DNA of 64,000 nt, taken from positions 224,001 through 288,000 of the forward strand of contig CAVWUU010000003.1 in NCBI GenBank assembly GCA_963758295.1, given 5' to 3'. Position 1 is the first letter of the stretch. Each line of letters opens with the position of its first letter. A program made the translations under genes and the position numbers. This DNA comes from Candidatus Eremiobacteria bacterium (lineage in GTDB: Bacteria > Vulcanimicrobiota > Vulcanimicrobiia > Vulcanimicrobiales > Vulcanimicrobiaceae). Below the pieces are notes generated by a model that was given only the letters and a program-made list of their open reading frames with translations, was not told the DNA's origin and did no database searches. This document shows, one piece after another, positions 1 to 64,000 of the stretch.

Positions 1-471
1 GAAGAGTACGGTGACGGTGTTTACCTCAAGGCGCGAATCGGGCTTTTCTTGATAGATGGATGTTTGGAACGTTCCGGCGATCGCACCTTCGGCGACGAAC
101 GACGCGCATTCGGTTTCGTGCCCGGCGACCTGCGCCGGAAGCGCAATCGCGATTTCGCCGACGTTTTTGCGCCCGAGATTGCGCACGGCCGTACCCGCGT
201 AACGCGCGAGCAATTGCGGCTCGAACTTTGCGCTTTCGCCCAAACCAACGATGAGCACCCGGTGGAACGGCTGATCTTTCGCGTGAACGAGTGCCGTTTC
301 GTTGGGTTTGCCTTTAATTTCGCCCGACGACAACACGTCGGCGATCGCGCCACCGAGGACGGAATCGACGGCCTTTGCCGCACCGGTCAGTTCTCCGTCG
401 GAAAACACCGGAACGACCAATGCTCCGGCGTGAACTGCTGCCGGCGCATCTTGAGCGATACGGACTTGCAT
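1..471 (-). CDS. pepA: Leucyl aminopeptidase (M17), N-terminal domain; runs off the window edge
   Basis: Not in the ORF track. Manual translation from ATG at 471: MQVRIAQDAPAAVHAGALVVPVFSDGELTGAAKAVDSVLGGAIADVLSSGEIKGK...RVLIVGLGE...AEGAIAGTF, a typical M17 N-terminal domain; open to position 1. Confidence 0.85.
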   Translation of the reverse strand, partial: MQVRIAQDAPAAVHAGALVVPVFSDGELTGAAKAVDSVLGGAIADVLSSGEIKGKPNETALVHAKDQPFHRVLIVGLGESAKFEPQLLARYAGTAVRNLGRKNVGEIAIALPAQVAGHETECASFVAEGAIAGTFQTSIYQEKPDSRLEVNTVTVLF

Positions 472-570
472 GGTCAACCTTTCAAGTGGGTGAACTACTG
501 CGCCTGATATGGCGAAGAATTTTGGAGTTTGTTCGTGCGTTGAGGCGCACCGGCCCTGCGGGAGGCGAAA

Positions 571-1605
571 ATGAGCGATGAAAGTCGCACGCAGGACGCA
601 TACGCGCGCGCCGGCGTCGATATCGCGGCCGGCAACGAGGCGGTGGCGCGCTATAAAGGCGTGCTGGGTGCCTGGCGCCACCCCGATCAGCTCGATGCTA
701 TAGGCGGCTTTGGCGGCGTCTTCCGGCTCCCGGGCGGGGGAGAACAGGCCTTGGTTGCCTCGGCAGACGGCGTAGGCACCAAAATTCTGATCGCGGCGGA
801 GCTTCAACGCTACGACGGCGTGGGACGCGATCTGGTGAACCATTGCGTCAACGATATTCTCGTCGTCAACGCGTCGCCGATGTTTTTCCTTGATTATCTC
901 GCGGTCGGTAAACTCGATCCCGAGATCGCGGCGCAAGTCGTGCAGGGATGCGCGCAAGCATGCCGCGCACACAATTGTGCGCTGCTCGGCGGCGAAACGG
1001 CGGAGATGCCGGGATTATATTCTCCCGGGCATTTCGATCTGGCCGGCACGATCGTCGGCATCGTGAACGTCAACGATGTCCCGGCGCCCGAAACAATTGA
1101 AACGGGCGACGCGATAATCGGACTGCCGGCAGTAGGCCTTCATACGAACGGCTATTCTCTGGCGCGCGCGCTTATTGCGCCCGACGAATGGAACGCGCCC
1201 TTTAACGGCACGACGTACGCCGACGCGCTGCTCGCCGAACATCCGTCATACTATGACGCGGTGCGCGCGATTCAAAAAGTAGCGCGCGTAAAGACGATGT
1301 CGCACATTACCGGCGGCGGTTTACTGGAAAACGTCCCCCGCACGCTGCCGGCAAACGTCAAAGCCGTTTTCGAACAAGCGCGTTGGAAAGTGCCGCCCAT
1401 CATGCAAGAGCTTGTGCGGCGCGGGAAACTTCAACACGAGGAGAAGTATCGCACGCTCAACATGGGGATCGGATACACGCTTGTCGTCCCGCTCGCCGAC
1501 GCGCAAAAGGCCGTCGACGCAGCGCAAGGCGCGAAGGTGGTCGGTTGGATCGAGGCGCGCAATGACGATGAGCCGCAGGTCTTGATTCACGAGGCGCGGT
1601 CATGA
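571..1605 (+). CDS. purM: Phosphoribosylformylglycinamidine cyclo-ligase (AIR synthetase)
   Basis: YARAGVDI, IGGFGG, DGVGTK, GGETAEMPG, GLHTNGYSL, HITGGG and TLNMGIG motifs; GGAGG RBS. Confidence 0.97.
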   Translation: MSDESRTQDAYARAGVDIAAGNEAVARYKGVLGAWRHPDQLDAIGGFGGVFRLPGGGEQALVASADGVGTKILIAAELQRYDGVGRDLVNHCVNDILVVNASPMFFLDYLAVGKLDPEIAAQVVQGCAQACRAHNCALLGGETAEMPGLYSPGHFDLAGTIVGIVNVNDVPAPETIETGDAIIGLPAVGLHTNGYSLARALIAPDEWNAPFNGTTYADALLAEHPSYYDAVRAIQKVARVKTMSHITGGGLLENVPRTLPANVKAVFEQARWKVPPIMQELVRRGKLQHEEKYRTLNMGIGYTLVVPLADAQKAVDAAQGAKVVGWIEARNDDEPQVLIHEARS

Positions 1606-1937
1606 GCGGCGATGCTTTGCTCAAAGGAATTACCGCCGCGGCAACGGCGGAAGGCCAGACGCGTGAAGAGCGCGCGCAGCACGTGGCGCAAATCGTGCGG
1701 GATCGCCGCAGTTATAAGTGGGTCGGCGTTTTCGACGTAGACGAAAACGAAGAAGGCGTTTTGCTCGGCGAAGCGGGCAACGGTCCCTCCGGCGATCATT
1801 TGAGCATGCCGATCCTGGGACCGGAAACCGGGGCGCTTATGGGGACGCTCGACGTCGAAGGACGCGAAGATCTCACGCACGACGACGAAATCTTCCTCGA
1901 AGACTGCAGCGCTGCGCTTCTGGCGATCTACGAATAG
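1602..1937 (+). CDS. Small GAF-like domain protein
   Basis: YKWVGVF...LSMPIL...GTLDVE...DEIFLEDCSAAL resembles a shortened GAF (fRMsr-like) fold; ATGA overlap with purM. Confidence 0.65.
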   Translation: MSGDALLKGITAAATAEGQTREERAQHVAQIVRDRRSYKWVGVFDVDENEEGVLLGEAGNGPSGDHLSMPILGPETGALMGTLDVEGREDLTHDDEIFLEDCSAALLAIYE

Positions 1938-1940
1938 CCG

Positions 1941-3074
1941 TTGACCGAAATGCTGAATCTGCTCGTCGAACTCGACGAGCGTTTTGACGAGGCCGCGAGC
2001 GCAGCCGCATTGCAAACTATCGAAAATGCCGGCTTTGACGTTCGCGACGCTCACGGCGCCGACGATCGAACCCTCGCATGGATCGACGACGTCTTCGGCG
2101 GCGCCTGGAGTTCGGAGGCAAACGCTTCAAGCAACATCGTTGCGACGAAGGACGGCGCTCCCGTCGGGTTTGCGAGTTACGATCCCGCGGAGTTACGTTT
2201 CGCGTGGTTACGCGGCGCCGCTGCGCAGGATGACACGGCGGTCTTCGGACCGTTCGGCGTCGATCCGGCGCACCGGGGCGGACCGCTCGGGCCGGCGTTA
2301 TTGACGGCAGCGCTGGCAGGGCTTCGCTCGCGCGGCGCGCGCAGTGCCTGCATTGCAGCCGTCGGAAACCGTAAACTCGTCGAGTACTATGCGCGTCACG
2401 CACGAGCTCGCGTCGCTGAAGAGTTCGATTTGCGTTCGTTTACGCCGAAACCGGTTCGCACGGTGGTTCTCGCCTCCGGAAGCGGGTCCAATTTTCAGTC
2501 GGTGCTGGACCGCGTGGCAGACGGATCGTTGCCGCTCGAGATGCGAGCCTTGGTTTCGAATAAATCGTCGGCGTTTGCCATCGAGCGCGCGAATTTGGCG
2601 AACGTGCCGCACGTGCACGTGTTGCCGTGGAAGCGTGCCGAACAAACGCGTGAAGCGTACGACGAACTGCTTTTAGAGACCGTCGCCGCGGAAGAGCCGC
2701 AACTCGTGCTGTTGCTGGGATGGATGCATCTGTTGGCGCCCTCGTTCGTCACGGCGTTCCCGGAACTCATCAACGTGCACCCCGCGTTCTTGCCGCTTGA
2801 TTCGAGTTGCGATTTCGTCGGCATGCCCGACGGTGCGACGATCCCGGCATTTCGCGGAGCGTTTGCCGTGCGCGACGCCCTCCAAGCCGCGAGTCCATGG
2901 ATCGGCGCGAGCGTGCATGTGGTAACGCCGATAGCGGATCGCGGCCCGATTCTTGTTCGCAAACCGTTGCGCGTGCAAGCCGATGAAACCGAGGAGCGGT
3001 TGCTGGAACGCTTGCATCCGGTCGAGCATTCGTTGGTAGAACGCGGCATTCGCCGATGGCTTTACGAGCGCTAA
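1941..3074 (+). CDS. purN: Fusion of an N-terminal GNAT acetyltransferase domain and phosphoribosylglycinamide formyltransferase
   Basis: N-terminal FGPFGVDPAHRGGPLG (GNAT motif A); C-terminal VVLASGSGSNFQ, LLGWMHLL, INVHPAFLP, GASVHVV..DRGPI, EH (PurN). Confidence 0.88.
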   Translation: MTEMLNLLVELDERFDEAASAAALQTIENAGFDVRDAHGADDRTLAWIDDVFGGAWSSEANASSNIVATKDGAPVGFASYDPAELRFAWLRGAAAQDDTAVFGPFGVDPAHRGGPLGPALLTAALAGLRSRGARSACIAAVGNRKLVEYYARHARARVAEEFDLRSFTPKPVRTVVLASGSGSNFQSVLDRVADGSLPLEMRALVSNKSSAFAIERANLANVPHVHVLPWKRAEQTREAYDELLLETVAAEEPQLVLLLGWMHLLAPSFVTAFPELINVHPAFLPLDSSCDFVGMPDGATIPAFRGAFAVRDALQAASPWIGASVHVVTPIADRGPILVRKPLRVQADETEERLLERLHPVEHSLVERGIRRWLYER

Positions 3075-3156
3075 AGCGAGCAGCGGGTTCGCTGTCTATC
3101 CGCGCGGCGCGGGTAGAATCTTCCGGCATAAAATCTCTAGCATAAGGAGATCGTTC

Positions 3157-3630
3157 GTGAGAAAAACTACCATTGCGTTCGCTGCCCTGCTTGCGGGAGC
3201 GTTGAGCGTAGGAATCGCGCCGGCGCAGGAAACCGCTCCGCCGCCGCCCGCTGGGACGACGACGCAACAAACGACAACCACCACAACCACAACGACGAAC
3301 AACGACACCGATACCACCGTCGATCCGGCGGACGTAGGTCCCAACAATCAGTACGGCGATCCGATCTGCGGCACATGGACAAACGGAACTTGGACGGATA
3401 ACGGCCATTGCCCGGGCTATGCCGTCGGCCCGCGCCGCTCGCACGTTGTCGGGACAATCACCGCCGTTAAGGGGCATCTGGTAACCGTTCAGCAGTCGAC
3501 CAAGACCGTTGTCATCAACGACACGCCGGCGTTAAACAATCAAACCACCGGCAAAGTGGCCGTGGGACGTCAGATCGATGCCTATGGATACTGGAAAGAC
3601 GGCAACTTTTACGCGACGCACATTCTCTAA
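3157..3630 (+). CDS. Secreted hypothetical protein with a Thr-rich linker
   Basis: AAGGAG RBS; signal peptide; poly-Thr tract; C-terminal beta-rich domain. Confidence 0.75.
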   Translation: MRKTTIAFAALLAGALSVGIAPAQETAPPPPAGTTTQQTTTTTTTTTNNDTDTTVDPADVGPNNQYGDPICGTWTNGTWTDNGHCPGYAVGPRRSHVVGTITAVKGHLVTVQQSTKTVVINDTPALNNQTTGKVAVGRQIDAYGYWKDGNFYATHIL

Positions 3631-4616
3631 ATACGACCGTCGCTAACGGGGGAGACCGGCTCGCTTCGCGGGCCGGTTTCTTTTTCGTTTAGGATTGCTC
3701 CGAGCAACTCCGCCACTTGGCTCGCTTCCGCCAGAAAGGCATCGTGTCCGTGATCGCTCGCAAGCTCGAAATACGGCGCGTTGAAACGGTGCGCCGTCTC
3801 CTCGATGTCTCGTGGACGGAAAAGCCAATCCGAGCTAATGCCTATGAAACTAAGCGGGGCGCATTCATCGTGCACGCGGTCGCGAACGTCGAAGGAATCC
3901 ATCGCGTGTGTAAGCGCTACGTAGGACGATGATTCCATTCGATCGCGGAATTTGTGCGCCTGATGGTTAAGATACCCTTCGACGTCGAATAAATCGGGGT
4001 TCGTGCGGTCGCGCCGACGGCCGTGCCGCGTTTCCAGCAGGTCTTCCGATTTGTACGTAAGCATTGCAACTTTGCGCGCGAGGCCGAGGCCTCGTTCGGG
4101 ATCGAGTTCGATGCATTCCCGTTGAATCGCGTTGAGGGCAACGGCCATCGGCGTACACCGGTCGTGGGCGCCGATAATGACAGCTCGTCCGACGTCGTGA
4201 GGAGCATCGAGTGCCCATTGAAACGCCTGCATGCCGCCGACGGATCCGCCGGTGACGACCGCGAGGCGCGATAGTCCAAGTGCAGTCAACGCCATCCGCT
4301 GCGCGCGCACGATATCGCGGATCGTGATGCGCGGAAATTTCGTCGCGCCTGACGGTTGCGTAGAGCCGTAACAACTGCCCAGCGCGTTGATCCCTACGAC
4401 GCACCAATGCGCGGGATCGAAAAATGCGCCCGGTCCGGCAATCCCGGGCCACCATTCCATCACGCGACTCGATCCGGTGAGAGCGTGCGGGATGAGGACG
4501 ACGTTCCCGCCGTCCTCCGCCGCATCTCCGTAGATCGTCACTCGCTGCTCGACTGCCGGAAGCACCGTCCCGTTCTCCAGCGGCAAGGCGCCGATACAAA
4601 CGGTCTTTTCGATCAC
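3627..4616 (-). CDS. metX: Homoserine O-acetyl(acyl)transferase
   Basis: HALTG, NALGSCYGS, GGSVGGMQA nucleophile elbow, SDWLF, HGHDAFL. Confidence 0.93.
   Translation of the reverse strand: MIEKTVCIGALPLENGTVLPAVEQRVTIYGDAAEDGGNVVLIPHALTGSSRVMEWWPGIAGPGAFFDPAHWCVVGINALGSCYGSTQPSGATKFPRITIRDIVRAQRMALTALGLSRLAVVTGGSVGGMQAFQWALDAPHDVGRAVIIGAHDRCTPMAVALNAIQRECIELDPERGLGLARKVAMLTYKSEDLLETRHGRRRDRTNPDLFDVEGYLNHQAHKFRDRMESSSYVALTHAMDSFDVRDRVHDECAPLSFIGISSDWLFRPRDIEETAHRFNAPYFELASDHGHDAFLAEASQVAELLGAILNEKETGPRSEPVSPVSDGRI
3652..3685 (+). terminator. Intrinsic terminator for the 3157-3630 gene, lying within the 3' coding tail of metX
   Basis: GAGACCGGCTCGC-TTC-GCGGGCCGGTTTC followed by TTTTT. Confidence 0.7.
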
Positions 4617-5914
4617 GCGCTTGCGTCGAGAGATCGAGCGAGATCGCCAATGATGTCGCGCTTGTCTTCGATTCCGACGGACAGCCGGATCGTCGATCCG
4701 GTTACGCCGCTTTGCAGCCGCTCTTCGTCGCTGAGCTGCTGATGCGTCGTACTCGCAGGATGAATCACCAGCGATTTTGCGTCACCGACGTTGGCAAGCA
4801 GCGAGAAAAGTTGCAGCCGGTCGATAAACGAACGAGCCTCGCGTTCTCCGCCATCGATTTCAAACGTCAGAATCGCTCCGGAACCTTCCGGTAAGTAGCG
4901 CTTCGCGCGAGCGCCGGCGGCATCGTTGCGAAGGCCGGGATAAGACACAGCCTTTACTTTCGGGTGAGCGGCGAGGAATTCTGCAACGGCGAGCGCGTTG
5001 CTGCTGTGGCGCTCCACGCGAAGCGCCAGCGTCTCGAGGCCCTGAAGCAGCAGCCACGCATTGAAGGGCGAAAGAGCCGCGCCGACGTCGCGCAGCAATT
5101 GGACCCGCGCTTTCAAGATGTAGGCGATGTTGCCGAAGACGCGTGCGTATTGCAATCCGTGATAAGACGGATCCGGGTCTACGAATTCCGCGAAGCGCTC
5201 CGCATTGGCCCAGTCGAAGGTTCCACCGTCTACGATGACGCCGCCGATGGCGGTGCCGTGGCCGCCGATGAATTTCGTCGCCGAATGTACGACGATGTCG
5301 GCGCCGTGTTCGATGGGCCGGAGCAGAACCGGCGTCGCCAGCGTGTTGTCGACAATGAAAGGCAACCCGTTTCGATGCGCGATATCCGCGAATAGTGCGA
5401 CGTCGAGTACGTCGATTTTGGGATTGCCGATAGTCTCGGCAAAGATGGCCTTGGTGTTCGGCCGGATCGCCGCTTCCACGGCGGAGGGGTCGTTGAAGTT
5501 CACGAGGCTCACCTCGATTCCGAACCGCTTGAGTGTATGCGCGAACGCGTTGTACGTTCCGCCGTACAGCGAGGAAGAACTGACAATGTGATCGCCCGCT
5601 TTTGCAAGCGTGAGAATCGAGTAGACGACAGCGGCCTGGCCGCTCGCGACGGCAAGAGCTGCGGCGCCTTTTTCCAGTGCCGCTAGGCGCTGTTCGAGAA
5701 CGTCGGTCGTGGGGTTGTTGATCCGCGTGTAGATATTTCCAAACTCTTCAAGGGCGAAGAGTTTTCCGGCGTGTTCGGTGGAGTCGAAGAGATACGACGT
5801 CGTCTGGTAGATGGGCACGGCGCGCGCTTTGGTGGCGGGATCGCCGTTGTGGCCGCCATGGATGGCGATAGTATTGAATTGCTGTTGGAGCGGAGATTCA
5901 AGGGTAGTGCTCAC
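4613..5914 (-). CDS. metY: O-acetylhomoserine aminocarboxypropyltransferase (sulfhydrylase)
   Basis: PIYQTTSY, YTRINNPT, HSATKFIGGHG (PLP lysine), ANVGDAKSL; GTG start at 5914 with AAGGA RBS. Confidence 0.95.
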   Translation of the reverse strand: MSTTLESPLQQQFNTIAIHGGHNGDPATKARAVPIYQTTSYLFDSTEHAGKLFALEEFGNIYTRINNPTTDVLEQRLAALEKGAAALAVASGQAAVVYSILTLAKAGDHIVSSSSLYGGTYNAFAHTLKRFGIEVSLVNFNDPSAVEAAIRPNTKAIFAETIGNPKIDVLDVALFADIAHRNGLPFIVDNTLATPVLLRPIEHGADIVVHSATKFIGGHGTAIGGVIVDGGTFDWANAERFAEFVDPDPSYHGLQYARVFGNIAYILKARVQLLRDVGAALSPFNAWLLLQGLETLALRVERHSSNALAVAEFLAAHPKVKAVSYPGLRNDAAGARAKRYLPEGSGAILTFEIDGGEREARSFIDRLQLFSLLANVGDAKSLVIHPASTTHQQLSDEERLQSGVTGSTIRLSVGIEDKRDIIGDLARSLDASA

Positions 5915-5921
5915 TGAGGTA

Positions 5922-7082
5922 TTATCCTTTCCCGGCAATGAGTGCGTCCGGTTCGGACGATGCCGGCGCGTCGGTGAGTGGTTTGAGGCAACGTTCGTCC
6001 CACACGCGATAGCGTGGGAGTTTCGCATGGGACCGCAACTCCGAAAAGAGCGGTAAGACTTCGAATGCCGGCGCAAGCGAGTGCCGCTGCGCGCGGTAGG
6101 TTAGGTCGTGGCGTTCGCCGATGGCGCGCAGCGCGCTCACGGCATCGCCGAGTACCGCGGAAGCAGTAGCGCGGCCGCCGGCGCCGACTCCGTGCAGAAG
6201 AAGCGAACCGGCATCGCGCGCCTCTACGTGCACGGCATTTTCCGCGCCGCGAGCCCGTGCGAAGGGATGCTCGCGTGGAACGAGCACTGGCGCAACTTCT
6301 GCTGCAACGCCCGTAGACGTGGCACGGGCCGCCGCAAGCAGGCGGATACGGAAACCAAGCCGGTCCGCAAACTGCACGTCGGCGCGCGTTATGCCGGTGA
6401 TTCCACGGTGTCGAATGCGCGGCGAGATGACCGCAAGTCCGAACGCGAGCTGAACTAGTACGGCAAGCTTATGCGTCGCATCCGTGCCGTCCACGTCGTA
6501 TGCCGGATCGGCCTCGGCGAAGCCGAGCTGCTGCGCTTTCGCGAGTGCTTCCTCGAATTCGGCCCCGCCTTCCATTGCGCTCAGAACGTACGTGCATGTG
6601 CCGTTCACGACGCCTGCGAGCGCGTGGGTGCGATCTCCGGCAAGGGCCTCGTCCAGCATCCGAACGATCGGAACGGCGCCGCAAACGGCCGCCTCATAAC
6701 GCATGGTAACGCGTCGCGCATCGGCGAGGGCCCGCAGGCGCGGTCCTTGCGTCGCAAGCAGATCTTTATTGGCCGTAACGACGTGGCGTCCGCGATCGAG
6801 CGCGCGTTCGATGAGCTCTGCGGCGTCGGTAGTGCCGCCGATGCACTCGATCAATAGATCGACGAGCGGATCGTCGATTAGCGCGTGCGGATCAGAAGTG
6901 AGAAGGGAATGCGGAATTGCGGCCGTGCGTGGTTTTGCGGTATCGCGAACGGCAATGCCGCGAAGCGTGAAACGAACGCCGCTCCGGCGTTCTAAGGCGT
7001 CGCTTTCGGTTAGCAAACGTTCGGCGACGGCCGTTCCGACCGTGCCGCACCCAAGCAAACCGATGCCTAAAGTCCATTGCAT
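5922..7082 (-). CDS. hom: Homoserine dehydrogenase (no evident C-terminal ACT domain)
   Basis: GLLGCGTVG, VVTANKD, YEAAVCGAVP, NGTCTY, GFAEADP..DVDG.D..HK, GAGG..TASAV. Confidence 0.95.
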   Translation of the reverse strand: MQWTLGIGLLGCGTVGTAVAERLLTESDALERRSGVRFTLRGIAVRDTAKPRTAAIPHSLLTSDPHALIDDPLVDLLIECIGGTTDAAELIERALDRGRHVVTANKDLLATQGPRLRALADARRVTMRYEAAVCGAVPIVRMLDEALAGDRTHALAGVVNGTCTYVLSAMEGGAEFEEALAKAQQLGFAEADPAYDVDGTDATHKLAVLVQLAFGLAVISPRIRHRGITGITRADVQFADRLGFRIRLLAAARATSTGVAAEVAPVLVPREHPFARARGAENAVHVEARDAGSLLLHGVGAGGRATASAVLGDAVSALRAIGERHDLTYRAQRHSLAPAFEVLPLFSELRSHAKLPRYRVWDERCLKPLTDAPASSEPDALIAGKG

Positions 7083-7114
7083 TCCGTGCTTCCTTTTGAG
7101 ACGGGAAAGCGAGG

Positions 7115-7150
7115 AAACAAAAATGCCCCGCCGGTTCTCCGGCGGGGCAT
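7115..7150 (-). terminator. Attenuator terminator upstream of hom
   Basis: Perfect 12-bp stem ATGCCCCGCCGG-AGAA-CCGGCGGGGCAT followed by TTTTGTTT on the minus strand, about 33 nt before the hom ATG. Confidence 0.9.
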
Positions 7151-7186
7151 CTGTGAAACTCGATTGGTGCTCTTACATGAAGCCTT

Positions 7187-7267
7187 TCATCGGTTCACGA
7201 CGTTGCCCGCCGGGTGCATTTGCATCCAACACATGGGGCGCATCGTGGCGACGAAGCTTGCTAACAT
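7187..7267 (-). CDS. Met-rich leader peptide (26 aa: MLASFVATMRPMCWMQMHPAGNVVNR)
   Basis: Manual translation; 4 internal Met plus 1 Cys in codons 9-17; sits between the promoter and the terminator of the met operon. Confidence 0.8.
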   Translation of the reverse strand: MLASFVATMRPMCWMQMHPAGNVVNR

Positions 7268-7274
7268 TTCGGAA

Positions 7275-7303
7275 AGGCTAACACACACCCTCGGCGCCGT
7301 CAA
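7275..7303 (-). promoter_or_regulatory. Sigma70-type promoter of the met operon, giving a leaderless transcript
   Basis: TTGACG-N17-TAGCCT with TG extended -10; leader ATG is 7 nt downstream of the -10. Confidence 0.75.
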
Positions 7304-7338
7304 GTGACGGTGATGGAACTCGTGGGTACCATGCCGTT

Positions 7339-7569
7339 ATGGCACAAGAAAAGTCGGGCGATCATAAGCATCACGAACACGAGCCTACGGCAGCCGAAGC
7401 ATCGCAACGCGCCGCGCAAGAACGGGAGCAGCAGCGAATTCGCGAGTTAAACGATCTCTCTCGTCAAAACCGCGGCGTTGAAAGGGGAGCGACGGACCTT
7501 GCTCCGCACGAAAACATGACGCCGGCGGAAGAACATCGCGCCGGACCCTTACCCGATCAAAAGCGCTAA
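7339..7569 (+). CDS. Small hydrophilic hypothetical protein
   Basis: 76-aa charged ORF; TACCAT -10-like hexamer 6 nt before the ATG. Confidence 0.6.
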   Translation: MAQEKSGDHKHHEHEPTAAEASQRAAQEREQQRIRELNDLSRQNRGVERGATDLAPHENMTPAEEHRAGPLPDQKR

Positions 7570-8048
7570 CAGCGTCGCGCGCGCATGTCGGCGTGCAATT
7601 GCCGGAGGCGATCGGAAACATAGCCGCGTTCGTCTTGCGTCAGCGTTGAATTTTTCAGTTCGGCGCTTTCGTACGCGATCATCGACTTGTCTGCATCGCA
7701 CGATCCATAGTAGATGTGAGGGACGGCAAATGCGCCCTGTGCGAGCGGCGCCGCAGAAAAGGGTGCGCCGGCGCTGGAATTCGGAATCAGCGGAGGCGGC
7801 GTCGGTGCGCCGGGCGGTTTAGATATGAGCGGCCGCGTATTGATCCGGTACTGCAGCTCCGAAATCTGCTCTTGAATCGCTAACCGCTGTTGCTGCGAAA
7901 CGCCCGGTTGCGTCAACTGGTACTGAAGTTGCGCGATCGTCTGCCGGTCGACGGTTGACTGCGGCAGCGTTTGGGCGGTTGCTATGGCCGGCGTCAGAGC
8001 TGCCGATAGCATGACTATTCGGGCAAGGTGCGCGGCATCGAGAATCAT
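7566..8048 (-). CDS. Secreted hypothetical protein
   Basis: Signal peptide (..AIATA/Q); Gln/Pro-rich; TATACT hexamer just upstream of the ATG. Confidence 0.65.
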   Translation of the reverse strand: MILDAAHLARIVMLSAALTPAIATAQTLPQSTVDRQTIAQLQYQLTQPGVSQQQRLAIQEQISELQYRINTRPLISKPPGAPTPPPLIPNSSAGAPFSAAPLAQGAFAVPHIYYGSCDADKSMIAYESAELKNSTLTQDERGYVSDRLRQLHADMRARRC

Positions 8049-8159
8049 GTTTTAGTATACCCGTCAGCGAAGCGAACGCCGCGCAACTTCAGCGGCTACG
8101 TAGTTCGACCAATTCGCCGCCATCGTTCCACTTCAACAGGTACGAAAAAGCAGCTTTTT

Positions 8160-9161
8160 TCAACTGAACGGAAGATTCGGATCGGCCGAGAGCGTTAAGG
8201 GATCGGCCAACACGCTGTTGTCTTGATACGAGGCGACCGCGGCAATCATCGCGGCATTGTCCGTGCAGTATTTCGGCGGCGGTATAAACGCCGGTACGCC
8301 GTTGCGGACGCTCCACCGGCGCAGGGCATCTTGCAGTGCGGAGTTAGCCGCGACGCCGCCCGAAAGAACGACGGCGCGGTAAGAGGCGGCCGCGAACGCG
8401 CGATCGATTCTTGCAATCAAAACGTCGATGACCGCGGCTTGGAATGATGCCGCGACGTCTTCGGGCTTCGCATCGCGGCCTGCATCCGATTCTAGGAAGT
8501 AGCGTACCGAAGTCTTCAATCCGGAGAAGCTGAGATCGAGCGTACCCGGATCGGGACGATGTCGAGGAAACGCGTAGGCCGTTGCATTCCCGTTTTGCGC
8601 CAAACGATCCAAGTGCGGGCCGCCCGGATAGGGCAGTCCCAGCAATCGCGCCGTTTTGTCGTACGCTTCACCCGCCGCATCGTCCCGCGTGCGTCCGATA
8701 ATGCGCATAGCTTGCGGCGAGTGCACTTCGACCAGTTGCGAATGACCGCCGGAAACGAGCAGTGCGAGAAACGGAAACGGCGGTGCCTCTTTGCGGTCCA
8801 AGAAGGCGGCGAAGATGTGTCCGTGAAGATGATTCACGGCGTAAAGCGGTTTCTCGAGTGCGAAAGCGAGCGCTTTAGCTGCAGCTACGCCCACAACCAG
8901 GCTTCCGATCAACCCCGGTCCGCGGGTAACGGCGATGCCGTCGAGGTCTTGGAATGGCGTTCGCGCGCGCTCTAACGCGTCTTCCACCGCAGCAGAAAGC
9001 AACGCGACGTGTTGCCGGCTGGCGATTTCGGGAACGATGCCGCCGTACTTGGCGTGAAACGTGTCTTGATTGGTCGATACGCTGGCAAGGACTTCACGTC
9101 CGTCGCGAACCACGGCCGTCGCCGTATCGTCGCACGACGTTTCTATTCCAAGCAGAAGCAT
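8160..9161 (-). CDS. tsaD: tRNA N6-adenosine threonylcarbamoyltransferase
   Basis: LGIETSCDDT, GGIVPEIASRQH, NHLHGH, VSGGHS, DDAAGEAYDK, FSGLKT, GGVAAN, CTDNAAMI. Confidence 0.97.
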   Translation of the reverse strand: MLLLGIETSCDDTATAVVRDGREVLASVSTNQDTFHAKYGGIVPEIASRQHVALLSAAVEDALERARTPFQDLDGIAVTRGPGLIGSLVVGVAAAKALAFALEKPLYAVNHLHGHIFAAFLDRKEAPPFPFLALLVSGGHSQLVEVHSPQAMRIIGRTRDDAAGEAYDKTARLLGLPYPGGPHLDRLAQNGNATAYAFPRHRPDPGTLDLSFSGLKTSVRYFLESDAGRDAKPEDVAASFQAAVIDVLIARIDRAFAAASYRAVVLSGGVAANSALQDALRRWSVRNGVPAFIPPPKYCTDNAAMIAAVASYQDNSVLADPLTLSADPNLPFS

Positions 9162-9198
9162 TGCCGTTCTTATGGCGTTGCGGGGTTGGGAACCCTGC

Positions 9199-9585
9199 TT
9201 AGGTGCGCGCGCTTTCCGCGCCGAGGCGCCATAAGCAAAGCAACAAGGCGACGAGCCCCGCAGCCGCGACAAACGGTGACCAGAGCAGGCCGGTAAGCAT
9301 GAAAACGCAGCTCAGTGCCACTAAGATCGGCCAGGCGCTTTCGATAGTGAAGATGCCGAGATCTTCGCCGGCTGCCGCGGGCGCAAGCATATCTTGGCGA
9401 TCGCCGTCCAAATTCGCGTTTCTTTCCGCGATCACGGCGTAGCCGGCCGTGAACGTGAGAGCTGCCGTCATGATGCCGAGGAGCATCGTTCCCGTCGCTT
9501 CTTCGTGCGCGACGAACCAGTAAGCCACCCCTATCACGACGCCGAAAATCGCCGAGCTGATAAAAAGCTGAACGAAGGTCTTCAT
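9199..9585 (-). CDS. ctaF: Cytochrome c oxidase subunit IV (actinobacterial CtaF-like)
   Basis: Hydrophobic ~128 aa; E.TGT..L and G.F...S.WP motifs; ATGA overlap with ctaD. Confidence 0.75.
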   Translation of the reverse strand: MKTFVQLFISSAIFGVVIGVAYWFVAHEEATGTMLLGIMTAALTFTAGYAVIAERNANLDGDRQDMLAPAAAGEDLGIFTIESAWPILVALSCVFMLTGLLWSPFVAAAGLVALLLCLWRLGAESART

Positions 9586-11153
9586 GCCTTCGCGCCGTGC
9601 TTCATGTCCCACACGGGCCGTTCGCTTCGAATCGGCGGAATGGATGTGAAGTTAAATTCCGGCGGCGGTGACGACGTAGCCCATTCGAGCGTGTAAGCAT
9701 CCCAAGGGTTGGCGGAAACCGCTTCGTTCTTCCATGCCGAGAGCCAAACGTTTATGAAGAACAGCGCGACGCCGAACGCCATGATCAACGCGCCTATGCT
9801 GGCCACGGCGTTCAGCGCCGGCAAGTGCTCGTAGGCGGGATACGTGTAAACACGGCGCGCCATGCCTTCCATGCCCATGAACGCCATGGGGAAGAACGTC
9901 GTATTGAAACCTATGAAGAGCAGCGCAAAGCACCACTTGCCGAGCCGCTCGTTCAACTGCACGCCGAAGATCTTTGGGAACCAGAAGAAGAGCGCCGCAA
10001 AGATCGCAAATAGACTTCCGCCGCCGATCGTGTAGTGGAAATGATGCACGATGAAGTAACTGTCATGCGCTTGATAATCGATCGGCGGTGAAGCAACCAT
10101 TACGCCGGTGATGCCGCCGACGAGAAAATTTAACATGAAGCCGATCGCAAACCACATTGCGGTGGTGAGCCGGATCGAGCCCTTCCACATGGTGCCGATC
10201 CAATTGAAGAACTTGATGCCGGTCGGAACGGCAATGAGAAACGACACGGCGGAGAAAAACGGATTGCTTACGGCACCGGTCGTGAACATGTGATGCGCCC
10301 AAACGCCGATCGAAAGCCCGGCGATCGCAAAGGCGGAAAGGACCAGTCCTAGATAACCGAACACGGGCTTTCCGGAGAACGTCGCGACGACTTCGGTGAT
10401 GACTCCGAAATACGGCAGGATCATGACGTAGACTTCCGGATGCCCGAAGAACCAGAACAGATGCTGGTAGAGGATCGGATTGCCGCCGAATGCCGGATCG
10501 AAGAAGTGTCCGCCGAGATGCCGGTCGATCAGGACCATCGCGAACACGCACGCGAGCGATGGAAAAGCCATCAAAATCAAGACGGCCGTCGCCACGATTT
10601 CCCAGGTGAAGATCGGCAAACGCCACATCGTCATGCCGGGTGCACGGAAGAGAAAGACCGTTACCATCAGGTTGATCGCCGTGAGAATTGTCGAGATGCT
10701 CGCAAGCAGCAGCCCGATAAACCACAAATCTTGACCGGCGCCGGTCCCTTCGGCGATTTCCGATAGCGGAGCGTAAGAGGTCCATCCGGTCGCAGCCGCG
10801 CCCCCATAGGCCGCGAGACCGCAGAAAACCGTAATGCCTCCGATAATGAAAAGCCACAGCGACGTCGCGTTCAAACGCGGGAACGCCATGTCCGGAGCGC
10901 CGATCTGCAGCGGCACGAGAAAGTTCGCCAAGCCAAGTCCGAACGGCGCGACCACAAAGAAGATCATGGCCGTGCCGTGCAGCGTGAAGATTTGATTGTA
11001 GAGATGCGGCGGAATCGCCGTGTTGTCAGGACGTGCGAGCTGCCAGCGAATCATCATCGATAGAATCCCGGCAATAACGAAAAACGTCATCGTCGAGACG
11101 ATGTATAAAATCCCGATCTTCTTGTGATCGGTCGCGGTGAGCCAAGCAATCAC
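9582..11153 (-). CDS. ctaD: Cytochrome c oxidase subunit I (A1 type)
   Basis: TDHKKIG, HGTAM, GAPDMAFPRLN, WFFGHPEVY, VWAHHMF, HFHY; GTG start overlapping the ctaC stop. Confidence 0.96.
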   Translation of the reverse strand: MIAWLTATDHKKIGILYIVSTMTFFVIAGILSMMIRWQLARPDNTAIPPHLYNQIFTLHGTAMIFFVVAPFGLGLANFLVPLQIGAPDMAFPRLNATSLWLFIIGGITVFCGLAAYGGAAATGWTSYAPLSEIAEGTGAGQDLWFIGLLLASISTILTAINLMVTVFLFRAPGMTMWRLPIFTWEIVATAVLILMAFPSLACVFAMVLIDRHLGGHFFDPAFGGNPILYQHLFWFFGHPEVYVMILPYFGVITEVVATFSGKPVFGYLGLVLSAFAIAGLSIGVWAHHMFTTGAVSNPFFSAVSFLIAVPTGIKFFNWIGTMWKGSIRLTTAMWFAIGFMLNFLVGGITGVMVASPPIDYQAHDSYFIVHHFHYTIGGGSLFAIFAALFFWFPKIFGVQLNERLGKWCFALLFIGFNTTFFPMAFMGMEGMARRVYTYPAYEHLPALNAVASIGALIMAFGVALFFINVWLSAWKNEAVSANPWDAYTLEWATSSPPPEFNFTSIPPIRSERPVWDMKHGAKA

Positions 11154-11806
11154 GGCGTCACGGCTCCGTTCGAAGCGATGTAACGGTCGAACGCTTTGCC
11201 GGGAACCACCTTGACCTCGAAAGACATTAGCGCATGATCCAATCCGCAGAATTGCGCGCAACGGGAAACAAACGTTCCCAGCCGGTTCGGAGTGAGATCG
11301 AAGCGATTGATCATCCCCGGAATGGCGTCGCGTTTGAAGAGGAAGTCGGGAATCCAGAACGAGTGATTGACGTCCGCCGTGCGAAGCGCGATTTCGGTGG
11401 TGCGGCCGAGGGGCAAATAAAGGGTCGGCGGGTGCAACGGCTGACCGGCGACGCGAATACTTGATCCGGGGTACTCGAACTCCCAGGACCAGCGAAAAGC
11501 GGTCACATCGACAATTGATTGCGGGTGGGCCGAAACCGCGTCGACCGATAGCTCATGCGTGTACGTATAGACAAACAGGCCGATAACGATGAGCAACGGG
11601 ATGATGACGGATATGATTTCAAGGGGTGGATTGCCGTTGAAATTTGCCGCTTCGCGTCCGGCTTTTTGCCGCCATAGCACAAGCGGAAGGAGGATCAAGA
11701 CGTATACAATCAGTGCGACGACCGCTGCGGCCGCGATAAAAACGTACCAATCATCGCGCATCGTCAGGCCCTGGGCGGACGCCGGATGAAGCAACAAGTG
11801 CATCAT
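11150..11806 (-). CDS. ctaC: Cytochrome c oxidase subunit II (CuA)
   Basis: Two TM helices; WSWEFEY; DVNHSFWIP; CAQFCGLDHALM. Confidence 0.93.
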   Translation of the reverse strand: MMHLLLHPASAQGLTMRDDWYVFIAAAAVVALIVYVLILLPLVLWRQKAGREAANFNGNPPLEIISVIIPLLIVIGLFVYTYTHELSVDAVSAHPQSIVDVTAFRWSWEFEYPGSSIRVAGQPLHPPTLYLPLGRTTEIALRTADVNHSFWIPDFLFKRDAIPGMINRFDLTPNRLGTFVSRCAQFCGLDHALMSFEVKVVPGKAFDRYIASNGAVTP

Positions 11807-11861
11807 CTGCTCCCTTACCCACAGGACGAGTAAAAAACGCGCGTCTCGGGTACCTACGAAC

Positions 11862-12455
11862 GTGTCCAGCAGCGTAAGGAATGACGTTCGTCACCGGTTA
11901 GCTCCGCTGCCGGTTCGGGCGCATCCGCTCGTCCTCGGAGTCGTCCTGTTTTTAGCGTCGGAACTGATGTTCTTTGCGGCGCTCTTCGCTTCGTATTTCA
12001 GTCTTCGTGCTAACAGAACGGCGTGGCCGCCGCCCGGCGTTCACCTCGATCCCATTGAAGCAAGCTTTGGAACCTTGTTGTTACTTTTATCGAGCGTTGT
12101 CATGGTGCTTACAACGCGCGCAATGGACCGGGGACGCGTGCAAGCCGCTCGTTGGTGGACCGCGACCGCAATACTTTGCGCAGTTGCTTTTGTGGCAGTT
12201 TCGCTGCACGGCTATTTCAAGAATTCCTTTACGATCGCGACGAATGCCTATGGTTCGATCTATTACGCGATGACCGGATTTCATTTATTGCACGTGACGG
12301 CGGGGATCGGGTTGTTGCTTGCGCTCCTCGTAGGCTTGCAAAGTCCGGCGTTGCGCGTGAACCATCGTGCCGGTGCCGAAGCAATGACGTACTACTGGCA
12401 TTTCGTCTTCATTGTATGGGTCGGCATCTGGGGAACGATTTACTTTATCCGATGA
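11862..12455 (+). CDS. ctaE: Cytochrome c oxidase subunit III
   Basis: LFLASELMFFAALF, YGSIYYAMTGFHLLHV, YYWHFVFIVW. Confidence 0.93.
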   Translation: MSSSVRNDVRHRLAPLPVRAHPLVLGVVLFLASELMFFAALFASYFSLRANRTAWPPPGVHLDPIEASFGTLLLLLSSVVMVLTTRAMDRGRVQAARWWTATAILCAVAFVAVSLHGYFKNSFTIATNAYGSIYYAMTGFHLLHVTAGIGLLLALLVGLQSPALRVNHRAGAEAMTYYWHFVFIVWVGIWGTIYFIR

Positions 12456-13261
12456 CTGCGAAAGACCGATGGATCGCCGCATCTTTGATCGCCGCTATCG
12501 CCGGGAGCGTGCTGTTTATCGTCGCTTACGCGACGGGCGGAGATCGTTTGTACGAAGGGCTCGCTCTTGCGTTCGCTTCGGCCGGTTTCGCGGCTGCGGC
12601 GGCCGGCTGGGCATTTTGGATTTTGCCGCCGGAAGAAGTGGTGGACCAACGAAGCAACTATCCGTCGCCGCCGGCCGATCGTTTCGCCCAAAGCGGCGAA
12701 ATTGCGACCGCCGAGCGGGAAATTACACGCCGCCGGGTCTTAACGCGCTTGCTCTACGCGGCGCTCGGCGCGTTCGGCTTAGCGTTGATCGTGCCGATCC
12801 GTTCGCTCGGCAACGGCCCGGGCAACACCCTGTTTCACACCAAGTGGCGCCGCGGTTTACGCCTTACACGGGAAGACGGCCGGTTTATCCACGTAAGCGA
12901 ACTCAACGTCGATTCCGTAGTAACCGTCTTTCCGCAAAACGCGGTTCAAGACTCGCAGTCGCAGACGCTTTTGATTCGCTTGCCCGAATCGATCGAAGGC
13001 ACCGCACAAGGCTATATTGCCTACTCAAAAATCTGCACGCACGCCGGCTGTCCCGTCGCGCTTTATCGCGCGAGCGCCAAAGAACTGATGTGTCCGTGCC
13101 ATCAGTCGATTTTCAACGTAACGGGAGACGGCGCGGTCGTTTCCGGACCGGCAGATCATGCCTTGCCGCGACTCCCGATCGAGGTCGACGGCGACGGCTA
13201 TATCGTCGCGAGCGGAGATTTTCCGGAACCGGTCGGACCCGGATTTTGGGAGCGCGGATAA
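12452..13261 (+). CDS. qcrA: Rieske 2Fe-2S subunit of cytochrome bcc
   Basis: Three N-terminal TM helices with an internal TRRR twin-arginine motif; CTHAGC and CPCHQS boxes; GPA..ALP; ATG at 12452. Confidence 0.92.
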   Translation: MTAKDRWIAASLIAAIAGSVLFIVAYATGGDRLYEGLALAFASAGFAAAAAGWAFWILPPEEVVDQRSNYPSPPADRFAQSGEIATAEREITRRRVLTRLLYAALGAFGLALIVPIRSLGNGPGNTLFHTKWRRGLRLTREDGRFIHVSELNVDSVVTVFPQNAVQDSQSQTLLIRLPESIEGTAQGYIAYSKICTHAGCPVALYRASAKELMCPCHQSIFNVTGDGAVVSGPADHALPRLPIEVDGDGYIVASGDFPEPVGPGFWERG

Positions 13262-14625
13262 TGGTCGAGCGATTCTTCTTGTGGATCGACGATCGCTTAG
13301 GAACCGCGCATTTTGTGCGAAAGGCCTTGCGCAAAGCCTTTCCCGACCATTGGTCGTTCATGCTCGGCGAGATCAACGTCTACTGCTTTCTCGTCCTCGT
13401 CGCCACCGGAACCTTTCTGGCGCTTTTTTTTAATGACTCCTCTTCCAACGTAACCTACAACGGCCCGTACTTGCTGCTCGACGGCGTGAAGATGTCGGAG
13501 GCATTTGCTTCGACGATGCGCTTGAGCTTCGAAGTTAACGCCGGTTTGCTGATCCGTCAGGTGCACCATTGGGCGGCCTTGGTGTTTGTGGCCGGAATCA
13601 TTACGCACATGGCGCGGATCTTTTTCACCGGCGCCTTTCGTAAGCCGCGCGAGATCAACTGGGTGATCGGCGTGGCCTTGTTTGTCCTTGCGATGGGTGC
13701 AGGCTTCACCGGCTATTCCTTGCCGGACGATCTGCTGAGCGGAACGGGGTTACGAATTGCCGATTCGGTGATGTTATCCATTCCGTTCGTCGGGACGTGG
13801 GCGTCTTTCTTGTTGCTCGGGGGAGCGTTTCCGACGGAGCAGATGATCTCGCGGCTCTTCGTCACGCATGTGTATCTGCTCCCCGCTGCGATAGCGACGT
13901 TGATCGGGTTGCACGTTTCAATTCTTTGGCGGCAGAAACACACGCAGTTTCCGGGGCCGGGAAAAACCGAAACAAACGTCGTTGGATCGCCCCTGTTTCC
14001 AAAGTATGCGGCGAAGTCGCTCGCGTTGATGGCGGCCACCGTTGCAGTACTTTTAGCGCTTGGGGCGCTCGTGCAAATCAATCCGATCTGGCTTTACGGT
14101 CCGTACGAGCCGTGGCAAGTGCTGAGTCCGGCACAGCCGGACTGGTACGTCGGCTGGCTCGACGGTGCGCTACGGTTAGGACCGCCCGTCGCAATGCATC
14201 TTTTCGGCCACACGATTCCGTCGCCGTTTTGGGTCGGGGCGTTGCTGCCGGGCATCCTCTTCGCATTGTTGCTGTGCTGGCCGTGGATCGAAGGGGCGTT
14301 CGGCCGCGACCGGCGCGATCATAATCTCCTGGATCGGCCGCGAGATAACCCCCTGCGCACCGCTATCGGCGTCGCGCTCTTTCTTTTTGCGCTCGGTCTC
14401 ACCTTAGCCGGAAGCGGCGACGTTCAGGCCCGGTACGTTCACGAGTCGATCACGACGATCACGCAGATTTACCGCTTGTTCTGCATCCTGGCGCCGATCG
14501 CGGGATTTATTTTGACGTACGCGTTTGCAAACGAACTGCGGGCGCGAAGCGGCGTGCAAAAGGCCCCGCGCGTGAGGCTGCGGCGAAACGCTGAAGGCGG
14601 CTTCGAAGAGGAACCACTCGCATGA
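13261..14625 (+). CDS. qcrB: Cytochrome b subunit of cytochrome bcc
   Basis: FPDHWSFMLGEI, RQVHHWAA, FTGAFRKPREINW, GYSLPDDLLSG, AQPDWY. Confidence 0.94.
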   Translation: MVERFFLWIDDRLGTAHFVRKALRKAFPDHWSFMLGEINVYCFLVLVATGTFLALFFNDSSSNVTYNGPYLLLDGVKMSEAFASTMRLSFEVNAGLLIRQVHHWAALVFVAGIITHMARIFFTGAFRKPREINWVIGVALFVLAMGAGFTGYSLPDDLLSGTGLRIADSVMLSIPFVGTWASFLLLGGAFPTEQMISRLFVTHVYLLPAAIATLIGLHVSILWRQKHTQFPGPGKTETNVVGSPLFPKYAAKSLALMAATVAVLLALGALVQINPIWLYGPYEPWQVLSPAQPDWYVGWLDGALRLGPPVAMHLFGHTIPSPFWVGALLPGILFALLLCWPWIEGAFGRDRRDHNLLDRPRDNPLRTAIGVALFLFALGLTLAGSGDVQARYVHESITTITQIYRLFCILAPIAGFILTYAFANELRARSGVQKAPRVRLRRNAEGGFEEEPLA

Positions 14626-15323
14626 GAACGCGGTATCGAAACGTCCTCTGCGCCGTGCTTGCTGCGGCTATCGCGGCGGCGGTCTTGACGCCGTCGTTCG
14701 ATGCGTTGTGCGACCGTTCTTTCGCGTGGCACATGACGCAGCACCTCGTCTTATTCTTCATCGTGCCGTTTCTCGTGCTGCTTGCCGATCCGTTCCACGC
14801 CGTGTTGGCTATTGCGGGAAAGCGGCGCACCGCCGCACTCGTCCGTTTCACGGAACCACTGCGTGCCTTGGCATCGCCGCCCGTAGCGCTCGTGCTGTTC
14901 GTCGGGGCGTTGTGGTCCGTGCATTTTTCGCCTTTGTACGAAGCCTCGCTCGAAAATGAATGGGTGCACGTTCTCGAGCATATAGCGTTCGTAATGGCCG
15001 GAACGATTTTTTGGCTTCCGGTTCTTGCGCCGCCGCCCGTACGGCCCGTTCCGTTTCCGGTCCGCTTGTTCTACTTGATGATCGCATTGCCGCAAGGAGC
15101 TTTGCTTGCGGTGGCAATCGACAGTGCGCGTGCGCCGTTGTACGAACATTACGCGCGGATCAGCGGCGCCGCGGCTGCGCTGAGCGACCAAAGCAATGCC
15201 GCCGCAGTGATGTGGATCGGCGGCGGAATGATGGTGTTCGCTGCGTTCATCGCGACCGCGGCGGCGTGGGGCGCACGAGAACGGCGGGCATTGAACGGAC
15301 GCCTCCCTGGAGAACCGGCATGA
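14622..15323 (+). CDS. ctaG: Cytochrome c oxidase assembly factor (caa3-type CtaG)
   Basis: WHMTQHL, HVLEH, DQ..AAAVMW motifs; multi-TM. Confidence 0.85.
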   Translation: MRTRYRNVLCAVLAAAIAAAVLTPSFDALCDRSFAWHMTQHLVLFFIVPFLVLLADPFHAVLAIAGKRRTAALVRFTEPLRALASPPVALVLFVGALWSVHFSPLYEASLENEWVHVLEHIAFVMAGTIFWLPVLAPPPVRPVPFPVRLFYLMIALPQGALLAVAIDSARAPLYEHYARISGAAAALSDQSNAAAVMWIGGGMMVFAAFIATAAAWGARERRALNGRLPGEPA

Positions 15324-15376
15324 AGTTGACGCCGATCTTCAAGAGCATCCCGGCTCAGCGCTGCATGCGTTCACGC

Positions 15377-15730
15377 CTATAGCGATTGGACGTAGGCCGC
15401 AACGTCACGCACTTCGTTGCGACTAAGAACTTTGGGATACAGGTGAGGCATCGGCGGTTGAGGATCTCGAATCCACGAAACGGTCGCGGCATAATCCATG
15501 CGCGTGTCTTCGTGGCGAAGCGACGGGGCAACAGTTCCGCCTTCGACGCCGGTCGCGCCGTGGCACGTTGCGCAATTGTTCTGATAAACGAGCTTACCGT
15601 TTTCCTTATCGCCGTTTATTACTGCGCCCGGTGTGGCTGCCGTCGTATTCGTTTTCTCGCTTACGGCCGGCGCACATGCCGTCAGTAACGCGGCGATTGC
15701 GGCTCCCGCGCATAGAGGCAAGATTCGCAT
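15377..15730 (-). CDS. Monoheme c-type cytochrome lipoprotein
   Basis: Lipobox LLTAC; CATCHG; distal PMP Met ligand. Confidence 0.85.
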   Translation of the reverse strand: MRILPLCAGAAIAALLTACAPAVSEKTNTTAATPGAVINGDKENGKLVYQNNCATCHGATGVEGGTVAPSLRHEDTRMDYAATVSWIRDPQPPMPHLYPKVLSRNEVRDVAAYVQSL

Positions 15731-15776
15731 GCCAATCCTCCCGACGCGTTTTACCCAGAACCGGGTAAAAGCTCAA

Positions 15777-16499
15777 GTGATGAAGCCGGCGGCGGGCATT
15801 CTCTTTGCATGGGCGATTGTCGCGGCGCCAATCTTCGTTGCGGCGCAACCGCAGAGCGGACGGGCGCTCTACGAGCAAAACTGCGCGTCCTGTCACGGCG
15901 AGAAAGGCAAGGGATCGAGCCTTGCGCCGTCGTTGATTGATGTGCGCGCATCGGATATCCATTTGATGCTTGATACCGGGCGGATGCCGGCCGCCGAGCC
16001 CTACGCTAACGAAATCCACACCTCGCCGCGCTTCTCGCAAGAGGAGATGGGCGTAATCGTCGATTACGTGCAATCGTTCTCGGCTTCTCCCGATCGGTCG
16101 CTGCCGGTTCTTGGTGCAGGAAACGTAACGCGGGGTCGAGCGCTTTTTGCGGAAAATTGTGCGCACTGTCATGGAGTCACGGGAAATGGCGCGTCCGTCG
16201 GGGCGGCCAACGTTGCGCCGTCGTTAATGCATGCGACGGTGTTTCAAGTTGCCGAAGCAATTCGCGGCGGTCCGGAAAATATGCCGCGATTCGGCCCCGA
16301 CGTTCTCACTAATCGCGACGTTTCCGACATTGCCCGCTACGTGAACTACATGCAGACGCAAGCCGAAGTGCCGAAAGGCGAAAATGCAGGCGGCTTCTCA
16401 CTTGCCCATGTAGGGCCCGTTGCCGAAGGCTTCATTGCTTGGTTCTTTGGCCTCGGCGCACTGGCACTGTTTGTGCGGCGGATCGGAACAACCACCTAA
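15777..16499 (+). CDS. qcrC: Diheme cytochrome c subunit of cytochrome bcc
   Basis: CASCHG and CAHCHG; TGRMP; GPENMPRF; C-terminal GPVAEG plus TM helix. Confidence 0.88.
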   Translation: MMKPAAGILFAWAIVAAPIFVAAQPQSGRALYEQNCASCHGEKGKGSSLAPSLIDVRASDIHLMLDTGRMPAAEPYANEIHTSPRFSQEEMGVIVDYVQSFSASPDRSLPVLGAGNVTRGRALFAENCAHCHGVTGNGASVGAANVAPSLMHATVFQVAEAIRGGPENMPRFGPDVLTNRDVSDIARYVNYMQTQAEVPKGENAGGFSLAHVGPVAEGFIAWFFGLGALALFVRRIGTTT

Positions 16500-16505
16500 C
16501 GCACG

Positions 16506-16529
16506 AGTGTTTGCCGAGAAACACTTTTC
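16506..16529 (+). terminator. Probable terminator after qcrC
   Basis: AGTGTTT-GCCGAG-AAACACT followed by TTT. Confidence 0.5.
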
Positions 16530-16616
16530 ATTATTAAGAACTGCAACGGGTATAGAGTAACTACCGGAAATTTCGCGATTTTCAGCGGAATCTTTTTTAT
16601 GCGGGAGCCATTCTAA

Positions 16617-18392
16617 GTGAACACAAGCGATTTCCTGATGCAGCGCCTGATCGATTGGGGCGTCACGCGGATCTACGGATATCCCGGCGACGGCATCAAC
16701 GGCATAATGGGTGCTTTCGACCGCATCGACGGCAAGATTCAGTTCATTCAAGTGCGGCACGAAGAAATGGCCGCTTTCATGGCATGCGCGCATGCGAAGT
16801 TTACGGACGAAGCGGGCGTTTGTATGGCCACGTCCGGTCCGGGCGCGATTCATCTGCTCAATGGATTGTACGACGCAAAGATGGATCACGTGCCTGTCGT
16901 CGCTATCGTGGGCCAGGCATCCACGACCGCGCTTGGCGGGTCGTACCAGCAGGAAGTCGATTTACAACAACTCTTCGAGGACGTCGCAGATTACGTCTAC
17001 ACTGTCGCGAGCCCGATGGCATTACGGCACGTCGTCGATCGCGCGTTTCGCGTAGCGCACGGGTATCGGGCCGTAACCGTCGTCATCGTACCGAAAGACA
17101 TTCAAGAAGAAAAGTATGTCGATCCGCCGCACAAGCACAACACGCTTCATTCAAGCGTCGGACTTGCAAAACCGGTGATCGTACCCCAGCGCACCGATCT
17201 CGCGGCCGCAGCCGAAATTTTAAACGGCGGCGAGCGTGTGGCGATGCTCGTGGGCGCCGGCTGCCTGAATGCAACCGACGAAGTGCTGCAGGTCGCGAAC
17301 CGGCTGGGCGCCGGAATTGCAACGGCGCTTCTTGGAAAGGCCGCCGTTCCAAACGATCTTCCGTACGTAACCGGCACGATCGGCTTGCTCGGAACGGCTC
17401 CGAGCTTTGAGATGATGGAGCACTGCGACACGCTGTTGATGGTGGGCACCACGTTTCCGTACGCCGAGTTTCTTCCGAAGGAAGGCAAAGCTCGCGGCAT
17501 TCAAATCGATATCGACCCGAAGAATCTCGGATTGCGCTTTCCCACTGAACTGAATCTGGTCGGCGACGCAGGGGCAACATTGCGCGAACTGCTTCCATAC
17601 TTGGACGACAAGACCGACCGCTCGTGGCGCAACCGGCTAGAAAAAAGCAAAGAAAAATGGATAAAGTCCGAAGAAGCGCGCGCTCAGGTGACGGCCGACC
17701 CGATGAACCCGCAGATGGTGTTCGTCGAGCTCAACAAGCATTTGCCGGACGACGCTATCTTAACCGGCGATGCAGGAACGGCGACTAATTGGTACGCCCG
17801 CAACGTGATGCTGCGCCGCGGGATGAAAGGGTCGCTCTCCGGCGGCCTTGCAACCATGGGAAGCGCCGTACCTTACGCTATTGCGGCCAAATTCGCTTTT
17901 CCCGACCGTGTGCCGATTGCTTGTACCGGTGACGGAGCCATGCAGATGAATGGGCTCGCGGAGCTGCTTACAGTCCGCAAGTATATGGATCAATGGGCCG
18001 ACAAACGCTTGATCTTCATTGTCTTGAATAACGACGATTTGAATCAGGTGACGTGGGAGATGCGAATCATGAGCGGCGACCCGAAGTTCGACGCGTCCCA
18101 AGACCTGCCGAAGTTTTCGTACGCCCAGTATGCCGACCAAATCGGCCTGATGGGTATACGGGTCGAATCGGTGGACGAACTTGCCGACGCTTGGGAGCGC
18201 GCGTTTTCTGCGGACCGGCCGGTCGTATTCGATGCGCACGTATCTCCAAATATTGCGCAGCTTCCGCCACACATTACATTCGAAGAAGCACATAAGTACT
18301 TCTCCGCGCTCGTTAAAGGCGATCCTAAAGAAGCCAGTATCATCAAGGAATCCATCAAGAGCGTCGTTGCGGGCGTAATTCCGCACGAATGA
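16617..18392 (+). CDS. Thiamine pyrophosphate-requiring protein, pyruvate oxidase/dehydrogenase (PoxB) family
   Basis: YGYPGDGING, VRHEEMAAF, TSGPGAIHLLNGLYDA, GDGAMQM...NN TPP motif. Confidence 0.9.
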   Translation: MNTSDFLMQRLIDWGVTRIYGYPGDGINGIMGAFDRIDGKIQFIQVRHEEMAAFMACAHAKFTDEAGVCMATSGPGAIHLLNGLYDAKMDHVPVVAIVGQASTTALGGSYQQEVDLQQLFEDVADYVYTVASPMALRHVVDRAFRVAHGYRAVTVVIVPKDIQEEKYVDPPHKHNTLHSSVGLAKPVIVPQRTDLAAAAEILNGGERVAMLVGAGCLNATDEVLQVANRLGAGIATALLGKAAVPNDLPYVTGTIGLLGTAPSFEMMEHCDTLLMVGTTFPYAEFLPKEGKARGIQIDIDPKNLGLRFPTELNLVGDAGATLRELLPYLDDKTDRSWRNRLEKSKEKWIKSEEARAQVTADPMNPQMVFVELNKHLPDDAILTGDAGTATNWYARNVMLRRGMKGSLSGGLATMGSAVPYAIAAKFAFPDRVPIACTGDGAMQMNGLAELLTVRKYMDQWADKRLIFIVLNNDDLNQVTWEMRIMSGDPKFDASQDLPKFSYAQYADQIGLMGIRVESVDELADAWERAFSADRPVVFDAHVSPNIAQLPPHITFEEAHKYFSALVKGDPKEASIIKESIKSVVAGVIPHE

Positions 18393-19486
18393 GCAGTACG
18401 GTTCCGATCGAGGCGGTCGACGTTTCGATCTACCGCGTTCCGACGGACGGCGGTCCCGAATCCGACGGGACCGCGGTCTGGGACGCGACGACGATGGTGT
18501 TCGTTGAAGTTCGCGCCGGCGGAAAGACCGGTATCGGGTACTCCTATGCCGATCGCGCCACGGCGGACGTGATTCGTGACGACTTTCGCGACTTGCTGAC
18601 AGGATGCGATGCGCTGGAAACCGGCAAACGCTTTGCGGACATGCAAGCCAAGATCCGGAATATGGGACGCGACGGGATCACCTCTATGGCCATCTCCGCC
18701 GTTGACATCGCGCTTTGGGACCTCAAAGGAAAGCATTTCGATGCGCCGGTCTGCACGCTGCTCGGGACCGCGCGAAGCGCCGCACCGCTCTACGGCAGCG
18801 GCGGATTCACATCTTATACGGTGGACCGATTGCGCGAGCAGCTTTCCGGCTGGGTGAACGACGGCATTCCGCGCGTCAAAATGAAGGTTGGAAGAAGCCC
18901 CGCCGATGACGTGGATCGCGTGAAGAAAGCGCGCGACGCGATTGGCAAGGACGCGGAATTATTCGTCGATGCGAACGGCGCTTATTCGCGTAAACAAGCA
19001 CTACGAATCGCCGAAATATTTGCAGATGCGAACGTGAGCTGGTTCGAGGAGCCGGTGTATCATCAAGACTTCGAAGGCTTGCGCCAAATTCGCGAGCGCG
19101 CTCCTGCATGTATGGACGTAGCATCCGGCGAGTATGGATACGGCCTGTATCACTTCTGGCGAATGCTCACCGCCGAAACGGTCGATTGTCTACAGGCCGA
19201 CGCGTCGCGCTGCGGCGGGTTCACCGGCCTGCTGGCCGTTGACGGGCTGTGCCAGACGGCCATGATGCCGCTGTCGACGCACTGCGCACCGCATCTGCAA
19301 CTCCACGCCGCTCTCGCATGCAAGATGTTGCGGCATATGGAGTTCTTTTACGATCACGTGCGGATCGAGCGAATGCTGTTCGAGGGCGTTGCACCGCCGA
19401 TAGACGGCGCACTCGAGCCCGATCTGACCCGTCCCGGCATCGGTCTCGAATTGAAGCGCGCCGACGCGGCGCGATATGCAATCTAA
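18389..19486 (+). CDS. Mandelate racemase/muconate lactonizing enzyme family enolase
   Basis: SAVDIALWDL, KMKVG, VDANG, WFEEP, GE, HC. Confidence 0.88.
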   Translation: MSSTVPIEAVDVSIYRVPTDGGPESDGTAVWDATTMVFVEVRAGGKTGIGYSYADRATADVIRDDFRDLLTGCDALETGKRFADMQAKIRNMGRDGITSMAISAVDIALWDLKGKHFDAPVCTLLGTARSAAPLYGSGGFTSYTVDRLREQLSGWVNDGIPRVKMKVGRSPADDVDRVKKARDAIGKDAELFVDANGAYSRKQALRIAEIFADANVSWFEEPVYHQDFEGLRQIRERAPACMDVASGEYGYGLYHFWRMLTAETVDCLQADASRCGGFTGLLAVDGLCQTAMMPLSTHCAPHLQLHAALACKMLRHMEFFYDHVRIERMLFEGVAPPIDGALEPDLTRPGIGLELKRADAARYAI

Positions 19487-19513
19487 ATCAATTTTCAAAG
19501 GGCAACAAGGTCG

Positions 19514-22500
19514 ATGATCAAGATTTTAGGCACGGTCGAGTCGCGGCGTGGCGCGGCGAACGGTTCCTCCCCCATTCCGACGGATCGCCGTGATGCCGTC
19601 AACGCACCGGCCGATGAGAACACCGAGTTGCTGGAAGCGGCGCTACGCGCTGCCGTCCGCGGTGAAGTCCGGTTCGACCGGGGAACGCGGGCGATGTATG
19701 CGACGGATGCGTCGAATTACCGGCAAGTGCCGATCGGCGTGGTAATACCGCGCGACTCGGATGACGTTGTGGCCGCCATCGCCGTCTGCCGGCGGTTCAG
19801 CGCGCCGATCGTTTCACGCGGCGGCGGAACGAGCCTCGCCGGGGAAACGTGCAATGCCGCCGTTGTCATCGACTTCAGCAAGTACATGAATGCCATCGTC
19901 GAGATCGACTGGGCCGGTAAAAAAGCGCGCGTGCAACCGGGATTGGTGAATGACGATCTGCGCGACAAGGCCGAAGAACGGCATCTGACGTGGGGGCCCG
20001 ATCCGGCCACGCACAACCGCAATACCTTCGGCGGCATGCTGGGCAACAACTCGTGCGGCATGCACGCACAGATGGCAGGCAAGGCCGAAGACAACACTGA
20101 GGAACTGGAGATCGTCACGTACGACGGCCTCCGGATGCGCGTCGGTAAAACGCCCGACGAAGATCTAGAGCGAATCATTGCCGAAGGGGGCCGCCGCGGC
20201 GAAATTTACTCGAAGCTGAAAGCGCTGCGCGATCGGTACGCCGATTTGATTCGAAAGCGCTTCCCGGATATTCCTCGCCGCGTCTCGGGCTTCGCGATCG
20301 ACCAGCTGCTGCCGGAAAACGGCTTCGACGTTGCGCGAGCCCTGGTGGGTTCCGAAGGCACGTGCGTCACGATCACCGAGGCGACGGTCCGCCTCGTGCA
20401 CAGCCCGCCGTGCCGCGCGCTCGCGCTCTTCGGGTTTTCCGATATTGCGACGGCCGCCGATCACGTACCGTTTTGCAACGAGCACGGACCGATTGCGCTC
20501 GAAGGTCTGGACGAGTCGATGTTCCGGTACATGCACGATAAAGGCGAATCGACGAAGAGCCGCTCGATGTTCCCTGACGGAAACGCTTGGCTCATTGTCG
20601 AGTTCGGCGGCGAAAGCGCCGATGAAGCCGACGGAAAAGCCAACGCGCTGGCCGAGGCCTTTAAAAAGAACAGCGATCCGCCGAGCTATAAGCTTATTGA
20701 AAAAGACGATGAAGAGCAGCGTCTGTGGGCCCTACGCGACAACGGCCTCGGCGCTACGTCGAAGATTCCGAACGAGCCGGATTTTTATCCCGGCTGGGAA
20801 GATTCCGCGGTCGATCCCAAAGAGCTCGGCGACTACTTACGCGACTTCCAGAAGCTCATGGATGAATTCGGCTATGTGGCTTCGCTTTACGGGCATTTCG
20901 GTCAGGGCTGCCTGCATTGCAGCATCAATTTTGATTTGTTCACGGCCGAAGGCATCGCACGCTACCGGCAGTTCGTAACAAAAGCCGCCCATTTGTGCGT
21001 GAAATACGGCGGTTCGCTATCGGGCGAGCATGGCGATGGTCAGGCGCGCGGCGAGCTCTTGTCGATTATGTACGGCGACGACCTTTGCCAAGCGTTCTGG
21101 GACTTCAAAAAGATCTGGGATCCCGATGAAAAGATGAACCCGGGCAAGGTCGTGCATCCCTATAAGCTTGATGAGAACTTACGCTGGGGCGTCAACTACG
21201 AACCGTGGGATCCGCCGACGCACTTCCATTTCACCGAAGATAAGGGCAGCTTCGCTTTTGCCGCTAATCGCTGCGTCGGCACCGGCAAATGCCGCAAACA
21301 CGACTCCGGAACCATGTGCCCAAGTTACATGGCAACGAAAGAAGAATCGTACTCAACGCGCGGACGCGCGCGGCTGCTCTTTGAAATGCTGCAGGGCAAT
21401 CCGCTCGAGAACGGTTGGCGCAATGAAGCGGTAAAGGACGCGCTCGAGTTTTGCCTTGCGTGCAAAGGCTGCAAGGGCGAGTGTCCCGTTAACGTCGATA
21501 TGGCGACCTACAAAGCGGAATTTTTATCGCACTATTACGACGGACGCATCCGCCCGCGCAACGCGTATGCATTTGGGCTAATGTACTGGTGGGCGAAGGT
21601 TGCGGCGCTCGCGCCGGGTGTCGCCAATATGGCAGCGCAAACGCCGGGCTTGAATTGGATCGCTAAGCGGCTTACCGGGATGGCGCCGCAACGGCGCATT
21701 CCGACGTTCGCGCCTCAAACGTTCCGCGCGTGGTTCAAAGCGCGTGGCGAGCGCAATGTCGGAAAATCGAAAGTCCTTCTTTGGCCTGACACCTGGAACA
21801 ATCACTTTCACCCCACGACCGCCATGGCCGCCGTCGAAGTCCTGGAAGATGCCGGTTTCCACGTAACGATTCCTAAGACGCAACTCTGCTGCGGCCGGCC
21901 GCTGTACGACTACGGCATGCTGGACCTTGCAAAAGAACTGCTGATTCGTACGCTCGATTCCCTTCGCGACGAGATTCGCGCCGGTACGCCGGTCGTGGGA
22001 CTGGAACCGAGTTGCGTTTCCGTCTTTCGCGATGAAATGGTCGATCTGCTCGGGGACGATCAAGACGCTTCCCGGCTGAAATCGCAGACCTTTCTCTTCA
22101 CGGAGTTTCTCGAGAAGGCCGCACCCGACTATGCACCGCCTAAACTTCAAGGCAAAGCGATCGTTCATCAGCACTGTCATCACAAGTCCGTTCTAAACAA
22201 GGCGAGCGAAGAAGCGGTATTCAAGCGTACCGGGCTCGACTTCAAAGTGCTGGACGACGGCTGCTGCGGAATGGCGGGAGCGTTCGGGTTCGAGGAGACG
22301 CATTACGACGTTTCTCTCGCGGTCGGCGAACGCGGACTTCTCCCGGCGGTGCGCGGCGCGGCGGACCAAACGATCCTTGTTGCCGACGGATTCAGCTGTC
22401 GCGAGCAAATCGCGCAAACCACCGACCGGCTTGCCCTGCATCCGGCGCAGGTGTTGAAGCTTGCGATCGATCAGCGGGGCGAAGCGTTGACGGACGCGCG

Positions 22501-22636
22501 GCCGGAACGGCGCTACATGGACGATCCGCGTGAAAGCGCGCGGAAGGCCGCCCGCGCGGGAACGGTCGCGGCCGCGGCCGCCGTGGCGATCTCACTCGTT
22601 GGTATTGCAGCGTTCATGCGAAGGAAACGAGGCTGA
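19514..22636 (+). CDS. FAD-binding and 4Fe-4S oxidoreductase (GlcD/GlcF fusion, YdiJ-like) with a C-terminal TM anchor
   Basis: RGGGTSLAG, NNSCG, SGEHGDG, MNPGK, CVGTGKC, CLACKGCKGECP, CCG domains. Confidence 0.9.
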   Translation: MIKILGTVESRRGAANGSSPIPTDRRDAVNAPADENTELLEAALRAAVRGEVRFDRGTRAMYATDASNYRQVPIGVVIPRDSDDVVAAIAVCRRFSAPIVSRGGGTSLAGETCNAAVVIDFSKYMNAIVEIDWAGKKARVQPGLVNDDLRDKAEERHLTWGPDPATHNRNTFGGMLGNNSCGMHAQMAGKAEDNTEELEIVTYDGLRMRVGKTPDEDLERIIAEGGRRGEIYSKLKALRDRYADLIRKRFPDIPRRVSGFAIDQLLPENGFDVARALVGSEGTCVTITEATVRLVHSPPCRALALFGFSDIATAADHVPFCNEHGPIALEGLDESMFRYMHDKGESTKSRSMFPDGNAWLIVEFGGESADEADGKANALAEAFKKNSDPPSYKLIEKDDEEQRLWALRDNGLGATSKIPNEPDFYPGWEDSAVDPKELGDYLRDFQKLMDEFGYVASLYGHFGQGCLHCSINFDLFTAEGIARYRQFVTKAAHLCVKYGGSLSGEHGDGQARGELLSIMYGDDLCQAFWDFKKIWDPDEKMNPGKVVHPYKLDENLRWGVNYEPWDPPTHFHFTEDKGSFAFAANRCVGTGKCRKHDSGTMCPSYMATKEESYSTRGRARLLFEMLQGNPLENGWRNEAVKDALEFCLACKGCKGECPVNVDMATYKAEFLSHYYDGRIRPRNAYAFGLMYWWAKVAALAPGVANMAAQTPGLNWIAKRLTGMAPQRRIPTFAPQTFRAWFKARGERNVGKSKVLLWPDTWNNHFHPTTAMAAVEVLEDAGFHVTIPKTQLCCGRPLYDYGMLDLAKELLIRTLDSLRDEIRAGTPVVGLEPSCVSVFRDEMVDLLGDDQDASRLKSQTFLFTEFLEKAAPDYAPPKLQGKAIVHQHCHHKSVLNKASEEAVFKRTGLDFKVLDDGCCGMAGAFGFEETHYDVSLAVGERGLLPAVRGAADQTILVADGFSCREQIAQTTDRLALHPAQVLKLAIDQRGEALTDARPERRYMDDPRESARKAARAGTVAAAAAVAISLVGIAAFMRRKRG

Positions 22637-23910
22637 TGCCGCATGTCGTTATTTTGGGCGGCGGCTTTGCCGGATTCTCCGCGGCACGCGAGTTCGAGCG
22701 CCGGCGCGCGCGCGTCAAAGATCTTCGCGTGACGCTGATCGACCGGAACAATTTCATGCTCTTCACGCCCATGCTTCCCGAAGCCGCCACCGGATCGGTC
22801 GAGATCCGGCATATCACCGAGCCCTTTCGAGCAAGTCTGCATAACGTGGAATTCGAGCTCGGCGATGTGTTGGGGATCGACGAGGGCGAACGCTCGGTGC
22901 ATGTTACGCACCCCCTTACGCGTGATACGCGCTCGATCCGGTACGACGAGCTGGTGTTCGCGTTGGGGTCAACGCCCTCAACCATGGGCGTTGCGGGCGT
23001 TGAGCGATGCACGATCCCGCTTCGAAGCGTGCACGACGCCGAACGCGTACGCAACGCGGTGCTCGGTTCGATCGAAGTCGCGGCGCAAACCTCCGACATT
23101 TCAGAACGCGACCGCCTGTTGCGATTCGTGATTGTCGGCGGCGGTTTTACCGGAGTCGAAGCCGCAGGCGAGCTCACTGCGTTCATCCACGCGATCTTAA
23201 AGTACTACGCGATCGAAGAGCGCGCGGTAGAGATCGTGCTTGTGCAAGCTGAAAAGCGCCTTTTGCCGCATCTTCCCGAGCGCTTTGGAAAGTATGCGGC
23301 GCGCTCGCTGCACGACCGCGGCGTGCGCATACTTCTGGGAAAAGAAGTCGACAGCGTCGATCCCGGGGGCGTGGAACTCAAGGGCGGCGAGCGTATCGAG
23401 AGCCGGACGATTCTGTGGGATGCCGGGGTGGAGCCTTCGCCGGTCGTTAAGCGGCTCGGTTTAAAGACAAGCTCGCACGCGGCAATAGAAGTCGAGCGCG
23501 ATTTGTCGGTTCCTGGGCACGCACATCTGTGGGCGATCGGCGATTGCGCCGCCGTGCCCCGCAAGAGCGGTGGTACGTATGCGCCGCTTGCACAAAATGC
23601 CGTTCGCGAAGGCCCGCTGTTGGCACGCAACGTGATCTCCAGGCTTCGAGGGCGATCGACAAAAGCGTTTTCGTACAAAGAGCTTGGGCAGATGGCGTCT
23701 CTAGGCAACCGCCAAGCATTAGCCGAGCTTCCGGGGCGCAAGATGTTGACCGGACTCCCCGCTTGGTTCTTGTGGCGTAGTTATTACCTTAGCCGCGTGC
23801 CCGGCGCGGGACGCAAGACGCGCGTCGCCTTGGACTGGACGCTCGGTCTCGCGTTCCCGCCGGAACTCGCGCGGCTTCCCATGATGGAGCGAGATGAGAC
23901 TCAACGATAA
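22636..23910 (+). CDS. Type II NAD(P)H:quinone oxidoreductase (NDH-2 family)
   Basis: GGGFAG, FTPML, GGGFTGVEAAGE, AIGDCA, AQNA. Confidence 0.88.
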   Translation: MPHVVILGGGFAGFSAAREFERRRARVKDLRVTLIDRNNFMLFTPMLPEAATGSVEIRHITEPFRASLHNVEFELGDVLGIDEGERSVHVTHPLTRDTRSIRYDELVFALGSTPSTMGVAGVERCTIPLRSVHDAERVRNAVLGSIEVAAQTSDISERDRLLRFVIVGGGFTGVEAAGELTAFIHAILKYYAIEERAVEIVLVQAEKRLLPHLPERFGKYAARSLHDRGVRILLGKEVDSVDPGGVELKGGERIESRTILWDAGVEPSPVVKRLGLKTSSHAAIEVERDLSVPGHAHLWAIGDCAAVPRKSGGTYAPLAQNAVREGPLLARNVISRLRGRSTKAFSYKELGQMASLGNRQALAELPGRKMLTGLPAWFLWRSYYLSRVPGAGRKTRVALDWTLGLAFPPELARLPMMERDETQR

Positions 23911-24661
23911 AGTAGCGATCGTGACGGGCGGCGATACGGGAATCGGTAAAGCGATTTCGCTTGCATTCGCGCAAGAGGGCGCGCGTGTCGTCATCGATTA
24001 TTTCGGTAACGAACAGCCCGCCGCAACGCTGGTGGACCGCATCGAAAACTTCGGCGGGCGCGCGCATGCGATTGCAGCCGACGTTTCAAAAGCCGATGAA
24101 GTCGACGAACTCATCAAGGGAACCCTCAAACACTTCGGCGCGCTCGACATTTTGGTGAACAACGCAGGGATCGAACAAAAACACCCATTCCTCGAGATGC
24201 CGCTTGAGGTCTGGAACAAAGTTATCGACGTAAATCTCACCGGTCCGTGGCTATGCTCGCAGGCGGCGGCGAAGCAGATGGTGCGGCAAAAGCGAGGGGG
24301 ACGTATCATCAACATTTCGTCCATTCACGAAGAGCTTGCTATGCCGACCAACGCGCCCTACTGCGCGTCGAAGGGAGGCTTGCGAATGTTGATGCGAACG
24401 ATTGCCGTAGAGCTTGCGGCGCATGCGATCACCGTAAACGACGTCTGCCCAGGAGCGGTTGACACGCCAATGGACGAGCCGCTGAAGCGCGACAAGAAGG
24501 AGTACGATGCGTTGATTGGCGAGATTCCGCTGCGCCGCATGGCGAAGCCGGAAGAAATTGCCGAACTCTGCGTCTTTCTCGCGTCTGATACCGCCGCATA
24601 TATTACCGGGGCTTCCTATGTCATCGACGGCGGTATGACCAAACAATCGGGCAGCCTATGA
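23894..24661 (+). CDS. SDR oxidoreductase, glucose 1-dehydrogenase-like
   Basis: TGGDTGIG, NNAG, SSIHE, YCASKGG. Confidence 0.88.
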   Translation: MRLNDKVAIVTGGDTGIGKAISLAFAQEGARVVIDYFGNEQPAATLVDRIENFGGRAHAIAADVSKADEVDELIKGTLKHFGALDILVNNAGIEQKHPFLEMPLEVWNKVIDVNLTGPWLCSQAAAKQMVRQKRGGRIINISSIHEELAMPTNAPYCASKGGLRMLMRTIAVELAAHAITVNDVCPGAVDTPMDEPLKRDKKEYDALIGEIPLRRMAKPEEIAELCVFLASDTAAYITGASYVIDGGMTKQSGSL

Positions 24662-27093
24662 TCGCGAAAATCACCGGCTCCGGCGAGCGCATTACAACCT
24701 ATGAAGTCGAAGACACGCAAATGGCGACGGGCAGTACGCTCGGGTCGCCGGTTGGCGTCATCGAGATAAAAGCTAACGGCTCGATCAAGAAATTCTATTC
24801 GGCGGACGCGGGGCAGGTGCTCATTGCGGGAATGCAGGTGCGCTTTTGGGACGACCGTTCCGGCGTAACTCTCGGAGCCCTTCCCGGCGAGTTTATCATC
24901 CATCCCGACCGTCAAGAGCACATTTTCGAACTTACGAACGGGATCGTAGTTCACGAAAGCGTGTTTATTTTAAACGGGCCGCCCGAACTGCATCAGGCCG
25001 ATCCGTTAATCGCGTACTACTCCGTGAAAATGTCCAACAATACGGGTCGCGACGTTAGCATCGATTCGATTGCCGCGGCCGACATGCGTGGGGGCACGCT
25101 CCCCGACGTTCGCGTTCGGTATGATGCGAGGCTCGAAGCGTTCGTGGCCGACAATAAAGGCTTGCCCGAATTTGCGCGAGCTTTTGGAAGTTCGCGGCGC
25201 CCGACCAGCTGGGAACTGACGCACGACCACGGCAAATGCAGTCGTCCGGCGTTTCCGGGAAAGCTTCCTAACTGCGTGACTCGCGAACAAGGCGAAGAGT
25301 TTATCGCCTTGCTGCATCACCATCACCGGCTGAAGAACGCAAGCGAAGTGGAGGTGACCTACGTCTTGGCCGGTTCTTCCAAGGGGACCCGCGGCGCACG
25401 CAACGTCTACGCAGGCGCGCCGAGCGTCTCCGAAGCGTTGAAACGCACGCGCGCGCGGTATCACATGATTCTGAATCGTGCGGTCGTGATGACGCCGAAC
25501 CAGGAAGTCAACCGCGGCGTGCTCTGGGCCAAGGCCAACATGCTGCGTACGCAATTGCTGGCGCCGACCGGCTGGTGCTTCGTCAATGACCCGACTCGAT
25601 CGAACAACAGTGTCGGCCGCGATACCGCGTGGTTCGCGTTTGGCTCCGACTACGTGATGCCCGACTTTTCGCGCGAGTCGCTGCTCTGGTATATCGAGCA
25701 TCTGGAGAAACGCGGAATGGTCGTCGAATACTACGACGTTCGCAACGGAAAAGCGGAAGATTACGGCCTGAACATCAACGATAACACGCCGCTGATTATC
25801 TTGGCGGCGTGGCATCATTACAACGCGACCGGCAACGAAGGGTTCCTCAGGCGAATCTACCGGCCGTGTAAGCGCGCTGCGGAATACATTCTCTCGCAAC
25901 AGAACGAACTCGGACTTGTGTGGTGCACGGCCAACGCGACTTCGGACTGGGGCATCGTCGGTTGGCGTAACGTTATCCAGGGGTATCGCCTGAGCGGCGC
26001 GACGACGGAAGTGAATTCGGAATGCTATGCGGCACTCTCGGCCGTAAGCAAAATGGCTGCCCGGTTGCATAAGGAGAAGGACGCCGACTTTTTCCGTCAT
26101 CGGGCCGACTCGCTACGCGTCGCAATCAACAAGCATTTGCTCGATCCGGAAACCGGCCTTTATTATCTGAATATCGACATCGACGGATCGAAGCGCTCCG
26201 ACGTTACGTGCGATCTTGTATTTCCGGTGATGTTCGGCGTAGCGGAGCGTGAAACGGCGGCCCAGATCGTGAGCCGCTTGAGCATGGACGCGTTTTGGAC
26301 GGACGCCGGTATGCGAACGGTTCCGCGCGATGATATCGACTACGGTCCGACGCACGGGTACGGGCTTCTCGGCGGTGTCTGGGTCGGCGTAGCCTTCTGG
26401 TATGCGTTCGCCGCTTCGAGGTTCAACCCGGACTTCATGGCCTCGTCATTGAGTGAAAGTTTCAAGCATTACTCGCGCGACCCGCGGCGGAACAACACCG
26501 TGCCCGGACAGTTTTCCGAGTGGCTGCATGGCGAAACGCTTACTAATCAAGGCATGATGCTCTCGCCTTGGTTTCCGCCTCGCTATTTGTGGGCGGCCAT
26601 CGAAGGGGCTGCGGGCTTGGATCTCTCCGGCGACGAGCCAAGCTGTAACCCGCACCTGGCTCCCGAATGGCGCTGGCTCGGCGTTCGGAACCTGCGGTTT
26701 CGCGGAAGCTTTGTTTCCTGGTTCGTGGTCCGCGCACCGGAACCCATTATGTTCGCCACCTTCCGTTTCGGGCACTCGATGGAGTATCACGCTTACGACG
26801 AAGATGTGACGGACGGGCTGCTGCAAGTGGTTGGCGACGACGTAACGGCGATTGCGATGCGGCGAGACGGTCAGCTTGTAGTCTTCATTGGGAATACGGC
26901 GGATCGCACGGTGACGACTTCGCTTCAGTTTCTCCAGAAGCTCAGCGGAACCATGAGTGCTCGCTTTTATAGCAGCCTGCGAGGCGAATGGATTGAACGA
27001 GCGGTTACCGGCGACGAACTATTCCGCGGCATTCCGATTCAAATCGACCGCAAAGGCTTTTCGGTAATCGAGTTGCGGAGGCATTATGAATGA
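24658..27093 (+). CDS. (alpha/alpha)6 glycoside hydrolase, amylo-alpha-1,6-glucosidase-like
   Basis: GRDTAW motif, D.TPL, GGVW, GQFSEW; 811 aa. Confidence 0.7.
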   Translation: MIAKITGSGERITTYEVEDTQMATGSTLGSPVGVIEIKANGSIKKFYSADAGQVLIAGMQVRFWDDRSGVTLGALPGEFIIHPDRQEHIFELTNGIVVHESVFILNGPPELHQADPLIAYYSVKMSNNTGRDVSIDSIAAADMRGGTLPDVRVRYDARLEAFVADNKGLPEFARAFGSSRRPTSWELTHDHGKCSRPAFPGKLPNCVTREQGEEFIALLHHHHRLKNASEVEVTYVLAGSSKGTRGARNVYAGAPSVSEALKRTRARYHMILNRAVVMTPNQEVNRGVLWAKANMLRTQLLAPTGWCFVNDPTRSNNSVGRDTAWFAFGSDYVMPDFSRESLLWYIEHLEKRGMVVEYYDVRNGKAEDYGLNINDNTPLIILAAWHHYNATGNEGFLRRIYRPCKRAAEYILSQQNELGLVWCTANATSDWGIVGWRNVIQGYRLSGATTEVNSECYAALSAVSKMAARLHKEKDADFFRHRADSLRVAINKHLLDPETGLYYLNIDIDGSKRSDVTCDLVFPVMFGVAERETAAQIVSRLSMDAFWTDAGMRTVPRDDIDYGPTHGYGLLGGVWVGVAFWYAFAASRFNPDFMASSLSESFKHYSRDPRRNNTVPGQFSEWLHGETLTNQGMMLSPWFPPRYLWAAIEGAAGLDLSGDEPSCNPHLAPEWRWLGVRNLRFRGSFVSWFVVRAPEPIMFATFRFGHSMEYHAYDEDVTDGLLQVVGDDVTAIAMRRDGQLVVFIGNTADRTVTTSLQFLQKLSGTMSARFYSSLRGEWIERAVTGDELFRGIPIQIDRKGFSVIELRRHYE

Positions 27094-27959
27094 ATCAGCG
27101 TGAGGGCTATCGATTCGGTCTGAGCGAGTTCACGACGTGGCCTTGGTCATTCGAGCACGATTTAGAACGCTATGCCGCGCACGGGCTCGACACGATCGAA
27201 GTCTGTGAGTTCAAACTCAATAAGGACGATTACGGCCCGCAACTCCGGCGAATTTCCGAGGCCGGAATGCAGGTAAGCTCGGTGCAGACGGAGGTTCATT
27301 CGCTCTTTCCCGACTCGCTTGCGCCCACGCCGCTCGATCCGGCCGACCGGCTGCATCACATCATGCATGCTATGGAACGGATAGCGCCGCACGTACCGGA
27401 AGCAACGCCGTTCGTTCTAATTACGGGCGCAGCGCCGCGTGGAGATTGCGAACACGTTTGCGAGTACGCCGTGGAGGCTTTCTCGCGGCTTGCGTACTTT
27501 GCGGCGTCGTTGAAAATGCGCGTAGCGTTCGAACCGCTCAATCCCATTCTTTTTAACACCGACACGGCGCTGTGGGGACTCGATCGAGCACTGGAGCTTA
27601 TCGGACGGGTCAATCATCCTTCGCTCGGCCTGTGCGTTGACACGTGGAACATCTTTGAGACGCAAGATGTGGAAAGCGTCATCGGCACGTGCGGTGAGAA
27701 GATCTTTCTCGTTCAAGTGAGCGACTGGCGCCGGCCGCGGAGCAACGCGGACCGCCGTTCACTTGGCGAGGGCGAGATTCCGACCGTCTCGCTGTTAAGC
27801 GCGATTCGCCGAGCGGGCTATGTCGGGCCGTACGTACTCGAGATCTTTTCGTCGGAATTCTTGCCGGACTCACTGTGGAAGGCCGACATGGACGCGGTGA
27901 TCGATCACAACATCGTGGAGTTCGACCGGATGTGGGAAGAGAGCGAGATTCCCGCGTGA
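27090..27959 (+). CDS. Sugar phosphate isomerase/epimerase (xylose isomerase-like TIM barrel)
   Basis: AFEPLN, CVDTWN, VQVSD, GEGEIP, LEIFS. Confidence 0.8.
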   Translation: MNQREGYRFGLSEFTTWPWSFEHDLERYAAHGLDTIEVCEFKLNKDDYGPQLRRISEAGMQVSSVQTEVHSLFPDSLAPTPLDPADRLHHIMHAMERIAPHVPEATPFVLITGAAPRGDCEHVCEYAVEAFSRLAYFAASLKMRVAFEPLNPILFNTDTALWGLDRALELIGRVNHPSLGLCVDTWNIFETQDVESVIGTCGEKIFLVQVSDWRRPRSNADRRSLGEGEIPTVSLLSAIRRAGYVGPYVLEIFSSEFLPDSLWKADMDAVIDHNIVEFDRMWEESEIPA

Positions 27960-28630
27960 AGATTCCAACGAAGATTTACGATTTGAGCCAGCCGGTCTTC
28001 AGTAATTGCCCGCAGTATCCGGACACCACGCCGCGTCCGGTCGAAGTCCGTTGGATGTACATTCACGGGGTTGAGCCGGTCAACAAAGAAATCGTGGAAA
28101 TGAGCACGCACACCGGCACGCACTGCGATGCGCCGTTTCATTTCTTCGCCGATGGAACGCCGATCGATGCAGTGCCGCTGGAGAATTACGTCGGACGCGC
28201 GGTGACGATCGACGTTCGTGGCAAACAGCCTGGTTCATCGATCGATCGCTCCGACGTGGAGCCGCACTTGGATCGCGTCGCGGAAGGCGACGTCGTGTTG
28301 CTCAATACCGGCTGGGGGCATAAGCGCGCTAACACCAAGGAGTTCCTAACTCAATACGTCTGGTGCAGCGGTGAAGCCGCAGAAGCGATCGTGCGGCGCG
28401 GCGCAAAAGGCGTGGGGATCGACGCGGTCAGTTTCGGCGGATACAACGATCCGGCAAAAGCCGGCCCGGCACATCGAGCGGTGCTTGGCGCCGGAAAATT
28501 CGTCATCGAGGAACTGTTCTTTCCCGACGAGATCATGGACGGCAAAGAACGATTGTTCGTGTGCGCGCCCGTGAAGCTGCAAGCTTGTAGCGGCGCCTGG
28601 ACGCGTGCCGCCTTGTGGGAATTCCAATGA
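27956..28630 (+). CDS. Cyclase family metallohydrolase (KynB-like)
   Basis: HTGTHCDAPFHF, LLNTGW, VGIDAVS, H..L, IEEL; GTG start overlapping the upstream stop. Confidence 0.88.
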   Translation: MKIPTKIYDLSQPVFSNCPQYPDTTPRPVEVRWMYIHGVEPVNKEIVEMSTHTGTHCDAPFHFFADGTPIDAVPLENYVGRAVTIDVRGKQPGSSIDRSDVEPHLDRVAEGDVVLLNTGWGHKRANTKEFLTQYVWCSGEAAEAIVRRGAKGVGIDAVSFGGYNDPAKAGPAHRAVLGAGKFVIEELFFPDEIMDGKERLFVCAPVKLQACSGAWTRAALWEFQ

Positions 28631-29629
28631 GTGCGGCGGGCCGCGGGTTGCGGGAGCGGATCGGTCGAGACGATCAACTCGGGGGCATCATGCCGTTGCG
28701 CTTGGAGAACGGCGTACGGGCGGCGCGCATTCAGACGCTTGGGGGAATCGACGCACTGGTGATTCTCGATCGCGCGATGGATATCGCCCACTGCTCGTTT
28801 CTCGGCGTACCGCTCGTATGGCACGGTGCCGGCGGCATCCTGCCCGCTCATCCCGGAACGCTATCCGAAGACGAATTCCAACGCCGCTTTTTCGGCGGCC
28901 TCTTAACCACGTGCGGCCTCGAAGCCTTTGGGCCGGCTGGAAGCGACGAGTTCGGAACGTGGGGCCCGCACGGACACGTAAACCATATCGCCGCCGAAGA
29001 AATAACGACTCGCGACGATTTTGGACGCGCCGGAACCGTTCCTCGAATTGGCCGGCGTCGTAACGCAAGCGCGCATGTTTGGCGAATCGTTACGGCTCGA
29101 GCGGACGTGGCGAGCGCCGCTTACGGGAAACACGCTGTCGCTGCATGACGTCGTGATCAATGAAGGAGCGACCGCCGTGCCGCACATGCTGCTCTATCAT
29201 TGCAATGCCGGTTATCCATTAGTCGACGAAAGTGCTGAAGTGTTCGTGTCGCAATCGTCGATGCGAGCTCGCGATGCAGAAGCGCAAGCGGGCCTGCCGG
29301 ATTGGAACCGCGGCGCGCCTCCGGCATCCGGTTTTAAGGAGCAAGTCTACATTCATGCGCCGATTGCCGAGGCCGGCGGATGGGCTGCGGCCGGCATTGG
29401 TAATGCTTCGCTTCAACGCGGTTTTACGGTGCAATTTCGGCCCGAGGAGCTGCCCGCATGTTTCTCTTGGCGAATGCTGGCACCGCGTATTTACGTGCTC
29501 GCCGTTGAGCCCGCAAACTGCCCGACGATTCAAGGACGCATCGCCGCGCGCACTGCCGGAACGCTGCCGATGCTTCAGCCCGGCGAATCCGTCGAATACC
29601 ATCTGCGCTTTTTATTCGCATCATCGTAA
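28627..29629 (+). CDS. DUF4432/aldose 1-epimerase-like protein, split by one frameshift near 29020
   Basis: N-part DRAMDI..FFGGLLTTCGL..HG in one frame; C-part LLYHCNAGYP..VLAVEPAN in another; junction at GATTTTGGAC. Confidence 0.75.
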
Positions 29630-29671
29630 GCTTTTCGGCGCATCCAAGCTTTGACGGCCATGACGGAATAG

Positions 29672-30907
29672 CTATTCGGAAGCGGTGAAGGAGATGTCGC
29701 GGCGTTCTTCGCGGACGAAGAAGCCGAGGAGCGTCATGATGATGACGCCGGCGAAAACGAACTCCATGAACGTGGACATTGCGCGAGCATAGTCGGCGGC
29801 GCCGTTCGCCATCGCGAAACGGCCGGCGGCGAGCGCCGCGATAATTTGCAGGGTGCCGGATGCGATGAGGTTGCCGAGCTGATAAACGAAGCCGGGGAAC
29901 GTTCCCCGTGCAAGTGGCGGGGCAATTTCGTTGAGGTGCGCGGGGATAATGCCCCATGCGCCTTGCACCATGAATTGCATCACGAAACCGCCGAGCGCCA
30001 GCGTCGAAATCGTGCTGCTGAATGCCCAGAGCGGAATCACCACTAAGCCCAAGACCGCGCATGCGATGATGCAAATGCGGCGGCCGAGGCGTTGCGATAG
30101 CCAACCGAAGAAGATGCCGCCCGCAATCGCACCGATCGAGGCGATGGTATTGATGTAGCCCACGGTTGCCGGCGTAAAGCCATGTTGCTTCGTAAGGAAC
30201 GTGGCGTAAGGGTCTTGCGTTCCGTGCGACATGAAGTTGAACGCGGCCATGAAGAACATGCCGTAGAGAAACAGCGGCAAGTATCGCTTGAGCGACGCGA
30301 GCAGGACATCGCCCTGCATTCCGAGGCGCTCGCTCGCATGCGCTTGCCACGCGGGCGATTCCGGGACGCTCGTGCGGATGAAGAAAATGAGAAACGCGGG
30401 CAAGGCCCCGACGATGAACATGCCACGCCAACCGATTCTTTCGAATAAGAACCAAAACGCGAGGCCCGCCAAGAGATTTCCTACGGCATAACCCTCTTGC
30501 AGAATGCCCGAGAACAAGCCGCGCCGCTTCGCGGGAAGCGACTCCATGGCGAGCGCAGCGCCAAGGCCCCATTCTCCGCCCATCGCGATACCGAAGACCG
30601 CGCGCAGAACTAAAAAGACCGCGAAGTTCGGTGAAAACGCGGTCAAAAGTTCGATGAGTGAGTAGAGCGCGATATCGACCATCAGCGGAACGCGACGTCC
30701 GTAACGGTCCGCGAACCAGCCGAAAACGATCGCACCCACGGGGCGCAACGCGAGCGTCAACGTGACGGCAAACGCCACCTCCACGACCGAACGATGGAAG
30801 TCGGCCGCGAGATGCGGCACGACGACGATGACTAAGAAGAAATCAAACGCATCGAGCGTCCACCCGAGAAAACTCGCGACGAACGTTTTCCAGGCGGACG
30901 CCGTCAT
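29672..30907 (-). CDS. MFS transporter (sialate:H+ symporter / Jen1-like carboxylate transporter)
   Basis: GWTLDAFDFF, ADRYGRR, MGGEWG, SHGTQD.Y.TFL, YQLGN. Confidence 0.88.
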   Translation of the reverse strand: MTASAWKTFVASFLGWTLDAFDFFLVIVVVPHLAADFHRSVVEVAFAVTLTLALRPVGAIVFGWFADRYGRRVPLMVDIALYSLIELLTAFSPNFAVFLVLRAVFGIAMGGEWGLGAALAMESLPAKRRGLFSGILQEGYAVGNLLAGLAFWFLFERIGWRGMFIVGALPAFLIFFIRTSVPESPAWQAHASERLGMQGDVLLASLKRYLPLFLYGMFFMAAFNFMSHGTQDPYATFLTKQHGFTPATVGYINTIASIGAIAGGIFFGWLSQRLGRRICIIACAVLGLVVIPLWAFSSTISTLALGGFVMQFMVQGAWGIIPAHLNEIAPPLARGTFPGFVYQLGNLIASGTLQIIAALAAGRFAMANGAADYARAMSTFMEFVFAGVIIMTLLGFFVREERRDISFTASE

Positions 30908-31885
30908 TTACGGCTTGGTGCTCGGTGGGCTCGATGGTGTCGCAGCAGATGCATCCGGTGACGGTTCCGTTCCCGGCATTGCCGGATTCTCGCCCGGCAT
31001 GGCGGGATTTCCGGCCGGCAATTCGGATGCGCTCGGATTGGGTGACGGCGATGCAAGGCGGTCGCCGTACAAAACGACGAGCCACGTCTCGCCTTTCTTC
31101 ACCGCCAGCTTCGGCGCGTTGAACGTGAAGCTTAGGGTCTGATCGAGAAGCTGCGATTCCTTGTACGAACCAACGAAGTTGTCGGCCGGCTTTTTGTTCT
31201 TCTTGACCGTTTCATGGAAGAGTTGAATTGCGAATCCGCGTCCCTTGGTAATCTGCTCTTTCGGAAGCGTAAAGCGCGCGCTCGCGTTTCCTTGGAACAC
31301 TACGTTGTCGGTCGTCGTCAAACGCAATGCGACAAGCGCAACCACCGGCGGGCCCTTCGGATCCGGGTTGGCCATCGCAGGCGCGTCTTGCGGCGATACG
31401 GTGAACGCGATGTTCATCTGTGCGCTCGAAGGCGTTGGCGAAGAGGACGGTGACGCCGACGGACTTGCCGATGATTCCGGCGTCGGGGTCGGTGTGGGCG
31501 TCGGTGTTGGAGACGGGGTCGGCGTTGCCTTGTTTCCGTGCTTACCTGGCGACGGCGACGGCGTCGCATCGAGCGCCGCCAATTCGGCATCCGTCATGTT
31601 GAAATACAACGTGCACGAATAGCCCGCTTGATCCGGACACTTCAATCCCTTATTCGCTTGCGCGAACGAATGCGTTGCGGTTTGTTCCGGTTCGCCGCTT
31701 GCCTGCGGGTTAACCGTCACGTCGGCAGCGGGCGAGGGATTCATTTGACCCTGTGCCGGTCCGTTGACTGGCGGATTCATGCCGCCAGGAGCCGCCGTGC
31801 CGCCGCTTCCAAAACTTCCTTGGCAGGCTCCAAGCGCTAGACCAAAGGCAGCGACTGCGAACCCGATTCGCAGGGATGATCTCAT
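30908..31885 (-). CDS. Pro/Thr/Ser-rich lipoprotein, hypothetical
   Basis: Lipobox LGAC; (PT)n and (SP)n linkers. Confidence 0.75.
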   Translation of the reverse strand: MRSSLRIGFAVAAFGLALGACQGSFGSGGTAAPGGMNPPVNGPAQGQMNPSPAADVTVNPQASGEPEQTATHSFAQANKGLKCPDQAGYSCTLYFNMTDAELAALDATPSPSPGKHGNKATPTPSPTPTPTPTPTPESSASPSASPSSSPTPSSAQMNIAFTVSPQDAPAMANPDPKGPPVVALVALRLTTTDNVVFQGNASARFTLPKEQITKGRGFAIQLFHETVKKNKKPADNFVGSYKESQLLDQTLSFTFNAPKLAVKKGETWLVVLYGDRLASPSPNPSASELPAGNPAMPGENPAMPGTEPSPDASAATPSSPPSTKP

Positions 31886-33615
31886 TGTTTCGCAGCGACC
31901 TTTCGTTCGAGTTCTTCAGCGAATGTGGCAACGCTGACGGTGCGCTTTTCTTCCGTGCCGCGCTCGTTTACGTTGACGGTGCCGTCGGCCGCTTCTTGTT
32001 TACCGACGACGAGAATGTACGGAATTTTCTGCGTCTTCCAGTGGCGGATCTTATATCCGAGCTTTTCATTGCTTTCATCCACGTGTACGCGGAAGTTCAT
32101 ACCCTCGAGCTTAGCGGCAACCTCGCGCGCGTACTCGAGTTGATGTTCCGAAATCGGGGCAAGGACCGCTTGCACGGGTGCAAGCCATGCCGGGAAGTTG
32201 CCGCCGTAGTGCTCTACGAGAATGGCGAAGAAGCGTTCCATGGAGCCGGCCAGCGCGCGGTGAATCATCACCGGCGTGTGATCCACGCCGTCGCTGCCGC
32301 GATACTTCAAGTCGAAACGTTGCGGAAGAATGAAGTCGACCTGCACGGTGCCGAGCTGCCATTTTCGGCCGATTGCGTCGCGCACGTTGATGTCGAGCTT
32401 CGGACCGTAGAATGCGCCGCCGCCCGCGTCGATTGAGAACGGCAAATTGTACTTCTCGAGCGCTTTGCGAATCGCATCTTCCGCAATGGGATCCGTATCG
32501 GTACGCAGATGCGGTTCGCGCGTCGAAAGAAAATACTCGAACTCTTCGAAGCCGAAGGCGTTCATTAGGCGCAGCGCTTCGTCGAGCGTTTGCTCGAATT
32601 CAGCTTGCAGCTGATCGGGGGTGCAAAATAAATGCGCATCGTCTTGCGTAAAGCCGCGCACGCGCGTAAGCCCATGCAATACGCCGGAACGTTCGAACCG
32701 GTACACCGTGCCGAATTCGCTAAAGCGAATGGGAAGTTCGCGGTAACTATGGAGGCGGCTGCGATAAATGAGAATGTGGCCGGGGCAGTTCATCGGCTTG
32801 AGCCGGAAGCGCTGTTCCTCGACTTCAAGCGGGCCGAACATGCCGTGCGCATAATTTTCTAGGTGGCCGGAAATTTCGTAGAGCTTTTCGCTGACGACGT
32901 GCGGCGTTACAACGGGTTGATATCCGCGCTCGCGCAGGCCTTCGCGAATGAACTCCTCGACGATGCCGCGGACGATCGCGCCCTTCGGATGCCAGAACAC
33001 GAGTCCGCCGCCCGCATCTTCCTCGATGGAGAACAGATCGAGCTCCACGCCGAGCTTGCGATGATCCCGCTTGAGCGCTTCTTCGATTTGCAGCAAATAC
33101 GCATCCAGTTCGGGTTGCGTGTACCACGCCGTCCCATAGATGCGTTGCAGCATCGCGTTGTGCTCGTCGCCGCGCCAGTAGGCGCCCGCAACGTTCATCA
33201 GCTTGACCGCGCCGATCTCGCCCGTGGTATGCGCATGCCCGCCGCGGCAAAGGTCGGTGAAGTCGCCGATCGTGTAGAGCGTAATCGGCTCGCCCTCGGG
33301 AATGTCGCGGGCGAGTTCTTCCTTATAAGGATTGCCTTTGAAGCGCTCGATAGCCTCGGTTCGCGTCACTTGCCGGCCGGTCATTTCATAGTTCGCCTTG
33401 ACGATTTCGTTCATGCGCTTCTCGAGGCGCTCTAGATCCTCGGGCGTGAACGGTTCGCCGCGGTCAAAGTCGTAATAGAATCCGTTTTCAATGGAGGGGC
33501 CGATGGTTGGTTTGGCCTCCGGGAAAAGATCCTGAACGGCATAGGCTAGGACGTGGGCCGCCGTGTGCCTCAGCTCTGCGAGCGAGGTTTCGTGGACGTG
33601 CGTGGCTTCGGGCAT
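31882..33615 (-). CDS. thrS: Threonine--tRNA ligase (lacking the N-terminal TGS domain)
   Basis: RHTAAH, DLCRGGH, RDHRKLG, KPMNCPGH, RVRGFTQDDAH, FYGPK, MIHRA. Confidence 0.97.
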   Translation of the reverse strand: MPEATHVHETSLAELRHTAAHVLAYAVQDLFPEAKPTIGPSIENGFYYDFDRGEPFTPEDLERLEKRMNEIVKANYEMTGRQVTRTEAIERFKGNPYKEELARDIPEGEPITLYTIGDFTDLCRGGHAHTTGEIGAVKLMNVAGAYWRGDEHNAMLQRIYGTAWYTQPELDAYLLQIEEALKRDHRKLGVELDLFSIEEDAGGGLVFWHPKGAIVRGIVEEFIREGLRERGYQPVVTPHVVSEKLYEISGHLENYAHGMFGPLEVEEQRFRLKPMNCPGHILIYRSRLHSYRELPIRFSEFGTVYRFERSGVLHGLTRVRGFTQDDAHLFCTPDQLQAEFEQTLDEALRLMNAFGFEEFEYFLSTREPHLRTDTDPIAEDAIRKALEKYNLPFSIDAGGGAFYGPKLDINVRDAIGRKWQLGTVQVDFILPQRFDLKYRGSDGVDHTPVMIHRALAGSMERFFAILVEHYGGNFPAWLAPVQAVLAPISEHQLEYAREVAAKLEGMNFRVHVDESNEKLGYKIRHWKTQKIPYILVVGKQEAADGTVNVNERGTEEKRTVSVATFAEELERKVAAKQ

Positions 33616-33663
33616 ACCGGAGGCCGTTTCGGCGATTGGTGTCGGCTTGGCCTGCGCGAAGCG

Positions 33664-35365
33664 TTAAGGGCTGCTTAACAGCGGATCGAAGCCGGGCGGC
33701 GGCGACGCTTCACCCGGAATCGGCACCGGCGTGACGCCGATATCCGAACAACCGATGGAGGGCGGGGAGGACGGCTTGTCAATCAGCGCAGCGGTCTTTG
33801 AGATGGGAAGTTTTGTGCCGCTCAGGCGTTCCACGTCGAGAGCGCTTGTAAGGTCGGCGATCCGCGGGTCTAAATCTCGCGGACCTTCGGGAAGATAGCG
33901 CGCCTCATCAGGCAGTGATGCTAGCGCCGGCAGATTGAAAACGCGGCCGAGCAATTTTGCAAAAGACGTATGGTCTGCTGCTTGCGACACGACTGCATGA
34001 TCCTTCGCGAACGGCGAAATGACGATCGCCGGAACGCGAGGACCGTCGCCGCAAGGATGACCGTCAGGACACTCTTCGAAAATGGGCGGCGAAACGTGGT
34101 CGTAGAAGCCTTCGGAATCGTCCCAAGTAATCAGAATAAGTGAGTCGTCCCAGTATTTGCTCTTTGCGATGGCGTTAACGAGCGTCGCAACATAGGCTTC
34201 CGAAACTTGCGAGTCCGAGTAGCCGGGGTGATCGTCGTCTCCGGCAAACGTCTTTTGAATTTGCGGATCGCGATTTGCCGGCTTCAAAACCGAACGGATC
34301 CTGGTATCCGCCCTTAGCAAAAATCACACCACGATCGCCAAGTGCGCCATTTGTTATCGCGGGAAGCAGCTCGGTTATATCGTGAACGCCGGACCAAAAA
34401 TAGTTATTATTGCGCAGATATCCGAAGTATTGCAGCGCGTTGTGATGCGTTACATAGGCGTTGTCGGGCGCGCCGTCCTTGAAGCCTTCCTGATACCAAC
34501 CCCAGGGAACGGCCGGCTGACCCATTTTTGCGAGCGTCGAAACATCGTCTTTCACGTCGTCGTTATCGGCAACGGCGTTTGTGGCTTGTTGGCCGGAGAG
34601 CGTTAGGAAAAGGGTCGCGAAAGTTAGATCGTCTTGCACGCGGGCGGCAGCGGGCGGCGCGCCCGGATAGGGGCCGAAGTGCGGATACAGGTCGTTAATT
34701 ACCGGTACGCCCGCGACGTTGTCCGATGACGGTTCAGCCTCTTGCGGGTGGCGCTTCCATTGCGTTTGCCCGGTTTGCGCTGCGATCAAATCAATGTTTC
34801 CCGGTGTCGACGGCGAGTACATCGCCTGAAAGAAATGGTCGAAAAGCGCAAATTCGTGCGCGTACTTCCACAGGTACGGGATCGTCTCGCAATCTTCATG
34901 GGACATGGTAAGAAGTCCGAGCCGCTGCGCGTTTGCCGGCGTAATCCCGCGTTGGAGCGCCGTTGCTTCCTCGTTTTCGATGAACTGATCCATCCGGCCG
35001 CCATCCGCTTTAGCGATTAGCGAGGGCCGCGCGTGGTTGGCATCGGCGGTATCGCTTGCCGCGATCCGGAACGGCGTGACCCATTGTTTGCCAATGCGAT
35101 CGAACTGCTTGAACCCGTTGGTCTGAGCAAGTGGCGAGGCGAGATTCTCGGCCCCAGGGAATGAGCCGAAGTAGGAATCGAACGAACGATTCTCTTGATA
35201 GATGACAAAAACGTGCTTTATGCGCTTCTGAATAAGCGCGACGAGCGCTGCATCGGCTTGCGGAACGTTCGCCGGTGCCGCCGACGGCGCCACGTCAGCG
35301 AGCAAGGGCTGCGAATTCGACATTACCATAAGCGCGCATAAGATTGAAGCGGCGGTGCGTTTCAT
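33664..35365 (-). CDS. Secreted phosphoesterase / phospholipase C family protein, split by one frameshift near 34290
   Basis: Signal peptide; IKHVFVIYQENRSFDSYFG; STPGNI; C-part in another frame with DDHPG, TWDDSEGFYDHV, GPRVPAIVISPF, DHTS. Confidence 0.8.
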
Positions 35366-35494
35366 TCAAGAGTCTCCTCCGCAAGAGCTTTTTCGAGATC
35401 GGCATTCTGGCGCAGACTGCCAATGCCATGCTGCCGTAAGCGTTAACAAGCATTAAGGCGAACCCGAAACGGAAGCACCGTCGATTCCGCCGAA

Positions 35495-36029
35495 ATGGCG
35501 CGCACGATTCGGCTTGTTGCGGTGCTTCTGGTTATGCTTTGTGCGACGTATGCGCACGTCGATGCGGCGGTAAAGCCGGTTTTTTCGGTCGTGTTGACGC
35601 GTCATGGTGTACGCCATGGCGCTCATCGTTGGCCACGACGGAAATATTGCCAACCTTGCCGGTATTCTGGGCGCTCATTGGCGCTTGAGCGATGGATACG
35701 TCCCGAACGACGCCCCGCCCGGCGGCGCGCTTGTCTTCGACTTATTGCGCGCCGGTGATAATTCGCTGCAAGTTCGGTTGCGGTTCGTGTACCAGACGCT
35801 CGCGCAGTTACGCAGCAACGTGCAATTGCAAGATGGAACCGCAAGCGCGCCCGTCTATTTCGACGGATGCGGCGGCATCGATTGCACGATGAGGCTGTCG
35901 GATTTTGCGGCTATCGCCGCGCGCTTGGAGTCAAGTGGCCTCGTTCGGCCGCAGTGGACCGGCTCGTCGAGCGAACCGGTCGAACTGCCGCCGCTTGCGG
36001 ATCCGGCGTGGTCGCATTGTGACCCCTAG
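35495..36029 (+). pseudogene. Histidine acid phosphatase (AppA/Agp-like) remnant with a large internal deletion
   Basis: Signal peptide and VLTRHGVR joined out of frame, near 35613, to LIVGHDGNIANL..PPGGALVF..Q..LR, the C-terminal HD region. Confidence 0.75.
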
Positions 36030-36163
36030 TGCGGAATTGCCGGACGCCCTACCGCGATCGGTTGATCGAACGGCGCAAGCGTCGACGCTGATTTCCTATC
36101 TAGGCATGCGACGACTGCGAGTAATAGAAAACCTCGATCCAAAAAGATCGAGGCTCTTGTAAA

Positions 36164-36238
36164 TGGTGTGCGTGGTAGGGATTGAACCTACGACCCCCAC
36201 CGTGTCAAGGTGGTGCTCTCCCACTGAGCTACACGCAC
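36164..36238 (-). tRNA. tRNA-Val(GAC)
   Basis: Cloverleaf GTGCGTG..TAGCTCAG..CCACC-TTGACAC-GGTGG..GGTTCAATCCC..CACGCAC-A-CCA. Confidence 0.96.
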
Positions 36239-36260
36239 TCGCGTCCGGGACAACCCCCGG

Positions 36261-36289
36261 AGTATAGCAGAGCGCTCCGAGGCCGTCAA
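36261..36289 (-). promoter_or_regulatory. Sigma70 promoter for tRNA-Val(GAC)
   Basis: TTGACG-N17-TATACT with TG extended -10. Confidence 0.75.
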
Positions 36290-36309
36290 AGGGTACTCTG
36301 TGCGCGCGT

Positions 36310-36339
36310 TTGACACCTTCATTACACGCGTGCTACTGT
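36310..36339 (+). promoter_or_regulatory. Sigma70 promoter divergent from tRNA-Val
   Basis: TTGACA-N18-TACTGT with TGn extended -10. Confidence 0.6.
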
Positions 36340-36384
36340 TGTCGGACGTTTCAACTCCGCCGCCCATTTGAGAAAGGAGACACG

Positions 36385-36483
36385 ATGAATCCGAATACAC
36401 TTTGGTCGCAAACCACGCGCATCGCGTCACCTTCGCGCGGGGCCATCGCCGTACGAGTTCTTTGCACTAGCGGGCCGGCTTAG
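36385..36483 (+). CDS. 32-aa uORF / candidate leader peptide (MNPNTLWSQTTRIASPSRGAIAVRVLCTSGPA)
   Basis: Strong AAAGGAG RBS; followed 25 nt later by an intrinsic terminator. Confidence 0.55.
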   Translation: MNPNTLWSQTTRIASPSRGAIAVRVLCTSGPA

Positions 36484-36508
36484 CGCCGTCGCTTCCCCGC
36501 TTCTGTTG

Positions 36509-36548
36509 AAGGCCTCCGGCGATTTCGCCGGGGGTCTTGTTCTTTTTT
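36509..36548 (+). terminator. Intrinsic terminator or attenuator
   Basis: AAGGCCTCCGGCG-ATTT-CGCCGGGGGTCTT followed by GTTCTTTTTT. Confidence 0.8.
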
Positions 36549-36584
36549 GACTCATTTCAACTCGAGACTGTATACGAGGCAATC

Positions 36585-36782
36585 GTGGACTTTTGGTACG
36601 AATCCGAAATCCGCGCGCGTCAAGACGAGGTACATGCATCCGCCGATCGCAGCCGCTTAGCGCGGCTCGCGGAAGACGGTCGAAGTACCGGCGTGCGCAT
36701 GCACTTAGCAAACGTCGCGCAAATGTTGAGCGAGCGGCTGGCCGAGCTCGCAGCGGTATTGCGCGGGACCCAGAATGTGTAA
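36585..36782 (+). CDS. Small helical hypothetical protein (65 aa)
   Basis: GAGG RBS and GTG start; DFWYESEIRARQDEVHASADRSRLARLA. Confidence 0.6.
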   Translation: MDFWYESEIRARQDEVHASADRSRLARLAEDGRSTGVRMHLANVAQMLSERLAELAAVLRGTQNV

Positions 36783-36851
36783 CATTCGAACCGCAAGGAG
36801 CCGGGTGCATGAGCGGCAAGCACCCGGCGACGCGCGGTCGAAGGCCGTTCG

Positions 36852-37502
36852 ATGCAACAAGCGACGAAAATAGAAGAGCTCTTACGCGTTCCATCGCCGG
36901 CGCCGGCTCCGCAAGCACTGGCTTGCGACGGCGAAAACATTTGGATCGGCTCGTGGGAATCGCAGCGTATCTACGGCCTCGATCGCACGCATTTCACCGT
37001 CTTCGAAGAAACCGACGCGCCGGGCAAACCGGTGAGTGCCGTGAGTCTCGGAGACGAGTTACGGTTCGTTTTGGGTGAAGGCGAAGAAGACCATCGATTT
37101 ATCCGGCGCTACATTCCGGGACATGGATTCAAAGACAAAGACCGGCTCGCGTGCCCGGACGATACCGGTTCGTTTGTCGCCTACGACGGCGAGTGTTTGT
37201 GGCTCAGCCAGCGCTATAACAAACGGATTCTGGAACTCGATATTCACGGAAACGTGGCGAGCGAAATTCCTGCTCACGCACAGATTCTGGGCATCACGTG
37301 GCACGACGGCCGGCTTTATGTTTCTCTGTGGTACGGCGCTCGCGAAGGCGGCTGTCATATCGGCCGCGTGAGCGCCGATCGAAGCGGAGTCGATCCCGTC
37401 GCCGCCGTTCCTTTTGCGGCGATTTCCTTATCGCACGACGGCACACGCTTCTGGACAAACGACTCCAAAGCCAACGAAGTCGTCGCCTTTACACTGGGCT
37501 AA
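36852..37502 (+). CDS. Beta-propeller protein (glutaminyl cyclase-like)
   Basis: Repeated blades LACDGENIW, VAYDGECLW, ITWHDGRLY, LSHDGTRFW. Confidence 0.7.
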   Translation: MQQATKIEELLRVPSPAPAPQALACDGENIWIGSWESQRIYGLDRTHFTVFEETDAPGKPVSAVSLGDELRFVLGEGEEDHRFIRRYIPGHGFKDKDRLACPDDTGSFVAYDGECLWLSQRYNKRILELDIHGNVASEIPAHAQILGITWHDGRLYVSLWYGAREGGCHIGRVSADRSGVDPVAAVPFAAISLSHDGTRFWTNDSKANEVVAFTLG

Positions 37503-38115
37503 GCATGCCGCGCAGCGCCGAGGTCGCGATCTGTTTCGCGGCCTCGATGCCGACGCGTTCGGTATCGATCACCAAGTCGTACTTGCGCGCATCGTAGAGA
37601 TCGCACGCGAAGAAATGCTGCAGATATTTACGACGTAGCTCGTCGGTCCGGCGGATCCGCTCTGCGGCTTGTTCCTCGGTCCAATCAAAGCGCCGCATCA
37701 CCTGTTGAACGCGCCATGCCTTACGTGCGTGCAAGAAAATCGCGAAGAGATTCTGCGCGGCATTCGATCCCGTGAGCAGCAGTCGTCCGCCGTGGCCGAT
37801 GAGGACTACGTGTCCGCGCTCGGCTTCATCCAGGACGAGGCTGCGAATTTCATCGAGGACCGTGTGTTCGGTCGAGCGCCACTCCATCGCTTGAACGAGT
37901 GCCGTTGCGCGAGCGAGATCGCTCATGAACGAAGTGGCAAACGTCGGCGGCCGTTCATCGATGCGCTCGAGATAGTCGGCCGAAAATCCGCCGCGTTCTG
38001 CCAGGCGTTCGATGATCGTTCGCTCGTCGAGCAGCGTCGCACCAAGCTCGGCGGCTACGGCCTCACCAACGGAGAGGCCGCCGGCGCCCAGTTCCCGCTG
38101 GATGCTGACGATCAT
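37489..38115 (-). CDS. Cytidylate kinase-like family protein
   Basis: IVSIQRELGAGG..V, VLIGHGG, D..R, YDLVIDT. Confidence 0.85.
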   Translation of the reverse strand: MIVSIQRELGAGGLSVGEAVAAELGATLLDERTIIERLAERGGFSADYLERIDERPPTFATSFMSDLARATALVQAMEWRSTEHTVLDEIRSLVLDEAERGHVVLIGHGGRLLLTGSNAAQNLFAIFLHARKAWRVQQVMRRFDWTEEQAAERIRRTDELRRKYLQHFFACDLYDARKYDLVIDTERVGIEAAKQIATSALRGMLSPV

Positions 38116-38129
38116 ACGTTTAGTTTACC

Positions 38130-39413
38130 CTAGAAGTCGTTCATCGTAAGGTTCCCGCCGGCCCAAGCCGCATGGAACTTTGCGTCGTAGACGGCCGCTT
38201 CATCGGCGCGGCCCTCGCGCTCGAGTGTTTGCGCCATACCGAAGAGCAAGCGCGGGTCGGACGGACGACGCTGCAAGGCATCGGTGAACGCGGCGTTTGC
38301 GTCGTCGTAGCGGCCGGCACGGAAGTAGAGCGCGCCGAGGCGTTCGTCGGCGGGGTACACCGGCTGAAATTCCGAGGTGAAATACTGCCGCTGATAGGCG
38401 ATCGCCGCGGTTAATTCTTTAGCCGCATCATCGATTTTGCCGGCGCGTTCGTCGCGTTGCGCGTTACGAATCGCGACGTTGTCCGGACGCGCTCCGCCCA
38501 GTTGAAGTACCGTTGTGGGGTCGCTGAACATCTTATAGCGCGTCGCCCAGAGAGCGAGGCGCTGATCGTCGCCGCTGTAGACGGCAGCAAGCAGGCCCAC
38601 AAATGCATCGTGCTGCGCGTAGTGCTCGGGATGCAAATCCCACGCGCGTTCGCTTGAGGCGTCGGCGCTGCGACCGTCGCCGATTTCGAGCCATAAGTGG
38701 GCCGGCATATGGGCGAGGTGTTCGTCTTCAGGCGCGAACGTCAGTGCGTCGAGGCGTTGCGCGCACGGGATGGCCGGCGTTCGGTCCGGTGCGTTGTCGT
38801 AGAGATGAATGCAGAGATGGTTCGCCATGAGCTGCTGCGGTGAACGCGCGAGCACCGTCTGCATCGTGCGCAGAAGCTCGGCGCTCGAATCGCCCTGCGG
38901 CGTGCCGTCGGCGTTCCAATGCATGCCTTTGCGTTCGAGCAGCGCTTCTACGAAGAGCATCGCGGCATCGTCGTCGCTTGGATGCGAGGCGATGTACGCC
39001 CGCATTGCATCCTCGTAGGCAAGTTCGTCGTTCTGGCGATCGGCGAACGTGCCGGCGTACCGTTTTGCGACTGCATCGATGAGTGCACGATCGTCGGCTG
39101 AGGCATCGGGTTCGAGAGCTTGCGCCTTCGTGACGTCGGCTTGGGCACGGGCGAAGCGGTCTTCGGTGAGGCTGTCATTTAAATCGCTGCCGTCGGCCAA
39201 CGCTTTGCCCCAATACGCGATCGCAAGATGCGGGTCGCTGAGTGCTGCCGCATCGAAATCGACGGCAGCGCTCGCGCCGGCGTAGGCGTAGAGTTCGGTG
39301 AGTGCCGTATCGAAGCGCGCCTGCGCCAGCGGTGCGCTCGTCGCGACCGGCCGGTGCGCGCTGAAAGGCGTTGTTCCAACCACCGCTGCGAGGACCAACG
39401 CAACCGGCATCAT
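38130..39413 (-). CDS. Secreted TPR-repeat protein
   Basis: Signal peptide; DPHLAIAYWG; NHLCIHL; HLAHMPAH; C-terminal TPR repeats. Confidence 0.8.
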   Translation of the reverse strand: MMPVALVLAAVVGTTPFSAHRPVATSAPLAQARFDTALTELYAYAGASAAVDFDAAALSDPHLAIAYWGKALADGSDLNDSLTEDRFARAQADVTKAQALEPDASADDRALIDAVAKRYAGTFADRQNDELAYEDAMRAYIASHPSDDDAAMLFVEALLERKGMHWNADGTPQGDSSAELLRTMQTVLARSPQQLMANHLCIHLYDNAPDRTPAIPCAQRLDALTFAPEDEHLAHMPAHLWLEIGDGRSADASSERAWDLHPEHYAQHDAFVGLLAAVYSGDDQRLALWATRYKMFSDPTTVLQLGGARPDNVAIRNAQRDERAGKIDDAAKELTAAIAYQRQYFTSEFQPVYPADERLGALYFRAGRYDDANAAFTDALQRRPSDPRLLFGMAQTLEREGRADEAAVYDAKFHAAWAGGNLTMNDF

Positions 39414-39841
39414 ATGAAGAGCTGCTGCGGCCCCGCTTCGAACGCCGCGATTGCTTCCCGCCAGCGTTCCGGAATTGGAATAGTCGTGTGATTCACAAAG
39501 TCATAGGCCACGACGGTCGTGACGCCATAGGCCGCTCGCCGGTTCTTTGTGTTGCTCCAAATCTCGTAATAGAAGTCCCACGACTTGCCGCCGACGCGCG
39601 AAATCTTCACGCCGATTGCGATTTCTTCCCGATACTGCAGTTCGCGTTCGTAGGTGAAATTGATGGTGGCCTGGATCATGCCCATGTCACCGTTGATCGG
39701 CGTTTGCATCACGCGCGCGAAGTATTCGGCACGCACCATTTCACACCAGCGAATATATGCCACGTTGTTCACATGCTGCATCATGTCGACGTCGGAGAAC
39801 GGGATGGTGAAACGGGATACCAGCGGAAAGCCTTCGAGCAT
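39410..39841 (-). CDS. Acyl-CoA thioesterase (hotdog fold, 4HBT/YbgC family)
   Basis: FSDVDMMQHVNNVAYIRWCE..R. Confidence 0.88.
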   Translation of the reverse strand: MLEGFPLVSRFTIPFSDVDMMQHVNNVAYIRWCEMVRAEYFARVMQTPINGDMGMIQATINFTYERELQYREEIAIGVKISRVGGKSWDFYYEIWSNTKNRRAAYGVTTVVAYDFVNHTTIPIPERWREAIAAFEAGPQQLFI

Positions 39842-39932
39842 GGCCAGCTCGATTCTACCGTACGCGCTGGACAACATGCGCAGGATACGATAAACTCCCG
39901 TTTGTCCAACTCCGTGCCGCTCGGCGGCTTTC

Positions 39933-40007
39933 GGGCGCGTAGCTCAGTGGGAGAGCATCCGCTTCACACGCGGGGGGTCGTTGGTTCAATCCCAACCGTG
40001 CCCACCA
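39933..40007 (+). tRNA. tRNA-Val(CAC)
   Basis: GGGCGCG-TAGCTCAG..TCCGC-TTCACAC-GCGGG..GGTTCAATCCC..CGTGCCC-A-CCA. Confidence 0.96.
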
Positions 40008-40012
40008 TTTCG

Positions 40013-40047
40013 AAAAAGAGGAAAGCCTTACCGGGCTTTCCTTCTTT
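40013..40047. terminator. Bidirectional terminator after tRNA-Val(CAC)
   Basis: AAAAAGAGGAAAGCC-TTACCG-GGCTTTCCTTCTTT. Confidence 0.75.
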
Positions 40048-40065
40048 ATAACCGATCGCCGGCAT

Positions 40066-40356
40066 TCATTCGGATCTCTCGAGGGTTTGCTTGCCGTCCA
40101 GTCCGACTTTGAGAATTGGCTCGATCGAGTTCGGGATGCCCCGGCGCTTCGTACAAAGATTCAGCTCGGCGCCGTACCGGCGCAGCATTTCCATGTTAGC
40201 CGGTGACACTGGAAGCTTCGGCTGCCTGACCTTCGCCATGCAAGCTTCCAACGCGCTGAACTCGCGGTGCTGCGCCGCGACAACCGCGGGCGGGACGCGC
40301 ACGCACGCTGTCAGCACACACAGGCTCGCGAGGAGCAGAAGGGTTCCTCGTTTCAT
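40066..40356 (-). CDS. Small hypothetical lipoprotein
   Basis: MKRGTLLLLASLCVLTAC lipobox. Confidence 0.5.
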   Translation of the reverse strand: MKRGTLLLLASLCVLTACVRVPPAVVAAQHREFSALEACMAKVRQPKLPVSPANMEMLRRYGAELNLCTKRRGIPNSIEPILKVGLDGKQTLERSE

Positions 40357-40376
40357 CGTGGAGTGGTTCTTTGCGC

Positions 40377-40405
40377 TTGACCGAGCGCCTTCGGTAGGGT
40401 ACACT
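40377..40405 (+). promoter_or_regulatory. Sigma70 promoter for tRNA-Asp
   Basis: TTGACC-N17-TACACT. Confidence 0.75.
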
Positions 40406-40448
40406 CTCGCCTTGTGGCGAAACGACGTCACACGAGCAAGATGGCGAT

Positions 40449-40525
40449 GGCGCTGTAGCTCAGTTGGTTAGAGCGCCGCCCTGTCACGGCGGAGGTCATG
40501 GGTTCGAGCCCCACCAGCGTCGCCA
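40449..40525 (+). tRNA. tRNA-Asp(GTC)
   Basis: GGCGCTG-TAGCTCAGTTGGTTAGAGC..CCGCC-CTGTCAC-GGCGG..GGTTCGAGCCC..CAGCGTC-G-CCA. Confidence 0.96.
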
Positions 40526-40529
40526 TTCT

Positions 40530-40571
40530 AAGGAGTTCCGGTTATAAACGTACCGGGACTCCTTTGTTTTT
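40530..40571 (+). terminator. Terminator after tRNA-Asp
   Basis: AAGGAGTTCCGGT...ACCGGGACTCCTT followed by TGTTTTT. Confidence 0.75.
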
Positions 40572-40679
40572 GTCTCCTCACAGGCGCTGGTCATTGCACC
40601 GAGGTACCGTACTAAGGACGGAGATTGAGGGTGCGCAACGTTGACATGAGCGGGTCGTTGGCTCAGAGGAGACCATCTT

Positions 40680-41129
40680 ATGATGCTTGGGCGGATAGCG
40701 CTAGTCGCGCTTCTCGCACTTTCAATATGGAGCGCCGCCGGTGTTGCAATCGCGGCGGAAACCACATATACGTTGCCCCAAGACTTGCACTGGATTCCCG
40801 ACAGGACTAATGGCGCGCCTCCCGGCGCTTTCTACGCGGTTCTTCACGGGAAGGATAGCGATAAATGCGGTGAGCTCGTGCGAGAGAAGTTCCCCGACGG
40901 GTTCGTTTACCCGTGGCACGTAAACAAAACGTATAACATTTACACGGTGCTTAGCGGAACACTCGTCATCGGTTTTAGCAAGCGTCATAGCAAATCAGCC
41001 GAGAAGGTTTTGTCTTTCGGTTCCGTTATGCAAGGGCTCGACGCCGAGCCGCACTACGGTCGCGCTATTGGCGAAACCGTTTTTGACGTGTACGGCCCTC
41101 CATGCGAGATGTTGAAGAAAACAAAGTAG
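40680..41129 (+). CDS. Secreted cupin-fold protein (DUF4437-like)
   Basis: Signal peptide; AVLHG..KFPDGF.YPWH..TVLSGTL..G..PHYG; GAGGAG RBS. Confidence 0.75.
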   Translation: MMLGRIALVALLALSIWSAAGVAIAAETTYTLPQDLHWIPDRTNGAPPGAFYAVLHGKDSDKCGELVREKFPDGFVYPWHVNKTYNIYTVLSGTLVIGFSKRHSKSAEKVLSFGSVMQGLDAEPHYGRAIGETVFDVYGPPCEMLKKTK

Positions 41130-41182
41130 GCCGCCCTGTCACGGCGGAAGTCATGGGCTCCATGCCTCACCAGCGCGCCATT
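41130..41182 (+). repeat. Degenerate direct repeat of the tRNA-Asp 3' half (att-like)
   Basis: GCCGCCCTGTCACGGCGGA is identical to 40475-40493, then GTCATGGG..CACCAGCG.CGCCATT aligns to the tRNA end with a few mismatches. Confidence 0.9.
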
Positions 41183-41184
41183 TG

Positions 41185-41218
41185 AAAATCCCCGGTACCT
41201 TTGTGCCGGGGCATTTTT
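41185..41218 (+). terminator. Terminator after the tRNA fragment
   Basis: CCCCGGTAC-CTTT-GTGCCGGGG followed by CATTTTT. Confidence 0.7.
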
Positions 41219-41266
41219 GTTCTATACTAGCAGCCTGCCTAGTAATGCGCTCAAGAGAGGTGCATC

Positions 41267-41536
41267 ATGTTCGTTTCTGTGATCCATCGCATTAGCGACC
41301 CCGATCGTTTCTTTGAAATGGCCGGCGGCACTGCCGGTCAACTCCCTTCCGATTTGCGCTTACCACAATCCATCAGCAATGCAGATCGCTCCACAACCAT
41401 TTGTCTTTGGGAGGCGCCGTCTGTAGCGCGCGTGCGAGAGTTTCTCGAACCCCTTACAGCCGGCATTTGCGAAAACGAGTACGCCGAAGTCAGCGTCGCT
41501 TTGTCCAGTGGCCTACCGGCCGCCACGGTCGTGTAA
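41267..41536 (+). CDS. Small ferredoxin-like alpha/beta protein (DUF4242/DUF3303-like)
   Basis: GAGAGG RBS; VIHRISDP..F..CLWEAPS. Confidence 0.7.
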   Translation: MFVSVIHRISDPDRFFEMAGGTAGQLPSDLRLPQSISNADRSTTICLWEAPSVARVREFLEPLTAGICENEYAEVSVALSSGLPAATVV

Positions 41537-41560
41537 CTCGCTCTCTTCGTTTCCCTAATG

Positions 41561-41593
41561 AAGAAACCCGGACGTCAGGTCCCGGGCTTCTTT
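41561..41593. terminator. Probable bidirectional terminator
   Basis: AAGAAACCCGG...CCGGGCTTCTTT. Confidence 0.55.
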
Positions 41594-42285
41594 GGTATAG
41601 GATTCTACTCGCATACGTGTCTGGAACAGGCTCACTCAGTAAATCCATACCGCTTGCGGAGTTGCGCATTACCGTGATGGCGCGTGCGTTCTTACGCTGG
41701 AGGTTGGCCTCAATGAACCAGCCGGATGGCGCATTTGCATCGACGTCGCAATAGCAAACCACTCGCACCGGATATGTGGGCCCACCATTTTCGCGCTCGA
41801 CTGCCGGGCAATGACGGTCGTTCGTGCACCACATGATGACTTGCCAACGATAACCGGTAGGATTGCGCTTCACTAGATTGGAGACGCCGTCTACCCGTTT
41901 GGCGAGTTGTATTGCGGCCGTGTCGCCGTGGACATATTCGCCGGTGAACAGCTCACCATTGCCGTGGGCAGCTTCGACGGGTGTGTCGATTTCCAGCTCT
42001 GGTCTAATTGAAATAACGGAGGCAACTGCTAATTGTTCCGCCGCAGAACGGTTCCCAGTCCGGCGGAATCAATAGCGTTTCTCCGCAGCAGGCGCAGTTG
42101 GTCCACACCGCTTCGCCGTCTTTGAACGCGTTATCCGGGTCTCCACGCCGGACGTAACGCTTGTCGTCGTCTGAAAACATAAGAGGCCAGGATATTACCA
42201 TCACGGCCTCCATGTCAATATTTTACCGGGGATCGTCGTATAAGTAAGTCCGTCACGGCTTTACGCGTTCGTTCATTGCACGTGC

Positions 42286-42945
42286 ATGAAGGTACGCGCA
42301 AATCGTCTTTTGGTTTCTGCCCTCGGACTTTCGGCGTGCGTGCATTTTGCGTTCGCCATTGCCGTTCGGCCGATGCCGGCCATTGCTGCGCACGAAGAGC
42401 GGCCTCCGACACACATCTACATCATAAAACGACAGCCGCCGCCTGCACCGAAGCCAACTCCGCCGCCACCGATGAAACCACAAGTTGCCGTGCATGCTGC
42501 TCGAGCGCACAAGACTGCGCCGTTTCATCCACGTTTGATCGCGACGAAGAATCGTCCTGACGCGCCCACAGAATCACCTGTTGTTGCGAAAGCCCCGCTT
42601 TCAGAAGGGCTTTCAGCGCCTGGTCCGGCGGCGAGCGCGGCGCCGGCCGCAACGGCAATCCCAAAGCCCTCGTGTTCAACGCCGTTTGCGCCCGCTGTTG
42701 CAACCGACCCCGTTTCAGCAACGGTGCCCGACGGTTTCGAAGGCGAGAGTGCCGTCGCTCAGGTTCGCGTAACGCTCGATGCTGCCGGAAATGTGACAGA
42801 TGCAGCCATCTATCGCTCGGCCGGGAACGTCTTATTGGATCGCTCGGCTCTCGCGGCTGCGAAACTATCACGCTATCGCGCTGAGATTCGCGATTGCGAA
42901 CCGGCCGGCGGTTCGTATCTCTTCACCGTGGAGTTTCAATCGTAA
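42286..42945 (+). CDS. TonB family protein
   Basis: N-terminal TM helix with S..VH; Pro-rich linker; C-terminal V.V.LD..G.V....I.RSAG..LLDRSAL.AA. Confidence 0.8.
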   Translation: MKVRANRLLVSALGLSACVHFAFAIAVRPMPAIAAHEERPPTHIYIIKRQPPPAPKPTPPPPMKPQVAVHAARAHKTAPFHPRLIATKNRPDAPTESPVVAKAPLSEGLSAPGPAASAAPAATAIPKPSCSTPFAPAVATDPVSATVPDGFEGESAVAQVRVTLDAAGNVTDAAIYRSAGNVLLDRSALAAAKLSRYRAEIRDCEPAGGSYLFTVEFQS

Positions 42946-42965
42946 CGCGCCGCGAGGAGTATGTG

Positions 42966-43838
42966 ATGGTCCGATCGTTCACCTTAGCCGCCCTTCTATT
43001 TGCGTTGGCCGCTTCGCCGGCGCCAAGTGCGCCGTTGGATGCGAGCGCATTCAGCTATAGCGCCGATGCGCCGCTGAATATCAGCTACGGAAGCACGACT
43101 ACACGCGAGGGTATTGCAGTGCGCGCGATTTCCTTCACATCCAAGACGCATCGCGTAACGGGCAATATCATCCAAGGTGCGGGCAACGATCCGCATCCGG
43201 GGGTGCTGTGGGTGCACTGGCTTGGCGATCCCGCGACGACAAATCACACGGAATTCGAAAAAGACGCGGTGACGCTTGCGCACCGCGGCGTGACGTCTTT
43301 GCTCATCGATGCGATGTGGTCGGCGCCGAATTGGTTCGACAAGGGCCGCACGACCCGCACCGACTACGCCAACTCCGTCACTCAAGTCGTCGATCTTCGT
43401 CGTTCGCTTGACGTGCTGCTTGCGCAACGGAATATTGCCAAAGATCGCATCGCGTATGTAGGGCACGACTTCGGCTCGATGTACGGAGCGGTGCTCTCCG
43501 GCGTCGATTCGCGAGCGAAAATCTACGTCTTGATGGCCGGCACTACCTCGTTCTCGGAATGGTATTTGCTCGGTGCCAAACCGGCAAACGTGCAAGGCTA
43601 CGTCGAAGAAATGAAACCGCTCGATCCTCTTCCGTACCTTACGCGTTCAAAAGCGCGCGCATTCTACTTCCAGTTTAGCGCGCGCGATAAGTACATCGCG
43701 CGGGACCGCGCCTTCGCGTTCTTCAATGCCGCGCCGCTCCCGCGTGCGATGGCGTTGTACGAGGTCGATCATTCACTCGCAACGCCCGCCGCATATGCCG
43801 ATCGGATTACGTGGCTGGAAGAGAAGCTCGGCGTCTAG
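42966..43838 (+). CDS. Secreted alpha/beta hydrolase-fold protein
   Basis: Signal peptide; VHWLG; YVGHDFG elbow with Asp in the nucleophile position; C-terminal His. Confidence 0.7.
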   Translation: MVRSFTLAALLFALAASPAPSAPLDASAFSYSADAPLNISYGSTTTREGIAVRAISFTSKTHRVTGNIIQGAGNDPHPGVLWVHWLGDPATTNHTEFEKDAVTLAHRGVTSLLIDAMWSAPNWFDKGRTTRTDYANSVTQVVDLRRSLDVLLAQRNIAKDRIAYVGHDFGSMYGAVLSGVDSRAKIYVLMAGTTSFSEWYLLGAKPANVQGYVEEMKPLDPLPYLTRSKARAFYFQFSARDKYIARDRAFAFFNAAPLPRAMALYEVDHSLATPAAYADRITWLEEKLGV

Positions 43839-44170
43839 TAGAGACGAACGCCGTTCGGGACATCGTCAAAATCCGGCCGAATCAGCACGACGTTTCCTTC
43901 GGGGTCGTCCACGCCCAAAACCAGAACATCGCTCGTGAAATCAGCGATGCGTTTCGGCGGGAAATTGATGACACCAAGAACGCGCCGTCCGACGAGATCC
44001 GCGCAATCATAACGCTGCGTTATTTGCGCGCTGGACCGGCGTACACCGATCTCGCCGCCGAAATCTATCGTAAGTTGATAAGCGGGCTTTCGAGCTTTCA
44101 GAAAAGGCTCGGCTGCGACAATAGTCCCTACGCGAATATCGACGGCGTCAAAAGCGTCCAACGTGTTCAC
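43835..44170 (-). CDS. csaA: tRNA-binding protein / secretion chaperone CsaA
   Basis: F..VDIRVGTI, ARKPAY, SSAQIT, VINFPPK.IA.F.S.VLVLG. Confidence 0.9.
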   Translation of the reverse strand: MNTLDAFDAVDIRVGTIVAAEPFLKARKPAYQLTIDFGGEIGVRRSSAQITQRYDCADLVGRRVLGVINFPPKRIADFTSDVLVLGVDDPEGNVVLIRPDFDDVPNGVRLY

Positions 44171-44324
44171 GGAATTCCGTTTCTCAGAAAGGTCCTGACC
44201 CCCCCTTATCGAACCCAGCGCGGTCGCCCGGTGACGAACGCTCGTTCTCGAGGGCACGAACAGGAAGTTCGTGCTGTTTTCACCCGGGACGGCGGCGTCC
44301 GAGGCGTAGGGCTCGGTGAAATAT

Positions 44325-44400
44325 GCCAAGGTAGCTCAGTCGGTAGAGCACGCGCCTGAAAAGTGCGGTGTCGCCGGTTCGATTCCGGCCCTTGGCACCA
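44325..44400 (+). tRNA. tRNA-Phe(GAA)
   Basis: GCCAAGG-TAGCTCAG..CGCGC-CTGAAAA-GTGCG..GGTTCGATTCC..CCTTGGC-A-CCA. Confidence 0.96.
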
Positions 44401-44407
44401 CTTCGGG

Positions 44408-44441
44408 AAAGCCCGGAAGCGTAAATTGCTCCCGGGCTTTT
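44408..44441 (+). terminator. Terminator after tRNA-Phe
   Basis: AAAGCCCGGAAGC-GTAAATT-GCTCCCGGGCTTTT. Confidence 0.75.
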
Positions 44442-44555
44442 GCATTGGAGTGGCCGGCGTAGTCCGGAAAGACCATGCGCGAACGCACGAGAATGCGGAT
44501 CGGCGTTGAATCTAGAGGCCAGGCAGCCGATAATTCGATTGGCGGGTCATCGATT

Positions 44556-45398
44556 GTGAAAGGGACAGCATTGTTCGGTCGCTTCTTTCGTTTTGTTTTT
44601 GTTCCGGCGCTGGTCGCCTCGACCGCACTCGCGGCGCTGCCCGCCACGGCGGCCCCGTTGAATGTCGGCTCGGACGTGTCGTACGCGCCGCTTGAGTTTT
44701 ACGGCTCGGCACATCAGATGCAAGGCTTCGATATCGATCTCGCGCACGCGCTGAGCGCGAAGCTCGGAACGGCCGTCTCCATCAAAAACCACCAATTTGA
44801 TTCGCTCCTCGGCGACGTCGCTCACGGACAAATCGACCTTGGAATCTCCGCCATCTCCGACACGCGCGCTCGCGAGAAGCAAGTCGACTTCGTCGATTAT
44901 CTGCTCGCCGGCAGCGGCATGTTGGTCCCGGCCGGTAATCCCAAACATGTTTTCGATCTCCGCGCACTCTGCGGGTTGAAAGTCGACGTGCAGAAAGGCA
45001 CGTCGCAAGAGACGGACCTAGAGGCGCAGTCCAAGCGCTGCGAAGCCGTGCACTTGGCGCCCATTTCGATCGTGAGCTTCAAAACCGACGATGAAGGCTT
45101 TACGGCATTTCGCGCGGGCAAGTCCGACGTGCACGTGACCGATTATCCGGTCGTCGCCTACCTGGCAAAGACGGCGTCCGGCGGGGAGAAATACGAAGTT
45201 GCGGGACGCCAGTTCGCCCTGGTCCCATACGGCATTGCCGTCAAGAAAGGAAACGCCGCGCTGCGCGGCCGGCTCGTCGACGCCATGCACTCCGTGATCG
45301 CCGACGGCACGTATCAGAAGCTGTTGAAGAAGTGGGGGCTTGAACAAGGCGCATTACGAAGCGCGCCGCTCAACGCCGGAACGCTCTTCGAGAAATAA
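44556..45398 (+). CDS. Polar amino acid ABC transporter substrate-binding protein (SBP_bac_3), orphan
   Basis: VGSDVSYAPLEF, GFDIDLA, DT.AREKQVDFVDY, VQKGT, YGIAV.K, DGTY..LL.KWG; start uncertain. Confidence 0.88.
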   Translation: MKGTALFGRFFRFVFVPALVASTALAALPATAAPLNVGSDVSYAPLEFYGSAHQMQGFDIDLAHALSAKLGTAVSIKNHQFDSLLGDVAHGQIDLGISAISDTRAREKQVDFVDYLLAGSGMLVPAGNPKHVFDLRALCGLKVDVQKGTSQETDLEAQSKRCEAVHLAPISIVSFKTDDEGFTAFRAGKSDVHVTDYPVVAYLAKTASGGEKYEVAGRQFALVPYGIAVKKGNAALRGRLVDAMHSVIADGTYQKLLKKWGLEQGALRSAPLNAGTLFEK

Positions 45399-45414
45399 GT
45401 CGATCGAGAAAGAA

Positions 45415-45448
45415 AGAAGCCCCGCGAATGCGGGGCTTCTTTTATTTT
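45415..45448. terminator. Bidirectional terminator between convergent genes
   Basis: AAGAAGCCCCGC-GAAT-GCGGGGCTTCTTTT. Confidence 0.8.
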
Positions 45449-46134
45449 AAGTTCTTCGAGAGAAACTCGATGGCACGGCGCCAAGCAAGTTTTGCATACT
45501 CTTCGTGATAGTGGCCCAAGCCAGACTGACCCGGCTGATTTGGATTGTGGAACGCGTGCTTTGCATTGTAATGATGGAATTCGTGCGGCGTGCCGGCTTC
45601 TTTCAAGCGCGCTTCGATGCGTTCCGCTCCCGAGATCGGAAAGTGCTCGTCGTCGGTTGCCCAATGGCCTTGGAACGGAATCTTGATGCGGCCCACATCG
45701 CCCGCTTCCGGCGGCGGGTAGCCGTAAAATGACACCGCTGCGTCGAGCTCCGGAACGTACATGGCGCTAAGCACTGCAAGCGCCCCGCCCATGCAAAAGC
45801 CGATGGCGCCGACCTTCGCACTGCCCGTTGACTTCAAGTACTGCGTGGCTCCTCGAGCGTCCTGATTCGCGGCGTCGCCGAAGTCCAAACCCTCCATAAG
45901 GTGATTGGCTTCGTCGCCCCGCGCGGCCGTGCGCCCGCGAAATAAGTCCGGGACGATAACGCGGAAGCCCGATGCCGCAAGATCGTCCGCCATGCGGCGG
46001 ATGTAATTGGTAATGCCCCACCACTCTTCGAGCATCACAACGCCCGGAGCGTTGGAGCCGCCTGAGGCGGGCTCGGCGTAGTAACCGGGTGCGGTTTTGC
46101 CGTCGGGACGGCTGAACTCGATGGTCTTGCCCAT
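45442..46134 (-). CDS. Dienelactone hydrolase family protein
   Basis: EEWWG, PDLFRG, GFCMGG, FYG, HAFHN. Confidence 0.9.
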   Translation of the reverse strand: MGKTIEFSRPDGKTAPGYYAEPASGGSNAPGVVMLEEWWGITNYIRRMADDLAASGFRVIVPDLFRGRTAARGDEANHLMEGLDFGDAANQDARGATQYLKSTGSAKVGAIGFCMGGALAVLSAMYVPELDAAVSFYGYPPPEAGDVGRIKIPFQGHWATDDEHFPISGAERIEARLKEAGTPHEFHHYNAKHAFHNPNQPGQSGLGHYHEEYAKLAWRRAIEFLSKNLK

Positions 46135-46478
46135 CAAGGGCCTTCCTCGGAATCTTGCCGGTCCAGGTTTTCGATCTTCTCTTTGACGAGCCAGTCATTC
46201 GCGGCTTGAATTCGATCGGACGACGTGCGCTCCGTAAGCCAGGAATGGATCGATTCGTCCGTGGCGTGCGTCTGAATCGCCATGTCGAATTGATCCGGTG
46301 TGATCCCCCAGCGCTCCATGACGCCTTGATCCATAGGACACGGGTAAATGTAGTCGTGAATCGTGCCGGCCGCGTTCGCGCGCGCCTTGTCGTAAACGCG
46401 CGCAAGCCAAAGAGCCTCGCCGATTGGCTGGCGGCCGCGTCGCGGGAATGTCTTTCCATCTCGAAAATCGGTAGCCAT
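46134..46478 (-). CDS. DUF5069-like protein
   Basis: PR......WLARVYDKARA..AGTIHDYIYPCPMD. Confidence 0.7.
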   Translation of the reverse strand: MATDFRDGKTFPRRGRQPIGEALWLARVYDKARANAAGTIHDYIYPCPMDQGVMERWGITPDQFDMAIQTHATDESIHSWLTERTSSDRIQAANDWLVKEKIENLDRQDSEEGP

Positions 46479-46531
46479 AGCAATTCCTATATGTACTGCA
46501 AAGCCGGCAGAGTTCCAGCAAGGCAAGAAAC

Positions 46532-47224
46532 GTGACTGAAGCCTCGAAAGCGAGCGCCGTGAAAAACGAGCCACGATGGCACGGCGGCATCGCCGTTTTA
46601 GCCGCGTTGATCCTCTATATGCGTCTGCCGCCGAAGCTGTCGTTCGGCCCCTGGTGGGCGGCGCCGGTGCTCGTGCTGGTCCTCTTGATTCCGCTGCAAG
46701 TCTTCGGGCCGTTGCGCATGGGCTCCGAACGCCTGCTTCGTGCCGGAACGATTACGCTGGTTGCCGTGCTGATGTTCTTCAATGTGACGTCGGTCGTGAA
46801 CCTCATCAACGATTTGGTAAACCAGCACGCCAAGCATTACGGCCCCACGGCGCACGACCTGCTCGGCTCCGGCGCGGTGATTTGGATGTCGAACGTCATC
46901 GTGTTCGCGTTATGGTTTTATGAATTGGACGGCAAGGGCCCGGCGGTGCGCGCCCGTTGTGAGAGTGCGCGCGATTTTGTGCGAGCCGATTTTCTTTTCC
47001 CGCAAATGACGGTGGATCAGCGGCGCCTTCCGTGTGTGAACCCCGAGTGGAAACCGAAGCTCATCGACTACGTGTACTTGTCGTTTACGAACGCTCTCGC
47101 GTTCAGCCCAACGGACACGATGCCCCTCTCGCGCTGGGCGAAAACGTTGATGCTCGTCGAGTCGCTGATTTCGTTCGTTACGGTCGGCCTGATTTTGGCC
47201 CGTTCAGTGAATATCCTGAGTTAG
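46532..47224 (+). CDS. DUF1345-like membrane protein
   Basis: FLFPQ, DYVYLSFTNALAFSPTDTMPLS.WAK.LM. Confidence 0.8.
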   Translation: MTEASKASAVKNEPRWHGGIAVLAALILYMRLPPKLSFGPWWAAPVLVLVLLIPLQVFGPLRMGSERLLRAGTITLVAVLMFFNVTSVVNLINDLVNQHAKHYGPTAHDLLGSGAVIWMSNVIVFALWFYELDGKGPAVRARCESARDFVRADFLFPQMTVDQRRLPCVNPEWKPKLIDYVYLSFTNALAFSPTDTMPLSRWAKTLMLVESLISFVTVGLILARSVNILS

Positions 47225-48005
47225 GCGGATCGGCCGCAATTGCGGCGGCTACATGCGAGAATTCTCGGGGTTGAATTTGAATGTCGCCCCGAAACGGCAA
47301 ATCGAACTCCGCAATCAACACTAGAATCGCGGCGATGACCGCGCTCAACGCGCACGTCATGATGAGATGCGCCCGGAAATTCTGGACCCGGAAAAAATAG
47401 GAACTCGAAATGGTGATCGCACTGATGAAGAAGAGCATCCACCACATGATGTGCGGAATGATCTGTGCGTTGGCGAATAGGCGCGAGCGCCGCGCATCGT
47501 TGAACGCATGTGTCACGGAAATCATGTCGGCTTGCATGGCCTGTTGCGTTTCGTTCTGCGGCTTGAACGACGCTACGATGACGAGCGCGTCATAAGCATC
47601 GCGCCGCGCGAGCTCGCTCTCCCGGCCGAAACGCATCAGCGGCCATTCGTCATTCACCGTAACGTTCACGTACCGCCGGATTTCGTTTTGCAGCTGCCCT
47701 TTGAACGGTTGTGGAAGCGTCGCGCCGTCGTGATAGAGATCGCACAATGCGTTCACTTCGTTCTGTACCGTCGCGGCGGCTTGATCGTACTCTTGCCACA
47801 CCGTCACAACCATGAACGAAAGAACTACCGCCAAGATCGTTCCGAGCGTTGCAACTATCGCACCGGCGACGTCGTTATGAGTTATCTCGTCACGGCGCGG
47901 GAAGATGCGCCGGGTATAGAAAAGCCCGGCGGACGCAAGCGTCGTCGCGGTGAGAATGGCTCCGACGGCAAAAAGCCAAACCGGAATCGCATAGACCCAG
48001 GTCAT
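47178..48005 (-). CDS. DUF4239 (bestrophin-like) membrane protein
   Basis: HNDV.G...G...AV.LSF.VV.VW..Y, EW..M, D.PF.G. Confidence 0.8.
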   Translation of the reverse strand: MTWVYAIPVWLFAVGAILTATTLASAGLFYTRRIFPRRDEITHNDVAGAIVATLGTILAVVLSFMVVTVWQEYDQAAATVQNEVNALCDLYHDGATLPQPFKGQLQNEIRRYVNVTVNDEWPLMRFGRESELARRDAYDALVIVASFKPQNETQQAMQADMISVTHAFNDARRSRLFANAQIIPHIMWWMLFFISAITISSSYFFRVQNFRAHLIMTCALSAVIAAILVLIAEFDLPFRGDIQIQPREFSHVAAAIAADPPNSGYSLNGPKSGRP

Positions 48006-48107
48006 GCGGTCCCAGCTTCTGTTAGGAAGGAATGCCTCCTTGGATGGGCCTCATTGTTTGTAGGAGCTGATGCGTGGGAAACGAATCGAACGCGCTGCTG
48101 TGGTCTC

Positions 48108-48181
48108 GCGGGTATGATGTAATGGTAGCCTGCGACCTTCCCAAGGTTGACGCGTGGGTTCGATTCCCACTACCCGCTCCA
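48108..48181 (+). tRNA. tRNA-Gly(CCC)
   Basis: GCGGGTA..CGACC-TTCCCAA-GGTTG..GGTTCGATTCC..TACCCGC-T-CCA. Confidence 0.93.
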
Positions 48182-48202
48182 TACGGGGTGCAGCACAGTT
48201 GT

Positions 48203-48274
48203 GGCGACGTAGCCAAGTGGTAAGGCAGGGCTCTGCAAAAGCCCCATTCGGCAGTTCGAATCTGCCCGTCGCCT
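48203..48274 (+). tRNA. tRNA-Cys(GCA), CCA not encoded
   Basis: GGCGACG-TAGCCAAGTGGTAAGGC..GGGCT-CTGCAAA-AGCCC..GTTCGAATC..CGTCGCC-T. Confidence 0.93.
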
Positions 48275-48287
48275 CGGAATTTTCGTC

Positions 48288-49235
48288 ATGCGCGTAGCGG
48301 TCATTGGCGCCGGCGCAATTGGCGGATTTATCGCCGCGGCGTTGGCCCGTGCCGGCGTTGACGTCGGCGTCGTGGCTCGCGGTGCGCATCTGGAAGCAAT
48401 AGGCCGGCGCGGCATCGAGGTCGTCTCAAGCGATCTCGGCGCGTTCACGGCGCCCGTGCGCGCTACCGAAGACCTTCGGCATCTCGGCCCGGTCGACGTA
48501 GCGTTGCTCACGTTCAAAGCACATCAGTGGCCGATGCTGCTGCCGCAACTGCAGTCGCTCGCAAAAGCACACACGCCGATCGTCACGCTGCAGAACGGTG
48601 TCCCGTTTTGGTTCTTTCGCACACCGCCGTTGCACACGGTCGATCCCAAAGGCAAAATCGGAACGGCATTCCCCGATTCCGCCGTGATCGGCGGCGTCGT
48701 GCATGTGTCCGGCCACATCGTCGAGCCGGGCAAGATCCACCAAAGCGGCGGCATGCGCTATTTGCTCGGTGAAGCCGACGGCTCGTCGTCGGATCGTGTC
48801 GCACAGTTGACGTCGGTCCTTCGCACCGCCGGTCTGAATGCCGAGGCCGATCCGAACATCCGCGAACGCGTGTGGCTGAAACTCACGAACAATGCTGGAT
48901 TGAATCCGGTGAGCGCGCTCACCGGCCTCACGATTCGTCCGTTGCTCGAAAACAACGCGACCCGGACGGCCGTGCGGACGTTGATGCTGGAATCACTAGC
49001 GGTGGGCCGAGCGCTGCACGTGGTGAACGGCGTAAACGTCGAAGAGCGGATCAAGCTCGCGGAGCGCCTGAGCGACGTAAAAACCTCGATGCTGCAAGAT
49101 CTCGAAGCGCATCGGCCGCTCGAGCTGGATCCGATTCTTGGAGCTATCGTCGAACTCGGCGATCGTCTTCACGTTCCGGTGCCGAACTTGCGGCACGCCT
49201 ACGAAACATTGTGCGCCCGCTCGGGCATTGAATGA
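48288..49235 (+). CDS. panE: 2-dehydropantoate 2-reductase family (PanE/ApbA)
   Basis: GAGAIGG, LQNG, W.KL..N..LN, TSMLQD, ELD. Confidence 0.85.
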   Translation: MRVAVIGAGAIGGFIAAALARAGVDVGVVARGAHLEAIGRRGIEVVSSDLGAFTAPVRATEDLRHLGPVDVALLTFKAHQWPMLLPQLQSLAKAHTPIVTLQNGVPFWFFRTPPLHTVDPKGKIGTAFPDSAVIGGVVHVSGHIVEPGKIHQSGGMRYLLGEADGSSSDRVAQLTSVLRTAGLNAEADPNIRERVWLKLTNNAGLNPVSALTGLTIRPLLENNATRTAVRTLMLESLAVGRALHVVNGVNVEERIKLAERLSDVKTSMLQDLEAHRPLELDPILGAIVELGDRLHVPVPNLRHAYETLCARSGIE

Positions 49236-51278
49236 AGATCGAGGAGCTCGCCGGGGTCGGCGCAAAATCCGCTCCGCTCTTTCGCGATCTCGGTATCGCA
49301 ACCGCGGAAGATTTGCTCGACTACCTTCCGTTCCGCTACGAAGATTATCGGTTTCCAACGCCGTCAACGGTGCTGGGCGCTACAGGCGGTGAAGAGAATG
49401 CAGTCGGACACGTCGTTGCCGTAAAAGAGCGCCGCGCTCGCGACTTGGAAATCGTCGAATTGCGCATGCGCGACGACAGCGGCGATTTCACGGCGAAGTG
49501 GATCGGCCGAAAGCGGTATGTCGTCGGCCGGTTCACCGTAGGGATGCGGCTCTTCGTACGCGGGCGCGTCGAGCGGACTTTGGGCGGCGTGGTGGTCAAC
49601 GTGAGTCACTACGCACAGCTCGGCGAAGACGAAGAGTACCAGGGCGAAATGGTGCCCGTGTATCGGGCGAGCAAGGATCTGACGACGCGGAAGATCGGCG
49701 CCGTCGTCGAGAAGAATCTTGCTAAACTGCTCGGTCTTGCGGGTGAAGACCCTCTGCCGCCATCGATCGCGAGTTCACATGGGTTCCCGGGATTGCGCGA
49801 TGCTTATCGCGTCGATCCACGCGCCAAGCACCCCTGAAGAAGCGCAGGCCGCGCGCAAGCGATTCATTTTTTCGGAGTTCTTGGTCCTCGCCACGGCCGC
49901 GCAGTTGCGGCGCGCGGAACGGAGAGCGAGCACGATGCCGACGCCTTACGTGTGCCGCCCGGCTTGCTGGAAGAGTTTCGAAGCGCCTTGCCGTTCCCGC
50001 TCACCGGCGCGCAACAGCGCGTCGTCGCGAGAAATTTGGCAAGACATGACGCGCGACGTGCCGATGAACCGCCTACTGCAAGGCGACGTCGGAAGCGGAA
50101 AGACGCTTGTTGCCGCGGCTGCCGTGCTGCTCGCCGCGCGCAACGGCGTGCAGTCGGCGCTCATGGCGCCCACCGAGATTCTCGCTTCGCAACACGCCGC
50201 TAAACTCGCGCCGTTGCTTTTGCCGTTCGGGATCGCCGTGGAAGCGGTGTTCGGCAGCCAAGGCGCAGCGTTCGCGTAATGCCGCCGTCGACCGGCTTGC
50301 GAGCGGCGAAGCCGCGCTTGCGGTCGGCACGCACGCACTCATCACGGAAAGCGTGGAGTTCAAGCGGCTTGGGCTTGCGCTCATCGACGAGCAGCATCGG
50401 TTCGGCGTCGAACAACGCGCGCGTTTGCGCGCCAAAGGGATAGCGCCGCACACCCTGCACATGACGGCCACGCCGATTCCGCGCACGCTCGCGCAATCGG
50501 TCTATGCGGATCTCGACTTCTCGGTTATCGATGAATTGCCGCCGGGACGCACGCCGATCGAAACGTTTGCCATTCGCACCAGCCGCTTGGGCGAGGTGTA
50601 CGAGTTCGTGCGAGCCAACGTCGAACGCGGCCATCAGGCGTACGTCGTTGCGCCCGCGATCGACGAAGAGAGCGAACTGACGAGCGTCGTTGCCGAGGCC
50701 GAACGGTTGAAGAACGACGTTTTGCCGGACTTGCGCATCGGCTTGCTGCACGGCCGTATGACGCCGCGCGAAAAAGACGAGGTCATGGAACGGTTCTCGC
50801 GGGGCGAAATGGACGTGCTGCTCGCAACGACGGTCGTGGAAGTGGGCGTCGACGTCCCGAACGCGAGCGTGATGGTGATCCTCGACGCTCAGCGTTACGG
50901 ACTCGCGCAACTGCATCAGCTTCGTGGGCGCGTCGGCCGCGGCGCCGCGAAATCGTTTTGTCTGCTGGTGTACCCGGAGGAACGGCCGAAAGCGAACGGC
51001 TGGCGATCCTTACCGAATCGACGCGACGGCTTCGCGATTGCCGAAGAAGACCTGCGCATCCGCGGGCCGGGCGAATTCGCGGGCACGGTGCAGTCGGGCG
51101 GCGGCCGAGCTGCGCCTCGGCGACTTGATCGCCGACATCGACGTGTATCGCGAAGCCAAGGCGGAAGCGGAACGCATCGTCGCTGCCGATCCGGAGCTTG
51201 CGTGTCGCCGAGCACGCCGGCCTGCGGGCCGTGCTCGCGCGCGAGCCCTCGACGCGCTCGCTGGTTCTATCTTCCTAA
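49232..51278 (+). CDS. recG: ATP-dependent DNA helicase RecG, with multiple frameshifts in this sequence
   Basis: DLL.YLPFRYED, PVY, LPFPLTGAQ, MNRLLQGDVGSGKT, MAPTEILA.QH, DEQHRFGV.QR, MTATPIPRTL, QLHQLRGRVGRG and RGPGE distributed over several frames. Confidence 0.9.
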
Positions 51279-51347
51279 AGGGCCTGTCGGCCTGCACCAA
51301 AATCTCTCCTGGAAATTCCCGGCATTAGACGAAGGAGCTCGACTCGG

Positions 51348-54029
51348 GTGAAGATCGTTGCGTTTTCTACTCGCCCTGCTTGCCATTGGCCTTGGCGTCG
51401 GCAGTCACCGCGGCTGCCGGCGCGTGCGGCAGCAGACGTTACGCGTGCGACGTTGCCAAACGGCCTGCAAGTCGTCGTCGTGCGACGATCCGCTCGCGCC
51501 GGTTGTCACGACGATGCTGAATTATAAGCGTCGGCTCGAACGAGCAGACGCTACGACGGTCAAGCGCACGCCCTCGAACACATGATGTTCCGCGGAAGTC
51601 GAAGACGCTTACCGAATCGCAGCTCTCTGATATCAGCGAGCTGCTCGGCGGCAACTACGACGCCGATACGCAGTCCGAAGTCACGCAATACTATTTCACG
51701 GCGCCCTCGCAGTATCTCGATCTGCTGCTGCGCATGGAGGCGTCGCGCATGCGCGGGGCGCTCCTGAGCCAAAAAGAGTGGAACATCGAGAACGCGGCGC
51801 GATCACCCAAGAAGTGACGCAGGATAATTCGAGCCCGATCTGCCGCTTGTTCATGGACGATGCACCACGGCGCTGTACGCCGGATCGCCGTACGCGAAAA
51901 ATGGTCTCGGCACGCAGCAGGGCTTCGCGCACGTCATCAACGCGCAGAAACTTCGCGCGTTCTACAATACTTGGTATCATCCGAACAACGCCGTGCTCGT
52001 TATCGCGGGCGACGTCGACGGGCCCTCGACGATCGCGGGAGTGCGCAAGTACTTCTCGGCGTTTCCGGCCGCGAAGCTTCCGGCGCGTCCGGCAGTGCAT
52101 CTGCAGAGCGCTGAAGTCGAAGACGATCACGCGTCGACAGCGATCAGCCGGTCACGATTGTCGGCCTGGCATTCCGCTTTCCCGGCTGGACGGCGAAAGA
52201 CTACGAAGCCACGCAAGTGCTGCAATCGGTCCTGGATAACCAGCGCGCCGATCTATACGGGCTGGTCGCGTCGGGCAAACTGCTATACGCGGGCCTGCAA
52301 CAGCTTGACTCGCATCCCGAAGCTTCCGGCACGGTGCTTTTCGGCGTCATTCCGGCATCCGCGAAACCGGATACCGCGATCGCGCCGATGCGCGCGGTCA
52401 TCGAAGCTTACAAGAAGAACGGCGTGCCGGCCGACCTCGTGGAGGTCGCGAAAGCGCCGCGCCGTGGCGGACAACGAGTATAAGGCCAATTCGATCGAGC
52501 AGCTCGCGAACGAGTGGAGCGAAGCGGTCGCCGTCGAAGGCCGTACCGTCTCCCGATTCCGAGCTCGCCGAAATCAAAGCCGTCACGGTCGACGACGTGA
52601 ATCGCGTGCTGCGCAAGTACGTTGATTTCAATCGCATGATCGTCGCGCAAGCGGTTCCGAAGAATCTCGGCAAGGTCAGCTCGAACCCCCCGCCGCCGGC
52701 CGCCCAAGAAAACGCCAAGGTCGACGATCCTGCATCACGATCCGCTGCCTTCATGGGCGATTGCGGCGTTCAAGAATCTGCAGGTTCCCAAGCAAAGCGC
52801 CAACCCGACGGACATGACGCTTTCGAACGGCATGCGTTTGATCGTCGTGCCGGAACACGTTTCGCACACCGTCGTCGTTTCGGGCATGATCAACTCCAAC
52901 GAGCAGATCCAAGCGCCGAAGGAAATGCAGGGCGTTTCCGACATCACCACACAGCTGCTGCCTTTCGGAACGACGACGTACGATCGCATCGCGCTTCGCA
53001 AGCAGCTCGATGACATCGCGGCTGAAGTCGAAGGCGGCACGCAGTTCTCGCTGACTACCCTAAGCGATCAGTTCGACCGCGGCGTGGCGTTGCTCGCCGA
53101 TGAAGAATTGCATCCGGCATTTCCGTCGGCCGCCTTTGCGACGCTCCAGCAGCAAGAAGTGCAGTCGCTTCAAGGCGAGGTCACTTCGCCCGACTACCTC
53201 TTTCAGGTAGCGCTGAACAAGGCGCTTTATCCGGCCGGCGACCCCACACAGATTTTCGCCACGCCACAGACCGCAGGCGCCGTGACGATGGACGCGGTGA
53301 AGAAGTGGTACGCCGACGTCTATCGCCCGGACATGACCTCGGTGGTCGTGGTCGGCGACGTAACGCCGGAACAAGCAAAGGCGACGTTCGAAAAATACTT
53401 CGCGGGCTGGAAAGCCGGCGGAGTCAAACCCGACGTCTTCTTGCCGGCGGTGCCGCCGAATAAAGCGGCCGACGTCGTGGTTCCCGACGCCGCACGCATT
53501 CAGTCGCAAGTGCAGCTCGCGCAAACCAACGGCCTGACGCGCGGCGACGCCGATTGGGCGGCAATGGCCGTTGCCAATGCCGCTTTCGGTGCTTCGGCAA
53601 CGTCGATTCTGTTCCACGACGTGCGCGACGTGCACGGTCTCGTGTACGGGATCTACAGCGAACTCGACGGACGCAAAAATCGCGGCAGCTTCCAGATTCA
53701 GTTCGCGTCGGATCCGGACAAGATCAATGCGGCGCAATCGCTCACGTTCAACGATCTCAATGCCTTGATGCGCAACGGCATCGGCGCCGACGATCTTGCC
53801 CGTGGCAAAACGATGCTCGTATCCGAGGTGCCGATTCACGCGCAAAGCTTCAACGGCATCGCCAACCAGTTGCTCAACTACGCGCAGTTGAATCTGCCGT
53901 TGGATCAGGCGACGATCGATGCGCAGCGTGAAGTCGGCTACGACGAACACCGACATCCTCGCCGTGTTGAAGAAGTGGGTTCGCCCGAACGACTTCGTTC
54001 GCGTGATCCTCGGTCCGGGGCCGAAGTAA
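51348..54029 (+). CDS. M16 (pitrilysin-family) zinc peptidase, with multiple frameshifts
   Basis: HALEHMMFRGS (HxxEH); FY.TWYHPNNAVLVIAGDV; second half TLSNGMRL, YRPD...VVVGDV, VRD.HGLVY. Confidence 0.8.
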
Positions 54030-54035
54030 GGACGG

Positions 54036-54738
54036 ATGGCGCAGCGTTCATTCGCCGTCGGATTCGATATCGATCACACGCTCTGCATAGACAACAAGCT
54101 GGAGCGCGTCGCGTTCCTGCATCTGCTGGAACGCATCGTTGAAGACGGCGGTGCGCCGCACGGGAGTCTTGCCGACGAGATCGCGGAGATCGACGCCTTG
54201 CTCGTCACGCAACGCGGCGGTGCAATGTCGATCGAAGATGCCGTGCGGCACTTTGTCTCCGAACGCGGTGTGACGCCGAACGAAGACTACGTCGACGGCT
54301 TCAAGCGCATGGCGTTACAAATGGTCGCCGTCGTTCATCGTGCCCGCCCCGGACGCAAAAGCGACGCTCGACGAGTTGAAGGCTCGCGGCGTGCCGATGG
54401 CCGTGCTGAGTAACGGCTGGAATCCGCTGCAGGTCGTAAAGGCGAGGCGCGCCGGCTTCACGGGCGAGGTCCTTGCAAGCGGCGACCTCGGCGTTCAGAA
54501 GCCCGAGCCGGAAGCGTTTCGCGCTCTCATCGCGGCACTCGGCGTCGCGCCCGAGCGTTGTTACTACGTCGGCGACGATCCCGCCGCAGATATCGGCGGC
54601 GCGGTGTCCGCCGGGCTGCAGGCGGTGTGGATAGATAATGAAGGCAAAAGCTATCCGCGCGATCTGCCGCCGGCGCCGCGCTCCATTGCCTCGCTCAGCG
54701 AATTACTCTCTCTTCTCCCCGCTGTGGTAGCCTCATGA
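54036..54738 (+). CDS. HAD-family hydrolase, with one frameshift near 54335
   Basis: GFDIDHTL (motif I) in one frame; LSNG, KP, YVGDD..DI.GA in the next. Confidence 0.8.
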
Positions 54739-55273
54739 GTCCAAAGATCACCGGCGGTTCGTTGAACAGCCGAAAGTTGAAATCGCCGAAGGGCATGAAC
54801 GTGCGTCCGACGCCGGGTCGCGTGAAGGAGTCGCTTTTTTCCATCTTGATGCCGCGCATGGACGGCGCACGTGTGCTCGATCTTTTCGCCGGCACCGGCG
54901 CGATCGGGTTCGAAGCAGCCTCGCGCGGCGCTTCGCGCGTCGTGTCGGTAGAAGCGCACCGGGAAACGGCGCATGCAATTGAAGAAGCGGCGCAGACAAC
55001 TCGGCTTGTCGGACCGCTTGACGGTCATCGCTGCGCCTGCGGAAAGAGCGCTGTACCGCGTCGAAGGCCCGTTCGACATCGTGTACATGGACCCGCCGTA
55101 TGCCGAACGATGTGCCGCTGCAAGTCTTCCGCCTGCTGCTCGAGCGAGCGCTGTTGGCGCCGGATGCGCTCGTGATTTATGAACACGCCGCCAAGCGAAT
55201 TCTTCCCGACATACCGGGGTATCGCTCCACGCGCGAAGAAGTATACGGCGATGTCGCGTTGGCATTTTTCTAA
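54735..55273 (+). CDS. rsmD: 16S rRNA m2G966 methyltransferase, frameshifted
   Basis: ITGG, RPTPGRVKESLF, LDLFAGTGAIG.EA.SRGA; FDIVYMDPPY in another frame; YGD near the end; upstream of coaD. Confidence 0.87.
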
Positions 55274-55288
55274 CGCGGCCGGAGGCTC

Positions 55289-55796
55289 GTGAATAACGGA
55301 ATCCGACCGCGCAGCACGCGGGCACATCTATCCCGGATCGTTCGATCCACCGACGAACGGTCACCTCGACGTCATCGAACGCGCCGCCGGCGTTTTCAAC
55401 GAACTCATCGTCGCCGTCGTCGTTAATCCGCAGAAGCGAAATTCCATGTTCTCGCTCGAGGATCGGACCGCAATGTTAGAACAATGCGTCGCCCATCTTC
55501 CGAACGTGCGCGTAGCGCATTTCCGCGGACTTCTCGCCGATTACGTGAAGACGCAAGAGGCGGATGTCATCGTAAAGGGGCTGCGGGTTGTCTCGGATTT
55601 TGAAAGCGAGATGTCCACAGCATTGATGAACCGCTCGCTGGCCAACGTCGATACGCTCTTTCTGATGTCGGATGCAAAGTATTCGTTCGTCAGCTCGAGC
55701 TTGGTTAAAGAAGTGTTCTTTCTTGGCGGCGACGTTGCGCGCGTACGTTCCCGACCCGGTTTTGCGCCTTATGTCGAAAAAGCGCGCCGGTCTTAG
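55289..55796 (+). CDS. coaD: Phosphopantetheine adenylyltransferase, frameshifted near both ends
   Basis: IYPGSFDPPTNGHLDVIERA, VKGLR..SDFESE, SFVSSSLVKEV. Confidence 0.9.
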
Positions 55797-55817
55797 CTCA
55801 TCGTAACGGAGGTTCCC

Positions 55818-56393
55818 ATGTCGGTTTATCGCGTGTTGGACAAACTCGAAGCCTACGTTCATGAAGGAACGTGGCTTCCCGCTGGTTACCGGGTGCTTTC
55901 AGAAGAGAAGCTGATCGAGTACGTAGAGAAGGTTCGCGCCTCGCTTCCGGAGGAAGTCGGCCGCGCGAAGATCATCGCGAAGGATCAGGAGCGCGTCATG
56001 CGCGCGGCTCAAGAAAAGGCGCAGGCAATCGTCGAACAGGCGGCGAGCGTACACGAAGAACTCGTCGATCAAAACGAGATCGTGATGCGCGCGCGGACGA
56101 CCGCTGAAGCGGTGCTGCGAGATGCCGAAGAGCGCGCCAGAAAAGTGCGCGAGGGCGCAGACTACTACGCCGCGCAGGTGCTCCAGGAAATGGAGGCGCG
56201 CCTGGCATCGGCGCTCGGGTCCGTACAAAAGGGCAAACAGGCGCTTTCTCAGCAGAAGCCCGCTCCAACGCCGGCTGCCGTTTCACAGCCGCTGGCGGAT
56301 GCGGCTGCAAAGAGTAAACGCGCCGCCTTCGATTTAGAAGCCGCGGAAGAGACGACCGCGATGGTCTCCGTCGAGGCCGTTCGCGTCTTGTAA
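55818..56393 (+). CDS. Coiled-coil protein of the type usually found after coaD (DivIVA/ATP synthase b-like)
   Basis: SLPEE..RAK.I...ER....AQ.KA..I..A; GADYYA; GGAGG RBS. Confidence 0.8.
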   Translation: MSVYRVLDKLEAYVHEGTWLPAGYRVLSEEKLIEYVEKVRASLPEEVGRAKIIAKDQERVMRAAQEKAQAIVEQAASVHEELVDQNEIVMRARTTAEAVLRDAEERARKVREGADYYAAQVLQEMEARLASALGSVQKGKQALSQQKPAPTPAAVSQPLADAAAKSKRAAFDLEAAEETTAMVSVEAVRVL

Positions 56394-56394
56394 A

Positions 56395-56811
56395 ATGCGA
56401 CGGATATTAGCGGCGCTCGCGCTTTCGATCGCGTGCGCCATACCGGCGGCGGCCGACGAAACGTCGGGCGTCGCCGGCACTGTCGTCGACTTGGACCATA
56501 ACCGTCCGCTGGTCAACGCGGAGATCGGCATCTATCCCTTGCCGCTTCGCGCCGATACTATGCCGATTGCAACCGCGGTTACGAACAAAGACGGGTTCTT
56601 CAGCAACATCACGCTGGTTCCGGGCCGCTACCTCATCACCGCAAACGTGATGGGCATGCACTCGAGTTGCGAATTTGAAGAGCTTTACCACGGCGTCGTC
56701 ACGCACGTGCGAATCGAACTCTCGTTCAAGGGTGAACGCTGCATCGGCAAAAACATCCGCAGCTCACTCGTCGTCCCCGGGCAACCCGCCGACGTCTACA
56801 TCGTCCACTGA
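56395..56811 (+). CDS. Secreted carboxypeptidase-regulatory-like domain protein
   Basis: Signal peptide; GTVVD....PL.NA; TN.DG.F...L.PG.Y. Confidence 0.7.
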   Translation: MRRILAALALSIACAIPAAADETSGVAGTVVDLDHNRPLVNAEIGIYPLPLRADTMPIATAVTNKDGFFSNITLVPGRYLITANVMGMHSSCEFEELYHGVVTHVRIELSFKGERCIGKNIRSSLVVPGQPADVYIVH

Positions 56812-56854
56812 TTTTTCGTCAGGCTGCGCTCGTCGAGGGCCCCACCGTCACAAC

Positions 56855-57409
56855 TTAAACCGGGGTAATGCGCACCATGCAGGCGAGGGAGTTGGGTGAA
56901 GGCGAGATGTCGATGCGGTCTTCGTCGTCTTCAATGTAGACGGTGTCGGCGGTTTTGCATTGGAGGCCCCCGACATTCGCTTCGCCGCGTAAGATGAACA
57001 CAAAAGCCAGTTCATCGTCGTCGAGAATGAAACGCTGCGAATCTGAAACTATTTCGACGTCGTGACCGAGTTCGTCGCGGCGCGTCATCACGTTGAAGTC
57101 ACGTGCGCTCCCCTGAACGGTGCACGTCACGCGGGCTTCGCCGCGAAAGTCGTACGGCTCGCCCTGCACCAGCGAAACGAGTTTCCCGTTCACGTCCAAG
57201 TCGACCGGGTCGCCGTCGATTGCCACGATCGTGCGGTCGTAGCCGCTGTAATCGGAGAACGGGCCGCTGCGGTCGATGAGCGCGACGGAGATGCGCCAGC
57301 CGGGCGGCGTTTCTTCGTCGGCGGCAATCTCCCATGACGTCCCGCCGCCGTTTTTCCACGGCTTTTCCGGCACGTCGCTAAGGCTGATGATCTCCATCGG
57401 CACTGCCAT
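56855..57409 (-). CDS. HutD/Ves family protein
   Basis: PWKNGGG.S.EIA, WRISVA, GPFS...GYDR, DFNVM. Confidence 0.88.
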   Translation of the reverse strand: MAVPMEIISLSDVPEKPWKNGGGTSWEIAADEETPPGWRISVALIDRSGPFSDYSGYDRTIVAIDGDPVDLDVNGKLVSLVQGEPYDFRGEARVTCTVQGSARDFNVMTRRDELGHDVEIVSDSQRFILDDDELAFVFILRGEANVGGLQCKTADTVYIEDDEDRIDISPSPNSLACMVRITPV

Positions 57410-57513
57410 TACGCTTGAGAAGAACGCAACTTTTCTAGGCGAGGGCTCGCCAAGACGCTTCCTTGCCAAGCCGGAATGGAACCGCACACGCAGTATACTA
57501 AGCTCGAAGAGCC

Positions 57514-60260
57514 GTGGGAGGCATTTCGTTGCAAGCGACTATTCCAACCGGTACGGTAACATTTCTTTTTACGGACATCGAGGGGAGTACGCGGCTCTGG
57601 GAGCTGCATCCCGAGTCGATGCAGCTGGCGCTTTCGCAACATGACCGGCTGCTCCACGAAGCGATAAATAAAAACAACGGCTACGTTTTCAAAACGGTCG
57701 GCGATGCTTTTTGCGCCGCGTTTACGGAACCGAACGATGCGGTGAATGCAGCGCTCGGTGCACAGCTCGCATTGCACGATGCGCAATGGCCCGACACCGG
57801 GCCGCTCTTCGTGAGAATGTGCATTCACAGCGGTTCGTCGCACCTGCGCGACAACGACTACTTCGGCCCCACGTTAAATCGCACGGCGCGTCTGCTCGCT
57901 ATCGTCAAGGGCGGGCAAGTCGTTCTTTCGCAGGCGACACAGCAACTGGTTCAAGATCGGTTGCCGCATGGATCGCAACTCGAAGAACTGGGCGACTTCA
58001 CGCTCAAAGACTTGAAGCGCCCGGAGCGTGCGTATCGGTTAACCTTCGAAGGCATGGCGGCGTCGCCGGGCGTCACGGTCTCGGCCGCTTTGCCGTGGGC
58101 GATGCCGCACGAACTTTCGGCTTTCGTCGGCCGCAAATCTGAGCTCGATGCACTCGCTGAAAAACTGCGCACGCATCGCATGGTAACGATCTCCGGTCCG
58201 GGCGGCGTCGGGAAGACCCGCCTTGCCGTGCGCCTCGCATCGCAAGAACGGGAACGTTTCACCGGCGGAACGGCGTTTGCCGATTTGACGCCGGCCAAGA
58301 GCGAGAGCGAAGCCATCGCGATTTTATCGAAGGCATGCGGCGCACGTTCCGCAGTCCCGGACCTAAATGCGATCGCGCAGACGATTGGCCACGCACCCAT
58401 GCTGCTCGTGCTCGACAATTGCGAACACGTCCTGGACGTTGCGCGTCACACGGCCAGAACGCTTTTACAAGAAGCTCCCGACGTAACAATCTTGGCGACG
58501 AGCCGCGAACCCTTGCACCTTGCGGGCGAGCAAATCTTCGACCTGTGGCCGCTAGCGGTTCCAACTGAAAACGCCACGCTAGCACAGCTGTTACAAAATG
58601 ACTCGGTGCAATTACTGTTGAGTCATGCGTCGCTTGATTCCAGCTATGCACAGCATCGGGAAAATGCTCGCGCGATCGGCCAGCTCTGCCGGCATCTCGA
58701 CGGCATTCCGCTGGCCTTGGAACTCGCAGCAGCGCGCTTGCGGACGCTTTCGCCGCATCAGATCGTCGAACGGCTGAACCGGCGTTTTGCATTGCTTACG
58801 GTCGGTGATAAAACCGGGCCCTCGCATCATTGGACGCTGGCGCGCGCCATCGACTGGAGTTACGAGCAGTTGCAATCGCAGGAACGTGAACTCTATTCAC
58901 GCCTGACGGTCTTTGAATCGCCCTTTACGTTGGATGCGGTCGAAGCCGTCTGCTCCAGCGACTCCGTACCGCTTGAAGATGTGATGGACATCCTATCGCA
59001 GCTCACGGACAAGTCGTTCTTACGCTACGATAGGAAAAGTGAGCGTTATCAATTCCTCGAAACGCTGCGCGCGTATGCGCTTGAACGGTTGGAAGAATGC
59101 CAGCTTCCTACGTTGCGCGCACGGCATGCGGAGTTCTTCCGGGGCGTCGTTACTTGCGAACATCTCGACGCAACCGCAAACGCCGCGTGGCTTGAAGATA
59201 TCGACGAATCGCTCGCCGACGTGCATGCCGCGATGCAGCATGCGATTGTCCAGGATGCCGACGCAGCGCTGGAAATGGGCTTGGCATTACGGCTGTTCTG
59301 GATTATCCGCGGATACTACGATGCGGGGCATGCGATGTTGCGGGCGGCGGAAAGAGCGAAGCGCGATGAAGTTGCGGCGCTTCCCGGACGTGCGACGATG
59401 CTTGCATCGGCGGCTTTGCTTTCAAACTCCATGGGCCACCACGAAGATGCGATAGCGGAGGTCGAAGAAGCCCGCCAGTTGTTCGCGGCCTGCGATGACC
59501 GGCGTGGCTTAGCGCAGGCGACGAACACGCTCGGGACCATCTACGACGCGAAGGGAGAACAGCAGCAGGCCTACGCGCTTTTTCAGAAGGCCGCGGAGCT
59601 TTATGACGAGTGCGGTGAATTCCGGCGTAGCGCCATGCCACTGCTCAACCTAGGACTTCTCGCCGCGGATTTCGGCGATTTAAATGAAGCGGAGCGCCAT
59701 TTGCGCGCGGCGGCCCGCCGCGCCGGCGACGCAGGCGACATTCGCGTTGCCGCCTGGGCAGAAGGTGCGCTCGGCGAGGTCGCTGCTTCGCGTAGCAATT
59801 GCGACGACGCGAAACATCACTATATGCGATGGATCGAGCAAAGCCGTTCGCTCGGCGATAAGGCGAGCATCTGCACGGCTTTAACGCACATGGGCGAGCT
59901 GGCCGTAGAAATTTCGGAATGCGGCGTCGATCCCATCCCACTTTTTAGCGAGGCGCTGACGATAGCGACGGAACACACCCTTTTACTGCCGCTCTCCGGC
60001 GTATTCGAAGGTATCGCGCGGGTAGCTTTGCGATCGCGGGATGCCGAACGAGCGGCGATACTTCTTGCGGCGGCCGATTCTTTGCGAGCGAAGAGCCGCA
60101 ATCTCCCCCGCGCATCGGAACGGCGGCATCGCGAAGAAGTAGTAGCGGCCGGGCGCGCACTGAACGCTCCGGAGTTCGATGCGGCCTATGAAAAAACCGG
60201 TCCATACGCGCCGACACGGCGGTACAGACCGGCTTCGAAGCCCTCGCGGGAGCGGATTAG
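57514..60260 (+). CDS. Class III adenylate cyclase - STAND NTPase - TPR protein; true C-terminus probably at 60260 after a frameshift near 60195
   Basis: FTDIEGST, KTVGDAF, DYFGPTLNRTARL; GPGGVGKTRLA, LVLDNCEH, TSRE.L, LDGIPLALELAAAR, IDWSY; TPR tail. Confidence 0.88.
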
Positions 60261-61204
60261 ACCGGCGGCGCCTGGACGTTGTGCGCGAATGCTTCGAGTC
60301 GCGCGCGATCGATGGCTTTCACGCGGCCGCGGTCGAGTTCAACCGCATTCGCGTTTTTCAAGCGCAGCAGCGCGCGCGCAGCCATGTCGCGGACGGTGCC
60401 GGCCGCTGCGGCGATCTGCGCTTGCGAAAGGTTTTCGACGCCGGGAAGTCCACGCGTCATGCCGACCGACGTGCGGGCATAGCCGAGCAAGAACTTCGCA
60501 ACGCGCTGCAGCACGTGGGCGAACGCAAGGTCGGCAATAGTGTCGATCGAGCGGCGACGTGCTTGGGAGCTTGCAATGAGAAAACCCAGCGACAATTCCG
60601 CGTCGTTGCGCGCGGCATGCATGATGGCTTCGCTCGGAACCGTTACTACGACCGCGTCCGTGAGCGCTTCAGCCCGCGTCGTGGCGCCGCCGCTGTCGAA
60701 GGTTGCGCTTTCGTTGAGCGTATCGTGCGTGAGGCGTTCGCCGATCGTATGCGTCTTGCCGTCGGGTGAGAGCAGGGTGTAAATCACCTTGCCGCTCTTC
60801 ACGATGCCAAGGTACGGCCACATCTCGCCTTCGTCGAAGATCGTGTCTCCCGATTTGTAGCTGCGCTCGCTCATCTGTCCGGCTAGCTCTTTGATCGTGG
60901 AGGCTTTGGCAGCGGTGAACTGCGGAACGTGCTGCAAGAACGTTTCGCCGTCGGCGTTCTCGTCAATGCGTTCGAGGCGGACCGTCCAGCGATTGCCGCC
61001 GAGATTGCGCGCATCCCAGGAAAAACGTCCGGGACGCAGCTGCGTCATCTCGTTGCGAAGCGCTCGAGGATCGCTCTCCTCGTTGATTTCGACCGCTCCT
61101 CCGATCTGGAGCTTGTCGAAGTTGTCTAAGATGTTTTCCGTCTTGGTCGCAGGGCTTAGCGACCGGGCATCGAGCGTGATGGCGGCGGGGCGGTTTATTG
61201 GCAT
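60257..61204 (-). CDS. Crp/Fnr family transcriptional regulator with an N-terminal DUF2249-like domain
   Basis: N-terminal LDAR...DP..L...RPGRFSW....G...W.V; cNMP-binding fold (IFDEGE..GIVKSGKV); HTH LSQAQIAAAAGTVRDMAARAL. Confidence 0.85.
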   Translation of the reverse strand: MPINRPAAITLDARSLSPATKTENILDNFDKLQIGGAVEINEESDPRALRNEMTQLRPGRFSWDARNLGGNRWTVRLERIDENADGETFLQHVPQFTAAKASTIKELAGQMSERSYKSGDTIFDEGEMWPYLGIVKSGKVIYTLLSPDGKTHTIGERLTHDTLNESATFDSGGATTRAEALTDAVVVTVPSEAIMHAARNDAELSLGFLIASSQARRRSIDTIADLAFAHVLQRVAKFLLGYARTSVGMTRGLPGVENLSQAQIAAAAGTVRDMAARALLRLKNANAVELDRGRVKAIDRARLEAFAHNVQAPPV

Positions 61205-61281
61205 GACGCGCGTTAGTTACTTGCGTGCGGGTCTCGAGCCTGCCTGGGAACCCCTCCTCGCTTGGCGAATGTAGGCCGCCC

Positions 61282-62481
61282 ATGACTCAGCTCAATGACA
61301 ATGACGTCGTCGTTATCGCCGGCGCTCGTACTCCTTTCGGCAATTTCGGTGGTGCTCTCGCCGGCTTGACGGCGACGGATCTCGGCGTTGCCGCAGCCGA
61401 GGCGGCCATCGCCCGAAGCGGCATTCCCAGAGAAAAAATCGACGAAGTGGTCTTCGGCAACGTCATTCAGACGAGCGCCGATGCGATCTACCTCGCGCGC
61501 CACATTGGGCTGCGCGCGGGGCTCCCGGCCGCCGTTCCCGCCCTTACGCTGAACCGGCTTTGCGGTTCGGGCCTCCAGGCGATTCTGTCGGCGGCTCAAT
61601 CGCTGAGGCTGGGTGAAGCGACGTACGCGTTGGCCGGCGGCGCCGAGAATATGAGCCAGGCGCCTCACGTCGTCCGCGGCGCTCGCAACGGTTTCCCGCT
61701 CGGCGCAAACGTGCAGTTCGAAGATACGCTGTGGTCGGCTCTGACCGACTCGTACAACAACACGCCGATGGCAATCACCGCTGAAAATCTCGCCAAAAAG
61801 TACGGTGTCACCCGCGAGGAATGCGACGAATTCGCGCTTGCGAGTCAAGAGCGTGCGATCGAATCACAGAACAACGGCTATTTCGGTGACGAAATCGCGC
61901 CGGTGACGGTGCCCGGTCCCAAAGGCACGCAAACGATCGTCGAAAAGGACGAAGGCCCGCGCGTCGGTCTCTCGATGGAGAAGCTCGGCAAATTGCCGGC
62001 ACGCTTTGTCAAAGACGGAGTGGTTACGCCCGGGAACGCAAGCGGAATCACCGACGGCGCCGCAGCCGTCGTACTTACGACGGTAAAACAAGCAAAAGCC
62101 GACGGGCTAAAATGGATCGGCCGTTTGGTAAGTTCGAGCGTGGTCGGCGTCGACCCGGACATCATGGGCATCGGTCCGGCTGCGTCCATTCCCAAAGCGT
62201 TGCAGCGCGCGGGAATCGCGGAAAAAGATCTCACGGTAATGGAAATCAACGAGGCATTTGCCCCGCAGGTTCTTGCGTGTCTTCGCGATATGAACTCGAA
62301 CGGCGTGCGTTTGAATCCGCACGGCGGCGCGATTTCGCTCGGCCATCCGCTCGGCGCGTCCGGCGCTCGTCTGGCGCTCACGACGCTGAACGATCTCAAT
62401 AAGCGCGGCGGCGGCTACGGCGTTGCATCGGCATGCATCGGCGGCGGCCAGGGAATTGCTGCAGTCTTCATTGCAGAGTAA
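61282..62481 (+). CDS. Acetyl-CoA C-acyltransferase (thiolase)
   Basis: ARTPFG, NRLCGSGLQA, NASGITDGAAA, EINEAFA, GGAISLGHPLGASG, ACIGGGQG. Confidence 0.95.
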   Translation: MTQLNDNDVVVIAGARTPFGNFGGALAGLTATDLGVAAAEAAIARSGIPREKIDEVVFGNVIQTSADAIYLARHIGLRAGLPAAVPALTLNRLCGSGLQAILSAAQSLRLGEATYALAGGAENMSQAPHVVRGARNGFPLGANVQFEDTLWSALTDSYNNTPMAITAENLAKKYGVTREECDEFALASQERAIESQNNGYFGDEIAPVTVPGPKGTQTIVEKDEGPRVGLSMEKLGKLPARFVKDGVVTPGNASGITDGAAAVVLTTVKQAKADGLKWIGRLVSSSVVGVDPDIMGIGPAASIPKALQRAGIAEKDLTVMEINEAFAPQVLACLRDMNSNGVRLNPHGGAISLGHPLGASGARLALTTLNDLNKRGGGYGVASACIGGGQGIAAVFIAE

Positions 62482-63013
62482 TAACGAAGTCGTACGGCGT
62501 CGCCGCTTTGCGTGGGGGCGCCTTCTCGACATTCTGGCGGTTCTCGTGATCGCGTTCGTCGTATGGAAGATCTTCATTGCGCCGCGAACGCTGAAACACG
62601 ACACGTCCGCCTATCCGGCTCCGCGCATTGCTTACGAAAGACTCGACGGCGGAACGTTCACGATTCCCGATGCGCGGGGCCAAGTCTTATTCCTCGACTT
62701 CTTTGCGACGTGGTGCGAGCCGTGCCGTTTAGAAATGCCGCTTGTGGAAGCCTACGCCAAGAAGCATCCGGAGATTCGCGTCGAGGCGGTAGACGTTGGT
62801 GAACCGCGCGCCATCGCGGCTGCTTACGCGCGTCGGTACCACGTGGCGAACGTGGCGCTCGATCCTACGACGAGCGCGCAAGGTCTGTTCCAAATCGAAG
62901 GGTTTCCCACAGTCGTCGTGATCGACCCCGAAGGCCGCATTCGCGCAACGTGGTCGGGATTTAACCCGGCGGTTGAAATGGCGATGAGTAACGCGGAACG
63001 CGAACTCCGCTAG
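62471..63013 (+). CDS. TlpA/ResA-like thiol-disulfide oxidoreductase
   Basis: N-terminal TM helix; FFATWCEPCRLEMP; GFPT; start uncertain. Confidence 0.85.
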   Translation: MQSNNEVVRRRRFAWGRLLDILAVLVIAFVVWKIFIAPRTLKHDTSAYPAPRIAYERLDGGTFTIPDARGQVLFLDFFATWCEPCRLEMPLVEAYAKKHPEIRVEAVDVGEPRAIAAAYARRYHVANVALDPTTSAQGLFQIEGFPTVVVIDPEGRIRATWSGFNPAVEMAMSNAERELR

Positions 63014-64000
63014 CTCTTTCCCCAAAAGACGAAGATACCAATGGCGGCCAGTCCCATGACGGCGACGGTCGCCCAGCCCCAAACCCGCGCGAGTAGCGAA
63101 CTGCGCCAGCGTTGCATGATGCGCTTGCTGCTTGCGAACGCGACGACGACGCAAAGCAGTGGAACCGCGACCAGTCCATTGAGTACCGCCGACCAAAACA
63201 GCGCCGTGATGGCGTTCACGTGCAAGAAGTTCATGCTCATCGCAAGCATCATGCCGACGACAAGCGCTCCGTAGAAGCCCGGAGCCCGGCGCAAGGGCAT
63301 ATCCAAGCCCTCTTTCCATTTAAAACATTCTGCCACGACGTATGCGGACGAGCCGACGAGCGCGGGAATCGCAAGCAGGCCGGTTCCAACCATGCCAAGC
63401 GTGAACAGAAGATAGGCAAATCGTCCGGCCAACGGCTGAAGTGCCCTTGCCGCATCTTGCGCGGTTTGAATGTGTGCGTGACTCGTTGACGCAAGTGTCG
63501 CTGCGGTCGTAACGATGATGAAGAAGGCCACGACGTTGGAGAAGACCATGCCGATGTTCGCGTCGAGATGCGCGTCTTTGATTTCGTCTTGCGTTGCGCC
63601 GGCGCGCGCTTGGATCGTGCGGCGACCCTGCGCTTTCTCTTCCTCGACCATCAAGCACGCCTGCCAGAAGAACAAATACGGGGTGATGGTCGTCCCCAGT
63701 ACGGCCATCATGGTCGTAAGCCAGCTCGCGTTGAACTTTATTTGCGGAACGAATAAATGTACCGCCACTTGTCCCCACGGCGGATGCACGACGAACGCCG
63801 TAATGACGTAAGCAAAAAGCGAAATCGTGAGCCATTTAACGGCGGCAAAAATGGCCTTGTACGAGAAGAAAACTTGTAAGGCGCTCAACGCAATGCCGAA
63901 TAGCAGCACCCACAACCAGCCGGGCAAGCCGAAGACCATCTGGGCGGCAGCCGCCATGCCTTGCAAGTCTGCACCCGCATTAATGATATTGGCCACGACG
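63010..64000 (-). CDS. NRAMP-family divalent metal transporter (5' end outside the window)
   Basis: ANIINAGADL, LGTTITPYLFFWQA, AA.ALQPLAG, GTGLLAIP. Confidence 0.88.
   Translation of the reverse strand, partial: VVANIINAGADLQGMAAAAQMVFGLPGWLWVLLFGIALSALQVFFSYKAIFAAVKWLTISLFAYVITAFVVHPPWGQVAVHLFVPQIKFNASWLTTMMAVLGTTITPYLFFWQACLMVEEEKAQGRRTIQARAGATQDEIKDAHLDANIGMVFSNVVAFFIIVTTAATLASTSHAHIQTAQDAARALQPLAGRFAYLLFTLGMVGTGLLAIPALVGSSAYVVAECFKWKEGLDMPLRRAPGFYGALVVGMMLAMSMNFLHVNAITALFWSAVLNGLVAVPLLCVVVAFASSKRIMQRWRSSLLARVWGWATVAVMGLAAIGIFVFWGKS

What the first reader, a model, noticed from the sequence alone, without database searches (positions are those of the whole stretch)
7083..7303. Met-codon leader-peptide attenuator controlling hom-metY-metX, in place of a SAM riboswitch
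Seen on the minus strand, in order: (1) a promoter TTGACG-N17-TAGCCT at 7303-7275; (2) an ATG 7 nt later with no SD, so a leaderless start; (3) a 26-aa ORF MLASFVATMRPMCWMQMHPAGNVVNR (7267-7187) with Met at codons 9, 12, 15, 17 and Cys at 13; (4) a perfect 12-bp terminator with a U tract (7150-7115), just before the hom RBS. The alternative pairings of a classical attenuator are all present. Segment 1 (CACGATG-C-GCCC, over Met9) pairs with segment 2 (GGGC-AA-CGTCGTG). Segment 2 also contains CCGGCGGGCA (7213-7204), a near-copy of the terminator 3' arm CCGGCGGGGCA, so it can capture the 5' arm TGCCCCGCCGG as an antiterminator. Established: trp/his/thr/leu/ilv/phe operons use this 1:2, 2:3, 3:4 logic, whereas met genes are normally controlled by SAM riboswitches, Met T-boxes or MetJ/MetR. 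I see none of those motifs here. Inference: ribosome stalling on elongator Met (and possibly Cys) codons frees segment 2 and allows read-through. I do not know of a well-characterised Met-codon attenuator of this kind.
Basis: partly seen in the sequence, partly recalled or inferred. Interest (0 to 1): 0.9.

Follow-up and report, generated by a model that had tools for sequence, protein, structure and literature searches.

The report
Methionine/cysteine leader-peptide attenuator before hom-metY-metX
A tiny reading frame packed with methionine and cysteine codons, followed by a transcription stop signal, most likely lets a stalling ribosome switch on this bacterium's methionine-synthesis genes when sulfur amino acids run short, a well-known type of switch used here for amino acids for which it is hardly documented.

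Summary
No riboswitch or T-box matches.

I found 62 distinct related loci in relatives named Eremiobacterota/Baltobacteraceae. In 60 the leader ATG lies exactly 7 nt after the -10 box. The 56 distinct peptides hold 14.3% Met and 8.9% Cys. ATG triplets are in frame 116:14:13. The terminator covaries. Segment 2 pairs best with its own terminator arm.

The module precedes only sulfur genes: hom, MetB/Z-like, an SsuA-like binding protein and PAPS reductase, the last with a Cys-rich leader. Other hom paralogs carry Thr/Ile-rich leaders, and this genome has a Trp leader of the same design.

There is no experimental evidence. Three literature searches found only a predicted 'metL' peptide in Streptomyces lividans. 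Earlier unchecked notes of this scan report similar leaders before metY in other phyla. An invariant post-terminator block that sequesters the SD remains unexplained.

Verdict: real, a new variant of a known kind.

The parts
7298..7303 (-). -35-like hexamer TTGACG
   Evidence: TTG[AC]NN followed by a 17-nt (51 loci) or 18-nt (11 loci) spacer is conserved in 62 related loci.
7275..7280 (-). -10-like hexamer TAGCCT
   Evidence: The -10 box ends exactly 7 nt before the leader ATG in 60 of 62 related loci. Not listed by the consensus scan (3 of 6 matches to TATAAT).
7187..7267 (-). Leaderless 26-codon leader ORF MLASFVATMRPMCWMQMHPAGNVVNR plus stop codon
   Evidence: Homologous ORFs occur in relatives. 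With the frame set only by the promoter, ATG triplets are in frame 116:14:13.
7217..7243 (-). Regulatory codon cluster: Met9, Met12, Cys13, Met15, Met17
   Evidence: Across 56 distinct leader peptides the fraction of Met/Cys per codon position peaks at codons 8-17 (0.77 at codon 8, 0.66 at codon 12).
7220..7262 (-).
   Evidence: MFE fold. The 1:2 duplex is -38.4 kcal/mol, z = -3.4, with 0 of 200 shuffles as good.
7195..7213 (-). Segment 2: CCGGCGGGCAACGTCGTGA, which pairs either with segment 1 or with the terminator 5' arm (antiterminator)
   Evidence: RNAduplex with the 5' arm: -21.2 kcal/mol, z = -3.4, 1 of 200 shuffles as good. The partner lies at ORF nt ~50-75 in 34 of 36 loci. This locus's own arm ranks 1 of 17.
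7121..7152 (-). Intrinsic terminator hairpin (segments 3 and 4): 14 pairs, loop AGAA, followed by the T run 7122-7114
   Evidence: On 30 sequences, 10 of 14 pairs change on both sides and 0 of 500 shuffles reach the covariation score.
7097..7115 (-). Conserved post-terminator block TCCTCGCTTTCCCGTCTCA (anti-SD GCUUUC plus conserved loop)
   Evidence: Occurs once in this genome. Matches with up to 2 mismatches in 143 of 401 phylum genomes, an upper bound. Consensus hairpin GCUUUC/GGAGGC.
7089..7093 (-). Shine-Dalgarno GGAAG of hom, predicted to be mostly paired
   Evidence: SD unpaired probability is 0.19 in this sequence and averages 0.06 over 20 loci.
5922..7082 (-). hom, homoserine dehydrogenase (386 aa)
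   Evidence: Pfam PF00742 and PF03447. NCBIfam NF004976 scores 388.8 bits against a cut-off of 205.
4613..6076 (-). metY, O-acetylhomoserine sulfhydrylase. The listed ORF is 487 aa from a TTG; the family match begins at about residue 65, so the true start is probably later.
   Evidence: Pfam PF01053. NCBIfam TIGR01326 scores 672 bits against a cut-off of 495.
3627..4616 (-). metX-like alpha/beta hydrolase (329 aa), overlapping the end of metY by 4 nt
   Evidence: Pfam PF00561. The best NCBIfam models are MetX, but the score is under their cut-offs (264.7 against 500; 259.4 against 331).

Best explanation
This is a ribosome-mediated transcription attenuator that senses sulfur amino acids.

Transcription starts at, or within a base of, the A of the leader ATG, so the mRNA is leaderless. 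A ribosome translates the 26-codon leader close behind RNA polymerase.

When Met-tRNA or Cys-tRNA is scarce, the ribosome stalls in the cluster at codons 9-17. It then holds segment 1. Segment 2 (7213-7195) stays free and pairs with the terminator's 5' arm as that arm emerges. The terminator cannot form, and hom-metY-metX is transcribed.

When both charged tRNAs are plentiful, the ribosome runs on to the stop codon. It covers the distal half of segment 2 and is then released. Segment 1 re-pairs with segment 2, the 12-14 bp terminator forms, and transcription ends before hom.

Shown here: the sequence anatomy; conservation of the codons, the frame and the promoter spacing; covariation of the terminator; partner-specific complementarity of the antiterminator; and the match between leader composition and the pathway of the downstream gene.

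Inferred: the transcription start, translation of the leader, stalling, and the response to Met/Cys.

A second layer is likely. The SD of hom is paired in a small conserved hairpin just after the terminator. What opens that hairpin is unknown.
For: (a) Anatomy confirmed.

(b) Conservation. 62 distinct related loci have a promoter-defined leaderless ORF, and the ATG is exactly 7 nt after the -10 box in 60 of them. There are 56 distinct peptides; Met makes up 14.3% and Cys 8.9% of 1354 internal residues, against 1.6% and 1.2% in this genome's long ORFs. All 56 have at least 3 Met+Cys, peaking at codons 8-17.

(c) Reading frame. With the frame set only by the promoter, ATG triplets between the start and the terminator are 116 in frame against 14 and 13 out of frame, in 34 distinct loci.

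(d) Segment 2 is conserved as nucleotides. GCGGCGGGG-like motifs are read in different frames in different loci.

(e) Terminator: 10 of 14 pairs have compensatory changes, 89% of cells are paired, and 0 of 500 shuffles reach the score.

(f) Antiterminator. The partner of the 5' arm lies at ORF nt ~50-75 in 34 of 36 loci. A leader's own segment 2 and arm average -19.1 kcal/mol against -16.3 for mismatched pairs, with 0 of 20,000 permutations as good. Two of the 6 alignable pairs show compensatory changes.

(g) Ribosome-mask folding. The 5' arm is captured upstream with mean probability 0.79 when the A-site is on Met/Cys codons and 0.52 at the stop codon; the first value is higher in 35 of 35 loci.

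(h) Composition tracks the pathway. The same module precedes hom (52 sites), an NMT1/SsuA-like binding protein (13), a MetB/Z-like enzyme (3) and PAPS reductase (1, with the Cys-rich leader MSSLLGTMCRCCRNCS...). The longer hom paralogs in L021, L022 and L027 have Thr/Ile-rich leaders. This genome also has a WWW leader of identical layout before a DAHP-synthase-like gene.

(i) Leaderless starts look common here: ATG lies 6-10 nt after 20 of 73 strict promoter-like sites, against 2 at offsets 2-5 and 2 at offsets 11-13.

(j) No known RNA family matches.
Against: There is no experimental datum of any kind: no transcript ends, no ribosome footprints, no reporter.

In the equilibrium ensemble of truncated transcripts with no ribosome, the 5' arm is still captured upstream in 31 of 36 loci (below 0.5 in only 5). 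The model therefore needs the 1:2 hairpin to act kinetically rather than thermodynamically.

For this window's own sequence the mask scan discriminates weakly (about 0.8 at the Met/Cys codons against about 0.6 at the stop).

Single-sequence antiterminator z-scores are modest (median -2.4; 2 of 36 loci place the best partner elsewhere).

The 36 loci were first picked with a score that rewarded Met/Cys. This was corrected by the promoter-only recount and by the 30 leaders, which were defined by the promoter alone.

Many loci are close kin (13 near-identical in one genus), so the counts overstate independence.

Methionine starvation should also lower initiator tRNA charging, and so leader initiation. 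How the device copes with that is unknown (my own reasoning, not tested).
Confidence: 0.77

Rival explanations
1. An RNA-only sensor, meaning an undescribed riboswitch (for SAM or another sulfur metabolite). Ligand binding would choose between the antiterminator and the terminator, and the short ORF would be incidental.
For: The leader is highly structured (z = -4.2). Met genes are usually under SAM riboswitches (established knowledge). The invariant post-terminator block with a conserved loop looks like a sequence-specific RNA element and survives without the leader (L171, L194).
Against: The in-frame ATG bias is 116:14:13. The -10-to-ATG spacing is fixed at 7 nt in 60 of 62 loci. ORF length and stop position are conserved while the leader nucleotide sequence outside segment 2 diverges freely (mean column identity 52%). 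Leader composition changes with the downstream pathway (Cys-rich, Thr/Ile-rich, Trp). No Rfam match.
Confidence: 0.07
2. A trans-acting factor, either an RNA-binding protein (of the TRAP or PyrR type) or an sRNA, binds the leader or the conserved block and sets termination or translation. The uORF would play at most an auxiliary role.
For: The 19-nt block and its loop are nearly invariant across genera whose hom proteins are about 50% identical. That is more than an SD-sequestering helix needs. The block occurs only before sulfur-metabolism genes.
Against: No candidate factor was identified, and no repeated binding motif was seen in the leader. All the evidence that the ORF is read as codons stays unexplained under this view. 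It could still hold as an added layer acting on the block.
Confidence: 0.08
3. The nascent Met/Cys-rich peptide is an arrest peptide that senses a free metabolite (Met, SAM or a metal) in the exit tunnel, as TnaC does for Trp. Alternatively, the ORF encodes a functional micro-protein whose own terminator merely precedes hom.
For: CMC/CC motifs could bind metals. The peptide family is conserved. Ligand-sensing arrest peptides exist (TnaC: PMC8429421, abstract seen in the listing).
Against: Stalling at high Met or SAM would induce a biosynthetic operon, which is the wrong sign. Outside the Met/Cys positions the peptides are poorly conserved (one search list). The C-terminal part is conserved as RNA, in different frames. 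The antiterminator is specific to its own terminator arm, which a plain terminator of a micro-protein gene would not need.
Confidence: 0.04

Closest known systems
Classical leader-peptide transcription attenuators of amino-acid operons (trpL, hisL, thrL, leuL, ilvL, pheL of Proteobacteria; named from established knowledge)
   Same: A short ORF enriched in codons for the pathway's product; mutually exclusive 1:2, 2:3 and 3:4 helices; an intrinsic terminator before the first structural gene.
   Different: The regulatory codons are Met and Cys, interspersed rather than in a run. The leader is leaderless (no SD; ATG 7 nt after the -10 box). Segment 2 lies inside the ORF just before the stop codon. 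A conserved SD-sequestering hairpin follows the terminator. The lineage is Eremiobacterota-like.
Leaderless polycysteine short ORFs of mycobacteria, the 'Cys ribulon' (Canestrari et al., bioRxiv 10.1101/834739; passages read)
   Same: A leaderless sensory short ORF; Cys codons as sensors; several sulfur-metabolism loci each with its own sORF, giving a ribosome-directed regulon; an SD-sequestering structure downstream.
   Different: [quoted passage not shown] Here Met and Cys codons are mixed and there is a canonical intrinsic terminator with an antiterminator.
Predicted 'metL' leader peptide of Streptomyces lividans TK24 upstream of metNIQ (PMC8079986; passages read)
   Same: Leaderless; ends in CMCRRMC, a Met/Cys-alternating motif much like MFCMCC or MCPMCC here; precedes a methionine-related operon.
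   Different: It is an annotation-level prediction. The authors state that termination is unclear and a typical Rho-independent terminator is missing. It precedes a transporter rather than biosynthesis, and no antiterminator is described.
uORFC-8-2 motif upstream of cysS in Rhodobacterales (PMC8632094; passages read)
   Same: A uORF with conserved Cys codons inside a stem, followed by a U run consistent with an intrinsic terminator; proposed ribosome-mediated attenuation.
   Different: Two tandem Cys codons only, no Met codons; it controls a tRNA synthetase; it is not described as leaderless.

Membership tests
Ribosome-mediated (leader-peptide) transcription attenuator | Short ORF in the leader enriched in codons for the end product of the controlled pathway | tested here: met
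   4 Met and 1 Cys in 25 internal codons. All 56 distinct homologous peptides have at least 3 Met+Cys. ATG triplets are in frame 116:14:13.
Ribosome-mediated (leader-peptide) transcription attenuator | Intrinsic terminator between the leader ORF and the first structural gene | tested here: met
   14-bp GC-rich stem plus T run at 7152-7114. 10 of 14 pairs covary across 30 sequences.
Ribosome-mediated (leader-peptide) transcription attenuator | Antiterminator helix (2:3) that excludes the terminator | tested here: met
   -21.2 kcal/mol, z = -3.4 in this window. The partner is in the same place in 34 of 36 loci. A leader's own segment 2 and arm beat mismatched pairs, with 0 of 20,000 permutations as good. 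2 of 6 alignable pairs are compensatory.
Ribosome-mediated (leader-peptide) transcription attenuator | Anti-antiterminator helix (1:2) overlapping the regulatory codons | tested here: inconclusive
   Present in this window's MFE and in the full-length MFE of most of 18 representatives. The duplex z-score is negative in 18 of 18 and at or below -2 in 10 of 18. It is not dominant in truncated-transcript ensembles in 31 of 36 loci.
Ribosome-mediated (leader-peptide) transcription attenuator | The leader is translated, and read-through rises when the cognate charged tRNA falls | not testable with these tools
   No RNA run holding this stretch is listed. This needs Ribo-seq, Term-seq or reporters.
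SAM riboswitches (SAM-I, SAM-IV, SAM-II and relatives) | Match to the family covariance model | tested here: not met
   No SAM family at E<=10 in window 6500-8000, nor at E<=1 in 10 related loci. RF00162 and RF00634 not found genome-wide, with their controls ringing. The RF00521 search is uninformative because its controls were silent.
T-box leader | Match to RF00230 (specifier loop and T-box sequence) | tested here: not met
   Not found genome-wide in an 82%-complete genome, with controls ringing in 5 genomes.
Mycobacterial leaderless polycysteine sORF attenuators | Leaderless sORF: transcription and translation start coincide | tested here: inconclusive
   Inferred only. The ATG is 7 nt after the -10 box in 60 of 62 loci, and ATG is enriched genome-wide at offsets 6-10. 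No 5'-end data.
Mycobacterial leaderless polycysteine sORF attenuators | Tract of consecutive Cys codons, acting by RBS sequestration without a terminator | tested here: not met
   This window has one Cys codon among four Met codons and a canonical terminator. Relatives have up to CCC (L011, L203). An SD hairpin is predicted as well.

The most novel reading that the evidence does not exclude
The module is a two-input device. Besides the Met/Cys-codon attenuator, the invariant post-terminator block (GCUUUCCCRUCUCA-N3-4-GGAGGC) would be a new cis-regulatory RNA specific to sulfur metabolism. It could be a very small translational riboswitch, or the docking site of an unknown protein or sRNA, that gates the SD of hom, ssuA-like, metB/Z-like and cysH genes across this phylum. 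It works on its own where the leader has been lost (L171, L194). Together the leaders would form a 'sulfur ribulon' in an uncultured phylum.
Probability: 0.2. Interest if true: 0.75.

Novelty: new variant of a known kind. Interest (0 to 1): 0.62.

Why it matters
Leader-peptide attenuation is the textbook example of a ribosome acting as a metabolite sensor. Methionine is missing from the classical list, and met genes are thought of as the domain of SAM riboswitches, T-boxes and MetJ/MetR-type proteins.

A conserved Met/Cys-codon attenuator would show three things. The elongator Met codon can serve as a sensor even though Met is also needed for initiation. One design can be re-tuned by codon content alone: Met/Cys, Cys, Thr/Ile and Trp versions occur in one lineage. 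And an uncultured phylum with no SAM-I, SAM-IV or T-box detected in this genome coordinates homoserine, homocysteine, sulfonate-uptake-like and sulfate-reduction genes through the ribosome.

It also gives annotators a concrete rule for finding such leaders: TTGAC-N17/18-TAnnnT-N7-ATG, then a Met/Cys cluster at codons 8-17, then a terminator.

Tried and rejected
(1) Scanning the species-genome collection with a 16-nt pattern from the block. The pattern was too short for 596 billion bases.

(2) 'Second copies' of the block with 2 mismatches. The ones I fetched (L179-L188, L192, L197) lie inside coding sequence and are chance matches. So are L149, L150, L153, L154, L159, L166, L168 and L177 and L230, L232 and L234-L236. 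The figure of 143 of 401 genomes is therefore an upper bound.

(3) A look-alike of the block in this genome at C2:46087 lies inside a long open frame and was dropped.

(4) Reading the block as a coding sequence. The variable positions suggested codon phase, but that frame has a TAA in L193 and L196, so I rejected it.

(5) The idea that the freed terminator 3' arm pairs with CCUCGC and opens the SD. SD accessibility rises in 15 of 20 loci (mean 0.06 to 0.24) but not in this window (0.19 to 0.22). It stays speculative.

(6) Column-based covariation for the whole antiterminator. MAFFT cannot keep the distal part of segment 2 in register across leader types. Only 6 core pairs were counted, and an alignment-free test was used instead.

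(7) Sequencing runs. No RNA holder is listed, and the two holders shown carry only 0.04-0.06 of the sampled words.

(8) Genome-wide scans for further leaderless leader-plus-terminator pairs found only the Met/Cys and Trp leaders in this 82%-complete genome.

(9) Earlier-findings look-up by place found nothing.

(10) Two coordinate slips gave translation errors. The first was corrected. For the second, the offending reference was dropped, so the MetB/Z-like label for L214, L215 and L220 rests on my reading of their N-terminal sequences, not on a family search.
Full report
OBSERVATION

On the minus strand the window reads as follows. TTGACG lies at 7303-7298, then a 17-nt spacer, TAGCCT at 7280-7275, seven bases, and ATG at 7267. 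There is no Shine-Dalgarno sequence.

The ORF is MLASFVATMRPMCWMQMHPAGNVVNR, with its stop at 7189-7187. A 12-bp perfect hairpin, 14 bp by the scan (7152-7121), is followed by TTTTTGTTT. The hom start is at 7082, behind GGAAG.

The leader folds far better than shuffles: -71.2 kcal/mol, z = -4.2, 0 of 200 shuffles as good.

The three downstream genes are:
- homoserine dehydrogenase;
- an O-acetylhomoserine sulfhydrylase (TIGR01326, above its cut-off);
- a MetX-like hydrolase, whose best models are MetX but whose score is under their cut-offs.

The one weak point is that the simple consensus scan does not list the promoter, because TAGCCT matches TATAAT at only three positions.

KNOWN RNA FAMILIES EXCLUDED

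Rfam at E<=10 over 6500-8000 returns only terminator-driven noise. Ten related loci at E<=1 return one spurious miRNA hit. SAM-I, SAM-IV and T-box are not found anywhere in this 82%-complete genome, while the positive controls ring. The SAM-II search is uninformative because its controls were silent.

CONSERVATION

A search of 41 related genomes with the hom protein gave 28 loci. Their upstream regions show the same architecture in L002, L003, L008, L009, L011, L016 and L024. Examples of the leaders are MFAAHAMMCPMCCMQMYAARAVMER, MSILTSRMFCMCCLNQAAGRLLRT and MSMSMTSMFCMCCCMRAAGLLRT. A class-level relative (L018) has a Met/Cys leader too.

A 19-nt block just after the terminator is nearly invariant. 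I used it as a probe.
- It occurs once in this genome.
- It matches with up to 2 mismatches in 143 of 401 genomes of the phylum, and in 132 of 296 other genomes of the same family. This is an upper bound, because many 2-mismatch hits are coding chance matches.
- Named records holding it are Baltobacteraceae, Eremiobacterota or Vulcanimicrobiota MAGs.

After fetching 88 sites I had 72 distinct block sites. Of these, 62 carry a promoter-defined leaderless ORF.

IS THE ORF READ AS CODONS?

- In 60 of 62 loci the ATG lies exactly 7 nt after the -10 hexamer. The -35/-10 spacer is 17 nt in 51 loci and 18 nt in 11.
- With the frame fixed only by that promoter-proximal ATG, ATG triplets between the start and the terminator fall 116 in frame against 14 and 13 out of frame, in 34 distinct loci. 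The promoter-defined start equals the ORF start in 34 of 34. This recount was needed because my first ORF picker rewarded Met/Cys content.
- The 56 distinct peptides have 193 Met (14.3%) and 121 Cys (8.9%) among 1354 internal residues. This genome's long ORFs have 1.6% and 1.2%. All 56 peptides have at least three Met+Cys, and the cluster sits at codons 8-17.
- The 3' part of the ORF is conserved as nucleotides (GCGGCGGGG-like) and is read in different frames in different loci, as expected for an RNA pairing element.
- Leaderless initiation looks common here. ATG lies 6-10 nt after 20 of 73 strict promoter-like sites, against 2 at offsets 2-5 and 2 at 11-13. Eleven of those 20 open ORFs of at least 100 aa.

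STRUCTURES

Terminator. On 30 sequences (alignment A1), 14 pairs are 89% paired. Ten pairs change on both sides, and 0 of 500 shuffles reach the covariation score.

Antiterminator.
- RNAduplex places the partner of the 5' arm at ORF nt ~50-75 in 34 of 36 loci. It ends 0-21 nt before the end of the stop codon. The median z-score is -2.4; in this window the values are -21.2 kcal/mol and z = -3.4.
- MAFFT cannot hold the distal part in register, so only six core pairs could be counted. They are 90% paired, with two compensatory pairs: C-G to U-A in L193, and G-C to A-U in the binding-protein type.
- An alignment-free test on 17 representatives shows that each segment 2 pairs better with its own arm than with the arms of the other representatives: -19.1 against -16.3 kcal/mol, 0 of 20,000 permutations as good. 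This window's arm ranks first of 17.

Ribosome-mask folding of transcripts cut before the 3' arm. The 5' arm is captured upstream with mean probability 0.79 while the A-site is on Met/Cys codons and 0.52 at the stop codon. The first value is higher in 35 of 35 loci.

Against the full three-helix model. Without any ribosome the equilibrium ensemble still captures the arm in 31 of 36 loci. The 1:2 hairpin appears in most full-length MFE folds, and its duplex z-score is negative in 18 of 18 representatives and at or below -2 in 10 of 18. It would therefore have to act kinetically, forming before segment 3 is made. In this window 1:2 is strong: -38.4 kcal/mol, z = -3.4.

COMPOSITION TRACKS THE PATHWAY

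The module precedes:

| Downstream gene | Distinct sites | Note |
|---|---|---|
| hom | 52 | counting L212, whose start my script mis-set |
| NMT1/SsuA-like binding protein | 13 | leader MSNLHIMCHMC... |
| MetB/Z-like PLP enzyme | 3 | label from reading the N-termini only |
| PAPS reductase | 1 | leader is Cys-rich, MSSLLGTMCRCCRNCS... |

Longer, stand-alone hom paralogs in L021, L022 and L027 carry Thr/Ile-rich leaders of the same design (MTAHAAIMGISTITSS..., MSARCITSTIMCATSIT...).

This genome has a second leaderless leader, MTTLRTFAWWWHLS..., with a terminator, before a DAHP-synthase-like gene.

These are natural codon swaps on one chassis. They are the strongest argument that the codons are the sensor.

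MECHANISM

Best-supported reading (confidence 0.77). When Met- or Cys-tRNA is short, the ribosome stalls at codons 9-17. This frees segment 2 (7213-7195) to trap the terminator's 5' arm, and hom-metY-metX is transcribed. When both are plentiful, the ribosome reaches the stop codon, segment 2 is covered and then re-pairs with segment 1, and the terminator fires.

The anatomy and the comparative signals are shown. The transcript start, translation, stalling and the physiological response are inferred.

An open point is how a leaderless Met sensor copes with reduced initiator-tRNA charging during Met starvation. The Cys codons may be part of the answer. This is my speculation.

THE UNEXPLAINED BLOCK

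RNAalifold on 35 sequences predicts a 6-bp hairpin in which GCUUUC pairs with the SD GGAGGC across an 11-nt loop. There is one compensatory pair. The SD is predicted to be mostly paired, with mean unpaired probability 0.06.

The block persists where the leader and terminator are absent: in L171 it lies directly after a promoter, and in L194 it is inside an operon.

Its loop is as conserved as its stem, which simple SD sequestration does not explain. I tested whether the antiterminated state opens the SD. It does in 15 of 20 loci, but not in this window. I rejected a coding reading of the block.

LITERATURE

Three full-text searches found no characterised Met-codon attenuator.
- Seliverstov et al. 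2005 (PMC1262725; passages read) found none for methionine in Actinobacteria. They predicted Cys leaders without terminators.
- Droste et al. 2021 (PMC8079986; passages read) annotate a leaderless 'metL' ending CMCRRMCAF before metNIQ in S. lividans, and state that a typical terminator is missing.
- Canestrari et al. (bioRxiv 10.1101/834739; passages read) showed experimentally that leaderless poly-Cys sORFs attenuate translation in mycobacteria.
- Brewer et al. 2021 (PMC8632094; passages read) describe a Cys uORF with a terminator before cysS.
- Naville & Gautheret 2010 (PMC2965389; passages read) mention no Met leader.

I opened no supplementary files, so tables there may list further predicted leaders. 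Subscription journals are not covered by the library.

EARLIER NOTES OF THIS SCAN

Six unchecked notes report Met/Cys or Cys leaders before metY in Bacteroidota, Flavobacterium, Clostridia and Actinobacteria. They agree with this reading and suggest the class is widespread. I did not test them.

VERDICT

It is a new variant of a known kind: a leader-peptide attenuator with Met/Cys specificity and a leaderless start. It is interesting but not categorically new.

Noticed in passing
G000 contig C4, about 718570-718430, minus strand (outside the window): A second leaderless leader, MTTLRTFAWWWHLSAAFAGEARAFVMT, with the same TTGACG-N17-TAAGCT-N7-ATG layout and a terminator. It sits upstream of a DAHP-synthase-like gene and is probably a Trp attenuator.
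   Followed up: partly
L021, L022, L027 (hom paralogs in related genomes G007, G009, G018): Longer, stand-alone hom paralogs (open frames of about 406-456 aa) are preceded by leaderless Thr/Ile-rich leaders (in L027 also Met-rich) plus terminators. Examples: MTAHAAIMGISTITSS..., MSARCITSTIMCATSIT..., MTLSMSMAITMSMITTC...
   Followed up: partly
L013-L017 and L028 (family f2 hom loci), about 60-100 nt upstream of hom: The promoter-like site is followed at once by a short GC hairpin and a U run (GCCGCCCCGGGCGGC then TTCGTTTTCC). No leader ORF was seen. It may be a different kind of attenuator.
   Followed up: no
window 7339-7569 (+): A divergently oriented 76-aa ORF rich in His, Glu and Gln (MAQEKSGDHKHHEHEPTAAEASQ...). 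It starts about 70 nt from the leader ATG, so the two would share the promoter region. No family search was run on it.
   Followed up: no
L171 (G376) and L194 (G294): The conserved post-terminator block and SD are kept before hom although the leader ORF and terminator are absent. In L171 the block lies directly after a promoter. In L194 it lies in the gap after a Cys/Met PLP-enzyme gene.
   Followed up: partly
whole genome G000: ATG is enriched 6-10 nt after strict promoter-like sites (20 of 73, against 2 at offsets 2-5 and 2 at offsets 11-13), and 11 of those 20 open ORFs of at least 100 aa. Leaderless mRNAs are probably common in this organism.
   Followed up: partly
window 3627-4616 (-): The MetX-like protein is short (329 aa) and scores below the curated cut-offs of all NCBIfam MetX models (264.7 against 500; 259.4 against 331). 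Its acyl donor and exact activity are uncertain.
   Followed up: no
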